Below are positions 1 to 64,000 of a DNA stretch of 64,000 nt, one piece after another. Position numbers and translations under genes: made by a program. Within the stretch, counting starts at the first letter, position 1, and every line of letters starts with the position of its first letter. The stretch comes from Heteronotia binoei (lineage: Eukaryota), in assembly GCF_032191835.1 (NCBI RefSeq), contig NC_083236.1:27466001-27530000 (forward strand), in the 5' to 3' direction. Below the pieces are notes generated by a model. That model was not told the DNA's origin, did no database searches, and was given only the letters and a program-made list of their open reading frames with translations.

Positions 1-44
1 AGAGACCAGGTTTCATGCTAACATGTTCTTTTTCCCCCTGTTAG

Positions 45-236
45 GCTTACATGAGAAAGCTCCTCTTGGATTAATGGACACACCATTATTAGATACTGAA
101 GAAGAAGTGCATTACTGTTTTCTACCACTCAGCTTGGTTGAAAGATACCCTTCCCTGGTTAATGATGACAATTTACTCTGGCTGTCTGACAATTCCGTTC
201 TGATAGAATGTGAAGGCAGTGAGTTCCGCTTCATAG
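45..236 (+). CDS. KCTD19: KCTD19 exon ([28 protein letters not shown]...SEFRFI)
   Basis: ttag| acceptor, |gtaaac donor, phase 1 to 1. Confidence 0.95.
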
Positions 237-3200
237 GTAAACTTCTCCTTAGGAAACACATGGAATGTTGAAGAATGCAGGATGCAGTGAAAAAAGACCA
301 TATTCCCCCCTCACTTTTAAATATTGATATTTTTATTGTTGTGACCTAGATGGCCCAGTTTTGCTTTATCTCATCAGATTTCACTAGCTTAAGCAGGTTT
401 GGCCCTAGTTAGCACTTGGATGGGAGACCGCTAATGAAGTTCAGAGTTGGTACTCGGAGGCAAACTGCTGCTGTTCATTTCTTGCCTCGAAAACCCAATG
501 AAGGGTTGTCATAAGTTGGTTGTGACTTGTCAGCTCTTTTCATCAGTTTTGCTATACATCCTTCTCCTGGAGCTTACAGTAGGCCCTGTACTAAGAGCCC
601 TGTAAGCTCATGAAGGATTGGCTACATCAGGGGTGTGCGACCTAATTTGCAAAGGAGATCCTGCTACAAAAAAAGCCCTGGTGACTAGGGTTGCCAAGAC
701 CAACTCAAGAAATATCTGGGGACTTTGAGGGTGGAACCAGGAGTCAGGTTGTGACAAGCACAATTGAGCTCTGAAGGGAGTTCTGGCAATTCCATTGGCT
801 TTTAAATGCCTTTCCTCCATTTGGAAATAATGAAGAATAGAGGCACCTTCTTTTGAGGCTCATAGGATTGGATCGCTTGGTCCACTTGTTTTGAAACTTG
901 AGGGGGGTGTTTTGAGGAGAGGGACCAGATGTTATGCTGAAAATTTGGTGCCTCTACCTCAAAAAACAGCCCCCCCAGAGCCCCAGATACATACAGATCA
1001 ATTCTCCATTATACCCTATGGGAATCAGTCTCCATAGGGTATAATGGAGTGCCCAGCAGACATTTCCCTCCTCCCACCCCACTTTCTGATAACCCTGAAG
1101 GACCTCCAAACTGGGGGATCCCCCGCCCCCAACTGGGGATTGGCAACCCTATCTACCTCACAAGGTGATTGTTGTGGAGAGAGGAAGGAAAGGTGATTGG
1201 AAGGTGCTTTGAAACTCCTTAGGGTGGAGAAAAGTGGGTTATAAAAACCAACTCTTCTTTGTTTCACTATGATTATTTCTCTCTCTCTCTCTCTCTTAAA
1301 CCTCCCCCCCCCCCCAAGCTAATTTTCTACGTTCAGGGAAGATTATTTTGCCTGACAACTTCTCCAACATGGAAGCTCTGGAAGCTGAAGCTGAAGCATT
1401 GGGAATCCCTGAGCTTATGGAAGCAATGAAGATCTATAGGAGTCAACCAGGTGCAATTCTTTTTACATTTTCAGTGTAAACCACCTTTCCAAGTAAAGAA
1501 GGAACCTCTTTGGGCCACGCTACATGATACATCTAATATGCTGAGTCATGGGGGTATGACTGGACTCACAGTCAGACACAAATTGGGGAGAACTCCCCTA
1601 AAAACTGCTCAGTCACTTGGCCTTGCAAAAGAGCACTGTGAGAGGAAAAGAAGCTTCCAGTCTCCATCCCACTCCACTTAACCAGTGGAAAAATGCAGTG
1701 TGATTCAAGCTCAAGTCTTCCCTGATCAGAATTCTTTGTTGTTTGTTGTTGCCTTTGTCTGTTTGTTGCCATCCATGCCTTTGTCTTCCAGAGGCCCACC
1801 CAGAGGGAACTCCCCGTTCGCAAGGCTCTGTGAAAAGCACAATACAAAAGCAGCAGAAAGCAGCTAGCCTCCCCTTGTATCCAATGGTGCTTGGTCTCTT
1901 AGTCAAATATCCTGATTCAGCTTTGGGACAGCTCCATGTGGAGAACACCCTGGATGGGAACAAGCTCTACATATCAGGAAACGGAGTTCTCTTTCAACAT
2001 GTCATGTATGTCTTTATTTGCAAGTTAGGTTGCACTGATTTTTAGAAAGAGTATTCTTTTTATATTAGTCCATCCTTCCTTTCCCTCTCAGATGCTGGTA
2101 GGATGCTGTAATGAGCAAAACCATGGAATGTGATCCTTACTAAATTTGACTGAAGAACCTAGAAGAAAATGAAATAAATAAAATGTCAGACTCAGCACAA
2201 ACATATCCTCCCTAGGCTGTCCTATTCTTTCAGCAAATATAGAGTCCCTTTCAATGTTCCTCTTGATTTTTTTCCTCCTACTGAGCAGAGCAGTTCACAG
2301 CCTGAGCAGAACATAACTGCTCAGGGCTTTTTTTGTAGGAAAAAGCCCAGCAGGAACTCATTTGCATATTAGGCTACACCCCCTGATGTCACAATTGTTT
2401 CACACAGGGCTTTAAAAGTCCAGCAGGAACTACGTAATTTGCACATTAGGTTGCTGCCACCCCGACTCCAAGCCAGCTGGAACTGCATTCCTGTGCGTTC
2501 CTGCTCAAGAAAAAAGCCCTGTAACTGCTATAATCTTAAAATGGACATTGGGCAGTGCAAGGTCCTGCATGGCTCCAAATTGCTGCTGAGCAGGGGCTTC
2601 CTGTGTTAATTAGTGGCTGCTCACTTGCACAGCAAGAGCCCCATGCCGCAGAGTGTTAAAGCTGCAGTACTGTGGTCCTAAGCTCTGCTCATGATCCCCA
2701 GTGGAAGCTGGGTTTTCAGATAGCTGGCTTGAGGTTGACTCAGCCTTCCATCCTTCCAAGGTCAGTAAAATGAGTACCCAGCTTGCTGGGGGGAAAGTGT
2801 AGATGACTGGGGAAGGCAATGGCAAACCACCCCGTCAGGGCCATCTTAACAGCATTATGGGCCCCAGGCAAAGCAATGTACTGGGCCCCTACGACCACTA
2901 CTCATAGGAATAAAAACGTAAATGGTCGATAAAATTAAATACTGTATATATTTATTTTATTGGCACTTCCAACAAAATCGGTGTTGAAACATTAAAAACA
3001 TTCTGCATAGCAACAACTAATCAACATGATAAACATTTGAACAATACACAAGGCTTGAAAAACACAATAATACTCAGTAAGCCATACAGATTAGATGTCA
3101 CAGTATGAAATTACTACGAATTTCTTATTATAAAAAGCATTTGTGGCATTTCTTAGCAGAGAATTGCTTTATTATTGGCTTGAAGTAAGTGGTCTTCAGG

Positions 3201-6200
3201 ATGTCATTTTCCATGCACATGAGTGAAAGCCAGTTCAAATGATGCTGCCCCATTGTGCTATGAAGCTGATTTTTTATAAGTTTCCGTCTTGAAAAAGAAC
3301 ATTCTCCTATACTGTTAGTCACCATCATGCACATGAACATTCTGAGTGCAATTTCAACATTCAGGAATACAGATTTCAAATTGTCAGAAATTATTTTTCT
3401 GTACAATGCAGGGAGAGTCTAGTATTTAGTCCCACATCAGAATCTTTGTATAGGTCTACAAGACGACATTCAGCATTTTCTCAACTTGCACAAATAAAAA
3501 GCTTATCCATTCATATATTCACAAACTATCAATACCTGGTTATTAGTACTGCATCATACACAGATTAGAATGGAGCCCCTATGCTCGTGGGTCCCATGGG
3601 CAGGTGCCCATCAGGCCCATGCGTTAAGACAGCCCTGCACCCAGTAAAAAGTCTGCTGCAAAAACGTTGTGAAAGCAACGTCACCCCAGAGTCAGAAAGG
3701 ACTGGTGCTTGCACAGGGGACCTTTCCTTTCCACTTGCACAGCTTAGAGGAAATACTGGGTCCCTTTTGCTACTTCTCAGCTTCTGATGGTCAGAACGGG
3801 CTTCTGCCAAGTCATGCAGTAGCAGGGGCTGACCTGGGAACTTTAATAAGGTTGCCTGTCCTTGCCTCATTGTGGGACCTTGCCTACTGCTGTGCCAGTG
3901 GATTTGCTTCTTATTTCCTAGTTCTTCTTCACAGTTTCTATGCATTGTGTTGAAGGACTCTGTGCCTATGTACAGCTTCAGTTTGGAAGCTTCTTGATCT
4001 AGCTTTAGGCACAAAAATTCTTTAGCACATCCAGGCAAAGAGAATAACAGAACGATCATTAACTTAAAAGAAAAGGAAGATAAGAACAACAGAAAAGTGA
4101 CTAACAGTGCCATCCAAAGCAGAGTGAAGCCCTTCCAAACCCATCGATACTCTGAGCATTGTGCTGTAAGTGATTTATCAAGCAGATGATCATGGGGAAT
4201 AAAAAAGGCAAGTGAGCTAGGTGGGTTGATAGGAACAGAAACTTGATTGAAAAAGATCTAGTAATAGGAGCAAAAAGACAAGCTATTGAGAAAGAACTAA
4301 AAGAACCTTTAAAGATAAAGGTGAGAGAAATAGGATGCTAGCTAGATATGGAAAGAGGATTGGAAGAAGTTTCTGCAGCATAGGAGAATAAAAGGGAGAA
4401 TAGTTAGAGTAAGAGATGTTAGAAAAGAAGGTAGAAGAGTGTGAAATGTACAAGTTGACTTGGCATTCATTTGCTGGTGCAGCTTTTCTAAGGATCAGGA
4501 ATTATGTCCAAACAGAACAGTTTTTCACATTAAATAAAATCCAGACATGCTTTATAGGAGTGGCACCTCAGCCTTGTGAAACTTCAAGTGTCGCATGAAT
4601 GGAAAAGTATCAGCAGCAACCAAATTTATTTATTCCCTACCTTTCTTCCCAATGGAGACCCCAAAAGGGCTTACATAATTCTCATCTCCTCCCTTTTATT
4701 CTGACCGGGAGGTAGGTTAGGTTGAACTTGAGGATGTGTGATGGGCCCAACTTCACCTGACAATCTGCCATGGCATGAGATGGGATTCAAACATGGGTAA
4801 CCAAGGTCTTAATGCAACACTGTAATCACTACATCACCCTGATTCTCAAGCATAAGAGAGGGTACTTCTAGTAAAAACATCAGGGGACAGCCTCAGCCCC
4901 TATGCCATTGTTAGCCCTTCAGAGGAACTAGTTAGCCACTGTGTGAGACCAAAGTCTGGACTAGATGGACCACTGGTCTGATCTAGCAGGACTCTTCTTA
5001 GAAACAGTCCCTGTATAGCTTAGACAGTAGGAAAGGGTGCTTTCAGAAGGAATATGCAATAAATATATGAAATAATTGATCTCTTTAAAATTCTTTTCTT
5101 TGTGTACAAAGGAATTGGTTAGGCACTTCCAAGCTCCCTCTGACCCGGAGTATGTCTGAGCTTCTTGAACTCTGCTCCTATTTGGATCAAATGGACATCA
5201 CTTATCAGCCCATGAAGGATGCTTTGAAAACATATCTAAAACAAAAGACACCTAGAGATACCATGGGAAAATGTAAGCCAGTTGCTCTGAGCCTTTTCTC
5301 TTGACTTTTAACTGTATGAGCTTTGAGCCATGACTCATGAACAATATTGAATAGTGGCTGCCAGCTTCAACAAAAGGGTCGAGTAAGGACCTGTCTGTTT
5401 GAATCAGGGGCTGTTACAAACTACTGTTTGTTCCCAACTGGTGTGTCAGTACAAATGTTTCTGATGACTGTGTAAGAAATACCATTGCAATTCTAGATAA
5501 TAGATTATGTTCAGAATGTTACAATTATAGCTTTAGAGTCACTTACTGCAGAATTCCACAAGAATATGGAAAGTGCTTATGGGACTACAGGGAGACACAT
5601 TCTTCTTCTTCTACATTCTTGGCATTTAATAAACCAGCAGCTACTGAACTCCATTGGGAGGCATAGTATAAACTTTTAATTTAAAATGGTTGATTTTCCA
5701 CTCTGAAGTATTTGCAAGAATATACCGCTGCACTTACAAACGTACTCCCACCCCAAACAAAAGTGCATCTCTTAAAGTGAATTTGGTCATTTATGGGAGA
5801 AGAAAAGAACTTCCTTAAACTTATATATTTCTCCATAATATCCAAAGTGAAGCTTTGTCATGCTTTCCCCATTGTCAGATGTACAAGCTCTAGGATAGCT
5901 TCCACATCTAATTGGAGAAGAGACTTGCTCTGACCTGGATGGACTAGGCTAGTCCAATTTTATCAGATCTTGGAAGCTAAGCAAGGTTGACCCTGGTTAG
6001 TACTTGCATGGGACACTGTTGAGAAAGTCCAGGGTCTAGAGCAATGGCAAACCCCCTCTGCTGTCCTAAAAACCCCAAGGGGCTACCATAAGACAACTGC
6101 TTCTTGATGACACTTTTCACCACCACCAAGAAACACAGAAAACAACAACAACAGGATTTCAAGTTATTAAGAGCTGCCATTAAGAATACATGGTGAATGT

Positions 6201-9200
6201 TTGGTACAAGAAATGTACAGATACAGCCTGCCAAGAATCCACTTACTTGCATCTCTCTTTTGCTTACACAGCTTACAGTGGATTCAGTTTATCTAAATCT
6301 GCAGCTTTTTAGCTGAATCTGCAGCTTCTGTTCGTTAAACTTCAGCCTGCGTTGGAACTTGGATGTTGGCCTGGCATTGCAAATGTCACTTTCCCCCCAG
6401 TATTTATAGCAGTGGTCCTGAATGGATACATTATTCAGTATGTGGTGATGGTGGCATGTACACAAACATATATCTGCTCTCAAGCCTTTCAGAGATGGAA
6501 TTCCTCATGGACTGATTGAGCATTGGTGATTATCGGGACCTAAGTCTTAAGAGTGATAATGAAAAGGCCAAATGTGGAAGTAAAGGAGAGGCAAGAGCAG
6601 GAAGTGATGGTACAAGTCTGCAGTTTCTCTGTTGCTCTTTATGTGGAAAAAACATTGTCCAAGAAATTCCAGCAGTAAGAAGTTATTTGTGTTGGAAATA
6701 TGTATCTGTTTTGTATGTCCTTTGCAATGTTCTAAAGTTCCAGCCATGATAGGGTTAACACTGTGCCTGATTCCCTGTTGTCTGCATGACTTGGGAAGAA
6801 GATACTGACTGCTGTCAATCAAGGTCTAGAAGCGGGGAAACCCTGTTTTGTCTGTTTGGTCAGTTAGTCAGGTGACTTCCTTTGTTCAGGCAGAGAGGTC
6901 AAGAAGAAGGAGGAAATAGCTTCCATTAAGCACATGATCTTCTATTGTAAGCATGTAGTTCTATAGTGTTTGTTATTTTCACCTCCCAGTACCCTTTCCC
7001 TGTAGAAATAAATTTGTTAAATGCCTCTCAATGATTATTTGATCCAGTGATCCATCGCACTGTTTGAGAAAGAAATAGAATTTCAAACAGAATTCCCTAA
7101 CAATTTGGATCAGGATGTTGACCATACTCCTGTTTCCTGACAACCCCTGTGGATTGTCAAAGGTTTAATGCATGTCACATTCTGTTCTATACAATTTGGA
7201 ATTGTGTCTTGTAGATGCAGACTGGACAGCAGAAATTGAGGTCTTTTCACTCCATCACATTGTCAAAGTGTATGTGGGAAGCCACTGGTATGCGACATAC
7301 TTGCAAACATTATTGAAGGTACAGTTCTTCAGTAAGTTCACAGAATCTTTTTGTAGCTCGCCTCATGTTCATGAACTTTATGGCTTGTTCATTTGTTTAG
7401 AATAATATAGTTTCCCACATCAGAAATGTCACTTGCTTTGGAAACTGGCATATTGCAGAAAAGCACTCTACTTTTCAGTTTGCAGGGATTATTATTATTA
7501 TTTTTTGTGGTGGTGCTGTCTGACAAAGGGAGCATTGACTTTTGGAAGTTCATACCCTGAAAATCTTGTTGGTCTCTGAGGTGCTACTGGACTTGAATCT
7601 AGCTTTTCTAGTGCAGACCAAAACAGTAGAAAGGAAAGGCTGTTTCCGACTCTGGGGTGACGTTGCTTTAATGGCAGACTTTTTACAGGGTGGTTTGCCA
7701 TTGCCTTCCCCAGTCATCTACACTTCCCCCCCAGCAAGCTAGGTAGTCATTTTACTGACCTTGGAAGGATGGAAGGCTGAGTCAACCTCGAGCCGGCTAC
7801 CTGAAAACCCAGCTTCCGCCGGGGATCGAACTCAGGTCATGAGCAGAGTTTAGGACTGCAGTACGACATCTGATGAGATTGGGCTTGCCTGGACTATCCT
7901 GGTCAGGGCAATAGAAACTAATTTTTTGTTTTATTGAGAGACAATCAAATACCCTTCCCTACTGTGCATTCTAAGGAGCAGCTGAAGTTGCCTTATTTTA
8001 GCTTGATCATTGTCGCTTTCCTTATAGCCCTTGTTGCATAAATGAATTCTGAAAATCTGTGTAAAAAAACAAAATTATGGTTTGGTCTGATAAATGCTTA
8101 TTGACCATTCCTTGAACGCTCAGAGGTTAATCTAAAACCACCTAGAAGGACAGGCAAAGGGTTGTAGATTGACTTTTAAAGAAATCTGGCCTTTAGTGTG
8201 CCAGGCTAGCACGTGTGTTTATGTGTTAGTGTGGTAGGCAAAAGAGCGAAAGGATTTCTCCTGTGACACCAGCCATTATACTCTATGGAGACCAATTCCC
8301 ATAGAGTATAATGGAGAATTGATCTGGGGCTTGGGGGGCGGCTGTTTTTTTGAGGCAGAGGCACCAAATTTTCAGCAGCATCTGGTGCCTCTCCTCAAAA
8401 CACTCCCCATGTTTCAAAAAGATTGGACCAGGGGTCCAATTCTATGAGCCCCCAAAGGAGGTGCCCCTATCCCTCATTATTTCCAAATGGAGTGAAGGCA
8501 TTTAAAAGGCATGCGATCCCCTTAAATGTGATTACCATAACTCCTTTCAGAGTTCAATCGTGTTTTTCACATCCTGGCTCCGGGCTCCACCCACAAAGTC
8601 CCCAGATATTTCTTGAGCCAGACCTGGTAACCCTATCAAATTGTTCCTCTACTATGTGACTCTGGGTTTCCCGAACCCAACTTGTTTTTACTGTAGGCAC
8701 ATATCAGATGTAGGAATTTCTGGTCTGAACTACTGCTAGGGAGGGAACAGCGCTCCCACCTTCCCCTCAGGCTGTTTTTGGACACTGAAACAACCCCCTA
8801 GAGGAATTATTGACAGCTGGAGCAGCACATGGGTTATTTCAAGTGCTGCTGTTACGTAAATAACTCCCAGGGTGCGGTCATTATCTGAAAAGTGCATGGA
8901 GAAGACAGGAGCCCCTCCTCCCCAAGCCCAAAAAGGATCTCCCTGATCCTTAAAATGACATTCTGGCAGTTAATGCATGACTGCAGGGAAAACAAGCTGA
9001 GTTTAGAAAACAAGAGTCATCTTGTGAGAAAATGGTATTGTGTGGTTTGGCTAGATTCCCTGAGGTAGGATGGAAGAAGTCTTAGGAAGGTTCAAAGGAA
9101 GAACTCTGCCCCCCCTTTTTTTGGTGAGCATTTTAGGGAAATCCCCCCCCCCTTTAGTGAGGAAAAAGAGGAGAACTCGGTCCAGTACAAATAGCTTGTT

Positions 9201-12200
9201 GTTTGTTCTGTGTGGGTTTTTTTTAACTTTTTACATTACAGTATATACTGTTATACCTTGGGAGCAATATGGCAATCACTACCCCTCTCATCATGAGAAT
9301 ATCATGATGGAGTGCAACTGTGGACAGAAGCAACGTGGCAGCCTCTGCAAAGTGATTATGGTGTTGATAGACACCTGACACACTGGGTGGTTCCAAATCA
9401 GAATGCTTTAATCCTTCAGCTACCATTAATTTCTGTTGTCTAAGAGAAGAATTGCTTCATTGTGGCGATGGAGGGTGAAGCTGGTAGGAAAGTGGCTAGT
9501 TTGAAAGTTTCTTCCTAAAGGTCTTGTTTTTGTTTTCCACCAGTTTCCAGAGCTACTGTTGAATTACAATAAAGCATATTGGATTGTTCATGGTCAGAGT
9601 CTCTTCATCTATGGAGATGGACAAATGTTTCGACACATCCTCAACTTCCTTAGGCTTGGCAAGCTCTTCTTGCCCTCAGAATTTAAGTGAGTAGAAATGA
9701 TCCCTTGGGCTACTTTCCAATATGTTGACAGAGCATTTATTTGCTCAGGAGAACCATATCAGGAGATCTTTCTGGAAACACAGAGGCTAAGCTTAGAAAA
9801 TGAGCAGCTGCTGGATTTTGTGGGGTCAAGTACTGCAGCAATCTTAGCCTCAATGGCTCAACCTATAAAATGCTTATCTGTCATCACCAGAAAAAAATGT
9901 GATAAGCCAGACAAGATCATCTAGGTCAGGAGTGTCAAACATGCAGCCCAAGGGCCAAATCAGGCCCCTGGAGGTTCCAGTCAGGCCCCCAAGCAACTGG
10001 TTGTTATCTGCTTCCTTCTTCCACTCTCTTGCTTCCTTCTGCATCACAGCTTGCATTGCCAGGCTTGCTCAATCACACAAGAAATACAGAGCAATACCTC
10101 TATTTTCTCCATTGGCTGAGGCTCCTCCCTTGGGGAGGAAGGGGAGGCGAGATAGCTTGCTTTGCCAGGCTCTCTCAATCGCACAGCAGAGCTACTGAGC
10201 CAAGCCTCTCTTCCTTCTACTGGCTGAGGCTCCTCCCCCTCCTCATCCCCTGGGGAAGGAAGGAAAGAGCCAGAGCTTCCTCTGCCCAGTTCCTTGGATC
10301 CCATGGGAGAGCTACAAAGAAAGCACTTTTAAGACCAATGAGTGCTAATGTTTTAAGTTTAAAAAAAACACCTTTAATTGTGTTTGTCTGTCCTTTATAA
10401 AGTTTATGTCTCTGCTACCTAATCTTAAATAGGTACACACATGGCTCAGTTCAATATGGCCTGGCCCAAAAAGGTCTTGTTTATGTCAAATTCGGCCCTC
10501 ATAACGAATGAGTCGGACACCCCTGATCTAGGAGGTGAGGCCGGATATTTGCTGGGACCAGCCCCTTAACCATAGGGTTGCCAAATCCCTTGCGTTCTCC
10601 AGTGGGGGACTTTTGTGCACGAGCTTTGCACGTATGCGCCACAATGACATCACCCAGAAGTGTCGTCATCACGCCAGCAACATCGTGCGCAGACACTCTA
10701 GGTGTTTCTGGGAAAACTCTATGGTTTTCTCAGACACTAGCCATTTGAGAGGAGAAAACTCTATGGTACCTATTGTACCATAGAGTTTTCCCTCTGAACT
10801 GGCTAGAGTGTCCGGGGAAAACCATAGAGTTTTCCTGGAAATGCCTAGAGTGGCTGCCATGCGACGTCACCAGTGCGATGACATCATTTCTGGGTAATGT
10901 TACTGCACCGGTGATGTAGGGGGAGTTGGGAACCTCCTGCAAGGCTCTTTCTCACTCACACACTACAGGAGTATTTTCACTGGAGGCTTCCTAGACCATC
11001 TCCCTAGCTCTTGAAAGATTCTCTAACCAGAAGATGGCTTTACCCACACCCAGCTTAAATAATCTGTCTGTATTTGATATATTTTTTATTCACATGTATA
11101 ACCAAGACATAAAATGCACTTTTTGGGGAACAGTTTATTTACAGCTGATCTGAATAACCTTTGGATTTTATTTCCTAGAGAATGGCCTCTTCTGTGCCAG
11201 GAAGTGGTAGAGTATCAGATCCCTTCTCTTGTGGAAGCCCTTTCCCAGTGTGACACATACAGGTAAAGAAGAGTCTAGGTTTTATTTTTTCCCTTTTTAA
11301 AACATTTTAACATTTTATTGTAACCAAAATGAAACATTCCATTACAAACCTTAAAATAACATACAATACTTATCAAGTCCTGCATTTACAGTTATATTCC
11401 AACCATTACTTACATCCAGGTTCTGTTTCCTAAATAACAAAGAAATCCAACATTTCAGGAGGTAACTGTTCACTTTCAGAGGCCTTAGAGTTAATATATT
11501 CCAAATAAGGGAACCATTTTTCTATTATATTATTTTTAAAAGCTGGCATTTCCATAAGTAGTAATTGTGTAGAGATCTTATCTTGTATTATTATATCCCT
11601 AATTTTCTTACTCTAATCCTCCACCGACGGGACCCTATTGCTCTTCCATAGTTGAACTATCAAGTTTTTACCCGCCAGCAGCAACATAGAGATAAGATCC
11701 AATCGTAGGGGGGTAGACCATCTTTCAGGCCACAAATTTAGTAGAATTACTTTTGGTTTCAAAGGTACCATCATACCTAATATTTCCATGATTTTGGCCA
11801 CTATTATAGACCAAAAATTCATTATTTTGGGACAAGACCACCAACAGTGCATAAAGTTACCCTCCATCCCACACCCTTTCCAACATAGAGCATTATTTCG
11901 TAGTTTGCTTTTAAACATTTTTTCCGGAGTCAAATACCAACGGGAAACTATTTTGAATTGTTGAGTGCATATATTTATTGCTCTGCTTTTTAGAGCAGGA
12001 GTATTCCAGATTAGATCCCATTGCTCCTCTGAAAATTGAGTGCCGCAGTCTCTTTACCATGCATGCTGCTGGGAAGTGGGACTTTTCCACAATTTTTCCA
12101 TCAATATTTTATATATGATGGAGATTAGGCCTTTAGTATTTGAGCGATTCTTTTTTAACACTTTTTCAAAAGCATTCAGTTTTTTTGTTCTACTAATAAG

Positions 12201-15200
12201 TGGAATTATCTGGTTGAATGCCTTATGAATCTGGAAATACTGTAACCATGGGTTAATAATGTGGTGTTTACTTTCCAGTTGTTCTTTCGTACCTAGTTTA
12301 CCTTTAATTATTAAACCACTAATTCTAAAAAAGTTTTTATCTCTCCAATTTTTATATGCCACTAGATCTCTCCCCGGTGTAAACCAGTTTTGCCCTAGAA
12401 AAGCCATCATTGGTGATGTTGGAGGTGCAAGTTGACCTCTCACTTTATCCCATAGATCTTCTTTGTGGTCTCTGTGCAGTCCCACACATGGGTCTTGCCG
12501 CAGGCAACGGATCCATACCTTGGAGCTCCAATAGCTCGTTTACAACGTCTTTTGGCGCGCTTTCCTCCCGCCCTGGGGAGCAGGCAGCGACTGCGCATGC
12601 CTGGAGCGGGGGGAGAGCGCCAATTCCACTCAGTTTCTTCCCTTCCGCCGCCCGGACAACACCTACCTCGTTGCGTTCCTCCTCTGGCTCGTCTCTTGGT
12701 ATCGTACTATCTCTCCTTTTTCTTACTACTTACTCTCTCCTTCGTCCTAATACTCTATATATTAAAAAAAAAAAAAGTAGAACCCGCTTTTGCGCTTTTG
12801 CTCTCTTTCTACTTCCCCCCCCCCAACCCCTTCTCTCCCTTCCCTCTCTTCCCCTGTCCGGAACGGATGGAAGGGAAAATCACCTTTAAAAGGTGTAGGC
12901 AGTGTGCTTCTAAAATTCCGTCCTCTGACGGTCACTCGCTCTGCCTATTTTGCTTGGGGGAATCCCACAGAGTTGACACCTGCCACCACTGCGCTTGCTT
13001 CGGTAAGCAGGCGCACAAAAACAGAGCAGCTCGTCTTCGTAGTTTCCTCATGGAGTCTTCTCTCCGCGCGATGTCTACCTCAGATCCGCCGCCTCCCCCA
13101 TTAAGAGTGGGAGATTCGGCAGCTTCGGCCCTTCCTATCGCACCTAGGAAGCATAAGTCCGACAAAAAGGCTTCTAAGCACTCTGAGGGGCATAAGACGC
13201 CTAAAAAGGCCCGTCACGGCGAATCGAGCCTGTCGAAGCCGCACCGCTCGAGTCCGGAAACTTGCAGCCCGACCACTTCGGCGCCTAAGAAGCACCACGA
13301 CCCGTCGGCTTCTAACTCCGCCATCGCGCCCGTGCGTGAGCGCCGCGATCCGTCGGCTTCCAGCACTTCCGCCCTGGCTACGGCTGCACAATCGGCTTCG
13401 ACAGCTGCGCAATCGGCTTCTGCGCAGTCGGCTCCTTCCGTGATTTCTCACTCGAATCCGATCTTACCAATCGAACTCTCGGCTCCTTCCGATGTCATCT
13501 CGGAAATGCCCCGCCTCACTCAGCCTTCTATTGAAGTGATCCCGATTGGCTCTAGATCGCCCTCGGTACACAGTCTCCCTCCTATCGATATTCTCGAGTC
13601 CGAGCCTCCACCTTTTCGACCCGAATCCTTCCTCGACATTACAACACCAGTGCTTAAGGATATTACAACTCCATTGCTTAAGGAGTCTTCTACCCAGGTC
13701 TCGTCTCATCGACTCCGATCTCGATCCCCGCGGCTCCGCTCTCGCTCGCGGTCTCCGCTCCGTCCAAGATCTCCGATCCGAGATCGCCTCAACTCTCCGC
13801 ATCGAGATGACCACCGTGACCGTCGCCGCGATCGCTCACGGTCCCGGTATGGTGACTACCATCGTGGCTATCGACGGGACCGTTCTCCATCCATCTGTCT
13901 CCCGGTTGCTATGATGATTATCACCATCACTACTACTCTCCTCGAGAAGAAGCAACCCCTCGCACCCGAGATGATGCAGCAGCTCCTCGGACCCGAGACG
14001 ACTTCGGCTCCCATACTGTACCGGGATCCCACAACGTTCTGCAGCCTCCTGTCCTTACTCGGAACCGAGATTCTCCCAGGACAGCATCCGCATCGGTTTC
14101 CAAACCGCCTATTTCACCGCTAAAGCGTCCTCGGGACCCTTCACCTGTCGAGCCCAAGTCACCTCAACACCCCGTCTCGACTTCAGATAGAGACACCTCT
14201 GACCACTCTGACTCCGAGGAGGCTCCAGCCTCGCCTTCATCGGACCAACCTCCTAGGCTCTCACCATCCGATAGCTCTAAGGCTTACCTTAATTTGATCA
14301 CAACTATGGCTTCCGCACTGAACATCCCCATGTCCTCTGATTCACCTAAGGTCTCGGATGTGGTACATGACCTGGTTCGCACAGACTTCCCGGATAGCTC
14401 TACGCTTCCTATGCTTCCTGTACACTTTGAAGGTCTTCGGGAGGCCTGGGAGAAGCCGGCCTCGATCCCTACTCTTTCCCGACGCCTGGATTCTCTTTAT
14501 AGGGTGCACGCAGCTGACTGCAAATTCCTCGCCTCCCACCCGGCACCCAACTCTATTGTTGTCCATTCCGCCACCAAGAACAAACAATCTCGCCACCCCG
14601 TTCCTCCGGACCGCGAGGGCCGAAAATTGGACACTCTGGCTAAGAAAATCTATAGCTTCTCTTCAACCAACTCTAAGTTGAACAATTACAGCCTATTTTG
14701 CGGCTTACTCCTTCAACTTGGCAAACCAGATCACCCCACACATCACATCCATGCCTGACTCATCTCAAAAAGCTGTCTCGGCTCTCGTCTCTGAGCTCTC
14801 CCGTGTCTCAAAACAACAAATAAATTCTATCCGCCATGCGGTTTCCTGTTCCTCCCGAGTCTTCGCAACTTCGGTGGCCCTACGTTGCCACGCCTGGCTG
14901 CGCTCAACGAACTTACAGCCAGACATCAAGCAGCGTATAGAAGACCTCCCTTTCGATGGTCTGGGGCTATTCCATGCGTCCACGGACGAGGTCCTCGCAT
15001 CGGTCGATGACGGCCGCAAGAGAGCGAAACGTCTTGGGGTCACACAACCAACCTCGCTGCCCTCTAATAGGCAAAGACCGTGGAAGCCATCCTTTCAGCG
15101 CCGTCAACGGTCTCCTAAGTCCCAGGATTTCTGGAAAAGGAAACCTCTCCCAAAGCAGCCCTTTCATCAGAGGCCACGGGCTCAACCTTCTAAGAAGCAA

Positions 15201-18200
15201 TCCCAGACAGGCAAGCAGTCTCTTTGACTCTCCCAACAGGCATACCAGACTATCTCCCTTTTACCCAAGCTGGAGTTCCATCACCACCGACTCTTGGGTT
15301 CTTACCATCGTGCGTCTAGGTTACGCAATAGAGTTCGTTTCGCCACCACACCACCACCACTTCATAGCTACCCCTCCATCTGCACTCCTCCATCAGGAAA
15401 TTCTGGACTTGCTCCAGAAGAATGCCATAGAACCCGTTCCTCCCCAACATCGAGGGACGGGATTCTACTCAAGATACTTCCTGGTCCCCAAAAGGGATGG
15501 AGGAAAGCGCCCAATCCTAGATCTTCGGAAGCTAAACAAGTTCATCGAATACAGGAAGTTCAGAATGATCTCCCTACAGGCCATCCTGCCTCTTATTCCC
15601 AGGAATTCCTGGATGGCTTCCCTAGATCTTCAGGACGCTTACTTCCATGTGACAATCCGACCTCATCATCGGAAGTATCTGTGATTCGCCATGGGACAAG
15701 ACCACTTCCAGTACGTATCCCTGCCCTTTGGCCTCTCCACCGCGCCAAGGGTATTCACCAAGTGTATGGCGGTGGTGGCAGCGGCCCTCAGGCTTCGAGA
15801 CATCACAGTCTTCCCATATATTGACGACTGGCTTCTCATAGCACCGACTCAACGTCGTTTGCAGAGCAATATCAACACTACGCTCTCTCTTCTCAATTCC
15901 CTGGGGCTTTGTGTGAACACATCCAAATCCCATCTCGAGCCTACTCAGGACATCAAGTTTATAGGGGCTCTCCTCCGCACTTCTCTCCACCGTGCTTTCC
16001 TCCCTGAGGATCGAGCAATCACTATCATCACCTTAGCCAGGTCAATTCAACGACAGCCTTGCCAGTCTGCGTTCACAATCCAACGCTTGCTGGGCCTCAT
16101 GGCCGCCACGACTTCCGTCATCCACTTTGCCAAGCTACGGATGCGACTACTACAGCTTTGGTTTGTAAGAGCCTACCATCCTCAGTTGCAACCGCAGAGT
16201 GTCTTACGGTTCCCCAGAGAGCACTTTCATCCCTCACGTGGTGGACTGTACCCAGCAATCTCCTCGCGGGCATGCCGTTTCTACCGACGCCTCCAGTGGC
16301 TGTTGTGACAACGGACGCCTCAAAGTGGGGATGGGGAGCCCACTTAGAGGACAAGACCGTCAGAGGCCTTTGGACTCCCTCCGAGAGGGCCATGCACATA
16401 AACTGCTTAGAACTGATTGCTGTGCACAGGGCCCTCTTATCATTTCTCCCGCTGATCAACGGAAGGCATGTTCAGATTTCAACGGACAACATGGCAACCG
16501 TCTATTATATCAACAAGCAGGGAGGAACCAGGTCTCTCCGGCTTTGCCGTATAGCCGTTTTGCTTTGGGAATGGTGTCTGAAGCACAACATTTACTTGAC
16601 CGCCGTTCACCTCCCAGGTGTCGACAATGTTCTGGCCGACTCTCTGAGCAGGTTTCGCTTGGACGACCACGAGTGGTCCCTCAATCCGACCTACCTTCAA
16701 CGCATTTTCAGATGTTTCGGAACACCCATGGTGGATGCCTTTGCTTCCAGGGACAATGCCAAATGCCCACGCTATTTTTCGAGAAGGGGGAACGACGCCT
16801 TCCTTCACAGCTGGACGGGCCCTCTTCACTACATCTTCCCACCAACCCCTCTACTGACTCGGGTACTGATGAAGATCGCACGAGACGGCACGGACTGCAT
16901 CCTGGTAGCCCCTTGGTGGCCACGGCAACTGTGGTTCACGAGACTTCTCCAGTTATCTCATCACACCTACCGTCGCCTCCCTCTTGTGAGCGACCTTCTG
17001 TCCCAAGCCAATGGTCAGATACTGCACCACAATCCTCAGGTACTGGCCTTAACGGCCTGGAGAATTCGACCTCCTGCCTCTCCGCAGAGGTAGCCCACAT
17101 TATTCTCAACGCGAGGAAGCCCTCCACGAGGCTTTCGTACCAACGTAAATGGAAGCGCTTCTGTTCATTCGCGACTGCTAACCATATACCTCCAGAGTCA
17201 GTACCTCTCAATATGATCCTAGAGTATTTACTTTCTCTACAGAAATCAGGACTCTGTTACTCATCCCTGAAAGTTCATCTGTCTGCCATCTCTGCGTTCC
17301 ACAATCCGGTAGACGGTAAAACAGTTTTTTCTCATGCCTTGTCCAAGTCTTTTCTCAAGGGCATGTTGCACCTCAATCCACCCGTTAAACCCCTTGTTCC
17401 AACTTGGAGTTTATCCCTAGTTCTTTCCTCGCTTATGAAAGCACCATTTGAACCTATGGCTACCATAGACCTCAACCTTCTTTCCTGGAAGACAGCATTG
17501 CTGATTGCCCTTACCTCTGGCAAATGGGCAAGTGACTTATGCGCCTTCCGCCACGATCCTCCTTACACCATTTTCCACAAGGAAAAAGTTGTTCTGAGAC
17601 CAGACCCTGCATTCCTTCCTAAAGTTGTCTCCCAGTTCCACTTATCGACTTCAACCTCTCTACCAACCTTTTTCCCCAATCCAACCGACCACGGACAACG
17701 GGCCTTGCATTCTTTGGATGCAAGAAGGGCTTTATCTTTCTACCTTGATCGTACACGGCTCTTCCGTAAGGACCCTAATCTGTTTGTGGCATACGGAAAC
17801 CCTTGCAAGGGACACAAAATTTCTACCCAGAGACTATCTAAATGGGTAGTTAGTGCCATTACGCTGTGCTACGAACTGGCTAAACAGCCTCTGCCCGAAG
17901 GCCTTAAGGCTCACTCTACTAGAGCGGTCTCGACGTCTTCGGCTTTCCTGCACGGCGTCTCCCTAGAGGACATCTGTGCTGCTGCATCGTGGTCCTCTCC
18001 TTCCACGTTCGTCTCCCATTATGCGTTGGACGTTCGTGCGAGACGTGACACCTCCTTCGGCCAAGCGGTCCTCAGATCCATCTTTCACTGAGATGAGGGG
18101 TGAGTGCAGCCGCTTATATTCCTATGTCGTACAATCTTTGTTGTTGGCCATGTGACTAACTTCTTTCTTTTCCAGCACCCTCCTCCAGGACACTTAGCTG

Positions 18201-21200
18201 GCTAGTCACCCATGTGTGGGACTGCACAGAGACCACGAAGAAGATAAACAGGTTGCTTACCTGTAACTGATGATCTTCGAGTGGTCATCTGTGCAGTCAC
18301 ACACGCCCACCCAGCCTTCCCCGCTGCTGGCCTTTGGTACTTCTTGCTTAAACTTTTCTAGTCTCACTGCCAGTGGCGGCTGGAAGAAACTGAGTGGAAT
18401 TGGCGCTCTCCCCCCGCTCCAGGCATGCGCAGTCGCTGCCTGCTCCCCAGGGCGGGAGGAAAGCGCGCCAAAAGACGTTATAAACGAGCTATTGGAGCTC
18501 CGAGGTATGGATCCGTTGCCTGCGGCAAGACCCATGTGTGTGACTGCACAGATGACCACTCGAAGATCATCAGTTACAGGTAAGCAACCTGTTTTTTCAG
18601 CGTGAACTCTAAGTACGGATTGCGAAACTCCTGCCACTTTCTATCTTTGCTATCATTCCACAAGGCTTCATGTAGGCTAGATTATGCCAGAGAAGCTTGC
18701 TCTATAAATTCCCATGAAGTTTACTGAGATGTGCTAGCATAGGTGACTATATGCCTTAAATTAGATGCCAAATAGTAATTATAAATATCAGGAAGGTCTA
18801 GGCCTCCATTTTTAGAGGGTTTTGCTAAGTTGTCTGGAAATTCTTGCTCCCCCCCCCCCTGCCCAGATAAATGAATTGGTCATTCTTTGCCATTTTTTAA
18901 AATATCCGGTAATGATATTGGTATATTTTGAAAAAGAAATAATAATTTTCGAAATAAAAACGTTTTTATCAGGTCCACTCTCTCAGTTAACGAGAATGAG
19001 AATTTTTCCCAAGCCAGAATGCACGACCGTCCTTCTTCCAGTATAGGGCTAAAGTTATAACCAAATAGGTCTTTCAACCTATTAGGAACTATTATTCCCA
19101 GATGTCTCCATTTGTCCTTTACCCATTTAAAGGGAAAGGACTTAGAAATGTTTTCTCTAGAATTATATCCCCCATTTTCCAAATATATGGAATATAATTC
19201 TGATTTGTTGTAGTTAATCACAAAACCAGAACATAGACTAAACTCATCTATTTCCCTTATCACCTTTTGAAGTGAGGAGACTGGATTTGTTAAATAAAAC
19301 ACTCATCGTCAGCAAAGAAACTAGCTGTAAAGGTATTTTTGTGTATTTCTATTTCCTGAATTTGGTTGTTTGATCTAATTGCAAATGATAGCGGTTCTAA
19401 TAATAAATTTTTAATAACATTTTTAATAATAACGTTTTATTTATAACCCGCCCTCCCCACCGAGGCAGGCTCAGGGCGGCTAACAACATATCAATACAAT
19501 AAATTATACAATAGGTATTAAAAACAGCATTTAACCTTAAAAACATTCCAGTTTAAAATTACACATTAATGATAACGCAAATAGATAAGGAGACAGGGGA
19601 CAACCCTGTCTAGTGCCTCTGTGTAGGGGGAAATCCTTTGAATTATAACCATTAATACTGATTCTTGCTGTCGGTTTTTGGTATATTGCTGCCAACGACT
19701 GTGGAAATTTAGGGCCGAAATTCACATTTTCCAATAGGGTTTGCAAATATATTGGTTCCACCCTATCAAACGCCTTGTCTGCGTCTAAAGACAGTATGAC
19801 AGATGGTATGCTCTGGTGCCTACAATGAGTTATGAGATTTAAAGTTTTCCTTACATTGTCTGCCAGGGAGCGACCCGGAATAAATCCTGTTTGTTCCGTA
19901 TGTACGTACCGATCAATTACTGCACCCAATCTATTAGCTAGAAGCGTTGCAAATATTTTAAAGTCATGATTGAATACAGAAATTGGTAGGTATGATGCTG
20001 GGTACTCTTTATCTTTCCCTGGCTTAGGGAGAACTATCATTCTAGCCTCCACCCATGTTGGAGGAATTCTACCCATGTCCATTACGTGATTACATAAATC
20101 CACTAGTGGTTGTGTTAGGATGTCTTTGAATTTTTTGTAAAATTTTATAGGATATCCGTCCCTTCCTGATGCTTTATTATTCTTAATTGATGATAACGTT
20201 TTCTCTATCTCTGTTACTGTAACTGGTTTATTTAGTAATTCTTGATGGTCGTTCGATAATTTCGTTTTATAATTTATTGTGTCCTTCAGTTTAGTGTTAG
20301 TAGAGGAATATAGATGTCTATAATAGTCCACAAATACCTCTACTAAACCTTTTGTGGAGTTTTCAGAAAAGTTCTGACGGTTTTTAATAGAGAATATTAA
20401 ATTGCTAGATTTCTTCTTCTGTGTTCTATATTTCAGTAGCTTTAAAAATTTGGTGTTTTAGTAATGTATCTCTGTTGTATAAAGCATCTTTTTGGATAGT
20501 GTTAGTGTCCAAAAGTTTCAGTTTAGATCTAGCCATATTTAATTTCTGTAGGGTACGTTTACCTCCATACTTCATGTGCTTTTTTTCTAACCTTCGAATT
20601 TCCAAAATAATATCTGATTTTTTTTTTGTCCTTTTCTTTCTTGCAGGCTGAAGCTAAAGAAATAAGACTACCTCTTAAAGTAGCTTTAAAGGCCTCCCAT
20701 ACCTTTTCCTGCAATACCCTGCAATCTTTATTAAATAAAAAATATTCTTTAATGTCTTTTTCAATTTACGTGCAAATAGATTCTTTACTCAGTAATATTT
20801 TATTTAAAGTCCATGAAGGTTTTTCTCCCAAGTCAGGAGATAAAATAAAAAAACCTGTTATCCATGAATGGTCTGATATGGTCCTGGAACCGATTTCTAC
20901 AGAACCCATATTATTAATAAATGATGCTGAAGCTATAATGAAGTCAATTCTAGTGTATGTATCATGGACTGGTGAATTGTATGTATACTCACGAACCCCT
21001 GGGTTCTGCGCCCTCCAGACATCGGTTAGATTAAATGCTGTTAGAAGTTTTCCTAGATCTGAATCTGGAGCTGATTTGCTTTCCTTACATTTTCTAAAGG
21101 ATGTATCAAGAGAAAAGTTAGCAATACTATTTAAATCACAACCAATAATAAGTTCCCCCCTTTGAAATGATTGAAGCTCTAGCAATGTTGATTTTAAAAA

Positions 21201-24200
21201 TTGAGTCTGTCCTACATTTGGAGCATAAATTGAAGCTACTGTGATTTCATGGCCATCTAGTGTTCCAGATACAAAAACAAATCTCCCATTAGGATCAATT
21301 TTGGTCTGTAAGCAATGAAATGGAGCTGATCTAGAAAACAAAATAGCTACTCCCCTAGCTTTGGAAGATCCATTCGCATAGTAAGACTGCGATATCCAAC
21401 TTAAGTTTAGCAATCGTGTTTTGACCTTTTTAGCATGCGTTTCTTGTAAGCATATAACATTCGGTTTTTCCCTCTTTAACAATTTAGCAATCCTTTTTTG
21501 TTTAATTGGGTTTTTAAAGCCTCTGCAGTTCTATGAAAATACCTTATAGGTACCTGTCATTACTTCCTTCCCTAAAACAACCAATAACAATAACCATAAA
21601 AAATTACCAACTATATATAACAATTTTCACCAAAACACCCCTCTTAGTATCTAGAAGGAAAGCTTCCTCTCTCTTCCCTTAGGAAGAATTTATAAGGACA
21701 AAAACCACCAACTGTCCCTAGCCGGAAACTAATTCTTGTTTAGGAGGCACTTATTCAATATTGTTCCAATCTAGCATAACTCAAGCGCTCCCCCTTCCTC
21801 ACTCTTTAATTAAATTTGGGTACATAATAAAGAAATTAATGTTTGGTATAGTAATCCTTTCTTTTTGTAACATCAAACTTAAACTCTAATGTTATACCTT
21901 TAAACAATGAATTCCAAGCCATCTTAAAACATCCAGCATAACATACTAGTTATCTTAATAACCATTATAAAGATTTTATCAGTAATAGAATATGTACATA
22001 TCAAGCAAGCCAATAAACTTCATTGTTAATAGATTCTCTCCAATTTTTATATGCCACTAGATCTCTCCCCGGTGTAAACCAGTTTTGCCCTAGAAAAGCC
22101 ATCATTGGTGAAGTTGGAGGTGCAAGTTAAGCTGCTCTTAATATGTTTGTTTGGAGAAACTGCTTATATTGAGATAGATAAACTAATATGCTCCTTGTTT
22201 ACTATTTTTCTTATCTCTCCACTTTTTACGTTATTTTAAATTTGATCTTTTTCTCTATCCATTTAAAATATGTAAGTTAGAAGGATAAAGAAATGTTTGT
22301 TTATATGCCTATCTAAATGATGACATTGTTAAAATAACAACTCAGTTTGTATTTTTAATATGGTTAAGCTTATCCAGTTAGTTCTGTGTTGAGACCTTGG
22401 TGACTTTTTTTTAATATATCTATGTTTGCTGAAGAAGAATAGTTCAGACTTGTATTTTAAGTAATAGTTTAGTAAAAAGTGTACAATGGAAAATGGAGAC
22501 GGTAGAATATAAGGGGAAAACTGAATACTTGCAGGTAGACAGGATTAGGTATTTTGTTTTGAAGTAAAAATGTAACTGATATATTTGCAGCTTTCTTTGT
22601 TTCTGATCTCCCACTCTGTATTTCCCCTTCCCTCTTTATGCTTCTGTACTTGTGCTCATGCTTTTTCTTTTTGTAGTTAAAATTAATAGAAATTATAAAA
22701 TTGAAATTGAAAAATTAATTCATTGAATTTAACTTATTAGTAATGGATTCTGTTATTTATTTATTTATATTAGGTATTATTAATAATATGAACCTCTTTT
22801 AACCCTCTGCTCTATGTATTTCCTAATTACTAGTATCTCCCGTTCCTTCTTATCTATACATCCTAGCCTAAATACCTCCATTCTCTCCATCCCATTTCCA
22901 TCAACACACTCACACTCATACCCCCCGATACTAATTACTCCCATTTCCTTTTCTCCCCCACCCCTCCCTTATACTCTCACACATACCCCCCCAATCCTCC
23001 CATTTTCCTTTCCTCCCCCCACCCCTCCCTTATACGCCACCTTTTATCCTCATGCAATCATCCACACCCTTCTTTTTTTATCCCCCCCTTCCCAAAACTT
23101 TTCTGCTCCTATTAACACTGTAGATCAAATACTTAGAGAACTGTGTACAACATATTCAACTACAACCAAGCGTTCTTAAAAAGTTCCTTGCTCCGTCCTG
23201 TAGGCTTAGACTTGCATAATTGTCTGCTTCTTCGCCTCAGCAACAGTTTGAACAAAGCTCTGTCTTTGCGCCAATATGCGATCTCCTTTAAGTATCGTTG
23301 TTATCCGCTCTCATTTCATTTTCGTCCTCCTCTGTAAGCTTTATATTTAATTGGGAAAGTACTGCCCTTCCTGTATCCGCTGAATCAATTTTAAACGTCG
23401 AGCCATTCCTGTGCATTATAATTTCTGACAAGTTATTCCATCTAAACTTTATGTTTGAGTTGAATAACTTGGTTGCAAAAAACTTTAGCCTTCTACGCTT
23501 AATCCAATGCTTCCTGTGACAAGTCCAGAAGAACAATGACTCTCTGATTATTGTGAAGTATGGAGCCTCTAGATCTGACCTCCTTCATGATATGATCTCT
23601 TGTTCTAGGGGAAATAAACTGCACAAAGATGTCCCGCAGTCTATTTCTCCACGTCATTGCTAACGGCACCAGTCTAGTTGCTTTCGCTATTGCTGGTGTT
23701 ATCCCTTCCTCCATATTCAGAGAGCGCGCAAGCCAGTTTGAAATGTAATTAGATAAATCCATCCATCCCTCCGCGCCCTCCTCCACTCCGCGAAATTTCA
23801 AGTTAAGATTTCTCCAACGCTGTTCCAGTATTAAGATCCTTTCCTCCAGCCTTCGCTCATTAGAATTAATTTCTTTAATCTCAGTCTTTAATTCTAAGGA
23901 GACTTCTGCTGCCTGCTCTGCCACTTTAGCTGTAATATCAAGTTCCGTGGCTAAATAATTGATTTTTTAATTTATAGGCTCTATGCATTTAGCTGTAGCA
24001 ACTTTAAAATAATCGTTAAGAGCTTGCCTTAGAATCCGAAGATCTTTTCTTGTTATTGGAGCTGAGTCGTCCTCCTGTGGCTCAGGGCTGTTAGGAGCTG
24101 CTTCGGGCACCATTTTTTCACTCGTATCTCGCATCTTCTTCTTCCCCATTGGTGATTGATTTTTGCTAAAATAGTCCTTTACAGACGCCAATTTTGTTCA

Positions 24201-27200
24201 TTTTGTGCTTCTTTTGCTCCTAGACTGGTTTCCCATTAATATTTTCATATTTGTACCTGATGATCTATCGTAGGGTTTGTTTTGTAGAGTTAAGGGGAGA
24301 GAGCGCTGCAGTTAAGTGCCCACCATACACCCGCGAAGCTCCACCCGTCCTTTTTTCACCTTCTTGATTAAAACACACACACACACTTCAAACACCAATA
24401 CATCAGATGATGGATAGGAAAGTATTATTTTGTTTGTTTGTTTGTTTGCATTTATATCCCGCCCTTCCCAAACACCCTTCCCAATAGGGGTGCTCAGGAA
24501 CAGGCAGAGGAATTGAGGAGACAGGAAACAAAATTGCCAAAAGCAGCAGTTCCTGGTGAGCTTGGCCCACATGAAACCATGTACCCCACAATGGCAACCC
24601 TAAAGTAAGAAAGGGCCCAGTGCCCCTCCAGATGCAAATCACCACCATTCTTCTTTACAGGGCACTTAATTGTGTTTGCATACATTTTTTGAACACAAGA
24701 ACCATTAAAAGGAAGGCTACCCATCAATTTATGGCAGAGGCAAGATTTACACTTTTGACAGGCCAAGGTATTCCATACTAGTCTGGTACTAGACAATTTC
24801 TGGTCATTGACTCTGTTGAGGAACTAATTACACAATCTCCTCCTTCAACTCTTGCTTGTCTGCTTTTGCTGGCACAGGGATAACCACTCTTCTCTACTGA
24901 CTCATTGATAGGAAAAGATTAGCCATTATATTTTTTCATGATGTAGGTGATATTCAGAGGAACAGCAGGACGTTACGTTAGTATGTTAGTATGTTGTGTG
25001 CTTACAATAAACAATAAAGTAAAAAAAAAAAAGATATTCAGAGGAACAGCAGGACAAGACCCCCTGTTGCACACTGCTGAATACATGAAATGTATTGCTT
25101 TGCAGAACATGGCTAAAACAACGAGAAGCTCACAGTGAAAGTTTTCCATTTAGAAGCCTTGAACCTGCGGTGTCAGAGAAGGAGAAAGGATCTGGTAAAG
25201 ACCCTCAAGATATACAGGTACTTCCTTTTTAGTAGCCCTATGTATGTAAGAAAAGACTGTTGCCATCCAGATATAATTCTTGTGGGTTAGGTTTAGGGTC
25301 AGGCTCTGTCTGTATTATCCTCCTCCTTTGGTGGAGGTACAAGTTTGTACTGTTCAGACAGCATTTTCATAGTGCCCTGATTTGAGGAAGAATTTGTACA
25401 ATCAGGAGTATCAAATGGCAAAGTATTTCCTGGACTGGTGCACTTCTGGCTGCATGAGATAAGGTTGATGGGTGATCTCCCAGATAAGAAATTCCCAGCA
25501 CTGATATTGGCCTTTCCACTAGCATGCTAGTTTTCTAGCTGCAAAGTGTTCTCAACAAGGTGGTCTGCCTACCCACTGCCTGAAATCGACCAGCAGGTCT
25601 GAATAAACTGGGGTGGTTCCAGGGGAGAAGGCTACTCCCCCTCCTGGATCAATTTAAAGAAGCTGACCCAGTTTTTGGAGGAGGAGGAGCCTTCCCAGAG
25701 GTAACTAACTGCCCCATTGCCTGGACTTCTGGAGAAGAAGCTTCTCTCCTTGATGCTACTGACTGGAAAAACTGTCCCCTGATACATATGTTTTGAACAC
25801 CTCAGCATATTTGGCCAGGGAACAGGGAAACTAGGAATGTGGTTAGGTTAAAGCCTGGAGTTTGGAAAAGAGGAAACATGAGAATGAGTGTGTGACTCTA
25901 TAGAAGGTTCTAACAGAATGCCATTCTGTCATGAGTCTGCTTGCGGAGAGGGTGGGATAAAAGTTGAAAGTAATAAATAAATGTGAAAATGCAGAGCAAT
26001 ACCGATTTCTCACTAGCATTGCTCTGCTCTATGCTTCTGTTTTCCCCCAGCCCAAGTGATCGATTTCCCATCAGTTACTTTGCAGGCACATTTTGACACA
26101 CAGCTCCCTCTAGTTCCCCTTGCAGTTTCTTAATCCTTAAAAAACAGCATCACAAAGCCACGAGGGGAACTGGGGAGAGCCGCTCATCAAAATGCACCTG
26201 CAGAGCAACTGGTGGGAAATTGGTTGTGTGCACTGGGGAAAACAGAAGCCTGGGGGCAGAGCAACGCTAGTGAGAAATCGGTACAAGTCTTCTTGGTGCT
26301 TAACTGGCTTATAGCAGGTCTGCCTTGAAAATCCAAACTATTCAACTCATAGCTTTCTCCCCCCCCAAAAAAAGGTTTCCAGCAGCTGCAGTTCTGTGAG
26401 CTTTCCAGCACAAAAATGTCTTCAATCTAAACACCGCCCCCCCCCCCAAAAAAAAAAAATGAAATACCCAAAGTGCCTAGTTTTCTTAGGGGAACTCTGA
26501 TTGAGAAAACAAAACCCAGCAGTGTAACTGGACTGAGTAAATGCATCTTTAGCTTTTTAAAAATGTGCCCTCTCTTTTTCTTTTGGAGCACTCTTATATT
26601 GCCATGAATGTAAACCAATGTGCTAATAATTGGAGCAGAGTCAGAGAAGCAGAAGATGCAGAAGAGAGCGACCAGGAGAAGGACAGATACACACGCATTT
26701 CTCCAGTCAAGGGAGCAAAGCGGAGAAACAGCTGGGAAGGATACTGTCAGGTCACAGATGTGAGGGAAAATTCTTGTGGGCACACACAGCCAGGGAGCCC
26801 CCCAAGGAAAAAAGGGGCAAAAGGCAATTTACCGAAGAAGTCTGACTGCAAAGACACTCCTATCCAGAGGCTCATTTCTCTGGTGCAGGGCTGGGATATG
26901 GCAAATCGCAAACACTATGAAGCCTCGCAGGTGCCTACATCTGTTGGAGAGCCTTCTTGCAAAAATCCTGAAAGGATGGCTCCCTTCAAGCTGCTGCCAG
27001 CCAGTCCCGCAAGGTTTACCACTCCTGAACAACCTGGTAATGGCCTTGTTCTCAGAGCTGCACCAAGAGTTCAACAATACTTGACCAACAGTGGCCAGTG
27101 CTTTCCAGGCACCCCAGCTACAGGGGGATGGCTGCTCAGGGCTGGTGGACCAAGCATTCTGGAACAGATCTGTCCAGTCAAGAAGCTGAGTAGCCAGCCA

Positions 27201-30200
27201 GAGAGAGAGGAAGGTGAGGCTGAAGGGGCTGGGTTTGCTGCTTGTAAATTAGCTACTTGGTGATGATGCCAGCCGATGTTAGAAACAAGTGATTTCTCTC
27301 CTTCCCTCTTTTCTTCCTCAGAGTTTGGGACCTTGCAGAGAAAACTCAATTCAGCACATTTATTTGTTCATTTTAAGCTGTTTTTATGCTACTTTTCTAA
27401 CTGACAGGGCCGCCAAGGCAGTGAATGATCAAAACCATTTAAAAATTGACTTAGTTAAAATACATATATAAAACAATTAAATCAACAGGTAAAATACATA
27501 AACAAGAAGTTGGGTCCAATGAAGGAATGCCAAACAATAGAGCAGTCTTCACCTGCTGGTAGAGGACCATGATTGAGGGGTGCAGACAAGGAAACGTAGT
27601 TTTGGTGCTAGGAACAAAAAGGCTCTTTCTCAGGCTGCCAGCCTTCTAATTTCAAATATAAGGTTGTCAGCCCTGTGCTGTCAATCTCTGGGGACAGTTG
27701 TGGGGCAGAGACTGCGGAGGGAGAGCAGCACTGATGCTTTGATGTCACATCTGGGTGAACACTGAAAGTGATATCCTGACATCACTTTAGGAATCTCCCT
27801 AGTCTACATCACAAAGACCACAGAGAGTTGGTGAAGTTCCTAGACTTTCATGGACACTCACCTCACCCAGAAGTGATATAATGGTTTCTGTGCTGTGCCC
27901 CTCCCCCCATTTTTTATACTGTTGCACTATCGTGTGAGCATGGAGGATGCAGTGCAGGGGCAGGAGGTTGCTTGCCATGGGCAGGCAACTGGTAAACCTA
28001 CTCAGATGGTGGGGGCAGCAAAAGGACAGCACTGAAGATGACTGGAGGTTTCCCTGGCCAGCTAGCATCTTGCTCAGTGTCACACTTTTTTGATGCTGGG
28101 CCAGAAGATGCTGATGTTCTGGGCCAGGCAGCAAGATGATCAGTGAGCCTCTCTGTATGATCAGATGATGCATACAAAACAGCGCTTGCACCTGTGCCAC
28201 GGGACAGAGACTGTGCTGGTCTTCCTCAGACGATCTCTGCAGACAGCTGGATCAAGGTGGATTGGCACTGCTGTTACTGTTAAATCTAACAGAGGTGTTT
28301 GACATGGCTGACCATGATCTGTTGGCTGTTTGTGGACAAGCCTTGAACTGGCTTATTTTATTCCTCCAGGGTCAGGGACAGAGGATGACGCTGAGAGAAA
28401 GTGTCCCAAGCAGCAGTTCTCTTTCTTATGCTGTTTAATATCTATCTGTGCTTTCTTGTCCAGCGGGCATGGAGTTTTGGGCTGGGTTGTAACTGGTATG
28501 CTTGTGACACCCAGCTATATGTTGGACAGCTACTGCCCAGCCTAATTTGGCTGTGGGATTGGAGGCTGTGGCTCGATGGTTAAAGCAGAACGGACTGAGC
28601 CTGAATCCATCAAAGATGGAGGTTCTGTGGCTGGACAGGGGTAACCTGAGGTTGAGGTGTCAGCATGGAGCAGCATGGATGTTGACTTCATAGTCTATGT
28701 GGACACAGATCCATCTTGTGCTGCACAAACTGCACTGGCTGCCCATTGAGTACTGGATCAGTTGCAGGGTGCTGCTGGTACTTACCTTTAAAGCCTTATA
28801 CAGCCAGGGGCCACCATACCTTTTGAACCACCTCTCCCTATATGAGCCCTGTAAGACTTTATGATTGGCAACTCAACATCTCCTGGTGGTCCCTGGCCTC
28901 AGAGACCTCCAACTTGCCTTGACTAGGACCAGGGCTATTTTGGCCCTGGCCCTTGCCTGGTGGAGTTAGCTTCCTTTGGAGATCATGGACATCATCATCA
29001 TCACCTCCAGGTTCCTTTTTCAAAACAGTAGTGCACTATTTTACTTGCATTTAATTGCATTCTCCCCTTACAAAAATGGCACTCTAAACGTCATTTCAAA
29101 AGGAGAGGCGGATCACAAAGCTTCTAGAGAATTTTTAAAACCTACAAATTGGTAGTGCATTGCTGTGCTGGAGAAGGGAATAATATATATGTATTTATTA
29201 AAACCTTAGTATCCCATATTTCCTCATGGTTCAAAGTGGATTACAGTAATAATTAAAAACATTTTCAGGTTAAAAGCAAAATAAACAAACAACAAATCCC
29301 AGATCTCTCCCTCTTTACTGGTAGTTGCCAGCTCTGAGGGTTTTTAAAACAAGTATGGCCTTATAAAACAATAAGGGAATACTCAGAAGAATTAAAAATA
29401 TTGGTTTATCGTATGTTGTTTACAGATAGATAGCAGTCACTGCAAAGTAAAAAGGGACATTTTAAAATATACTAATAGCAGATAAAAGGTTGAATCCAGC
29501 AGTTTATAAGAGTACAAGGAGGAGGTCAAAATCAGCCTCTTCTTCATCTTCCAACAGAGCAATTAGGATGCAAGATACAACCACCTTATGACTGTTTGAA
29601 CTGCATCACATTTCTCTCCACAGCAACATTCTCTGAACCAGTCAAGAAGGTCATTGATGAGCCATGGAGTGCTGGATTGATTCTTAAAGTTGAACACCCT
29701 CCAATTGTGGCTGGTGATGGTTCATGCATGTCTCATGTAGACAGCACCCTCTACAGCACATGCCAGGAAGGTATCCAGCTGGCCAGTGCACAGACACAAG
29801 TGGTGGCCAAAGGTATTGCCTGCAATCTAAATAGGTCTTGGGTAAAGGTACATAGACTTTGCCCTAAAACAGCCCCCCCCCCCCCCCAAAAGAGACCCTG
29901 CTCCCTTTTCTGCGATCTGTTGTAAAAATATTTGTAAAAGATTATTCATCCCATGCATTTGAAGAAATGTGCTTTACTTGTGAGAGCTGATGCTGGAATG
30001 AACTTTTGACCTTGAAGGTGGTAGTGTACTTTTGCTGTCTGCTCAGGACACACTTTAGTTTTGGTTGTAGCAGTTAGCAACAGAAATGCTGATTGGAAGG
30101 CCCTACTTTGAGCAGCCTTTCAGACTGGATGGCCTGGCATTCATTCCAACACTATGCTGCTCCCTCTCCCACATACCTGCACATCAATATATCTGTTCTC

Positions 30201-33200
30201 AACATGGCCAAATTTGGAAAAACTTAAATCCAGAAAATGGGCCTATGAACCGACAAGACTGTTCTTTCTACGAACCTTTTAAAAAGCCTCAGATTTGCAG
30301 AAAAATCTGAAATTGAAAAAGAATACATTGGTCAAAACTCCCCAAAATAATAGAAGCAGCACTTGTATCTTTAAGAAACAAATTCCATCAGTGGCCATTG
30401 CTAGGCAACTGCAACAATATTGCCAGCCTTCAAGCCTTGTTTTCTGTCAGTGGGCAGAGGGAGGGAGGGAGGGAGGGCAACGCTCTTTCCAGGGCTGTTT
30501 TGGTCCTTGAGGGAGAATGATGGCCAGGCCTGTAAGCAATCCCTGGGTGATGTGATACCACATAACTAGTAAGACTTACCTAGTCCTGGCTGCTTGGTAC
30601 TGTTCAACAGCAGTCCCCCACCCCACAAAAGCCAATGTGTGTAGAGTTTCAGACTAGGATCTGGGAGACCCAGGGGTGAATAACCACCTTTCCATGGAAG
30701 CTCACTGGGTGATCTTGGGCCAGTTACATACTCTCTAATCTACCTCACATGTGTGGATGAAATGGATGAGAGCAGAATGATGTCAGCTGCTCTGGGTTTC
30801 CACTGGGGAGAATGAAGGGATATAAATGATGGAAGTAAATCAATAAAGCTGAAGATGGGGAGCAGATAATACATATGTTGGTTGGTGGATGGGAAGGAGA
30901 GAAGGAAAGTTGAGGAGATGGGGTTCCCAGGGGAAGAGAAAGAAGAAATAGTGTAGGGAAGAGGATACAGGGGGAAATGAAGTACTCCCTGACCCCTGTA
31001 AATCCATGCTGGTTCCCCACTATACAATTGGGCCCAGCTTGGCTGTGCCATTGTTTCCCAAGGGAAAGGCTGTCAGGGGGAGGTAAGGTGGGAAATCTGA
31101 AGACAGAGGCAGATAAAGATAGGTTGGCTGGTGGGAGAGAAAGAGGCAGCAAATGGGAGAGTCCCTTCAGGGAAGGAAAAGAGGAAATAGTAAGGGAGGG
31201 GAAAATGAGATGCCCCTGCAAGTCTTTGTGGGTCCCCTCCTTGTAACATGCTATTTACAGGATACCCGTGTCATGATTTTGTGTTGGATCCTTACAACTT
31301 TCCCACCTTATTACAGCCTCCTTTGACCACCAAAACACTATGTCTGGCATGATGGGACCAAAGCTGTGTGGGGCAATGGCTTTATAAAGGGGGGAAATTG
31401 GACAGGACTGAGCGAAAAAGCAGTCTGGATCCAATCAAAGTCTATTGGATTGACCTGCCAAAAACAGAACTGAGTGAGATCCAAGTAGAGTTCAACACTG
31501 CTTCCATGGGTAATCAGAAGACATGTGAATCTATGACACAGTGGGATTGTGGCCTACTTTCCAATCCAAGCCCAGATTCACATAAACAGCCTGAGTATAT
31601 GGAAGAAAATCTTCCTTACACTGATTGACCTCACGGCCAAGTTAGATGTTCCATTTATATCTTCACTGCCATGGGGACTTGTGGTCAGAGAGCAGTGTCA
31701 AGTTCCTTGTGGAACCTCCCTTTTGCTGTGCAGCAGAGGCTTGATTTAGATTGGGATGGTGGTGGGGACGAGTAGCTTCAGTGCCTTTTCCCCAGACCCA
31801 CAGTCAGGGCTGGCATGTGGGAGTTGGTGAGGTAGGCAGCTTCCTGGGGCGCCACCTCACCACAGGGGCGGGGGTGTGCACCCCCTCCCTGTCCCCACTC
31901 AAGTGGACCTGCGAAGAAAAAAGGAGCCAGCTTCTCCATGGCCCCCTCTGAAGCGGGAGAGGGCCAGGAAGGCTGCCCCTGAGATGAGGCAGAGATGGCT
32001 GCAGGCTGCCTTAGCTCTAATTTTTTGCCCTCTTAGATATCGTCTTTCTGAGCTTCCCATTGTCTCAAGAAGAGATCTTTTATGCCCGGATGTGCCACTG
32101 CTTTCTCACAGATGTCATCTTGGACTCTATAAGGCAGAAGGATCCTAAGGAAATTACTGCCCAAGTGGAGTTCTTTGTACAGAGGTTGTGGGTAAGCAGA
32201 TATTCCATCTCCTGAGTGGATGGAGATCTTCGCAGTGGGTGCCAGGGGGTGGTAGGCTCTGGCCCTTCTCTGACTTTACCTCAAGCTGACCCCTTTGTAG
32301 TCTGATGCTGGACCACCAGCCAGAGATTTTTCCAGTCTTCTAGTCTGGATTCTGACAGCTTGGGAATGGATTATGAAGATCATTTTTATCAATCAGCACA
32401 GTGCTGGCTTTCTTTTTCCTTAGGGTTGCCAGGTCTGTATTGGAAAATACCTGAAGACTTTGGGGGTGGACCCAGGAGAGGGTGGGGTTTGGGGAAGGGA
32501 GGGGAGGGGAGGGGCCTCAGCATGGTACAATGCCATCGAGTCCACTGTTCAAAGGAGCCATTTTCTCCAGGGGAGCTGATCTTTGCCAGCTGGAGATCAG
32601 TTATAAAAGCGGGAGATCTCAAGGCCCCACCTGGAGGCTTGAAAACTAGAGAGAGGTCACTCCAGGATATTACAAAAAACAACCACAGGTGCCAGTCTGA
32701 AACAGTCTGAACATTTGTGTCGGAGACTTCGGGTCCCTATGTAATGTAACCTTATTGAAAGTTTTTTGGCAGTTGTGGAATGCAGTGGGAATTTTTATAG
32801 TTGAAATTGAACATTTGGAGTCCGCCACCCCCACTCTCCTGCAGGATAACCTGTTCTTCAAAGCATCTGCAGAGCCAGCTGGCCCTCAGTGGATCCCCAA
32901 AGGGACAAGGCAAGTGGGGTTTGCCTCTGTCAGTGTTTGAGTGGCTTCATTTCTTGTAGACCCTGCAGATCACAGTGAAGGAGTTTGTGGCCAACTTACT
33001 GAATGTGGCACCTTTTAAAGCCAAGAGTCATACCTGTGAGATGTTGTTGAAATGGCTTGAGGTAAGTATGTGCTACTGCATCATTCATGCAAAGGATTGG
33101 GCTATCCCTTTTGTAGCCTTTTTCTTACATGTGGGAGGCTTATTTTAGCTAAGTAGACTTCAAGAGTTTGGGGCTCAAACCCACATTTGACTTGCAAGGT

Positions 33201-34287
33201 GGGTCCCTCTTGATTTTTGTTTATGGGCTTTTTCACACAGTCTATGTATTCCGGTATGGAAGCTGGTCATAGGCCCTTTTCACACTTACCAGTGGAAACC
33301 GGAAGGGAGTCGGTATTGTGCCGCTTGCAGTAATCCGAGACAGGGATGGGAGTTTTCAGACACATGTTTTTTTTTCTGGTAGGGTTCCGTGATTGAAGCG
33401 AGCCATTTCACACTGTTCCGCTCTTATCTCGCTTCCACCAGCGCCAGCCGTTTTTGCCTGCCGGCTCGCGATCTCCAGCTTTTTTTGGGGGGGGGGGGGG
33501 AACGTCGGGCTAAGATCGCTATAGCGACATATCACAACAGCAACACCATCGAGATGGCTAGGCTCTATTGAGATAAGTTACCAGGTTTCAGCGGTGGCGA
33601 TATCTGGCATCTTAATGGAGCCCAGGCATCCCTATGGTGATGCTGTTGTGATACGTCGCTATAGTGCTATAGCACTATAGCGATCTTAGCCCGACATTCA
33701 AAAAAAAAAAGCCGGAGATCGTGCGCGCCGGCGGGCGAAAAAGGGCGCGAAAACTGCTCCCGGGTTAGATACTGGACATTTCACACAGCACCCCATAGCG
33801 ATTTCAACCCGGAAGGAGGGGTTGAAAAGTGGAAGAAGCTGCTCTTTGTAACGACTCAGGCACGCCTCACTACCGGGACAGCTGCGGGAGTGTGTGAAAA
33901 GGTGAGAGTATTCCGGTAGCAGCCAGTTACTGAATCGGGTCTGTCTGAAATGCCAGTATCTCTTTCCTTCCTTCTTATCAATGCTTATTTCTTATAAAAG
34001 CTTACAAAAATCCCTACACACCCCAGACCAATGGTGGTACAGATGTAATTTGTGTTATTATGACATGGAATTTAGCTGACTCCCAGCCTTTTGGTGTTGG
34101 GTTCAAGAAGGCACCTTGTAGCGGAGCAGGGCTCTTTCAGCTGCTTGTTAGTGGATTTCTTTTTCTTTTTCAGTTTACACTGCCATTTGCCTGGAAGTAC
34201 AGTTGCTGCATTGGCCAGCTGATAAGAAAAGGGTACTTTAAATCAGTCTCTCATGTTGTTTTAGGAAAATATTTATACAAGTCTTAA
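45..34287 (+). CDS. KCTD19: KCTD19 (BTB/POZ domain protein), 3' part: 13 coding exons, 5' exons lie outside the window
   Basis: Exons 45-236, 1319-1450, 1792-2005, 5112-5272, 7215-7318, 9544-9686, 11179-11262, 25106-25217, 26589-27213, 29624-29770, 32037-32191, 32960-33061, 34174-34287. All have AG/GT boundaries and compatible phases. The spliced product matches recalled mammalian KCTD19 motifs ([28 protein letters not shown]; [11 protein letters not shown]; [29 protein letters not shown]; [19 protein letters not shown]). Confidence 0.96.
343..540 (+). mobile_element. 5S rRNA-derived SINE
   Basis: Head resembles the 5S internal control region (gttagcacttggatgggagacc) followed by a non-5S tail. 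Confidence 0.75.
686..1151 (+). mobile_element. MITE with TAGGGTTGCCA termini; related copies at ~8270-8636 (-), 32421-32648 and ~44570-44720
   Basis: TIRs TAGGGTTGCCA / TGGCAACCCTA; the 8270-8636 copy is clearly the reverse complement; no TSD recognised. Confidence 0.75.
1319..1450 (+). CDS. KCTD19: KCTD19 exon ([44 protein letters not shown])
   Basis: (CT)n/poly-C tract then aag|; |gtgcaa donor; phase 1 to 1. Confidence 0.9.
1792..2005 (+). CDS. KCTD19: KCTD19 exon (...[43 protein letters not shown])
   Basis: ttccag| acceptor, |gtatgt donor, phase 1 to 2. Confidence 0.93.
2322..2521. mobile_element. hAT-type MITE, 200 bp
   Basis: TIRs CAGGGCTTTTTT / AAAAAAGCCCTG; exact 8-bp TSD TAACTGCT (2314-2321, 2522-2529). 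Confidence 0.9.
2637..3732 (+). mobile_element. Sauria-type SINE split by the hAT element (2637-2835 and 3638-3732)
   Basis: gttgactcagccttccatccttcc...ggggaaggcaatggcaaaccacc core; tail resumes after the hAT TIR; matches the intact copy at 62130-62420. Confidence 0.85.
2836..3637 (-). mobile_element. Internally deleted hAT DNA transposon with transposase dimerization-domain remnant
   Basis: 15-bp TIRs CAGGGCCATCTTAAC / GTTAAGACAGCCCTG; 8-bp TSD CACCCCGT / CACCCAGT; ORF 3128..3406 ([11 protein letters not shown]...GECSFS...[11 protein letters not shown]) resembles the hATC domain. Confidence 0.9.
5112..5272 (+). CDS. KCTD19: KCTD19 exon ([42 protein letters not shown]...)
   Basis: aaag| acceptor, |gtaagc donor, phase 2 to 1. 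Confidence 0.93.
5932..6127 (+). mobile_element. 5S rRNA-derived SINE
   Basis: agatcttggaagctaagcaaggttgaccctggttagtacttgcatggga head, gcaatggcaaac tail. Confidence 0.8.
7215..7318 (+). CDS. KCTD19: KCTD19 exon ([34 protein letters not shown])
   Basis: ttgtag| acceptor, |gtacag donor, phase 1 to 0. Confidence 0.94.
7655..7865 (-). mobile_element. Sauria-type SINE
   Basis: Reverse complement of the same core. Confidence 0.85.
9544..9686 (+). CDS. KCTD19: KCTD19 exon ([47 protein letters not shown])
   Basis: accag| acceptor, |gtgagt donor, BTB-type [13 protein letters not shown] motif. Confidence 0.95.
9927..10525. mobile_element. hAT (Charlie-like) non-autonomous element
   Basis: Termini CAGGAGTGTCAAAC / GTCGGACACCCCTG; 8-bp TSD ATCTAGGT / ATCTAGGA with TCTAG core. 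Confidence 0.85.
10573..10936. mobile_element. Foldback MITE with TAGGGTTGCCA left end
   Basis: Long imperfect palindrome centred near 10772 (aaaactctatggtac ctatt gtaccatagagtttt). Confidence 0.7.
11179..11262 (+). CDS. KCTD19: KCTD19 exon ([27 protein letters not shown])
   Basis: cctag| acceptor, |gtaaag donor, phase 2 to 2. Confidence 0.94.
12456..12641 (+). repeat. DIRS left inverted terminal repeat
   Basis: 12483-12641 is the reverse complement of 18382-18540 with 2 mismatches in 159 bp. Confidence 0.95.
12867..15227 (+). pseudogene. DIRS ORF1 (Gag-like; N-terminal Cys/His finger, C-terminal LAP2alpha-like region), two frameshifts
   Basis: ATG at 12867 ([13 protein letters not shown]...CLFCLGESH...CHHC); frameshifts near 13890 and 14690; C-terminal SVALRxHAWLR...LPFDGxGLF motif; TGA at 15225-15227. 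Confidence 0.85.
14956..17093 (+). pseudogene. DIRS RT / RNaseH / adenine-methyltransferase-like ORF, one nonsense and one frameshift
   Basis: [56 protein letters not shown] (RT); [43 protein letters not shown] (RNaseH); VDAFAS...YIFPP (MT). TGA at 15682-15684 in KYL*F; 1-nt loss near 16200. True start uncertain. Confidence 0.92.
16199..18091 (+). pseudogene. DIRS tyrosine recombinase (catalytic part ~17100-18091), first catalytic Arg replaced by Trp
   Basis: [26 protein letters not shown] (expected TSxRRxSEL), HSTR, and final FVSHY motifs; TGG at 17525-17527 is one transition from CGG. Confidence 0.92.
18100..18175 (+). other. Candidate 76-nt spliceosomal intron in the DIRS 3' UTR
   Basis: GG|GTGAGT donor, TGACTAAC branch site at 18153-18160, pyrimidine tract, CAG| acceptor. 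Confidence 0.65.
18208..18304 (+). repeat. DIRS internal complementary region (ICR)
   Basis: 18208-18245 is complementary to the left terminus (38 bp, 1 mismatch); 18246-18304 is complementary to the right terminus 18536-18594 (59 bp, exact). Confidence 0.95.
18382..18594 (+). repeat. DIRS right inverted terminal repeat with right extension
   Basis: Reverse complement of the left ITR plus a ~30-bp extension ending caacctgttt. Confidence 0.95.
19402..19570 (-). mobile_element. ~170-bp retroelement 3' fragment (L2-tail-like) inserted in the L1 RT domain
   Basis: Splits FALSL|EPL; TAAT duplicated at 19398-19401 and 19567-19570; contains tttataacccgccctcc...ctcagggcggct, similar to the tail at ~24440-24500. 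Confidence 0.7.
22026..22718 (+). mobile_element. ~700-bp composite insert in the L1 inter-ORF spacer
   Basis: TTCATTG repeated at 22019-22025 and 22719-22725; contains a 94-bp copy of host ORF2 (22035-22128) followed by an AT-rich segment ending in an A-rich tail, resembling an L1 3' end on the + strand. Confidence 0.5.
23157..24191 (-). pseudogene. L1 ORF1 (coiled coil, RRM, CTD), disrupted
   Basis: ORF-track pieces 23967..24191, 23499..23924, 23288..23536; [17 protein letters not shown] resembles the L1 ORF1 RRxNLRIxGxPE motif; boundaries approximate. Confidence 0.8.
24972..25032 (+). mobile_element. 61-bp 5'-truncated retro-insertion with poly(A) tail
   Basis: Exact 23-bp TSD GATATTCAGAGGAACAGCAGGAC at 24949-24971 and 25033-25055; insert has two AATAAA and ends in A12. 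Confidence 0.85.
25106..25217 (+). CDS. KCTD19: KCTD19 exon ([37 protein letters not shown])
   Basis: ttgcag| acceptor, |gtactt donor; phase 2 to 0 bridges the flanking exons; aligns weakly to the recalled SWTQEKESENEEAFSIRRL segment. Confidence 0.8.
26000..26283. mobile_element. Foldback MITE, possibly PIF/Harbinger-derived
   Basis: Termini TACCGATTTCTCACTAGC / GCTAGTGAGAAATCGGTA, ~100-bp imperfect arms, CAA on both flanks. Confidence 0.75.
26589..27213 (+). CDS. KCTD19: KCTD19 large exon ([17 protein letters not shown]...[21 protein letters not shown]...)
   Basis: Inside ORF 26565..27263; PxQxLISLVxxWDMxN motif; tttggag| acceptor, |gtgagg donor, phase 0 to 1. Confidence 0.85.
28190..28990 (+). 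mobile_element. Degraded L2-type LINE RT and 3' fragment
   Basis: Remnants of TETVL, LLLLDLSxAFDxxDH, LSPxLFNIY, YADDTQLY and WLxxNxLxLNPxKTE motifs, with many stops. Confidence 0.75.
29624..29770 (+). CDS. KCTD19: KCTD19 exon ([48 protein letters not shown])
   Basis: ccacag| acceptor, |gtatcc donor; GxILKVxHPPxVxxDG motif. Confidence 0.92.
32037..32191 (+). CDS. KCTD19: KCTD19 exon ([51 protein letters not shown])
   Basis: cttag| acceptor, |gtaagc donor. Confidence 0.94.
32960..33061 (+). CDS. KCTD19: KCTD19 exon ([34 protein letters not shown])
   Basis: ttgtag| acceptor, |gtaagt donor, phase 0 to 0. Confidence 0.92.
33225..33957. mobile_element. CpG-rich foldback element in the last KCTD19 intron
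   Basis: Inner arms ~33433-33548 and ~33634-33755 are reverse complements; ttcacac/gtgtgaa motifs near the ends; boundaries approximate. Confidence 0.6.
34174..34287 (+). CDS. KCTD19: KCTD19 terminal coding exon ([37 protein letters not shown])
   Basis: ttttcag| acceptor; TAA at 34285-34287; matches recalled C-terminus TLPFAxKY...LGKYL. Confidence 0.94.
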   Translation, partial: FTLPFAWKYSCCIGQLIRKGYFKSVSHVVLGKYLYKS

Positions 34288-34291
34288 TAAA
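34286..34291 (+). terminator. Candidate KCTD19 polyadenylation signal AATAAA overlapping the stop codon
   Basis: gtctTAATAAAgcc; hexamer only, no transcript data. Confidence 0.5.
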
Positions 34292-34890
34292 GCCTAAGCC
34301 TTCCACTTGCTCCACCTTGGATACCTTGGCAGCTTCTTGGCTTTGTTTCAGTGACTACAGGGGCCACAAATTATTCCACTTCCAACTATAAGGGGAATCC
34401 TATCTTTGAGCGCACTTCCATTGAAAAAGCTGCATCCACGGATACAGCCAAGGAGCATGGTAGTTGGGTCGAGGCTGTGCTAAACTGGTTCCCTCCTGGA
34501 TCTTGGGAGCTTGAATGCTCCCCTGTTTAAAAAGCTTCCTTTATGCAGGAATGGAAAAATTTCAGAGCATTAAAAGAAGTACTCCCACCTGCAGTAAGGT
34601 AGCCCATCCAGAATTCTACCACCTCATTCTGCAGAATGTGGGGAAAAGCTTTTACTAGAACATTTGTGGAATAAACACAAAAAAGAAATCACGAGTAGCA
34701 GGAGGTTTGGCAGAAGCTCACAGGTGCTCTTCCGTCTTCCTCGAGATGGGTGTCTGCATGGGGTGGGGGATCACTTTTATAGTCAGCTGCCCTTTTGCCA
34801 GGGCTCATTCTCATTCTACTACCAGCTGCTCAATCAGGCTGTGGCAGCTTCAAATAGGCATATCCCGTAGTTAGTAATAATGAAGATGAT

Positions 34891-35097
34891 GGGCCATGGC
34901 TCAGTGGGAGAGCCTGTTTGGCATGCAGAAGGTCCCAGGTTCAATCCACAGTGTCTCCAGCTAAAAGGATAAGTCATTAGGTGAGATGAAAAACCCCAAG
35001 TTGAGACCCTGGAGAGCCCGTGCTAATCTGAGTAGACAAAACTGATCCTGATAGACCAAGGGTCTTGTTCAGTATAAGGCAACTTCATGTGTTCATA
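34891..35097 (+). mobile_element. tRNA-derived SINE with cagtataaggcagcttcatgtgttc-type tail; second copy at ~42596-42790 (-)
   Basis: GGCTCAGTGG A box, GGTTCAATCC B box, shared tail between the copies. Confidence 0.75.
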
Positions 35098-35863
35098 AAA
35101 ATATAAGAGAAATCAAGATCTTAGACCCCCAAAGGACTCCTGTGTGTATGTGGGTCAACACTGGGGTCCTGACTCCATCTTTCTAGCACATCAGGCTGAC
35201 TTCCAGTTTACGAACAAATTGCGTCCTTTCAGGAATCAGTGACCAACAGTTAGTTCAGATGAGTGTGTTTAAATCCACAGCTCTAAAGGTCAAGCCATTG
35301 AGTTTCAGGGGTCGTGCCTGATACAGCAACTTCTAGAGGAGGAAAGAAAATGCAGTCAAAAGGGGCAGATTTGGTTCCTGCATAAAGTGTGGGAACATGT
35401 TTTCACTCTTCAGGGGGTTCAGTGAGTGGGGAGGAGCATGCTTCTCAGTTTGAGTGAGGAACCTGAAGGAATCAGCAGCCCCATCTGCAGGTGTACCTGG
35501 AAAAGCCTGTTTCCCATGTACCATGTCATAGGGATGGTATTGCATTCTGGACAGAAGGGATAAGGACATGACTTTGTTACCAAACAAAGGCAATGTATGC
35601 CACTTGCAGCATCCAGAGCTTGTTGGGCTTAATGGCACATCTCCTGCAGAAGTAGTTCCATTTTGGAAGCTGAAGAGAGTCCTACAGAATTGGTTTGTTA
35701 GGGTATTCAGTCCTATGAGAGAAGTCAGAAAATCGTTGGACCTTTGGAAGAGCTGCTGTGGTGTGACTGGACCAGCGGGGTAACAGACATAGCATATTGA
35801 GTGGAGTTGTGCTTGAGCTCTTAAATTCCTATCAAAAGAGAGCTGGAATGCACATGGTACATG

Positions 35864-36438
35864 CAGGGCCGGCCTGCCCACTAGGCAAATTAGGCATCTG
35901 CCTAGGGTGCCAGCAGGGCAAGAGCACTGAATTCGGCCCTCCCCCTAGGCAAATGCCTCCTTTGCCTGAGGGCTGCACTCCGCAGTGCCTCCTCCTCCCT
36001 CCCTTCCCCACCATTTCAGTTCACAGGAAGAGGGGGGTGGAGTGCTGCACTTCTTTAAAGCCCTCCCCCTGCTGATCAGCTGATTGACAAGTAAAATGGC
36101 ACCAGAGGCTCCCGGTTCCTATGCTGGCCCTCCAGCACAGCCACAATCAGTGCGGGGTTGAGAGGGCAGCAGCAGCGGGAAGGACAAGTGAGCTGTTGAA
36201 AGAGTGGCTGCCGCTGCTACCTCCCCCCCCTTCCTTCCCCCATGATCCAGGAAGGAGGAGGGGAGGAGACAGTGGCGGTGACCACTCTTTCAGCAGCTGT
36301 CTCGCCCTTCCCGCTGCTGCTGCCCCCTCAATGATTGTAATTGAAATGGTGGGGAAGGGAGGAAGGAGGTGGTGCTATGGAGTGGGGAGGTGGACAGCAA
36401 GCCTGCCTAGGGCACCATGCACCCTAGGGTCGGCCCTG
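35864..36438. mobile_element. hAT (Tip100-like) non-autonomous element
   Basis: TIRs CAGGGCCGGCC / GGTCGGCCCTG; degenerate 8-bp TSD GGTACATG / GATACAGG. Confidence 0.75.
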
Positions 36439-36769
36439 GATACAGGGCTTTGGTTTTGCCCATCTAAAAAAACCACATCAATCAGCATTCCAACTTTCAT
36501 CATCCAGGGCTTTTATCCAAGTTGATCTGTGGGTATCCTGATTTAAAGTGGCTAACAAACCATCTTCAGCAAAGAGCTGTTTTAAACTCAGTTTGAACCA
36601 TTTTGGATTCACTGACTTGGTAGTAGCGCCATAGGTGGCAAAATATTCGGTCTCTTGGAGTCTAGCCTAAAATGTGAATATTTAGTATTACATGCAATTG
36701 ATAAACTTCCCAGATCTTCTTTTAGAAATGAACATGCAACCAAACCAAAATGCACTGGAAGAAATAACT

Positions 36770-36775
36770 TTTATT
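36770..36775 (-). terminator. Candidate PLEKHG4 polyadenylation signal (AATAAA on the - strand)
   Basis: AATAAA followed ~13 nt later by CA and a GT-rich tract (ttttggtttggttg); implies a ~2.2 kb 3' UTR. Confidence 0.55.
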
Positions 36776-38946
36776 ATGTAATTCAGTCAAATCTTAAAAA
36801 ACAACATTGATGTTAGCAGGACATTAAGGCATTTTCTCCCAGCAATGAAAAAACTTGTCTTACTTGAGAAATTCCAGATATTGGTCAGAAAATGGTTAAT
36901 GTGAAATTTCTTTCATACTTTCTCCAGTTTTTTTGCTCAACTCTCTTCCTCTTTAAAAGCAAAGGTTAGATTAATCAAGAGTTTGGAAGCGTCTATATTT
37001 GTCCTCATCCAGCTGTTTTTCAGATAATATTCTACCAAAAATGGCAAATAGTTCTGTAACTCCATTCTTAGAATAAAAAAAAAAAAGAGAATGCTGGGAA
37101 AAAATCCAGCTTATTAAATAAATGTATAAAATAAGAGTCATATTTACAGCACTTGGATTTTCAGAATGAAAGTGGAATCTGGTTAATATGCAAGGGAAAA
37201 CAGAAGTGCATTCAAGGCCTTAAAGCAAAAGTTGGGAAGCAGAACCATCACATTAGCCAGGATATTATGGCATCCTTGAGTTGGGTGTGATAGGCAAACT
37301 CCTATGCTGCTGAGAGATGCTGCAGCCCATGCTGACAGCTCAGAGTGGGCTCCTTGGATGCTTTGCAAATGGGGCCCACCAACCCTTTCTCAACTAGACT
37401 GGCAGAAACAACCAATAATCAGAGGCGCTTCTATTAGCAACAATTTATGTCTGAACTGTACCCCCTGAACTCTTCCCTGCCCTCTCTGAGCTTTGCCCAT
37501 GCTTTCCCTTCATCCTGCCATCCAGAGCCCCTTTATTACTCTCTTGGTGATTGAAAGCCACAGTTGGGCAGGCAGCAGACTTGGGAAGCATCTCAAGCCA
37601 GGGAGGGAAATAAGGGAGCCCCTCCCTGGAGTACATGACCACTGGGCAGAAAAACAGCTTCAATGGCTCCAGTTGGGAGGGGTTCCTCCTGCTCTGTCAC
37701 TAGGCTAGCTAAAAAAATTTAAATTGTCCGGTGGCTGGCCTGCTTGCCTGCACAGTTCCCATGCGGGACTACACAGTATGACCACTGTGAACAGACACCT
37801 CCAGCACAGGAGCAGCCAAAGGAAGGTGCTGGAGTGGTCTGAACAACTTCCAAATGCAGGTGACGAAATGACAGTTTTGAATGGCCCCCTTCCCTGGGGT
37901 GGGAGGAGGAATGCCTTGCAAGCTGAAAACTAGCAAATCATGGAGATAGGTGTTAGCTCAGCCTGCTCCTTGCCACACATGTTTTCTTTTTGCATGGAAG
38001 TTGTTGTTTAATGGGAAAAAACACTGAAAAACTTGGTCCCTCCCCTGCAGTTTCTAGGGCAGCCTTTATCCTTCCTGCCTTTATTCTGCTGTATATGTAG
38101 AACAGACCAGTCTTGGGCCCCATCTCCTTGGGTGCTTCTCCACCTCTGCTGCCCAAGTCACTGGTTTAGCTTCCCATTGATGGAAAGCCTTTTCTGCCCA
38201 TCAGAGAGTGCTATTTTGGTGGCAACTAAGCAATGAGCACAACTTAGCACTGAGGCACCTGGGGATTTTGCGTATGAATTCATAGAAAGAAAAGGCAATA
38301 AATTATCTCAACACCAGGCCAACCGAAACAAAGAGAACAGGCCTGGATAACAAGGTTCAACCTAAGAGAGGGCATTCCCCCCCCCCCTAAAAAAATAAAT
38401 AACTTTGCTTCCTTCTGCCCTTTCAAAAAAAGGGTTAGAACTGTGCAGCTTGCAGAACAAAACTCCGGTCAACTGAAAACAAAAACATGAGCAGTAAACA
38501 GTTTCCTGATGACTTTGATTTTTTCCAGTCCGTTGGTGCAGATTGCTGGCCATTCATCTAAACAGGCTCACATCTGGCCCACAAAATATGCTTTGCCGCT
38601 GAGCCCCTCCCCCTCCCACCGCCGCTATTTCACTGTTGCTTACTGCTGCTTCCAGTTCCCCAGGTCCAGCCACCATATTGCTTCCCGATGTGCTAACAGA
38701 AGGAAACACGGTGGCTAGGGCCTGACCGCAGTAGCCTCCATGGAACAAGCCAGGGCTGGCCCCTGAGATGGCAGTTCAGGCCCACTCTTCAACTGAATCG
38801 GGTGACGCTACTCTAAAAAAGGGGGTCTAGGCAGTTGTGGACCTTGAGGGACACTGATCTCCCCCTACTAACGTTGTGGCCTCTGGAGCACTGTAGGGAG
38901 GGTTCCTTGTTTCGGGCTCCTCCAAAACGTCAATGGAAACTGGCAT

Positions 38947-38952
38947 TCAAAC
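38947..38952 (-). CDS. PLEKHG4: Probable PLEKHG4 terminal coding micro-segment GTT TGA (V*), start of the last exon
   Basis: ctgac branch-like site and gctgtgttgcag| acceptor followed by GTT TGA in phase 0; gives C-terminus ...YVSAV*. Confidence 0.6.
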   Translation of the reverse strand, partial: V

Positions 38953-41900
38953 CTGCAACACAGCATCATAGACAGTCAGGGGATCTAGAAGCCTCTCGCA
39001 GACAGGCATGCCCTGGGAGGGACTGATCCTCCATAAACCAAATCCTCTCCCCCTGCCATTAACCAACACAATCCAGGCTCCATTAAAGCATGAAGTCGAA
39101 CGTGTCTGCTGACTGGGAAGGGTCCCTGTCCAGTAGTGGCCAAACTTATAACTTGACTGAAAGGGCTCTTGCTGCGGTTTACAACAGCCTTTTGGTAAGG
39201 GAGACAGTCTTGGGGGAAGGGAGAATAGCACATGTCAAGAGGACGCTTTGGTTGAGGGCTCTTGGGGAAGGCACTTGCAAGGCTCAGAACACGCATGCAG
39301 GTCAGCCAAGTCTGCACACTCCTGCTTACTCACCGCTGAAACATACTGGCTTTTGGGGAAACAGCTTTTCTCTTCCAGGGGGGAGGCCAAGGAAGAACTT
39401 GTGGGAGTGGAAAGCGGGGACCCCAGATCTTCACAGAAGCTGTCCCGAGGAATGCCAGAGACACAGCCGCTGTCAGAACTGCTGGAGCCACTGCCAGACA
39501 TGTAGTGGGAGGACTCGGAGCTCTCCGTTGCTGGGCAAAGAGAGGGAAGAAGTGTCAGGAAGCGACCTGGCCTGCTCCCAAAACACCCCTCCTGAACAAA
39601 TGTCCATCCAGCCTGCCGCATGCAGCCATACAAGGATAGAACAGCCACGCTAAAGAGTCTGCCAAAGGTTCCTAGGACTAGCAGAAGCATCTGGTTCTGC
39701 TTCTATTCTGTCAGTAAAATGAAAATAAGGATGGAGACTGCAAGGTAGGGACCAGGGGGGAGATGTTGTAGATATACACTTGGGAGAACTCACACACATG
39801 GCAAGAAGTTCTATCACAAGCATGTCCCAGTTAAGATCAGTACCAGTAATAGTATCAATAAGGAAAAGATGTCATTCACGCAAGTCTTTTCACCTCACAT
39901 TGACTGACTTGCAACTGCAAGGCAACCATCAGACAACAAACACACAGTTCTCCCTAACATAAAGCTTTCCCAAGTGAGGATTCACTGAAGATGTGCCCTC
40001 ATATGGGTGGATATCAGTCCCACCCATCTGCTCTCTTCCCTGGTTTCTAGGCTTGCTTTCAACCTGCAGTTGCACATCTTGCTTGGAGCACTCTGTGCAA
40101 ACTGGAAAAGCAATTCTGAAGCTTAGCAGATTGAGAAAGGGCTTGCTAGCTGGGAGCTGACCAGAACGGGAGCAGAAAGCTGAGAAAGCCATTCAGACTC
40201 TTTGTCTTTCAAGTTCCTATTAATTGTACTGGCTTAGCAATACTGACTGCCATTGGTTCACAAGGGCCTGGTCTATCTCCTTAGAGCCCAGCTATTTTGT
40301 TGGAAGTCATTCCACATGCTGCCAGAGTACCCAGAGGCCCTTCCATAAAGGCCAAAGCAGCACTGCTTCTGCAGCAGAATCTGGGAAAGGGAGGATGTGA
40401 TACTATACAGTCTACCATCCAAAGTTGCCATTTCTTCCAGCACAGATCAGCTGTAGTTACAGGGGAACTCCAGGTCCTATTTGGAGATTGGCAACCCTAT
40501 ATGTGGCTAATATCAAGTCCACAGAGCCCCTTTCTCATCCTTCCCTTCATGGAGTTCACCTACTCATGATGGTTGCCCTCCCCAAAGCTCCATGCACAAC
40601 ATTCTTGGAAGACAGATATTGGATGCCAGCAGCTGACATGAACCTTTGGTGCACATAAAGCCTTTCATGGGGGGCAGGAGGTTGGGAGAGGAGCTTGTCT
40701 ACTGCATAGTCATTGTGTGACTACCTTAAGCTAAGGTTTCAACTAGATTTGGGGCCCTGATCTTGTTGACCCCATGCACATCAAACATCTAAGATGGAAA
40801 TGCTGATGAATGTTTCTAAATGGATGCTCCGGGGTTCCTTGGGAGCAATTCCTACTTCACTGAAGTGGAGGAAAGCCAGGACTCAATACTTGTTTTGGAG
40901 AAGAGATGCTTCAGAGAAACATATGGCGGCAGTAAATCCACAAGTGGGCATCACACAAGACCATACTGAGGCTCACAGATCTAGCTGTTGCTCATTTCTC
41001 CCACTCTGCCCAGCAATCCCATCTGCCACTTGCAAGAGTTCCTGCTTCTGATACCCTCCTAGCATGGCCACTGGCTCACACAATCCCAGGATAATGCCCT
41101 AGGAGCAACGGCATGCCATACGTACTCATTGAAGGCTGGCTGCTGGTCTCATTCTCCATCTCATCCTCCTCAATGCAACCATCAGTGTCAAAGGGCCGGC
41201 TGGCACTCAGCATGCTTGGCAGTAGGGCCTGATTCAGGTACATGTGCAGGTTGAGGGGCCCGAGCACTGAGCAGGAAGAGGGGCCACCGGCAAGCAGAGG
41301 AGCTGGTGATCTCTTGTAGGGATTGGTGTGGTCAAACAGAGACACAGCAATGGAAGCCCGGGTCCTTGCTCCTGCCACACAGCAACACATTCAAGCATGA
41401 GTGCCCCAAGGGCTGAGCTGAGGGGGCGAGATGGGGGAGGCCAAGAGGTGGAGCTGGACTTACCCCTGCCTTTCATAATGTAATCGATGGCGCGGTCGTG
41501 GATGGCAGCTTCGCTCGGCTTGATGTCGAGGAAAGGCTTGTTGCCTACACCCATGGACACCATCTCCTGCATGCGGATTTCTGGCAGGAGGCAAGAGACC
41601 ACAATGAAAATACCCCTGCAACAGACAGCTGTGGTGTATCCTCCTATGGTCTCCTGAAAGACAAGCTTATCCCTGGAACTGAGGCCCCTGAACCCTTGCC
41701 CACGGGTGACCAGATGCAGCAGAGGACAATTTCATGATTGGAAGAAGGAACATCAGCAGGGGCAGCTTTATCTCGTTCTTCTGCCCAATGGCAGGACATG
41801 TCGCACCTGACCAAATTCCCACTGCTCCATATGAAGCCCTCTGTGGTAACCACAGTAGGCCGATCAAACTTCCTCCCTTGCTTATTTAAGTAGTGATACC

Positions 41901-44900
41901 TTGCTTTTGTCCCCAACAGGGACCCAAAGTGATCTTTACGACATCATTCTTCCATTCTTGCATTTTTTTTATCCTCACATCAACAGCTCTGAGATAGCTC
42001 AGGCTGAGCAAGCATGCCTGGCCAAAGGGCCCAGAGAGCTTCTATGACAGAGGGGGGCGGATTCAGACCTGGATTTCCCAGATCCTAGTCCAACACTCTA
42101 ACTATTACACTGTACTGGCTGCAGAATATATTTACGCGTCTTTCCCCTGCCTTGGGAAACCATGGGGAATAGAGTTCTGCCGATGAGGAAAACCAGTGTG
42201 CCCGTGTTGCGTGCTGACCAACCTTTATTGCGGGCTGCCTGTTCCCACAGGATCTTGGTGATGTCACTGGTCCAGGCCTGCTTTGTCTCTGGGCTGCTGG
42301 CCTGCAGGATGTAAGTGTCGCTCGATTTCCGCCGCCTGAACCAGATCTCGAAGCGCAGGCCGCTTTCCCCTGAGTTCTCTGTAAGACCAATGTCTGCTGT
42401 CTGCAGGGAGGGAGAGGGGGAGCTCAGATCCCAGGTGCATGGAGGGAACCTGCTGGGTTGGCCATCCATGCAATTGGGAATGGGAGGATAAGGAAGAGGG
42501 AGGCAGGGGTCATGCTGCTGAAATGGGATGTAGGCACGTCCCATTTGTTAGTACTAAGTGTGAGCTGACTTGAAAAGAAGTTTAGCACAAAAATGCAAGA
42601 AGTTGCCTTATACTGAATCAGTCCATCAAGGGAAGTATTGTCTACTCAGGCTGGCAGCTGCTCTCCAGAGTCTCAGGCTGAGGTCTTTCACAGGATCTGC
42701 TACCTGATCATTAAGTGGAGATGCTGAGGATTGAACCTGGGAACTTCTACATGCCAAAAAGATGGGTCTACCACCACTGTGCCACGATCCTTGATCCTAA
42801 AACATTCGGCCTTGTTTAAGCTTGTTGGGTAAGGGGAGATTGTGTGATAACACCCTGAAATCTGGATTTATTGCCTCTCGTGTTTTTATTCTGTCTTTTC
42901 TGCAAAAAGTTCAGGGCAGCACACACAGGTCCCACCTCTTTCCTTTCAGGCTAGGCTGAAAGAGAATGACAGGCACATGGTCCCCCAGTGAGATTCCACA
43001 GCTGATGGAAGGTGTGACTGGACTGGCCAGCGTGAGTCACCAAGCCCAATGCAGCACTTTAGCCTCATGCGGTGGCCCACCAGAGGCCAAAGAACATCCT
43101 ATTTCACCACCTGCCTGAGACTGTTGAACAAAAGGGCAGGGAAACTCATGGCAGGCTGCACTGCAGGGCTCTGGAGTGTGTTAATCAACTGGGTGGGCCT
43201 GTCCTGACTAGTGAGCCAAGCCAGAATGTGTGAATGCAGTCCAGTCCTTGGTTATGCTGCTCCCTCCCCCCAAGAAGGCCCCCCCGCCAACCCCTAGGGT
43301 ATGAGCCCCGCCCAAGAGGCTGGCCTGATACAAAGCAGCAGAGGGAGGCTTGCCTTGAAGGAGCGCTTGTAGATGTAGACGTCGAGCCCTCCCTCGATCC
43401 TCTTGGGCTTGCTGAAGAGGATCAGGTCCTCAAAGAGGAAGACGTGGCGCTGGCACTTCCTGCGCCCCAGGGAGATGCTGAACTCATCCTGGCGCACCAG
43501 CTGCCCCTGCTCCTTGAGGTTCACCTAGGTGCAGAACAGGATTGGTTAGGCAGGAGGAGGGGCCCGCAGGGACCAGAGAAGTCACACAGTCCCCTGTGAG
43601 AAAAAGCAGCCCAACAGTTGCAGCCAGCCAAGGAAGAGGCAAGAGATGGAGAGACCAGAGAGAGGAAGGCAAGTAACACCCACAGCAGGGCAGCTTGTTT
43701 CTGTCAAGGCCTGGAACTGCTGGCCCTCAGAGTCCCAGCTGGATGAGTGGGCAACTGGCGGCTGCTCCTGTGAGGCCTGTCCTAGGTGGCTGGAAATACA
43801 TGGCCTGGCACATGTCGTGCACAAGTCACCATGTGAATCCTTTGCCCCCTAACAGGCTATAGGATGAGGTGAAGGGAGGCAGAGACCTCCAGTGGCAGAG
43901 CTTGGGGTGGCAGCCTCAACCACTGCTTGGCCCCGTTCTCATAATCACTGCTGCTTGCTCGCAACACGCCCCCCTCCATACACACCTGGAAGCCAGACAG
44001 GTGAGAGTTTGCAAAGCCCGACTGGATATGTGTAACATGCTGCTCTGTTTAAACATATCGGGGAGTTAGAAAGATGGGCACGGAAGGAGCACCAGCTCCA
44101 GAGGTGGATAGGGAGAGGAACGCAGGTAGAAAAGGTGGGAGAATAAACCTCCTATTAACATACAAACCAGAAGAGGAAGAGGGAAAAAAATATTCAGGAT
44201 ATACACACGTAAATTCTACTATTCAGAATAAATAGATTCTGATCAAGTTAAATATCCTAAAATGAACAAACAATATATCCATAGCCTACAAAATACAACC
44301 ATGAACCCCCACATCTTCCATGTTTATTAACGGCAATGTTTTGTAGGTTAGGAGTAGTTATTAAAACATAGTTCACTTGCTTAGTTAGATTCCATTTATT
44401 CTGAACATCGTATTTCATTTGCCTGTAGCAGCAGAAAAGAGCAAGAGTCCAGTAGTGCCTTAAAGACAAATATCATGAAAGCTCATGCCCTGCCACATCT
44501 TTTGCTAGTCCTGAAGGTGCTACCAGACTCATTTCATTTGTGCACACCTGGTATAAATCTTCTTCCTTCAATCTTTCCTGGAGGGGTTGCCAGTGGATGG
44601 TGTCCTCAAGCGACACCCCCTTGCTCAGCTCCCATCACCCCTCCCAGAGCTCCCAATCTAACAGGCCCCGAGAGACCTGGGAGCATCCTGAATCTTTGTA
44701 GGAGCTGCTTCTCACCCCCAGCCCCTCCTCTCCCCCCCACCCAGCCCTCGCCAGATGGGACATACGTCGCAATCCCGGATGGCGTCCATAGCCAGGAGGT
44801 CGTTGCCGTGTCGCAGCTGGAAGCGCACCATCTCCTCGGCAGCCCGCAGGTAGACCAGCTCCTGCTCCTGCGCCTCCCCACACTGCTTGATGAGGTCCTT

Positions 44901-47900
44901 CAGCAGGAGGGCGTACTTGCTCATGCGCTGGATTGGCTTCAGGAGGTAGGAAGCCAGGTCCATCTTGTCTCCCAGCTGCACCTGCTTGAACTGAGAGCCA
45001 AAGTCAGAGATGACTGCCGGGGGAGTGACAGGGACACTAAAGTGGGTCAGGAGCTAGATGAGCTGAGGGGTCCCAGCAACACTGCAGGGGACCCTTGGCC
45101 CGGCCAGCAGCAACCTGCTGCCAAGTGACAGCTGCAATGCTGCCCAGCTCGGTTTGCTCCTGGCAGCTAGGGGCCCTCCAGAGCAAGGCTCCACCTGGAA
45201 CTCTCCCAGGGGTTGAAGGGCCAGTCTACCCTGGTGGAGGACTGGATGAGCAGCAGTCACCAGATGGGTGAGTTTTTAGGATCACAAAGCACCATGGCGG
45301 CCAGAGCTGAAATCCAGACTGCAATTTATCTCTGGGCCTTGCATGCACTCTGCCCCGGGGAATGAGGCCCTCTCTTCAAAAGGGAAGAGAGTGGGGAAGT
45401 GCAGGCCTCCATTCTCAGGGCAGCTTTTTACCTTGAAGAAAGTGTTTCCGTGGCTAGCCAGGAGTGCGTCAGACTTGGGCTTGTTTTTGCTGTACAGCGC
45501 ATACATCCCAAACTGGTCTTTCTGCAGAAGGGTTAGAAATACAATCGCGGTCAGGCCATAGATTTCTCATTAGCTATGTACTAGAATCCCCTTGGTACAG
45601 TGATGGTGGGATATCCCAGTAACAGGGGCATGCTACAAATGAGAAACTGAAGCAAAGCATGGTATGGAGGTGCCCCTGTGCTGACTGCCAGAGGGCCCCA
45701 GGGGCTTTCTCTGTTTGCAAGGACTTTGCTGAGACTCTCCCCCCCGCCCACATCTCTTGGCTGATACCTGCTCAACTCTGCAGGATCAGTTTTCTTCACC
45801 AACATTGTGAAGAACTCTTCTCACTAACTTCTCATCACATTCACCTGGCCAGCAACAGACAGCCATATTGGAACAAAAGGGTTCAGGAAGACAGCCTGGC
45901 TTCTCGGCCCTGAGACTTAATCCATTTCAGACCTTCTACTGAGGTCCTCCCTTGGGCGTCCTCACCATCACAGTCAATGGAGGCAGGCTCCCTGTGACAG
46001 GGCTTTTTCTGTGGTGGCACCCTGACTGTTGATATGCCTTCCCATAGATGTCAGCCTTGTCTCTTCATGTTTTGGTTCCTGGTTAAGGCTTTTTGGTTTT
46101 ACCCAGGCTTTTGGTTAATTCTGTTTTATTTGTTCCTATCTGTTTAGTCCAGCATGTGCATGGAGGAGGCAAGGAAGGAAGTTGGAAAGATCCTCCTAGC
46201 TCACTAGCAGCAGCTCAGCATCACAGGGTTTTTATTTCTGAAGCCATCTAGGAAGCCTGAAGGAGCAAGACAGTGGTCCCTTTGAGGCTGCTCCTGCCCA
46301 TTCAGCTCCTCTCCCCTAATATCGATCCCCAGCCGCAGCTTACATGTCTCAGGAAGCAGTGGCTGACACGCAGAGGGTGGTTGCAGCAGCTCTCCAGCTC
46401 CCGTAGGAAGTATTGGCTGTGGAAGTCATAGAGCTTCTCCAGGTTCCCAAAAATGACACTTCGCTTCCCCCTCAGGTCCTGAGGCAGGTCCACGCGCTCC
46501 ATCTCGGGGAAGTAGCTCTCAATGATGTAGCGAAGGGACCGGACATACTCCTGCTCCGTTGTCACCATCTCATCGATGATGTGCCGCAGTTTGCTGCCCG
46601 GGAAATGGGAGGGGAAGGAGAGGGGGAAGCTGACAATTCTAAAGTGCAACACAGCCCAGTCAAAGACCACAGAGGGGTTGCTTCTGTTGTGTGGATGCAA
46701 ATACATCAAGCTCCTCAACAGCTTGGGAGGATGTGACAACAGAGCAAAGAATTCCCATGAAGAGGCGCATGTTACTGATTTCAGAGCATTGTTCGTAAAA
46801 GTATGTTTGCTGCTTTTGTTCAGCTGCTGCTTCTGCAATCAGCCAACACGCTCTATAGACACAAGCAGAAGCAGGTGGGCGTTCTGCAAGGTGGGTTTTG
46901 AGGCAGCCAACAAGGATTTTTCTGTGCCCCTCCCCAGCTAGCCCAAACAGCCCAACAATTAGCCATGTTGGCAGCAGAGGCATCATGTCTGTGTGTGTGC
47001 ACATGGCAGGGAGGGACCAGGTTGCCCGAGCACTGGCACCCAACAAGCCCCACGCCAGCCTCCCTGCTTCCTCTCTGTACCCGTGCCACTCCCTTCCTGG
47101 ACTAAGACCAGAAGGAGGAATCCAAGGGAAAGCCAGAGCCCCTCCCTCACAAGACAAGATCCATGTCCGTTGGTTGCTGTGTGGAAGACAAGCGACAGGC
47201 AGACCCGCTTTTTGGGCTCCTTTCTGGCCTGCCCTTGCCCAACTAGACCAGACTCTGCCTGCCCACCATCCTATATATTCCTGTCTCGTGGTACATGGAG
47301 AATATGGTATGGGTTAAGGAAGGAGGATGATTCCCCTGCTTGACAAAATGGCCTTTCCCCAAAATTCCACTTCTTCCCTCATCTTGTCGGCGTACACCCA
47401 CCACACAGCAGTGAATGACACCTGAAATTTGGGATGCTTCCACACTGTAAACATCCACTGCTCTTATTCCACTTGAACGGTCATGCAGAGCTGAATTTGC
47501 ACACAGGCTAAGCTACAGTCTAGGGCCTCAGACTACGAGGGTCCTCTGAATATAAATAAATGAATATCACCACTAAATTACCACCTGGGGGGGGGTAATG
47601 CTATGGGGCCTCCTAAATCGGACATAGGACAGCAGTACTCAGGAAGAGCCACCTTCACAATTATCATTAGTCCAATGAAACACATGACCTTCCATCCCTG
47701 GCATGGGGCCTGCTCCTCAGGGAAGTCTGCAGTTTAGCCGTGCCTCTGGCAGCAGCTGTTTCAAGGCAGGAACAACCCTGCTGACCACAAACCCCACTGG
47801 CCTTGACCACTCCCCTGAAACATGGAGCGGGTGACACACTGGGGAACAGCACTCAGCTGAGCCACAGGCAGCATGCCAAAGAGCGACATGTGGCTCCTGA

Positions 47901-50900
47901 GCCACTCAGTGAGTATCATCAGTCTAAGGCCCCAGCGTCTCATCATCCATAACAACACTCAATTTGTAGATTATGGAGAATTCTGTTACATCTCTAGCAC
48001 ACAAATCTCTAACTCTGCCTCCTCCTTCAGTTCCCCAGGGAAGGGATGGTCAAACCGCATTTCAGTCCGCAGCCGGGCTAAGCCCACAACTCACAGGGGG
48101 TGTCCCTAGCCCTCAGCATACCTGCCCCAGCTCCTGGCCTCTGGCCCAGATGCGCTGCTCCTCCGCTCTTCTTGCATGCAGCCTGCAATCCAGTTGGTAG
48201 GGCTGAGGTGCTGCCGGGACGCACTGGCCCGGTCCACCAGCTCGGTGCTGCTGACTTCCAGCCCTTTGATGAAGACCCCCGTGTTGCCATAGCGGGCCGG
48301 CTCGCTCAGAGTCCGCTGGCAGCTGGAACGCAGGCTCTCGGTGCAGGCCAGTTCAAAACTCTGGGCCTTCCTCAGGATCCTTTTGGGAAATGGCTGCCTC
48401 GAGGCTGGGGTGGAAGGGCAGGAAGGCGATGCATCCAGGGCTTCCGCAATGCTCTCGAGGGTCGACTTCTCGTCCCGTGCACAGTGGGGAGGCTTGGGAG
48501 CCTCTAGAGCGCTCCTACTGGAGGTGGGAGCAGCAGCTTGCAGGACAACCCGTTCCCCAGCTCCAGCGCCCTCTCGCAGGCCCACTGCATTCTCCCTGGC
48601 CCCTCCAGAAGGCTGCCTGGGCCTTCCCTGGCAGTGAGACGCACTTGAAGCCACACCAGCAACCAGCCTCTGAGCAGCCCCCTCAGAGGGCAGCCTGCCC
48701 TCCTGGCCGGGTAAGCCCCACTCTCCCTCTGGACACAGAGACCTCTTGGTCCTCAGGGCAGCTTCGAGCTTCATCTCGAAGGCCAGTTTCGTCTCCTGGC
48801 ACTTGGACCATGCAAACTGCCACTGCTTCAGGCCGTTGCTGCTCCGCAGCTGACAGGCCAGCTCCTTCGCCTCCTGGAACCTGGCCTCGCCGATTTCCGA
48901 GTGTTGCTCCTTGTAGCTCTCCAGGCACTTGAGGGCCGCCGAGCAGTGCTCCCGGGAGCTGCAGTCCTCCATGCTGATGCTGGCGAGCTGGCGCATCCCT
49001 TCCAGTGCCCACTCGTACGCCTGCGGGGGGAAGGGAGGTGGAACAAAGAGAGTTTAGCTGGTGAAAACACAGAAATGCTATTTGGCATCCAAAGCAGGGG
49101 AGGGGGAGGGAGAGGCCTAGCAGAATGTAAGGGGGAGGTTGAGGGCCAAAACAAGTGTCTCTCTATCTGTGGCTTCAGCTGTGCCAGGCCCTGTCATCAG
49201 TCTGAATGCCAGCCAAGCCAGCCCGGGATCTGCTCACTTCTCTGCCAGGCCACAACGGAGGCAGCAGCTTGGTCTTCTAAGGGTTTCCCCCGGGGAAGAG
49301 CAATAGACTGAAGCTTTGCTCGGAGCAGCCTGAGAAACGCAGCCCTGCTCATCATCACCTTCGTGCAGGTCGTCGTCTCTCTCTGAGCCCCTGATTCTGC
49401 CCTGCCACTCCGTGCAGCCCTTGAAACATTTGCAGTGGCTGCTGCCACGCCAACTCCACGTTCCCAAGTATTGCGTGGCCCCTCCCAACACTTCAGGTGA
49501 GTGACATGGAAGGGGGGGAGGTCATGTTGATGGCGATACCTGGACATGCATGAAGATACGGGCACAGATGGCAGGCTGGTCTTCCAGCCTGGCTGCTACG
49601 TTCAGGGCCTTCCGGGGTGATCATGTAACCCCCTTCTGGGGGAAGGCCTCCCTATGGCTGCTCTTTACACCTGTTGTCACTTCCTCGTCTGTGTGCGATG
49701 TCTTGCACAATAACTGGAACATGGGTTTCTGTGTGCGCATGTCCCTAAGGTATAAGCAGTGTCCAACAGCTAGGTGAGAACGTTGTCCAACTGCCCCTTC
49801 TGAGTGTCTGAGGATTAGGATTAGCCTGAACTGCAATCCCTGCCTCCAAGTATTTACATCTGCCTTGCCCAGATGTGAGCCAGGGGTTGCACACCATGGG
49901 TAGTAGGCAGACAGTCCAGATCCTCTTGGGAAGCAGCAAAAAGAGGGCAAGCTTTGTCCCAGAGTGGGCTCCTCCCAGCCATGACCTTCCCAGATGCCTC
50001 AGAAGAGAATAGGGTAGGCCTCTGCCTGTCTTTCTGTTTCCCAGAGATAAGAAGATAGATTCAAGGGAAACGAGGAATGCCACAAAGCAGGACAGGGGTA
50101 TTGGGCTCATCTACATGTTTTGAAAATAACAGAAAACCTTGGAAAATGCTTTGATTACAATATGATGTCCACACAAACGTTGTTCCTCTCACGAGGGTAC
50201 AACACTAGCCCCTCAAGATTCTCTCTTTTCATGGTCCTAAATTGCGCATTTGCAAACATTAAGTATAGGTGCAGAAGCACATTCCTCCTCATCCCCTGAC
50301 TGTCTTGACCCTGCCATTACTACCAGTTTGGGTTTTTTTAAGATCCCAGATTATGTGTCAACCAAGCAGCCGAGTCCCATCTAGCTCAGGGTCACTGCTA
50401 ATCAAAGGCACTTCCCTGGCAGAGATGTGGTGAGCTTCCAAACTAAAGGGAAACCTGCTTTCCCGGGATGCTGCCGGGTTCACTCGACTCAGGCCACAGC
50501 AATTACAGGCATGTCAGCTCGCCCTGATGGGTTTCCCTACCCACACTGCCATCATTTCTGCACCTTGGGCCAAGCAGACCCTATGGCACCAATCAAAGAC
50601 TGCAGGAGCCACTCAGCTCAGCTTCCTCCAGGGCTGTGTTGATGTCTCAGTCTGCCCCTGATCCAGCGTAAGGAAAGTCAGGGGGCAGATGTAGGAAGAA
50701 GGCAAGGCATGCCTCCTTTAGCACTATGCCAAGGACAACAATGGGGTTTTCACAGGCACAGAACCACAGTAGCCCTGGGTGGTGCCATTCAGCTGCAGGC
50801 CTACCTAATGCCCCGGAGGCTATCCTCAGGAACTTGATGCACAGAGGTTAGGATGGATGCCCTCACTTCCACCCCACCGCAACATGCAATGGCATCAAAG

Positions 50901-53900
50901 CATGCAGACTCCTTTCTGCTGTGTTTTGGCTAAGGGAATTCGGGCCTGAACAATCCCAGCCTGGTTCCCACTGGCCTGAGGTTCTCATGCAGCATGGATC
51001 AGATACACAGAGAATGCCGGTGTAAATAAATGTGTGGGCCTGGTCTCTAGTGAGGCACTCAGTAACAGAGCCCGGGGTGGGGGGGGAGGAAACTGTTTGG
51101 GAAATGCAAGCACCAGCTGGCAGTTACTAAGGTGCCAGCCAAGTCTGAGTCAACTGAGCATCCTCCTTGGGCTCTTTGTAAAAGGTTCCCTGTGCCTGTT
51201 TGCTTTGCTGCATCAGCTCCTTGAAGAAGAGGCCGGGAGAAGACATACCCTACACAAGCGACACAATGACACACAGCAGGTGGTAAGAAGTGTCTCCAAC
51301 GCGAGGCACAAAAAGCTTCAAAATCTCCCTATTTTCTTGGGATGCACAGGGACTTCTCACAGGAGTCTTACCGAAGACTGCAAAATTCAGGGGGGTGGGG
51401 CAGAAGAGAGGAGCAGATGCCCAGCGCCTGGCACCTCCTCCCCTTCCCTCCTGGTCCTCCTTTGTGCTCAGCGCCCAGCCTCCCTCATTGCACATGCAAA
51501 GAAGTTGGAACCATTTGCAAGCACAGGCTGCATCTGTGACTCTGGCAGACCCTGGAGTGGTAGCAGCAACCCCCGCCTCACTCCATTCCCAACCTCAGAC
51601 AGACACATGAGGAGTTCCCCCCTCCCTGCCACCATCCATCAAATGAGTTCAGACAAGCATGAATCCTGAACCCACCCGCCAGAAATGGGGGGGGGGGGCG
51701 GGGACTCAATCTCTAACACTGTTCCAGAAAACCAGGGAGCTTTTGGGGGGGGAGGGAGGGTCTTCTTCGACTGACTTAAGATAGTACAGTCTGAATGAGG
51801 GCAAAGCACACAGCTAGTCACTGGGTTCTCACGAAAGGGAACTCAGTTTGCATGCATAATGCTTGAGAACCAGTGCGGTGTAGTGGTTAGAGTGTCAGAC
51901 TAGGATCTGGGAGACCCAGGTTCAAATCCTCACTCTGCCAAAGAAACTGGCTGGGTGACGTGAGGCCAATCACTTGCTCTCAGCCTAACCTAATCCTTAG
52001 AGAGTTGTTGTGAGGCTAAAATGGAGGAGAGGGGAACGATGTTTGGGAGAAAGGCAGGTTATGAATGAAATAAAATAAATAAAAATAAATCTCCATTTAA
52101 GGTTTCAAGGAGCAGGGCTGGAAAAAACTTCTGCAGCCTCAAATTCTCAAGGCTAGGAGCAGACCATGTGAACCACTGCATAGAATAAGTATAAAGCCAG
52201 CTCCTCATAAAAAGCCTGTAGAGCCAAGCTCTAACTGCACATAATATATAGTTTAGAATTTGGGCCCTGGGTATTCCAGATCCACCAGTTTCTAGCATTC
52301 ACAGCTGAAGAAGAGAGGAACATCTGGTCTTTATATCCTGCTTTCCTCCACCTTAAGGAGTCTCAAAGCGCCTTACAAATTGCCTTCCCTTCCTCTCCTC
52401 ACAATAAACACCTTGAGAGGCAGGTGGGGGCTGAGAGGGTTCTGAGAGAAGTGGGACTGGCCTGAAGTCACCAAGCTGGCTTCATGTGGAGGAGGAGGAG
52501 GAGGAGGAGGGAATCAAACGCAGACCTTGAGATTAGAGTCCACTGCTCTTAAATGCTCCAGTACCCTGGCGCTCTTACACCATGCTGTATGGATACCAGT
52601 GCTGGAAACTATCAGTGCCACAGGACCCTACTGCATGAAATGTGGAAAATCTGTGGTTGGATCTCAAAATGTCCTTAATTTTATAGAGAAGCCAGCTGCT
52701 CCCTAAATTGAATTGGAGCCACCATGCTGGAGGGAGGAATGGTGAACCCAGACCCCCTGCCCCCACCCCATGCAGTTTTCTTGATCGAAGCCCTCCCGAA
52801 ACTATTTGCCCTAGTAGGAAATATACAGGTACTTATATGTTTCTCCCCCAGGAGGACAAATGTCAACTTTTAATTGTAGGGAGAGAAGATTTAGATGACA
52901 GAAAAGATCTGGAAGTTGTTTGAGGACAGGTCTCTTTTTGTGCTGCACAGCTCCTGTTCATCCCCACCCTGCCCCCATTATGAATTGTCTTCTTTTCCCT
53001 CTGCCGTAACAGAGCTTGCTTACGGTTTTCAAAATGTTACAAAAGGCAGATCTACAAGGATTTCCCTTTGTGGAAGCACTGAAGCTGGCCAGCTTAAAAG
53101 GCCGATGAAGAGTCTGGACTTGTTCAAGCCAATCCAGGGGCGTGCACCTCCTCCCAAGACATGGTGGCTCTATGCCAGAAAGGAGCATGGAAAGATGCTA
53201 ATGTGGACGATCTCGCCATACCTCCCGCCGGCCTCTTTAGGCCTGCAACAGGCTAGTTAACAGCCAGCTTTTGTCTCCGGGAGCACAATGTGTCTAACTT
53301 TCTGCTCTCTTGGGAGTTTGCCTGGGTAGACTCTGCAACCAGCAGCTCCTGAGTATTTGCTGGATCACATCCGTAGCACAGCCAAGTTTTTCTGCTCCTT
53401 TTCTTGTTCAGCTGCCACAATCCCTCCAAGCTCAGACTCAGCTAGTGTGCAAGGTTGAGATTTCCTAAGGGGCAAGCAGATTTTGCTCCAGGAAATATTT
53501 CAAGCTGGCCAGGGAATCCTGAAATCGAGTTAAAGCCTAGGAGACTAGATCCAGGGAGACCACAGGAGGGAAATGCTATCCAAAATGGTCCCTCTGGGTC
53601 TTCCTCACCACTAGGGGGCATTCTTCCTCCACAGTGCTCTAGAAGCAAACCTTGTGCACTGAAAGAATGTGGAGCTATTGGGGGCTGGGGGCTTCTAAGC
53701 TGATAAATCAGGCAGGCACTGTCTAAAGCAAACCTGCTTCTCCTACTACCCCCCCCCCCTTGATTAAGTGGCACATTTGTAAATCAGCAACCTTGAGTTG
53801 CTAATGGGAGCTCAAGAAACAGAAAGCTCAGAGTACTATCATCTCAGTTTGCCAAAGCTCAAAATTGGAGCCCAAAAACCAGCCAGTGACAGATCTTTGC

Positions 53901-56900
53901 AACTTGGTTCAACCCTGGACTTGTTCGCTGCCCCCTTTAAGATCACCAGTTACGGCTGTTCAGCTGCAGCCGACAAGGAGGTCTCTCATTGTGAGCTAGA
54001 AATCAGATCTTGGGCCTTCCACGCCTGGGCCAAACTCATCTGCACAGAGATGTCCCTGCTCCCCATCAGCTCTGCTTGTGTGAGGAATGCCTTCCAGATG
54101 CCGGAGGGCTGCCTGCCTGCCACCATCCCTCGCTACTAACACCCAGACAGAAAGAAACTCTGCAGCCCCTCAAAAACACAACCTGAATGCCGCAAAGGAA
54201 ATCAGCTTAAGCAGCATACCTTCATGCTTCTGCCAAGAGGGTCCATAGCGCAGGGCAAGCGTCGAGCCCCCAAGGCTGCTGTGCCTCATCCTTTGCGGCC
54301 AAGCCTGAAGGCCTGAGCAACCAATGAGGGGAGCCCCCTGCACACACAAGCACTGCCAGTCGAAATACCAGATGGACTGTCCCTGGTAACTGGAAGAAAG
54401 AAGGGGAGGCTGGGGGAAGGGCTGGAGCCAGCCCGAGAGGACCCAGCCAGCCTCCCTTGTGCATTCCGCCACACAGCACTGCTCCTCGCCAAAGAGTGCA
54501 ACTTCTGCTCTCACAATAGACACACATGCATGCACACTACCAAAGGCTGCCTAAGTCTCTCGCAAGCACAAGGACCTCCTTGCATGCCCACTCAGTCTTC
54601 ACAAGCTCACTGCTAAGAGGAAATGCCTGCCAGTTTATTCTAAATCTCACAGCACACAGGAGAATGGGAAGAATAGCAACTGAGGTATCCCCCCTTGGAT
54701 CCTCACTGGCTCACCAGTTATGTGTGTCAGGGACAGCAGTTAAGAATGCTGGACTGAGAAACGGCAGACCGGGATTCAAGTCCTTCCCCCCTCTACCATG
54801 GAAGCTTGCTGAGCGGCCCTAGGCCAGTCATTTTTCCCTCATTCTTCCTCACAGGAGTGTTGTTGTGAGGATAAAATGGAGGAGGGGGAAATGATGTTGC
54901 AAGCCCCTTTGGGTCCCCACTGAAGAGAACAGCTGGGTCGAAATATCTAAATGCTCCCCCAAACCATCAATTCCTAACACAAGCCGAACTGCCTTGCCAA
55001 CAAAACAAGCTCCTGCTTTTGTACAGATGATACTGTGAGCCTCAGCCGGTTTTCAGACTGACGTGAGCTGTGCTTCCAAGAAGCACAAAGGCTGAAGGTG
55101 GGGGGGGGGGAGACCTCAGAGCCTGAGGGAGGGGGAGGGGAAGAAAAGCAGCCCAGCCCTGGAGCCAGGGCCACTGAACTCTGGGAAAACTTCTCAGCCC
55201 CCAAACCCTAATTATGCCAAAGTGTTAAGTGTTCACTCTGCAAAAAAAGAAAGCAAGTTGCTCCCGACACCTTCACTGTGAAACGCCTTGTGGAAAGGGC
55301 TTTGCATGGGGAACTTTTTTAGGAACTTTATTTTTGGCTTAGCAGAAGCTTTAAAGGTGAAGCAAGGTTGTGAGGGGGGAAATACCAATGGTTCAAGCCT
55401 GGCCTTGTTTTGGGACTTAGAAGTTCTGCCAAGTTCATGTGTGTGTAATGTACTCCACAGGTTCGTTGTTGCAAGGATAAAGAGGAGGAAAAAACCACAT
55501 ACCCTGCCCTAAGCTCCTCAGAGGAAGGTAAGACAAAAATGATAGATAAGAGGCATGCAGCATTCTCTAACCAGGAGGGAAGGCCCTGCTCCACCCCTCC
55601 ACCACAGATCTCACCTGGTCAAAGAATTCATAGAGTTTGGCAGTCTGGTTGATCCGGCTCCTGTTGGCCTCCAGTTGGCTGCAGAATCCCTGCAGCTGGT
55701 TCCTCCACATCTGCAGTTTGACTCCATACGCTGCATGCAGCTCCGTCGAAGAAAAGTCTTCCCACCTGCCCATCTTCTGCAAAGCTTCTCGTCCCCTTTG
55801 GCAGTATTCCTGAAAGCAAAGCTGATTGGTGAGGAAAGACCACTGCAAAAGCACACTGATCTTTGGTGTGCTGCAGAGATCCAGTGAAGGATGATGTCTT
55901 TTTCAGCAGGGCAGCCAGCCCTGACAGTGTGCCATTGAGGCAGGTCTGTGGCTTGCCCCCTTGCAGAAAACTTACGGAACCCAGGCTGAGACACCAGTGG
56001 TGGAGCTCAACTCTATAACTGCATGTTATGTTTACCTCACACTGTCTTTGAGTCTGCACGAACCGATGTGTGTAGTGAGTTCTGTGTGGAGAACTTATTT
56101 CTCAAGCATTTATGTGCGCCATGGATTGGGACTGTGTCATGTTGGGAGAGGAGCTGCCTTCATACCATTTTCCCAGCTGGAAGGCTCTATTTGCCCTGTT
56201 GGGGGGCTCCACAGGTGATGCAGTACATCTCTGTTTCCCCAAAAGGACAAACAGCACCCCTGGGCAGTTTCAGGCCCCCTCTCTATGCATGCTGCAGTTC
56301 TGGTCCAAATCAGACCTGTCCATGCCTGAGAATTAAGTTCCCAGCCTGGAACTCGTAGCACACATCTGACCACATGGACCTAGGGAAGTCTGAAGAGGAC
56401 ACAAGGAAAACTCATTGCACTGTTAGGCCCTTAGAACAGGGCTTTTGTATAAAGAAGGAAGAGACAAGCTTGAATACATCACTTGTTAAAGTCACTAGCT
56501 TCACTTTATTGTTAGCCTCCTGTCTCAGCTCTGAAATCTGAATGTGAGGTGTTTGTGAGGTCAGAACTGTCAACCCTCAACAAATCAAGGTGGGTGGGTG
56601 TCATGAATATACTCTGAAAAGGTGAGAGTTTTCACCAGGAGGAAGGGAGTCAGCAGAAGCTCAAGACAGCACAACAATAAAGGAACCTTCCCAGCCACAT
56701 CTCTGCCACCTCTCCCAACAGGCAGCCCAGCCGAGAATGGGCCAGCGAGGCAGAATATGAGGCTTGCAGCAAGTGCTGGGAAGATGCACTGACCTGGCTG
56801 GAAATCTGTTCTAACAGAGCATTCATTCTCACTCTACCCTGGTGATGGCAGCACTCTCCTAGGGTCTGTCTAAGGTTTTAATCCCAGCCAACCCAATCTC

Positions 56901-59361
56901 TGACAAGCCTTACAGAAAACTGCTTGTGAGCATTCCATTGCTGCTTCCATCCACCAGAGGCTAGGATATCTGTCAACATTTTGTGACATCAGAGCAGTTC
57001 GTCCAACTGCAGCCTGAGGCTCTGCTGCTTTTCATAAACAAAATCTTTTCACACACATCACCACAGAACTGAGGGAAGAATCCTGAAACATTCACAGCGA
57101 CACTTATTTCGCTTGACATGGCTGTAAACAATAAACATCCTTGAGGTTCAATTAATGTCAGAAACCAGTATGATCCAAAGCCAACTGGGAATTCATGCAG
57201 TTGCCAACGTGGAAACTGCTCCATCAGCCACTCTGGTCTATAGGGCAGATATGGCTTCATTTGAGCCCAGGGGTTCCAAGGGCTTCACAGTGGCCTGTTT
57301 GTTCAGCGCCAGAGCTCAGCTCTGAAAGACACTTCCCAAGAACAAAAAATGAGGTTGTCTCTGTACCAACACGTCACAGATTTACGCAGCCCACCACAAG
57401 CTCTGCTTTGCAGAAGAGGCCACCCACTCACGTTAGCAACCAGATCAAAATCCTGGCACTGCTTCTGTGCTCGAAGGAGGACCTCCAAAGAATCATCCAT
57501 CTCGCTCAGCTCTGCCAGCCGCCTCTGGCCAACATTCTCGATCCAGCTGCTGACCTAAGAGGGGGAAAAGGAGGTTCAAACGGCTGCCTGTTACTGGTTT
57601 AATCGATGCTGGGGAGCTGCCCAGCTCTGGGAAGAATGTGAAAGTCAGCATTTGAGGAGCGCACGTTCCGCTTGTATGCCTGCCAAATCAAGGGAGACGT
57701 TTCGCTGTTGCTCCTAAAGCCCTGGTGTATCAGTCAGCCAAACCAGTGTAGTCCAGGGTATATTCTGCTGAGTTTGGGCATAAAAGCAGTAAGTTCAAAA
57801 ACCAGCTCCTTGAACTGCAATATGGCCGAATGTGAAATTGATCTATTTTGACCAGCATATAATCCCTGGGGTCCACCACACAACTGCCCTTTCCCAACCA
57901 TCCCGAGGAAGGGAAACCTAAGCAGGAAAGGCTCAAAGCTTCAGCCTTTGGATGCAGGCACTAGAATGTACAACAGCAGCTGGGGCACGAAGAACCATGG
58001 GAAATATAGCTCCTGCAATTCTCACCTTCCCTGGGCACTGCCATGCATCCTCATGCCCTAGAGAGGAGCCCATCTTACAGCAGCAGTTCCCAGGAGTCCT
58101 CTCTGCCACCCCTTCCTCTCCTCAAATTACTTTGGGAGAAGGGGCAGTGTGCACGGGTAGGCTGGCTGAAGGGAGGCCCCAGCTCCCTCCTCCCCCTGCA
58201 GTTCCAGAGCCTGCAGGAGCCATTTGCCAGTTGGAAACTGGGCCTTCTCTAAAATCAGATTAACTTGACACACCTGTGTATCTAAATTCAACTGCTGCAA
58301 TCAGATCGCTTTCTGTGCTGGGGATCACAGGTTCCAAAGCTGAGAGGCCATCTTGCAAGCAGAGACAGTAAAAAAGCTCTGCTGCAGCAGCCTGCGTTAG
58401 GCCTGGGAGCAAAACAAGCCCATGAGCCACAGGCAGCTCCACCATGTTAGCAATGGGACATTCCAATCACTGTAAGGTCTGCCACCCACCATCCCTACAG
58501 CCTTGCCTGGCACTCATTTAAGGCCCCCAGGAGGTGCCATGTCACTGCCCATCTTGATCCATGAGCACATCCAGCTAGGCCTGAGCAAACTTGCAGAATT
58601 GGACTGCAGAAACACCCACAAGGTCAACAACAAACCTCTCGGAAGCACTCTTCAAACACCTCAAAGTCCATCACCAGTTCCAGGGCCTGGATTCGCTTGT
58701 TGGAGATCTTCACGAGCTGGTGAATGCTTTCGTCCACCTGGTTGTAAAGTGTGACGGCTTCCTCCAGCGCATCTCTGAGAGGGAAGTGCAGGCAGTTAGT
58801 GGCCAGAACACCAGCTTCTTCTTATGAGCTCTGGTTAGATGCTGGCTCTCTCTCAAGCCACTCCCTCTCCACCCCTGTGCCACAGAGTGACTGCAAAGAT
58901 GACCATCCCCTCCAAATAAAGGCCTGGAACTGAGAGGGAGGAGGATGCAGTGAAGCCAAGAGAAGGTGCGATGAGGCCAGCTGGAGGCAAGGCCACTGAG
59001 AGGAGAGAGATGCTGATAAGGACATCTTTTCCAAATGACAGCCCCAGAAGGGGTAGCTGTGTTATTCCATTGTGGCACTCATAAACAGGATTCCTATGGC
59101 ACCTTAAAGACTGGCAAGCTTTTACTCTGGCATACGCTTTTGCGGACTGCAGTCCAGTTGTTTAGATGGCAGAAAAACTTGGTTTGCATTTCTGCTGACA
59201 CATTGATGGGCTGCTTCCCCCTGGCAACATTGGTACAAGCAGGGACAGCAGCCCTGAATGGAAGAGGATAGTTCTCCCTGTACCTGTACTCAAAGCTGGC
59301 TGTCACAGAAAGTCTCTGAAGCACATTTAACACATGGGTGCTCTCTAACATCAGTGCTGAC
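38947..59361 (-). CDS. PLEKHG4: PLEKHG4 (puratrophin-1; spectrin-like repeats, DH and PH RhoGEF domains), 3' part
   Basis: Exons in transcript order: 59361-59284, 58774-58636, 57554-57432, 55809-55615, 49020-48122, 46593-46344, 45521-45432, 44990-44766, 43524-43354, 42400-42223, 41580-41464, 41371-41126, 39530-39334, 38952-38947. Phases join in frame. DH motifs ([13 protein letters not shown]; [11 protein letters not shown]; [19 protein letters not shown]; [14 protein letters not shown]) and PH motifs ([15 protein letters not shown]; FEIWFRRRK). The tail-to-tail position next to KCTD19 matches the recalled mammalian arrangement, favouring PLEKHG4 over PLEKHG4B. Confidence 0.9.
39334..39530 (-). 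CDS. PLEKHG4: PLEKHG4 penultimate exon ([25 protein letters not shown]...KSQYVSA)
   Basis: cccag| acceptor, |gtgagt donor; SGSSxSDSxCVSG motif. Confidence 0.88.
41126..41371 (-). CDS. PLEKHG4: PLEKHG4 exon ([14 protein letters not shown]...[11 protein letters not shown]...SSQPSM)
   Basis: ggcag| acceptor, |gtacgt donor; RASIAV and SCSVLGxLNLH motifs. Confidence 0.9.
41464..41580 (-). CDS. PLEKHG4: PLEKHG4 exon ([38 protein letters not shown])
   Basis: gccag| acceptor, |gtaagt donor. Confidence 0.94.
42223..42400 (-). CDS. PLEKHG4: PLEKHG4 PH-domain exon ([33 protein letters not shown]...QAARNK)
   Basis: ctgcag| acceptor, |gttggt donor. Confidence 0.94.
43354..43524 (-). CDS. PLEKHG4: PLEKHG4 PH-domain exon ([15 protein letters not shown]...YIYKRSFK), GC donor
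   Basis: cctag| acceptor; ends AAG|gcaagc; 57 codons, in frame with the next exon. Confidence 0.9.
44766..44990 (-). CDS. PLEKHG4: PLEKHG4 DH-domain exon ([26 protein letters not shown]...AMDAIRDCD)
   Basis: ctcag| acceptor, |gtatgt donor. Confidence 0.95.
45432..45521 (-). CDS. PLEKHG4: PLEKHG4 DH-domain exon ([30 protein letters not shown])
   Basis: ctgcag| acceptor, |gtaaaa donor. Confidence 0.95.
46344..46593 (-). CDS. PLEKHG4: PLEKHG4 DH-domain exon ([20 protein letters not shown]...VSHCFLRH)
   Basis: ggcag| acceptor, |gtaagc donor; Dbl-homology CR1 motif. Confidence 0.95.
48122..49020 (-). CDS. PLEKHG4: PLEKHG4 899-nt exon ([20 protein letters not shown]...[24 protein letters not shown]...ILRKAQSFE...)
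   Basis: Within ORF 48106..48996 plus upstream codons; cgcag| acceptor, |gtatgc donor, phase 0 to 2. Confidence 0.88.
51873..52095 (+). mobile_element. tRNA-derived squamate SINE with L2-like tail; other copies at ~4630-4840 (-), 30635-30840 (+), 52320-52570 (-), 54725-54950 (+), 60595-60725 (-)
   Basis: A box TAGTGGTTAG, B box GGTTCAAATCC, ggttgttgtgagg core, (TAAA)n tail. Confidence 0.8.
55615..55809 (-). CDS. PLEKHG4: PLEKHG4 exon ([19 protein letters not shown]...[12 protein letters not shown])
   Basis: tttcag| acceptor, |gtgaga donor, 65 codons. Confidence 0.88.
57432..57554 (-). CDS. PLEKHG4: PLEKHG4 exon ([41 protein letters not shown])
   Basis: cttag| acceptor, |gtgagt donor, 41 codons. 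Confidence 0.88.
58636..58774 (-). CDS. PLEKHG4: PLEKHG4 exon ([46 protein letters not shown])
   Basis: ctctcag| acceptor, |gtttgt donor; spectrin-like helix with SNxRIQALEL motif. Confidence 0.88.
59284..59361 (-). CDS. PLEKHG4: Probable PLEKHG4 exon ([26 protein letters not shown])
   Basis: Aligns to the recalled family segment SLRLEGGTVLARLRRE...DYR; ends AG|gtacag in phase 2, matching the next exon. Acceptor could be 59361 (cag) or 59366 (tag). Confidence 0.6.
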
Positions 59362-60739
59362 CTGGACTAGGAATAAGCACAGCAAGAAGCTATGCTGGTG
59401 TGAATGCAACTGCCTCCCTCTGCCGAGAGGGGACAGCTACCTTCCCACTTTCCTTGAGGAAGAGCTCTGTGTGATTGGAAGGCTTGCCTAGTCCTCCATG
59501 AAAAAGATCTGTCTTTGCTGTTTTGTATCTCTTAGGGCCTAATAACACCAATGTCTGGTTGAACTAGATGTGCTGCGTTGTAACAAGATTCCAAGATGCA
59601 AGGAGGCTCAGTTTGAATCAGGCTTTGACTTGCCTGAGAAGGCTCTCCTTGTAGGCCTTGGTAGATCTCCGAAAAGAAAGCCATGCACCAAAAAACCACC
59701 CCCAATAGCCCCATGCATACCTTCCAGATGGAATCATGCCTCCCCCCCAATTCATGCCCAGGACTGCAGAGTCAACAAGGCATGTGACGAGAAATGAGAG
59801 GCTTAGGTTCCCCCGAATCCTCTTTTCCTTCATTATAATCACTCTTGTGGGAAGGAAAAGAGTTCCAAACACAGTTTCTGTAGGGGTAATGCTGAGCTCC
59901 AAGCTATTAATTCTAGGGTAATTTGAAACTCAGATGTTTAAAAATTGTTTTTGGCAGCGTTCCTTTCTGAAGAATCTCTTCCCAAAGTGATGGCTCTTTC
60001 TTCCCTTGATAGGGAGAAGGGAATGAGTTGTCCATGAGGATGAGATGGTGTTGTGGGGGGTGGGGGCTGCTGGTGGTGACAGCTGTTTCATAAAAGAAGC
60101 AAGCACATTCCCCAGAACAACCAGAGACTGCTGTTCAGTTTCTCAAATGTGGATAATCTCGGGCCAGGCCCTTTAGGTCACCATAGCTCATGGGCATGGC
60201 AGAGAGGCAAGCCTCCTCCAACACTCTGTTGAAGGTCTGGGAGTCGCTCAGAAATAGGCACAGCCAGGGCAACCAGAACTGTTCTTATCCTGTGCTGACT
60301 TCCATGCCGTAGCAAAGCTAACTTGTGCGGCAGACCGGCAGGCGGCAATGACTGGTCCCTGACACAGAGCAGAGCTGTAGCTCTCCTTAAAGCAGGGCTG
60401 GCACAGCTACTGGAGTGAGCCAACAGGTACTCCAGAGAGGGCCAAGGCCTGCACCAATGCCAAAATAAAAAATAATGACTAAAGTACTTCCCGAGAGGCC
60501 TGTAATTCCCATTCACAAGTCCCTGGTTGATGCCTTAAAAACTAGCTGTTTTCTATGTAGCCTGCTGGACCTCATGTTGAAGAAGAACAGCAGGAGGAGA
60601 CTGTATTTAAATCTCGTCCTTCACTACCCAAAGGAGTCTCAGAGCAGCTTACAATCTCCTTTCCCTTCCTCTCACCATGACAGACACCCTGTGAGGTAGG
60701 TGGGGCTGAGAGAACTCTCCAAGAACTGCCCTTGAGAGG

Positions 60740-61047
60740 AACATCAGAACATAAGAGATGCCATGTTGGATCAGGCCAAATGGCCCATCCAGTCCAACAC
60801 TGTCTCACAGTGACAAAAACACCCCCTAGGTGCCATCCAGAGGTCCACCAGTGGGGCCAGGACACTAGAAGCTCTCCCACTGTTGCCCTCGCCCCAAACA
60901 CCAAGAATACAAAGCATCACTTGCCCCAGACAGAGAGTTCCATCTATACCTTGCGACTAATAGCCACTGCTGGACCTCTGCTCCATATGTGTATCCAATC
61001 GCCTCTTGAAGTTATCCATGCTGGTAGCTGCCACCACGTTCTGTGGC
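60740..61047 (-). mobile_element. CR1 LINE 3' end; a second fragment lies at ~4860-5000 (+)
   Basis: tggactggatgggccatttggcctgatccaacatggcatctcttatgttct tail and atggataacttcaagaggcgattggatac ORF2 end. Confidence 0.8.
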
Positions 61048-62129
61048 AGCTCTGCGAGAACCTCTGATTGGCTCAAGGTTCCTCTTTCAGATTTGATTTC
61101 CCCTCTGGCAAGGCAGGGGACCTTTTCAGGGCAATAAGGCACTTTCTGTAGCAGTCATACCTCTCTGGGCTAGTTAGTGTGTGAGGCCTAGCAGTTCTAA
61201 CTGAGACAGATACAGTTGTACAAATGAGGATGCCGAAAACACACCTGTCTCACATATAGCCATGGAGATGCAGCTCTGACAGAGCTTAATGCAAAGCTTA
61301 ATACAAGGCCAAAATAGGAGTCAATTGCACCTTTAAGACCAACTTAGTTTTATTCAGAACGTAAGCTTTCGTGTGCATGCACACTTGTGCCTATTTGGAT
61401 CTTAATGTGAGGCCCTTCAACTTCATCATCAAAGGATCACGGTACAGATGAAGGCTGCCATCTTCTGGTCATCTCCAGAACAGCAGCCTATAGGCCTCCC
61501 AACAATCTTTGACTGGTCTGTGCCAATGCCAGGAATATCAATGGACCCAGATGTTTTCCATTTGCTGAGAGAAGTTACATCTCATGAAACTTCCTTATGC
61601 CAAGTTAGACCACTGAGCCATTTAAATTTACCACTGTTTTTCCTGACTATCAGAAAGGGAAGGGTCTTTTCCTGAACCTGCTCCCTGAGATCTTTCCGGA
61701 GGAGATGCCGGTGACTGGACCTGTGAACTTGTGCTGACAAAACATACCCAACACAACTGCTCAGCTATGGTCTCTCTCAAACATGCCCCCAAATGCTTCT
61801 TTCCCACCTCCCCCTCTGGGCAGAGGTTGCTGGGGAACTCGGACTAGACAAAGCAGAATGGCTCCTCCCCAAACCTACCACGCCCACTGCTCTTCGAGGA
61901 ACAACCCCTGCTTTCCTCCTGCCATAGCATGAGAAGTAATGGCACTCTTACTTTGCAAGCCACAGCTCTGACAGAGTCAGTCCATTTCCTCTCCTTGAAG
62001 TGCCTAAAGACTTTTTTCTTTGGCACGGACATTCCACCTCCTGGCTTGACAGTTTGAACACTCCACATGCTGCTAACATTTGCCTCAGAAGCTCTGACCT
62101 CATGAATTTAGGGTGTGCTTGTCCCCGTG

Positions 62130-62420
62130 ACAAAGAGTGGTAAAGCAGCGGTACTGCAGTACTGTGATCTGGACTCTGCTCATGACCTGAGCTCTCTCCC
62201 AGCGAAAGCTGGTTCAGGTAGCTGGCCCTAGGTTGACTCAGCCTTCCATCCTTCCGAGGTCAGTAAAATGAGTACCCAGCTTGCTGGGGGAAAAGTGTAA
62301 AAGACTGGGGAAGACAATGGCAAACCACCCCATAAAAAGTTTGCCGTGAAAACATTGTAAAAGCAACATTGCCCCAAAGTCGGAAACGACTGGTGCTTGC
62401 ACAGGGGACCTTTCCTTTCT
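62130..62420 (+). mobile_element. Sauria-type SINE, near full length
   Basis: Same core and Bov-B-like tail ending gcacaggggacctttcctttc. Confidence 0.85.
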
Positions 62421-64000
62421 TGGCCCATTCAAAGGTGAACGGAAGCCACGTAGGCTTCTCTCAGAATGGAACAGAATAAGCATTGACCTTTTTTTGAGGG
62501 GGGAGGCCTGTACTTGAACCTACAATTAAAAGACAATGAGCAATCTGGGGAAACCCCACAGAGAGCTCCTCTGGAATGGCAGGTTTGTCTGACCGCTGTG
62601 TGGCAACACACAACCACAGCTGTCGCATCAGAGGAAGGTTGGTATCGTCTGCTCTGACTGATAGCAGTGCCCTGGGGCACAATCTTTCTCACCCTGGCTA
62701 CTCAAGGCCCTCTTAGCTGCCAAGGACTAACATGAGGCTTCTGCATGGAAAATGGCTTTACAAAACAGGACAAAACGGACCCTGGTCCCTTAGTGAAGGG
62801 GTGGATGCTCAGAGGAAAGAAATGGAAGGATGCCAGAGGAAAGGAAACACTGTTTCACATGGAATGAGGTTACGCGATTCGCACCCACAAAATGAGGTGA
62901 GCATCACTAGCAGCGGCAATTAAAACACGCTGAAGAGTTAAACAGCTCCTCCATGTTCAGAGGCAATATACCGGTGCAAACCATAAGGTAAATGCAACCC
63001 TGTTTTTCAACATCACATTCAAATAGCCAACAATATTTTTCTGAAGTAACGGACATAGAAAAACAGTTCACTACTATACATCTCCTGTCAGCAGCAAGAA
63101 AAAGACTGAGGGAAGAGTGCTCCTTCCTCAGTGGTCAATTTTTTTTGGCAGGAAAAGCCATGTGATGACATGAAGGGGAGGGGGAGCCAGAGCACTCTTG
63201 GGATTAAGCAAGTTCCTTTTAAAAGCTTGCTACGTCTTCTCCATGGTTGGCCTGTGCAGTCCCGCGTGGAACTGCACAGAGGCAACAAAGATGAATAAGA
63301 GGATTTTGTATGCTTTTAATTTTTAAAATTCAGGACTGCCAGAAGCCCTGAAGAAAAATGCCCTGCCTCTTTAATGAAGGCTTAGTGTTCGGAAATGGAT
63401 GGCTGGGGCTTTTCTTGGCAAGGAGGGAAATAACATTCCATTAAATTTTCCTTTTAAAGGGACAGGGCATTTCCCCCCCTCCAGGATCCAGGCAACTGGC
63501 AACCACATTTCAAACCACCTTGAGACACAAGGGGAAAAGTGGGAAATAAACAAATGAATGAATAAATAAACATTTGTCGTTAAGGCAAAAGACTTTCAAA
63601 ATTCAGGCCTATGGAAGGTCCCTGAATGGTACTTGAAACGTTCCTCAAATAACTCCAGATCCTGAGCACGTCACTTAGTACTGTGGAGTGAATATTACCT
63701 TGTGGTAACTTTCGCATGCAACTGACGGGCAGCTGCATTCAGGTCACTTGGCATACAGAGTTTAGCTCTACTGACTTGGGCTTTTCAGTGGGGCAGAAAC
63801 ACAAGGTAAACACGCCAAACTGGTTTGACAATAAGGCAAGGGTAGCCAGGAGCCAAGGTCTTTGTAATGCTCTGGAGTAAATCAATAAAGACAGAGAGGC
63901 TGGCAGGAGGGAAAGAGATCCAAAGACCCCACCCACAACGGCCTGTTTGCTCCTCAGGTAGGCAAGACCTCTCGGTTACTATCAGGCATCACTTTTCCAG

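Follow-up and report, generated by a model that had tools for sequence, protein, structure and literature searches.

How a DIRS retrotransposon produces both a recombinase and a polymerase from three overlapping ORFs is a question on which the searchable literature gives no account, and it is raised in a compact form by one locus of Heteronotia binoei. The stretch of DNA analysed here (64,000 nt, NC_083236.1, positions 27,466,001 to 27,530,000; hereafter the window) carries on its plus strand a whole, decayed DIRS1-like retrotransposon of ~6.1 kb (12456..18594), recognised by a pair of inverted terminal repeats (ITRs), an internal complementary region (ICR), Pfam matches and a GC content of 0.51-0.53, compared to ~0.41 in the flanks. 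The left terminus with the left ITR (12456..12641) is complementary to the right ITR and the ICR; the ITRs themselves (12471-12641 and 18382-18552) are 171 nt long and 98% complementary, and the right one continues into a right extension (together 18382..18594). The left and right parts of the ICR (18208..18304) are complementary to both termini, 18208-18245 pairing with 12456-12493, and 18246-18304 with 18536-18594 (100% complementary).

The first ORF (ORF1, 12885..15227) is called gag on the basis of its position and the literature, and a Pfam search of it returned no match. It is interrupted by at least two frame shifts, as tblastn with ORF1 of a Pogona relative (L026) aligned to 12885-13082 (frame 3), 14261-14704 (frame 2) and 14724-15047 (frame 3), and TGA 15225-15227 closes its last stretch of open frame (14682-15224). 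Both the tyrosine recombinase (YR) frame (0) and the pol frame (+1) start at this stop (15222..15228, CTT TGA C). The pol ORF (15226..17093, stop TAG at 17091) is 46-48% identical to that of Pogona over 15205-16221 and 16230-17066 and carries a nonsense codon (15682-15684) and a net -1 frame break (16205-16230). It encodes RT and RNase H of the Ty3/gypsy-related type (Pfam RVT_1, E 1.5e-13; RT_RNaseH, E 6.6e-8) followed by a methyltransferase-like stretch, whose match to Pfam Dam (E 3.9e-4, 20.6 bits) is under the gathering score of 28.1; an equally weak match is present in another relative (L001), and the Dam-like stretch of the window aligns with the Pogona pol. The YR ORF is overprinted on pol in the -1 frame for ~620 codons (15228..17116) and then continues as the recombinase catalytic region outside the overlap (17117..18091, stop TGA at 18089), with a match to Phage_int_SAM_1 at ORF residues 317-378 (22.6 bits, cut-off 22.3). 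The recombinase alignment (A2) shows AHSTR and the tyrosine conserved, and the first catalytic Arg replaced by Trp in the window copy. The YR ORF has ~955 codons, and its 3' third, outside the overlap, forms the catalytic domain.

The decayed element in the window belongs to the 'long ORF overlap' type of DIRS1-like retrotransposons. Elements of that type (Dictyostelium DIRS-1 with its ORF II/III; AcDIRS2, TnDIRS1a and XtDIRS2/3, PMC3266345; Xenopus DIRS-like families, PMC9210276) share with it the ITRs and ICR, a gag-like ORF1, a pol composed of RT, RNase H and methyltransferase (the last putative in the window copy) and a length of ~6 kb; their YR ORF likewise overlaps pol from before or near the pol start and carries the catalytic domain in its non-overlapping 3' end, and decay of the window copy aside, there is no structural difference. 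Piednoel et al. (2011) reported the YR ORF as ORF2 in 'considerable overlap' with pol, located the catalytic domain at its 3' end, beyond the overlap, and recorded 'long ORF overlap' for half of the 28 elements (PMC3266345), so that the long dual-coding region, which the initial annotation had inferred for the active element, is already published; ~950-aa products are also annotated in many genomes. For the window by itself the finding is ordinary: a single dead copy of an element type already known. On the translation of the YR ORF, its frame relative to gag, or the context of the stop, nothing was found in the searchable DIRS literature.

In the window copy, the gag frame past TGA 15225-15227 (position mod 3 = 0) is open over 15228-15821, over 15825-16004 and from 16008 onwards, in agreement with the initial annotation, which had counted only two stops in it before the break. 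Beyond the break the YR frame is open as 16169-18091, and this includes the 630-aa ORF 16199..18091. The break, previously described as a 1-nt deletion near 16200, is indeed a net -1 change, located between 16205 and 16230; a ~90%-alike RNA-library contig has four extra letters just behind 16205 (such contigs come from three metatranscriptomic runs only and are not proven transcripts). Both in-frame stops, TGA 15822-15824 (within Y-I-D-D) and TGA 16005-16007 (at P-E), use the third base of a pol codon, as had been proposed, and each lies in TpG; the pol nonsense codon and the Arg to Trp change cited alongside them are also present. Synonymous-codon shuffles of the pol frame, in which both the protein and codon usage are preserved, predict 9.9 and 10.8 YR-frame stops in the two pieces of pol (~21 in total), compared to 2 and 0 observed (P ~3e-4 and <3e-4), with no depletion in the remaining alternative frame (14 and 16 observed, 13.4 and 11.8 expected). 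At pol third positions, T occurs in 2/105 cases before GA/AA/AG codons and in 38/190 before other codons starting with A or G (Fisher 2e-6), and this avoidance is absent from the non-overlapped ORFs of the same element (23/88, 7/34 and 16/58). Both the stop depletion and the T avoidance bear out the earlier claim that the frame is open beyond chance.

A similar picture emerges from nine natural relatives with an intact YR frame (decayed or rearranged copies, L003, L005, L008, L020, L024, L025, L028 and probably L029, were left out of scoring). In eight of the nine, the YR frame covers all of pol and runs for 961-1191 codons with no stop, which supports ~955 codons in the active element, close to the ~954 initially suggested. 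These eight (Pogona, Xenopus, a carp and five metagenome or read-assembly contigs) have 0 YR-frame stops over 632-822 pol codons, against an expectation of 13-33 and at least 4 in every shuffle. An Anolis element (L027) provides an internal control: its YR frame is closed over the first 253 pol codons, with 21 stops in the closed part against 20.6 expected, and 0 against 12.9 in the open part. A scan of viral contigs returned no relatives.

We conclude that selection in the active lineage cleared the YR frame of stops and left the encoded sequence free, and that we are dealing with dual coding of a known type under selection for openness, a reading of which we are very nearly certain. The overprinted YR segment is only 23.5% identical between the window and Pogona, as against 46-48% for pol on the same DNA, and in the overlap 12 of the 13 differences listed between the window and the ~90%-alike contigs fall at pol third positions, which are first positions of the YR frame. 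The segment is rich in R/S/P/G, and the stretch is basic and probably disordered; Pfam searches with overprinted pieces and a PDB sequence search with the 640-aa ORF gave no match. Third-position divergence between L004 and L008 is 0.514 for pol inside the overlap and 0.536 for the non-overlapped YR domain, that is, equal, and the reduced RT synonymous variation anticipated for the overlap is not seen. This comparison also rules out the overprinted segment as a constrained domain. As in viral overprinted genes, two long frames occupy one DNA stretch and the product is biased in composition and probably disordered; in contrast to them, there is no measurable amino-acid constraint but only stop avoidance, and the segment acts more like a translated connector than like another functional domain.

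Where ribosomes might enter this frame is suggested by its position relative to gag. In seven of the eight full-span relatives (L002, L004, L006, L023, L026, L030 and L031), as in the window, YR is in the frame of gag with one TGA between, and the TGA is followed by C in six of these seven and in the window copy. In Bufo, judging by gene coordinates, the YR AUG shares the frame of the gag stop and lies 69 nt from it. The arrangement of gag and YR in one frame across a single stop, as put forward initially, thus holds for seven intact relatives and the window and is not universal, L001 and Anolis being exceptions: in L001 gag shares its frame with pol, and L001 and L020 put gag, pol and YR in other relative frames. 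Going by the frames compared, the in-frame gag-YR link is not a family rule. The first AUG in the YR frame occurs at codon 15, 18, 23, 24, 42, 153 or 184 after the gag stop, with no conservation of position. Given that only openness is selected, that the open frame begins precisely at the gag stop and that no AUG is conserved in it, readthrough at this stop appears to be the most likely mode of entry. We consider it probable that ribosomes enter YR at the gag stop or no more than a few codons from it, and assign a probability of about 0.5 to true stop-codon readthrough from gag into YR. The UGA-C, a weak stop, would be read through into a gag-linker-recombinase fusion, which could bring small amounts of recombinase into gag particles. 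Such a fusion had been suggested from the window alone, and it is a reasonable hypothesis since the seven relatives and the window have YR in the gag frame past one TGA, mostly TGA-C; the comparative pattern supports it, short of proof.

Alternatively, YR may be translated independently of gag, from an AUG or near-cognate codon shortly past the stop, by termination-reinitiation, from an IRES, or from a spliced or subgenomic mRNA, in which case the in-frame relation would be incidental. With two downstream ORFs occupying two of the three frames, one of them will match the gag frame by chance in 2/3 of cases, and in five of eight elements compared that have an intact YR frame (Xenopus, L031, L002, L004 and the carp) the first AUG is found 15-42 codons past the stop, where NCBI gene models start. 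It is difficult to see, however, why the frame should then stay open for 183 AUG-less codons in Pogona, 152 in L006 (~6 and ~5 stops expected, respectively) and >340 in the window, and the variable AUG positions between elements argue in the same direction. Splicing could draw on the pyrimidine-rich tracts followed by CAG around the stop as possible acceptors, yet a 499-nt RNA-library contig crosses the junction unspliced, and the sole nearby joint (15233 to 15387) has no GT..AG ends. Although the failure to find a downstream readthrough structure also speaks for independent translation, we regard it as rather unlikely overall.

A -1 shift out of pol, soon after pol entry, would be a general route to YR that also includes short-overlap elements. 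All elements examined have YR in the -1 frame of pol, and in Anolis L027, L013 and L029 (a Varanus copy, probably rearranged) YR becomes open only inside or at the end of pol, where nothing but a pol shift or internal initiation fits. Elements of the window type would nevertheless need a +1 shift followed by a -1 shift, when readthrough alone would be enough, making this route improbable. It may also be asked whether the open frame is translated at all upstream of the catalytic domain, or is a by-product of composition and codon usage, as the plus strand is C-rich (GC skew -0.19 to -0.26) and synonymous pol changes alone can remove YR-frame stops. This reading is close to refuted: shuffles retaining the protein and codon usage still give 10-33 stops, and T is avoided only before GA/AA/AG, an effect absent from other ORFs and from the closed-YR part of the Anolis pol.

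The gag stop itself is TGA in 9/9 elements sharing the frame layout of the window, elements which are not independent of each other, and this conservation excludes its origin by CpG decay, which the initial annotation had entertained. The sequence CTT TGA C is common to the window, Pogona and Anolis, and TTC, TCC or TTT precedes TGA C in Xenopus, the carp, L031, L006 and L002. In 8/9 elements a YYY codon precedes the stop (CUU in three, UCC in three, UUU and UUC in one each; naive P 3e-6, or 5e-4 counting lineages), and the +4 base is C in 8/9 (P 2.5e-4, with the first bases of gag codons as the background frequency). The +4 C has an alternative explanation in a conserved Asp codon (GAC) of pol. 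In six elements, pseudoknot-free modelling of 122 nt comprising the surroundings of the stop and the sequence beyond it found no stimulatory RNA structure downstream (z -1.0 to +0.8).

The same stop may also be the point at which ribosomes enter pol, which is +1 to gag in nine elements and whose conserved sequence begins within ~20 codons past the gag stop. An AUG before the conserved region is absent in 6/9 elements; the three reptile elements, the window included, have one early in the upstream pol-frame stretch, at non-homologous positions. This upstream stretch is no longer than expected by chance (P 0.26-1.0) and shows no conservation between the window and Pogona, and within 15017-15161, 21 of the 23 differences listed fall at gag third positions, which are second positions of pol; together these observations rule out pol coding upstream of the gag stop. 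Ribosomes are known to shift +1 at a stop codon in antizyme (UCC-UGA or UUU-UGA) and in bacterial RF2 (CUU-UGA-C). We propose a comparable shift at YYY-UGA-C, giving rise to gag-pol, because in 6/9 elements pol lacks an AUG of its own and because its conserved part follows immediately on the gag stop; we would put this at slightly under even odds. The resemblance to antizyme and RF2 extends to pol lying in the +1 frame and to CUU, UCC, UUU or UUC before UGA and then C in 8/9 elements, while neither a 5' element of the antizyme kind nor a 3' pseudoknot was found (in folding without pseudoknot modelling). UCC-UGA and UUU-UGA are natural antizyme sites and CUU-UGA equals UCC-UGA in mammalian cells, whereas UUC-UGA is not among the sites quoted (PMC1874602). 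A +1 shift for gag-pol of a vertebrate retrotransposon is not documented in a review of the subject that omits DIRS (PMC5009743). In Anolis, the same CTT-TGA-C occurs with a closed YR frame, so that the motif may act for pol alone, which counts against readthrough.

Taken together, we tentatively suggest that YYY-UGA-C at the gag stop in a widespread vertebrate DIRS1-like clade might act as a three-way decoding point, where termination would yield gag, a +1 shift gag-pol, and readthrough a fusion of gag, a ~620-codon connector and the recombinase. The connector would, just as tentatively, be read from the -1 frame of pol and selected only for the absence of stops. Programmed readthrough is familiar from the gag-UAG-pol of murine leukaemia virus and the UGA-C of alphaviruses. 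The elements described here resemble those systems in their single leaky-type UGA-C, their capsid-like ORF and a long in-frame ORF with no conserved initiator. They differ in that no downstream structure was detected, the predicted product is gag-recombinase rather than gag-pol, and ~620 codons of it are overprinted on pol. L001, in which gag shares the pol frame, the stop is TAG-G and a strong structure lies downstream (z -3.05), looks nearer to the murine leukaemia virus type.

The following observations are new: in seven intact relatives and the window, the YR frame opens directly past a single gag TGA with no conserved AUG; 600-odd overprinted codons are kept open without sequence constraint; and YYY-UGA-C is present at the gag stop in 8/9 elements, matching known +1 shift sites, with pol in the +1 frame. 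As a comparative pattern in sequence, they support, without proving, gag-YR readthrough, perhaps alongside a +1 shift at this stop that would give gag-pol. The conserved UGA, the two ORFs with no conserved starts and the free connector of >600 codons narrow the gap in our understanding of how DIRS elements express their genes to a few testable mechanisms. If the proposed mechanism is true, the use of a single stop codon for two recoding events would be unusual, and the connector would be an extreme example of a frame preserved only for the passage of ribosomes; it would also explain the hundreds of ~950-aa 'uncharacterized proteins' in reptile, amphibian and fish genomes.

The window holds a single DIRS1-like retrotransposon at 12456-18594 on the forward strand, recognised by its inverted terminal repeats (ITRs), internal complementary region (ICR) and Pfam domains, and flanked by DNA of lower GC content. 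The ITRs (12471-12641 and 18382-18552) are 98% complementary to each other, while the two halves of the ICR (18208-18304) pair with the two element termini. Pfam matches comprise RVT_1 in the frame opening at 14941, RNase H with a Dam-like methyltransferase (the latter a weak match) at 16008-17090, and Phage_int_SAM_1 at residues 317-378 of the tyrosine recombinase (YR) ORF 16169-18088. ORF1, here called gag from its position and the literature, gave no match in the Pfam search; it aligns to ORF1 of the Pogona vitticeps element in three pieces and two frames, and the gag-like gene of this copy has therefore been broken at least twice. The same ORF also contains short repeats (tandem or direct; 20-24 nt; 86-90% alike) at 13291-13420 and 13635-13682. 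The copy is dead: RT has a nonsense codon (15682), a net -1 break in the frame lies between 16205 and 16230, the YR frame contains two stops, and the recombinase has tryptophan for its first catalytic arginine. Just past the recombinase stop, contigs from two RNA libraries, representing ~90%-alike copies, jump from 18091 to 18168 or 18172 and so skip 76-80 nt; the skipped stretch has GA..TC or GA..TT ends, not GT..AG, and resembles a spliced intron less than it does an indel distinguishing one copy from another. Summed contig depth over 18200-18594 (ICR and right ITR) was 1,000-4,400 in all three RNA libraries, whereas depths over the coding part were in the tens to hundreds, and terminal and ICR sequence is common to many more records than the element body.

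The initial annotation described a YR frame that follows the gag TGA, meets two stops and a frame break, and continues into the recombinase, and the stop map agrees. Downstream of its TGA (15225-15227), the gag frame is interrupted by just two stops, both TGA, at 15822 and 16005, each of which takes the third base of a pol (RT/RNaseH/MT) codon and lies within a TpG; past the break it goes on as 16169-18091. As the YR frame is -1 to pol, a stop in it arises only where a pol codon has T in third position and the next codon begins GA, AA or AG. Under synonymous-codon shuffling within pol, the two pieces of the YR frame would contain 9.9 and 10.8 stops; they contain 2 and 0, and the same test found no stop depletion in the other alternative frame of pol. 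Of 105 GA/AA/AG codons, 2 were preceded by T, versus 38 of 190 other codons starting with A or G (Fisher 2e-6), an avoidance absent from the non-overlapped ORFs of the element. We conclude that the openness of the YR frame is real, that neither chance nor composition is its cause, and that the open frame is under selection.

A protein search with the 640-aa ORF returned predicted proteins of 942-1116 aa from tortoise, fishes and toad, with alignments covering 92-97% of the ORF. When the Pogona ORF was searched exhaustively, 8,048 cluster representatives matched at E<=1e-3, of which 797 reached E<=1e-30; among the best 150, ~36 were 910-1125 aa long and aligned nearly end to end, and these ~36 include entries from Pogona, Xenopus laevis and Bufo annotated as 'uncharacterized proteins'. 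Retrieval of the DNA of natural copies and mapping of their reading frames revealed a YR frame across all of pol in elements from P. vitticeps (L026), X. laevis (L030), the carp Cirrhinus mrigala (L023), a read assembly (L031) and metagenome contigs (L001, L002, L004, L006). None of these eight full-overlap relatives has a YR-frame stop over its 632-822 pol codons, against 13-33 expected and at least 4 in every shuffle. The element of Anolis sagrei (L027) serves as an internal control: over the first 253 pol codons past the gag stop the YR frame is closed, with 21 stops against 20.6 expected, and over the other 417 it is open, with none against 12.9 expected, which indicates that stop avoidance tracks the open frame and not pol codon usage. 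The Anolis YR frame, 760 codons long, opens inside RT, making the overlap intermediate in length.

While kept open, the overprinted segment is essentially free in sequence. R, S, P and G together make up ~40% of its residues, and aromatic or large hydrophobic residues are few. Over the same DNA, identity between the window and Pogona reaches 46-48% for pol, compared with 23.5% for the overprinted frame. In the overlap, 12 of 13 listed differences between the window copy and the ~90%-alike RNA-library contigs fall at pol third positions, which are YR-frame first positions, and between the related loci L004 and L008 (69% nucleotide identity) third-position divergence is 0.514 for pol in the overlap and 0.536 for the non-overlapped recombinase domain. 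The simplest reason for 600+ codons to stay open yet unconstrained would be that ribosomes have to traverse the segment in the YR frame.

As to how they would enter it, gag and YR share one frame in the window and seven intact relatives (L002, L004, L006, L023, L026, L030, L031), and in all eight copies the gag stop is TGA with the YR frame open from the next codon. The suggestion that the gag TGA is itself a product of CpG decay is not supported, given its conservation across elements. The first YR-frame AUG is at codon 15, 18, 23, 24, 42, 153 or 184 among the relatives, and the window frame has none for >340 codons. Five elements have an AUG shortly past the gag stop, from which YR might be translated on its own, a route that we consider less likely than a gag fusion. 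The AUG-less stretches of Pogona and the metagenome element L006 would be expected to contain ~6 and ~5 stops, respectively, and contain none; together with the opening of the frame straight after the gag TGA, this argues that ribosomes enter at the gag stop or very close to it (probability about 0.7). For such entry, the simplest route would be in-frame readthrough of UGA-C. No proposal of gag-stop readthrough for DIRS elements was found in the literature searched, and no RNA structure stands out downstream of the UGA (z -1.0 to +0.8).

The gag stop may also bear on pol, which is +1 to gag in the nine elements compared there, all kin by descent. The first pol AUG is well within the conserved region in six of the nine, and conserved pol sequence starts no more than ~20 codons past the gag stop. 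Pol coding upstream of this stop was considered and rejected: the pol-frame stretch is no longer than in synonymous gag shuffles (P 0.26-1.0), shows no conservation between window and Pogona, and at 15017-15161 of the window has 21 of 23 listed differences at gag third positions, that is, pol second positions. As the codon before the gag UGA, three elements (the window copy, Pogona and Anolis) have CTT and three others (carp, L031 and L006) have TCC, whereas TTT, TTC and CAG occur once each, in L002, Xenopus and L004, respectively. This codon is made of pyrimidines alone in 8/9 elements (P 3e-6 versus gag codon usage; 5e-4 with lineages counted conservatively), and C directly follows the stop in 8/9 (P 2.5e-4 for C at +4). 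According to Ivanov and Atkins 2007 (PMC1874602), UCC-UGA and UUU-UGA are natural antizyme +1 sites, and in mammalian cells CUU-UGA, the RF2 site, shifts at the same level as UCC-UGA. The likeness to these systems lies in the +1 position of pol and in the CTT, TCC or TTT preceding the gag UGA in seven of the nine elements. A +1 shift at the gag stop, by which pol would begin at the GAC overlapping the stop, has in our estimate slightly less than an even chance of being the entry to pol. The Anolis element (L027:3936-4698) has CTT-TGA-C and pol at +1, yet 22 YR-frame stops over the first 760 nt; as the motif is kept where the YR frame is closed, it may serve pol alone.

Other layouts were also encountered. 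In the metagenome element L001 (2014-2202), gag-TAG-G is in frame with pol and the next 120 nt are strongly structured (z -3.05), both features being shared with MLV-type readthrough. Its YR frame of 1191 codons overlaps the gag end by 75 nt, and a run of C-AAA-AAG, located 15 nt ahead of the stop, is a possible -1 slip site. Yet other frame relations of the ORFs occur in the related loci L020 and L013. In the latter, a distant element, the 944-codon YR frame (2060-4894) opens ~170 nt past the ORF1 stop, the interval containing four stops, has its first AUG at codon 454 and is likely entered from pol. A Varanus copy (L029:5373-6914) has gag-TGA in frame with pol and a YR ORF of merely 450 codons; the shortage of stops in the -1 frame of its pol (11, against 26 expected) might be a remnant of an earlier long overlap, the copy having since been rearranged. 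In Pogona, an in-frame TGA within ORF1 (L026:3915-3917), with 564 codons before and 177 after, represents a lesion specific to the Pogona copy or, alternatively, a second stop within the frame.

In DIRS1-like elements the second ORF encodes YR and the third pol, the overlap of the two may be considerable, and the YR catalytic domain is in the non-overlapping 3' end; a 'long ORF overlap' was recorded in half of 28 annotated elements, lizard, pufferfish and frog included (Piednoel et al. 2011, PMC3266345). In Dictyostelium, too, ORF II (YR) is drawn overlapping ORF III (pol) (PMC3950715). The 950-codon dual-coding region is thus a known family trait: the initial annotation was right that it exists, and selection acts on it, but it is not novel. 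The window copy is a dead member of this known dual-coding type. What is added here is comparative evidence for the gag stop as the entry to the recombinase frame, and perhaps to pol too, by recoding. Entry by recoding at the gag stop is a hypothesis new to the literature searched, and one that is cheap to test.
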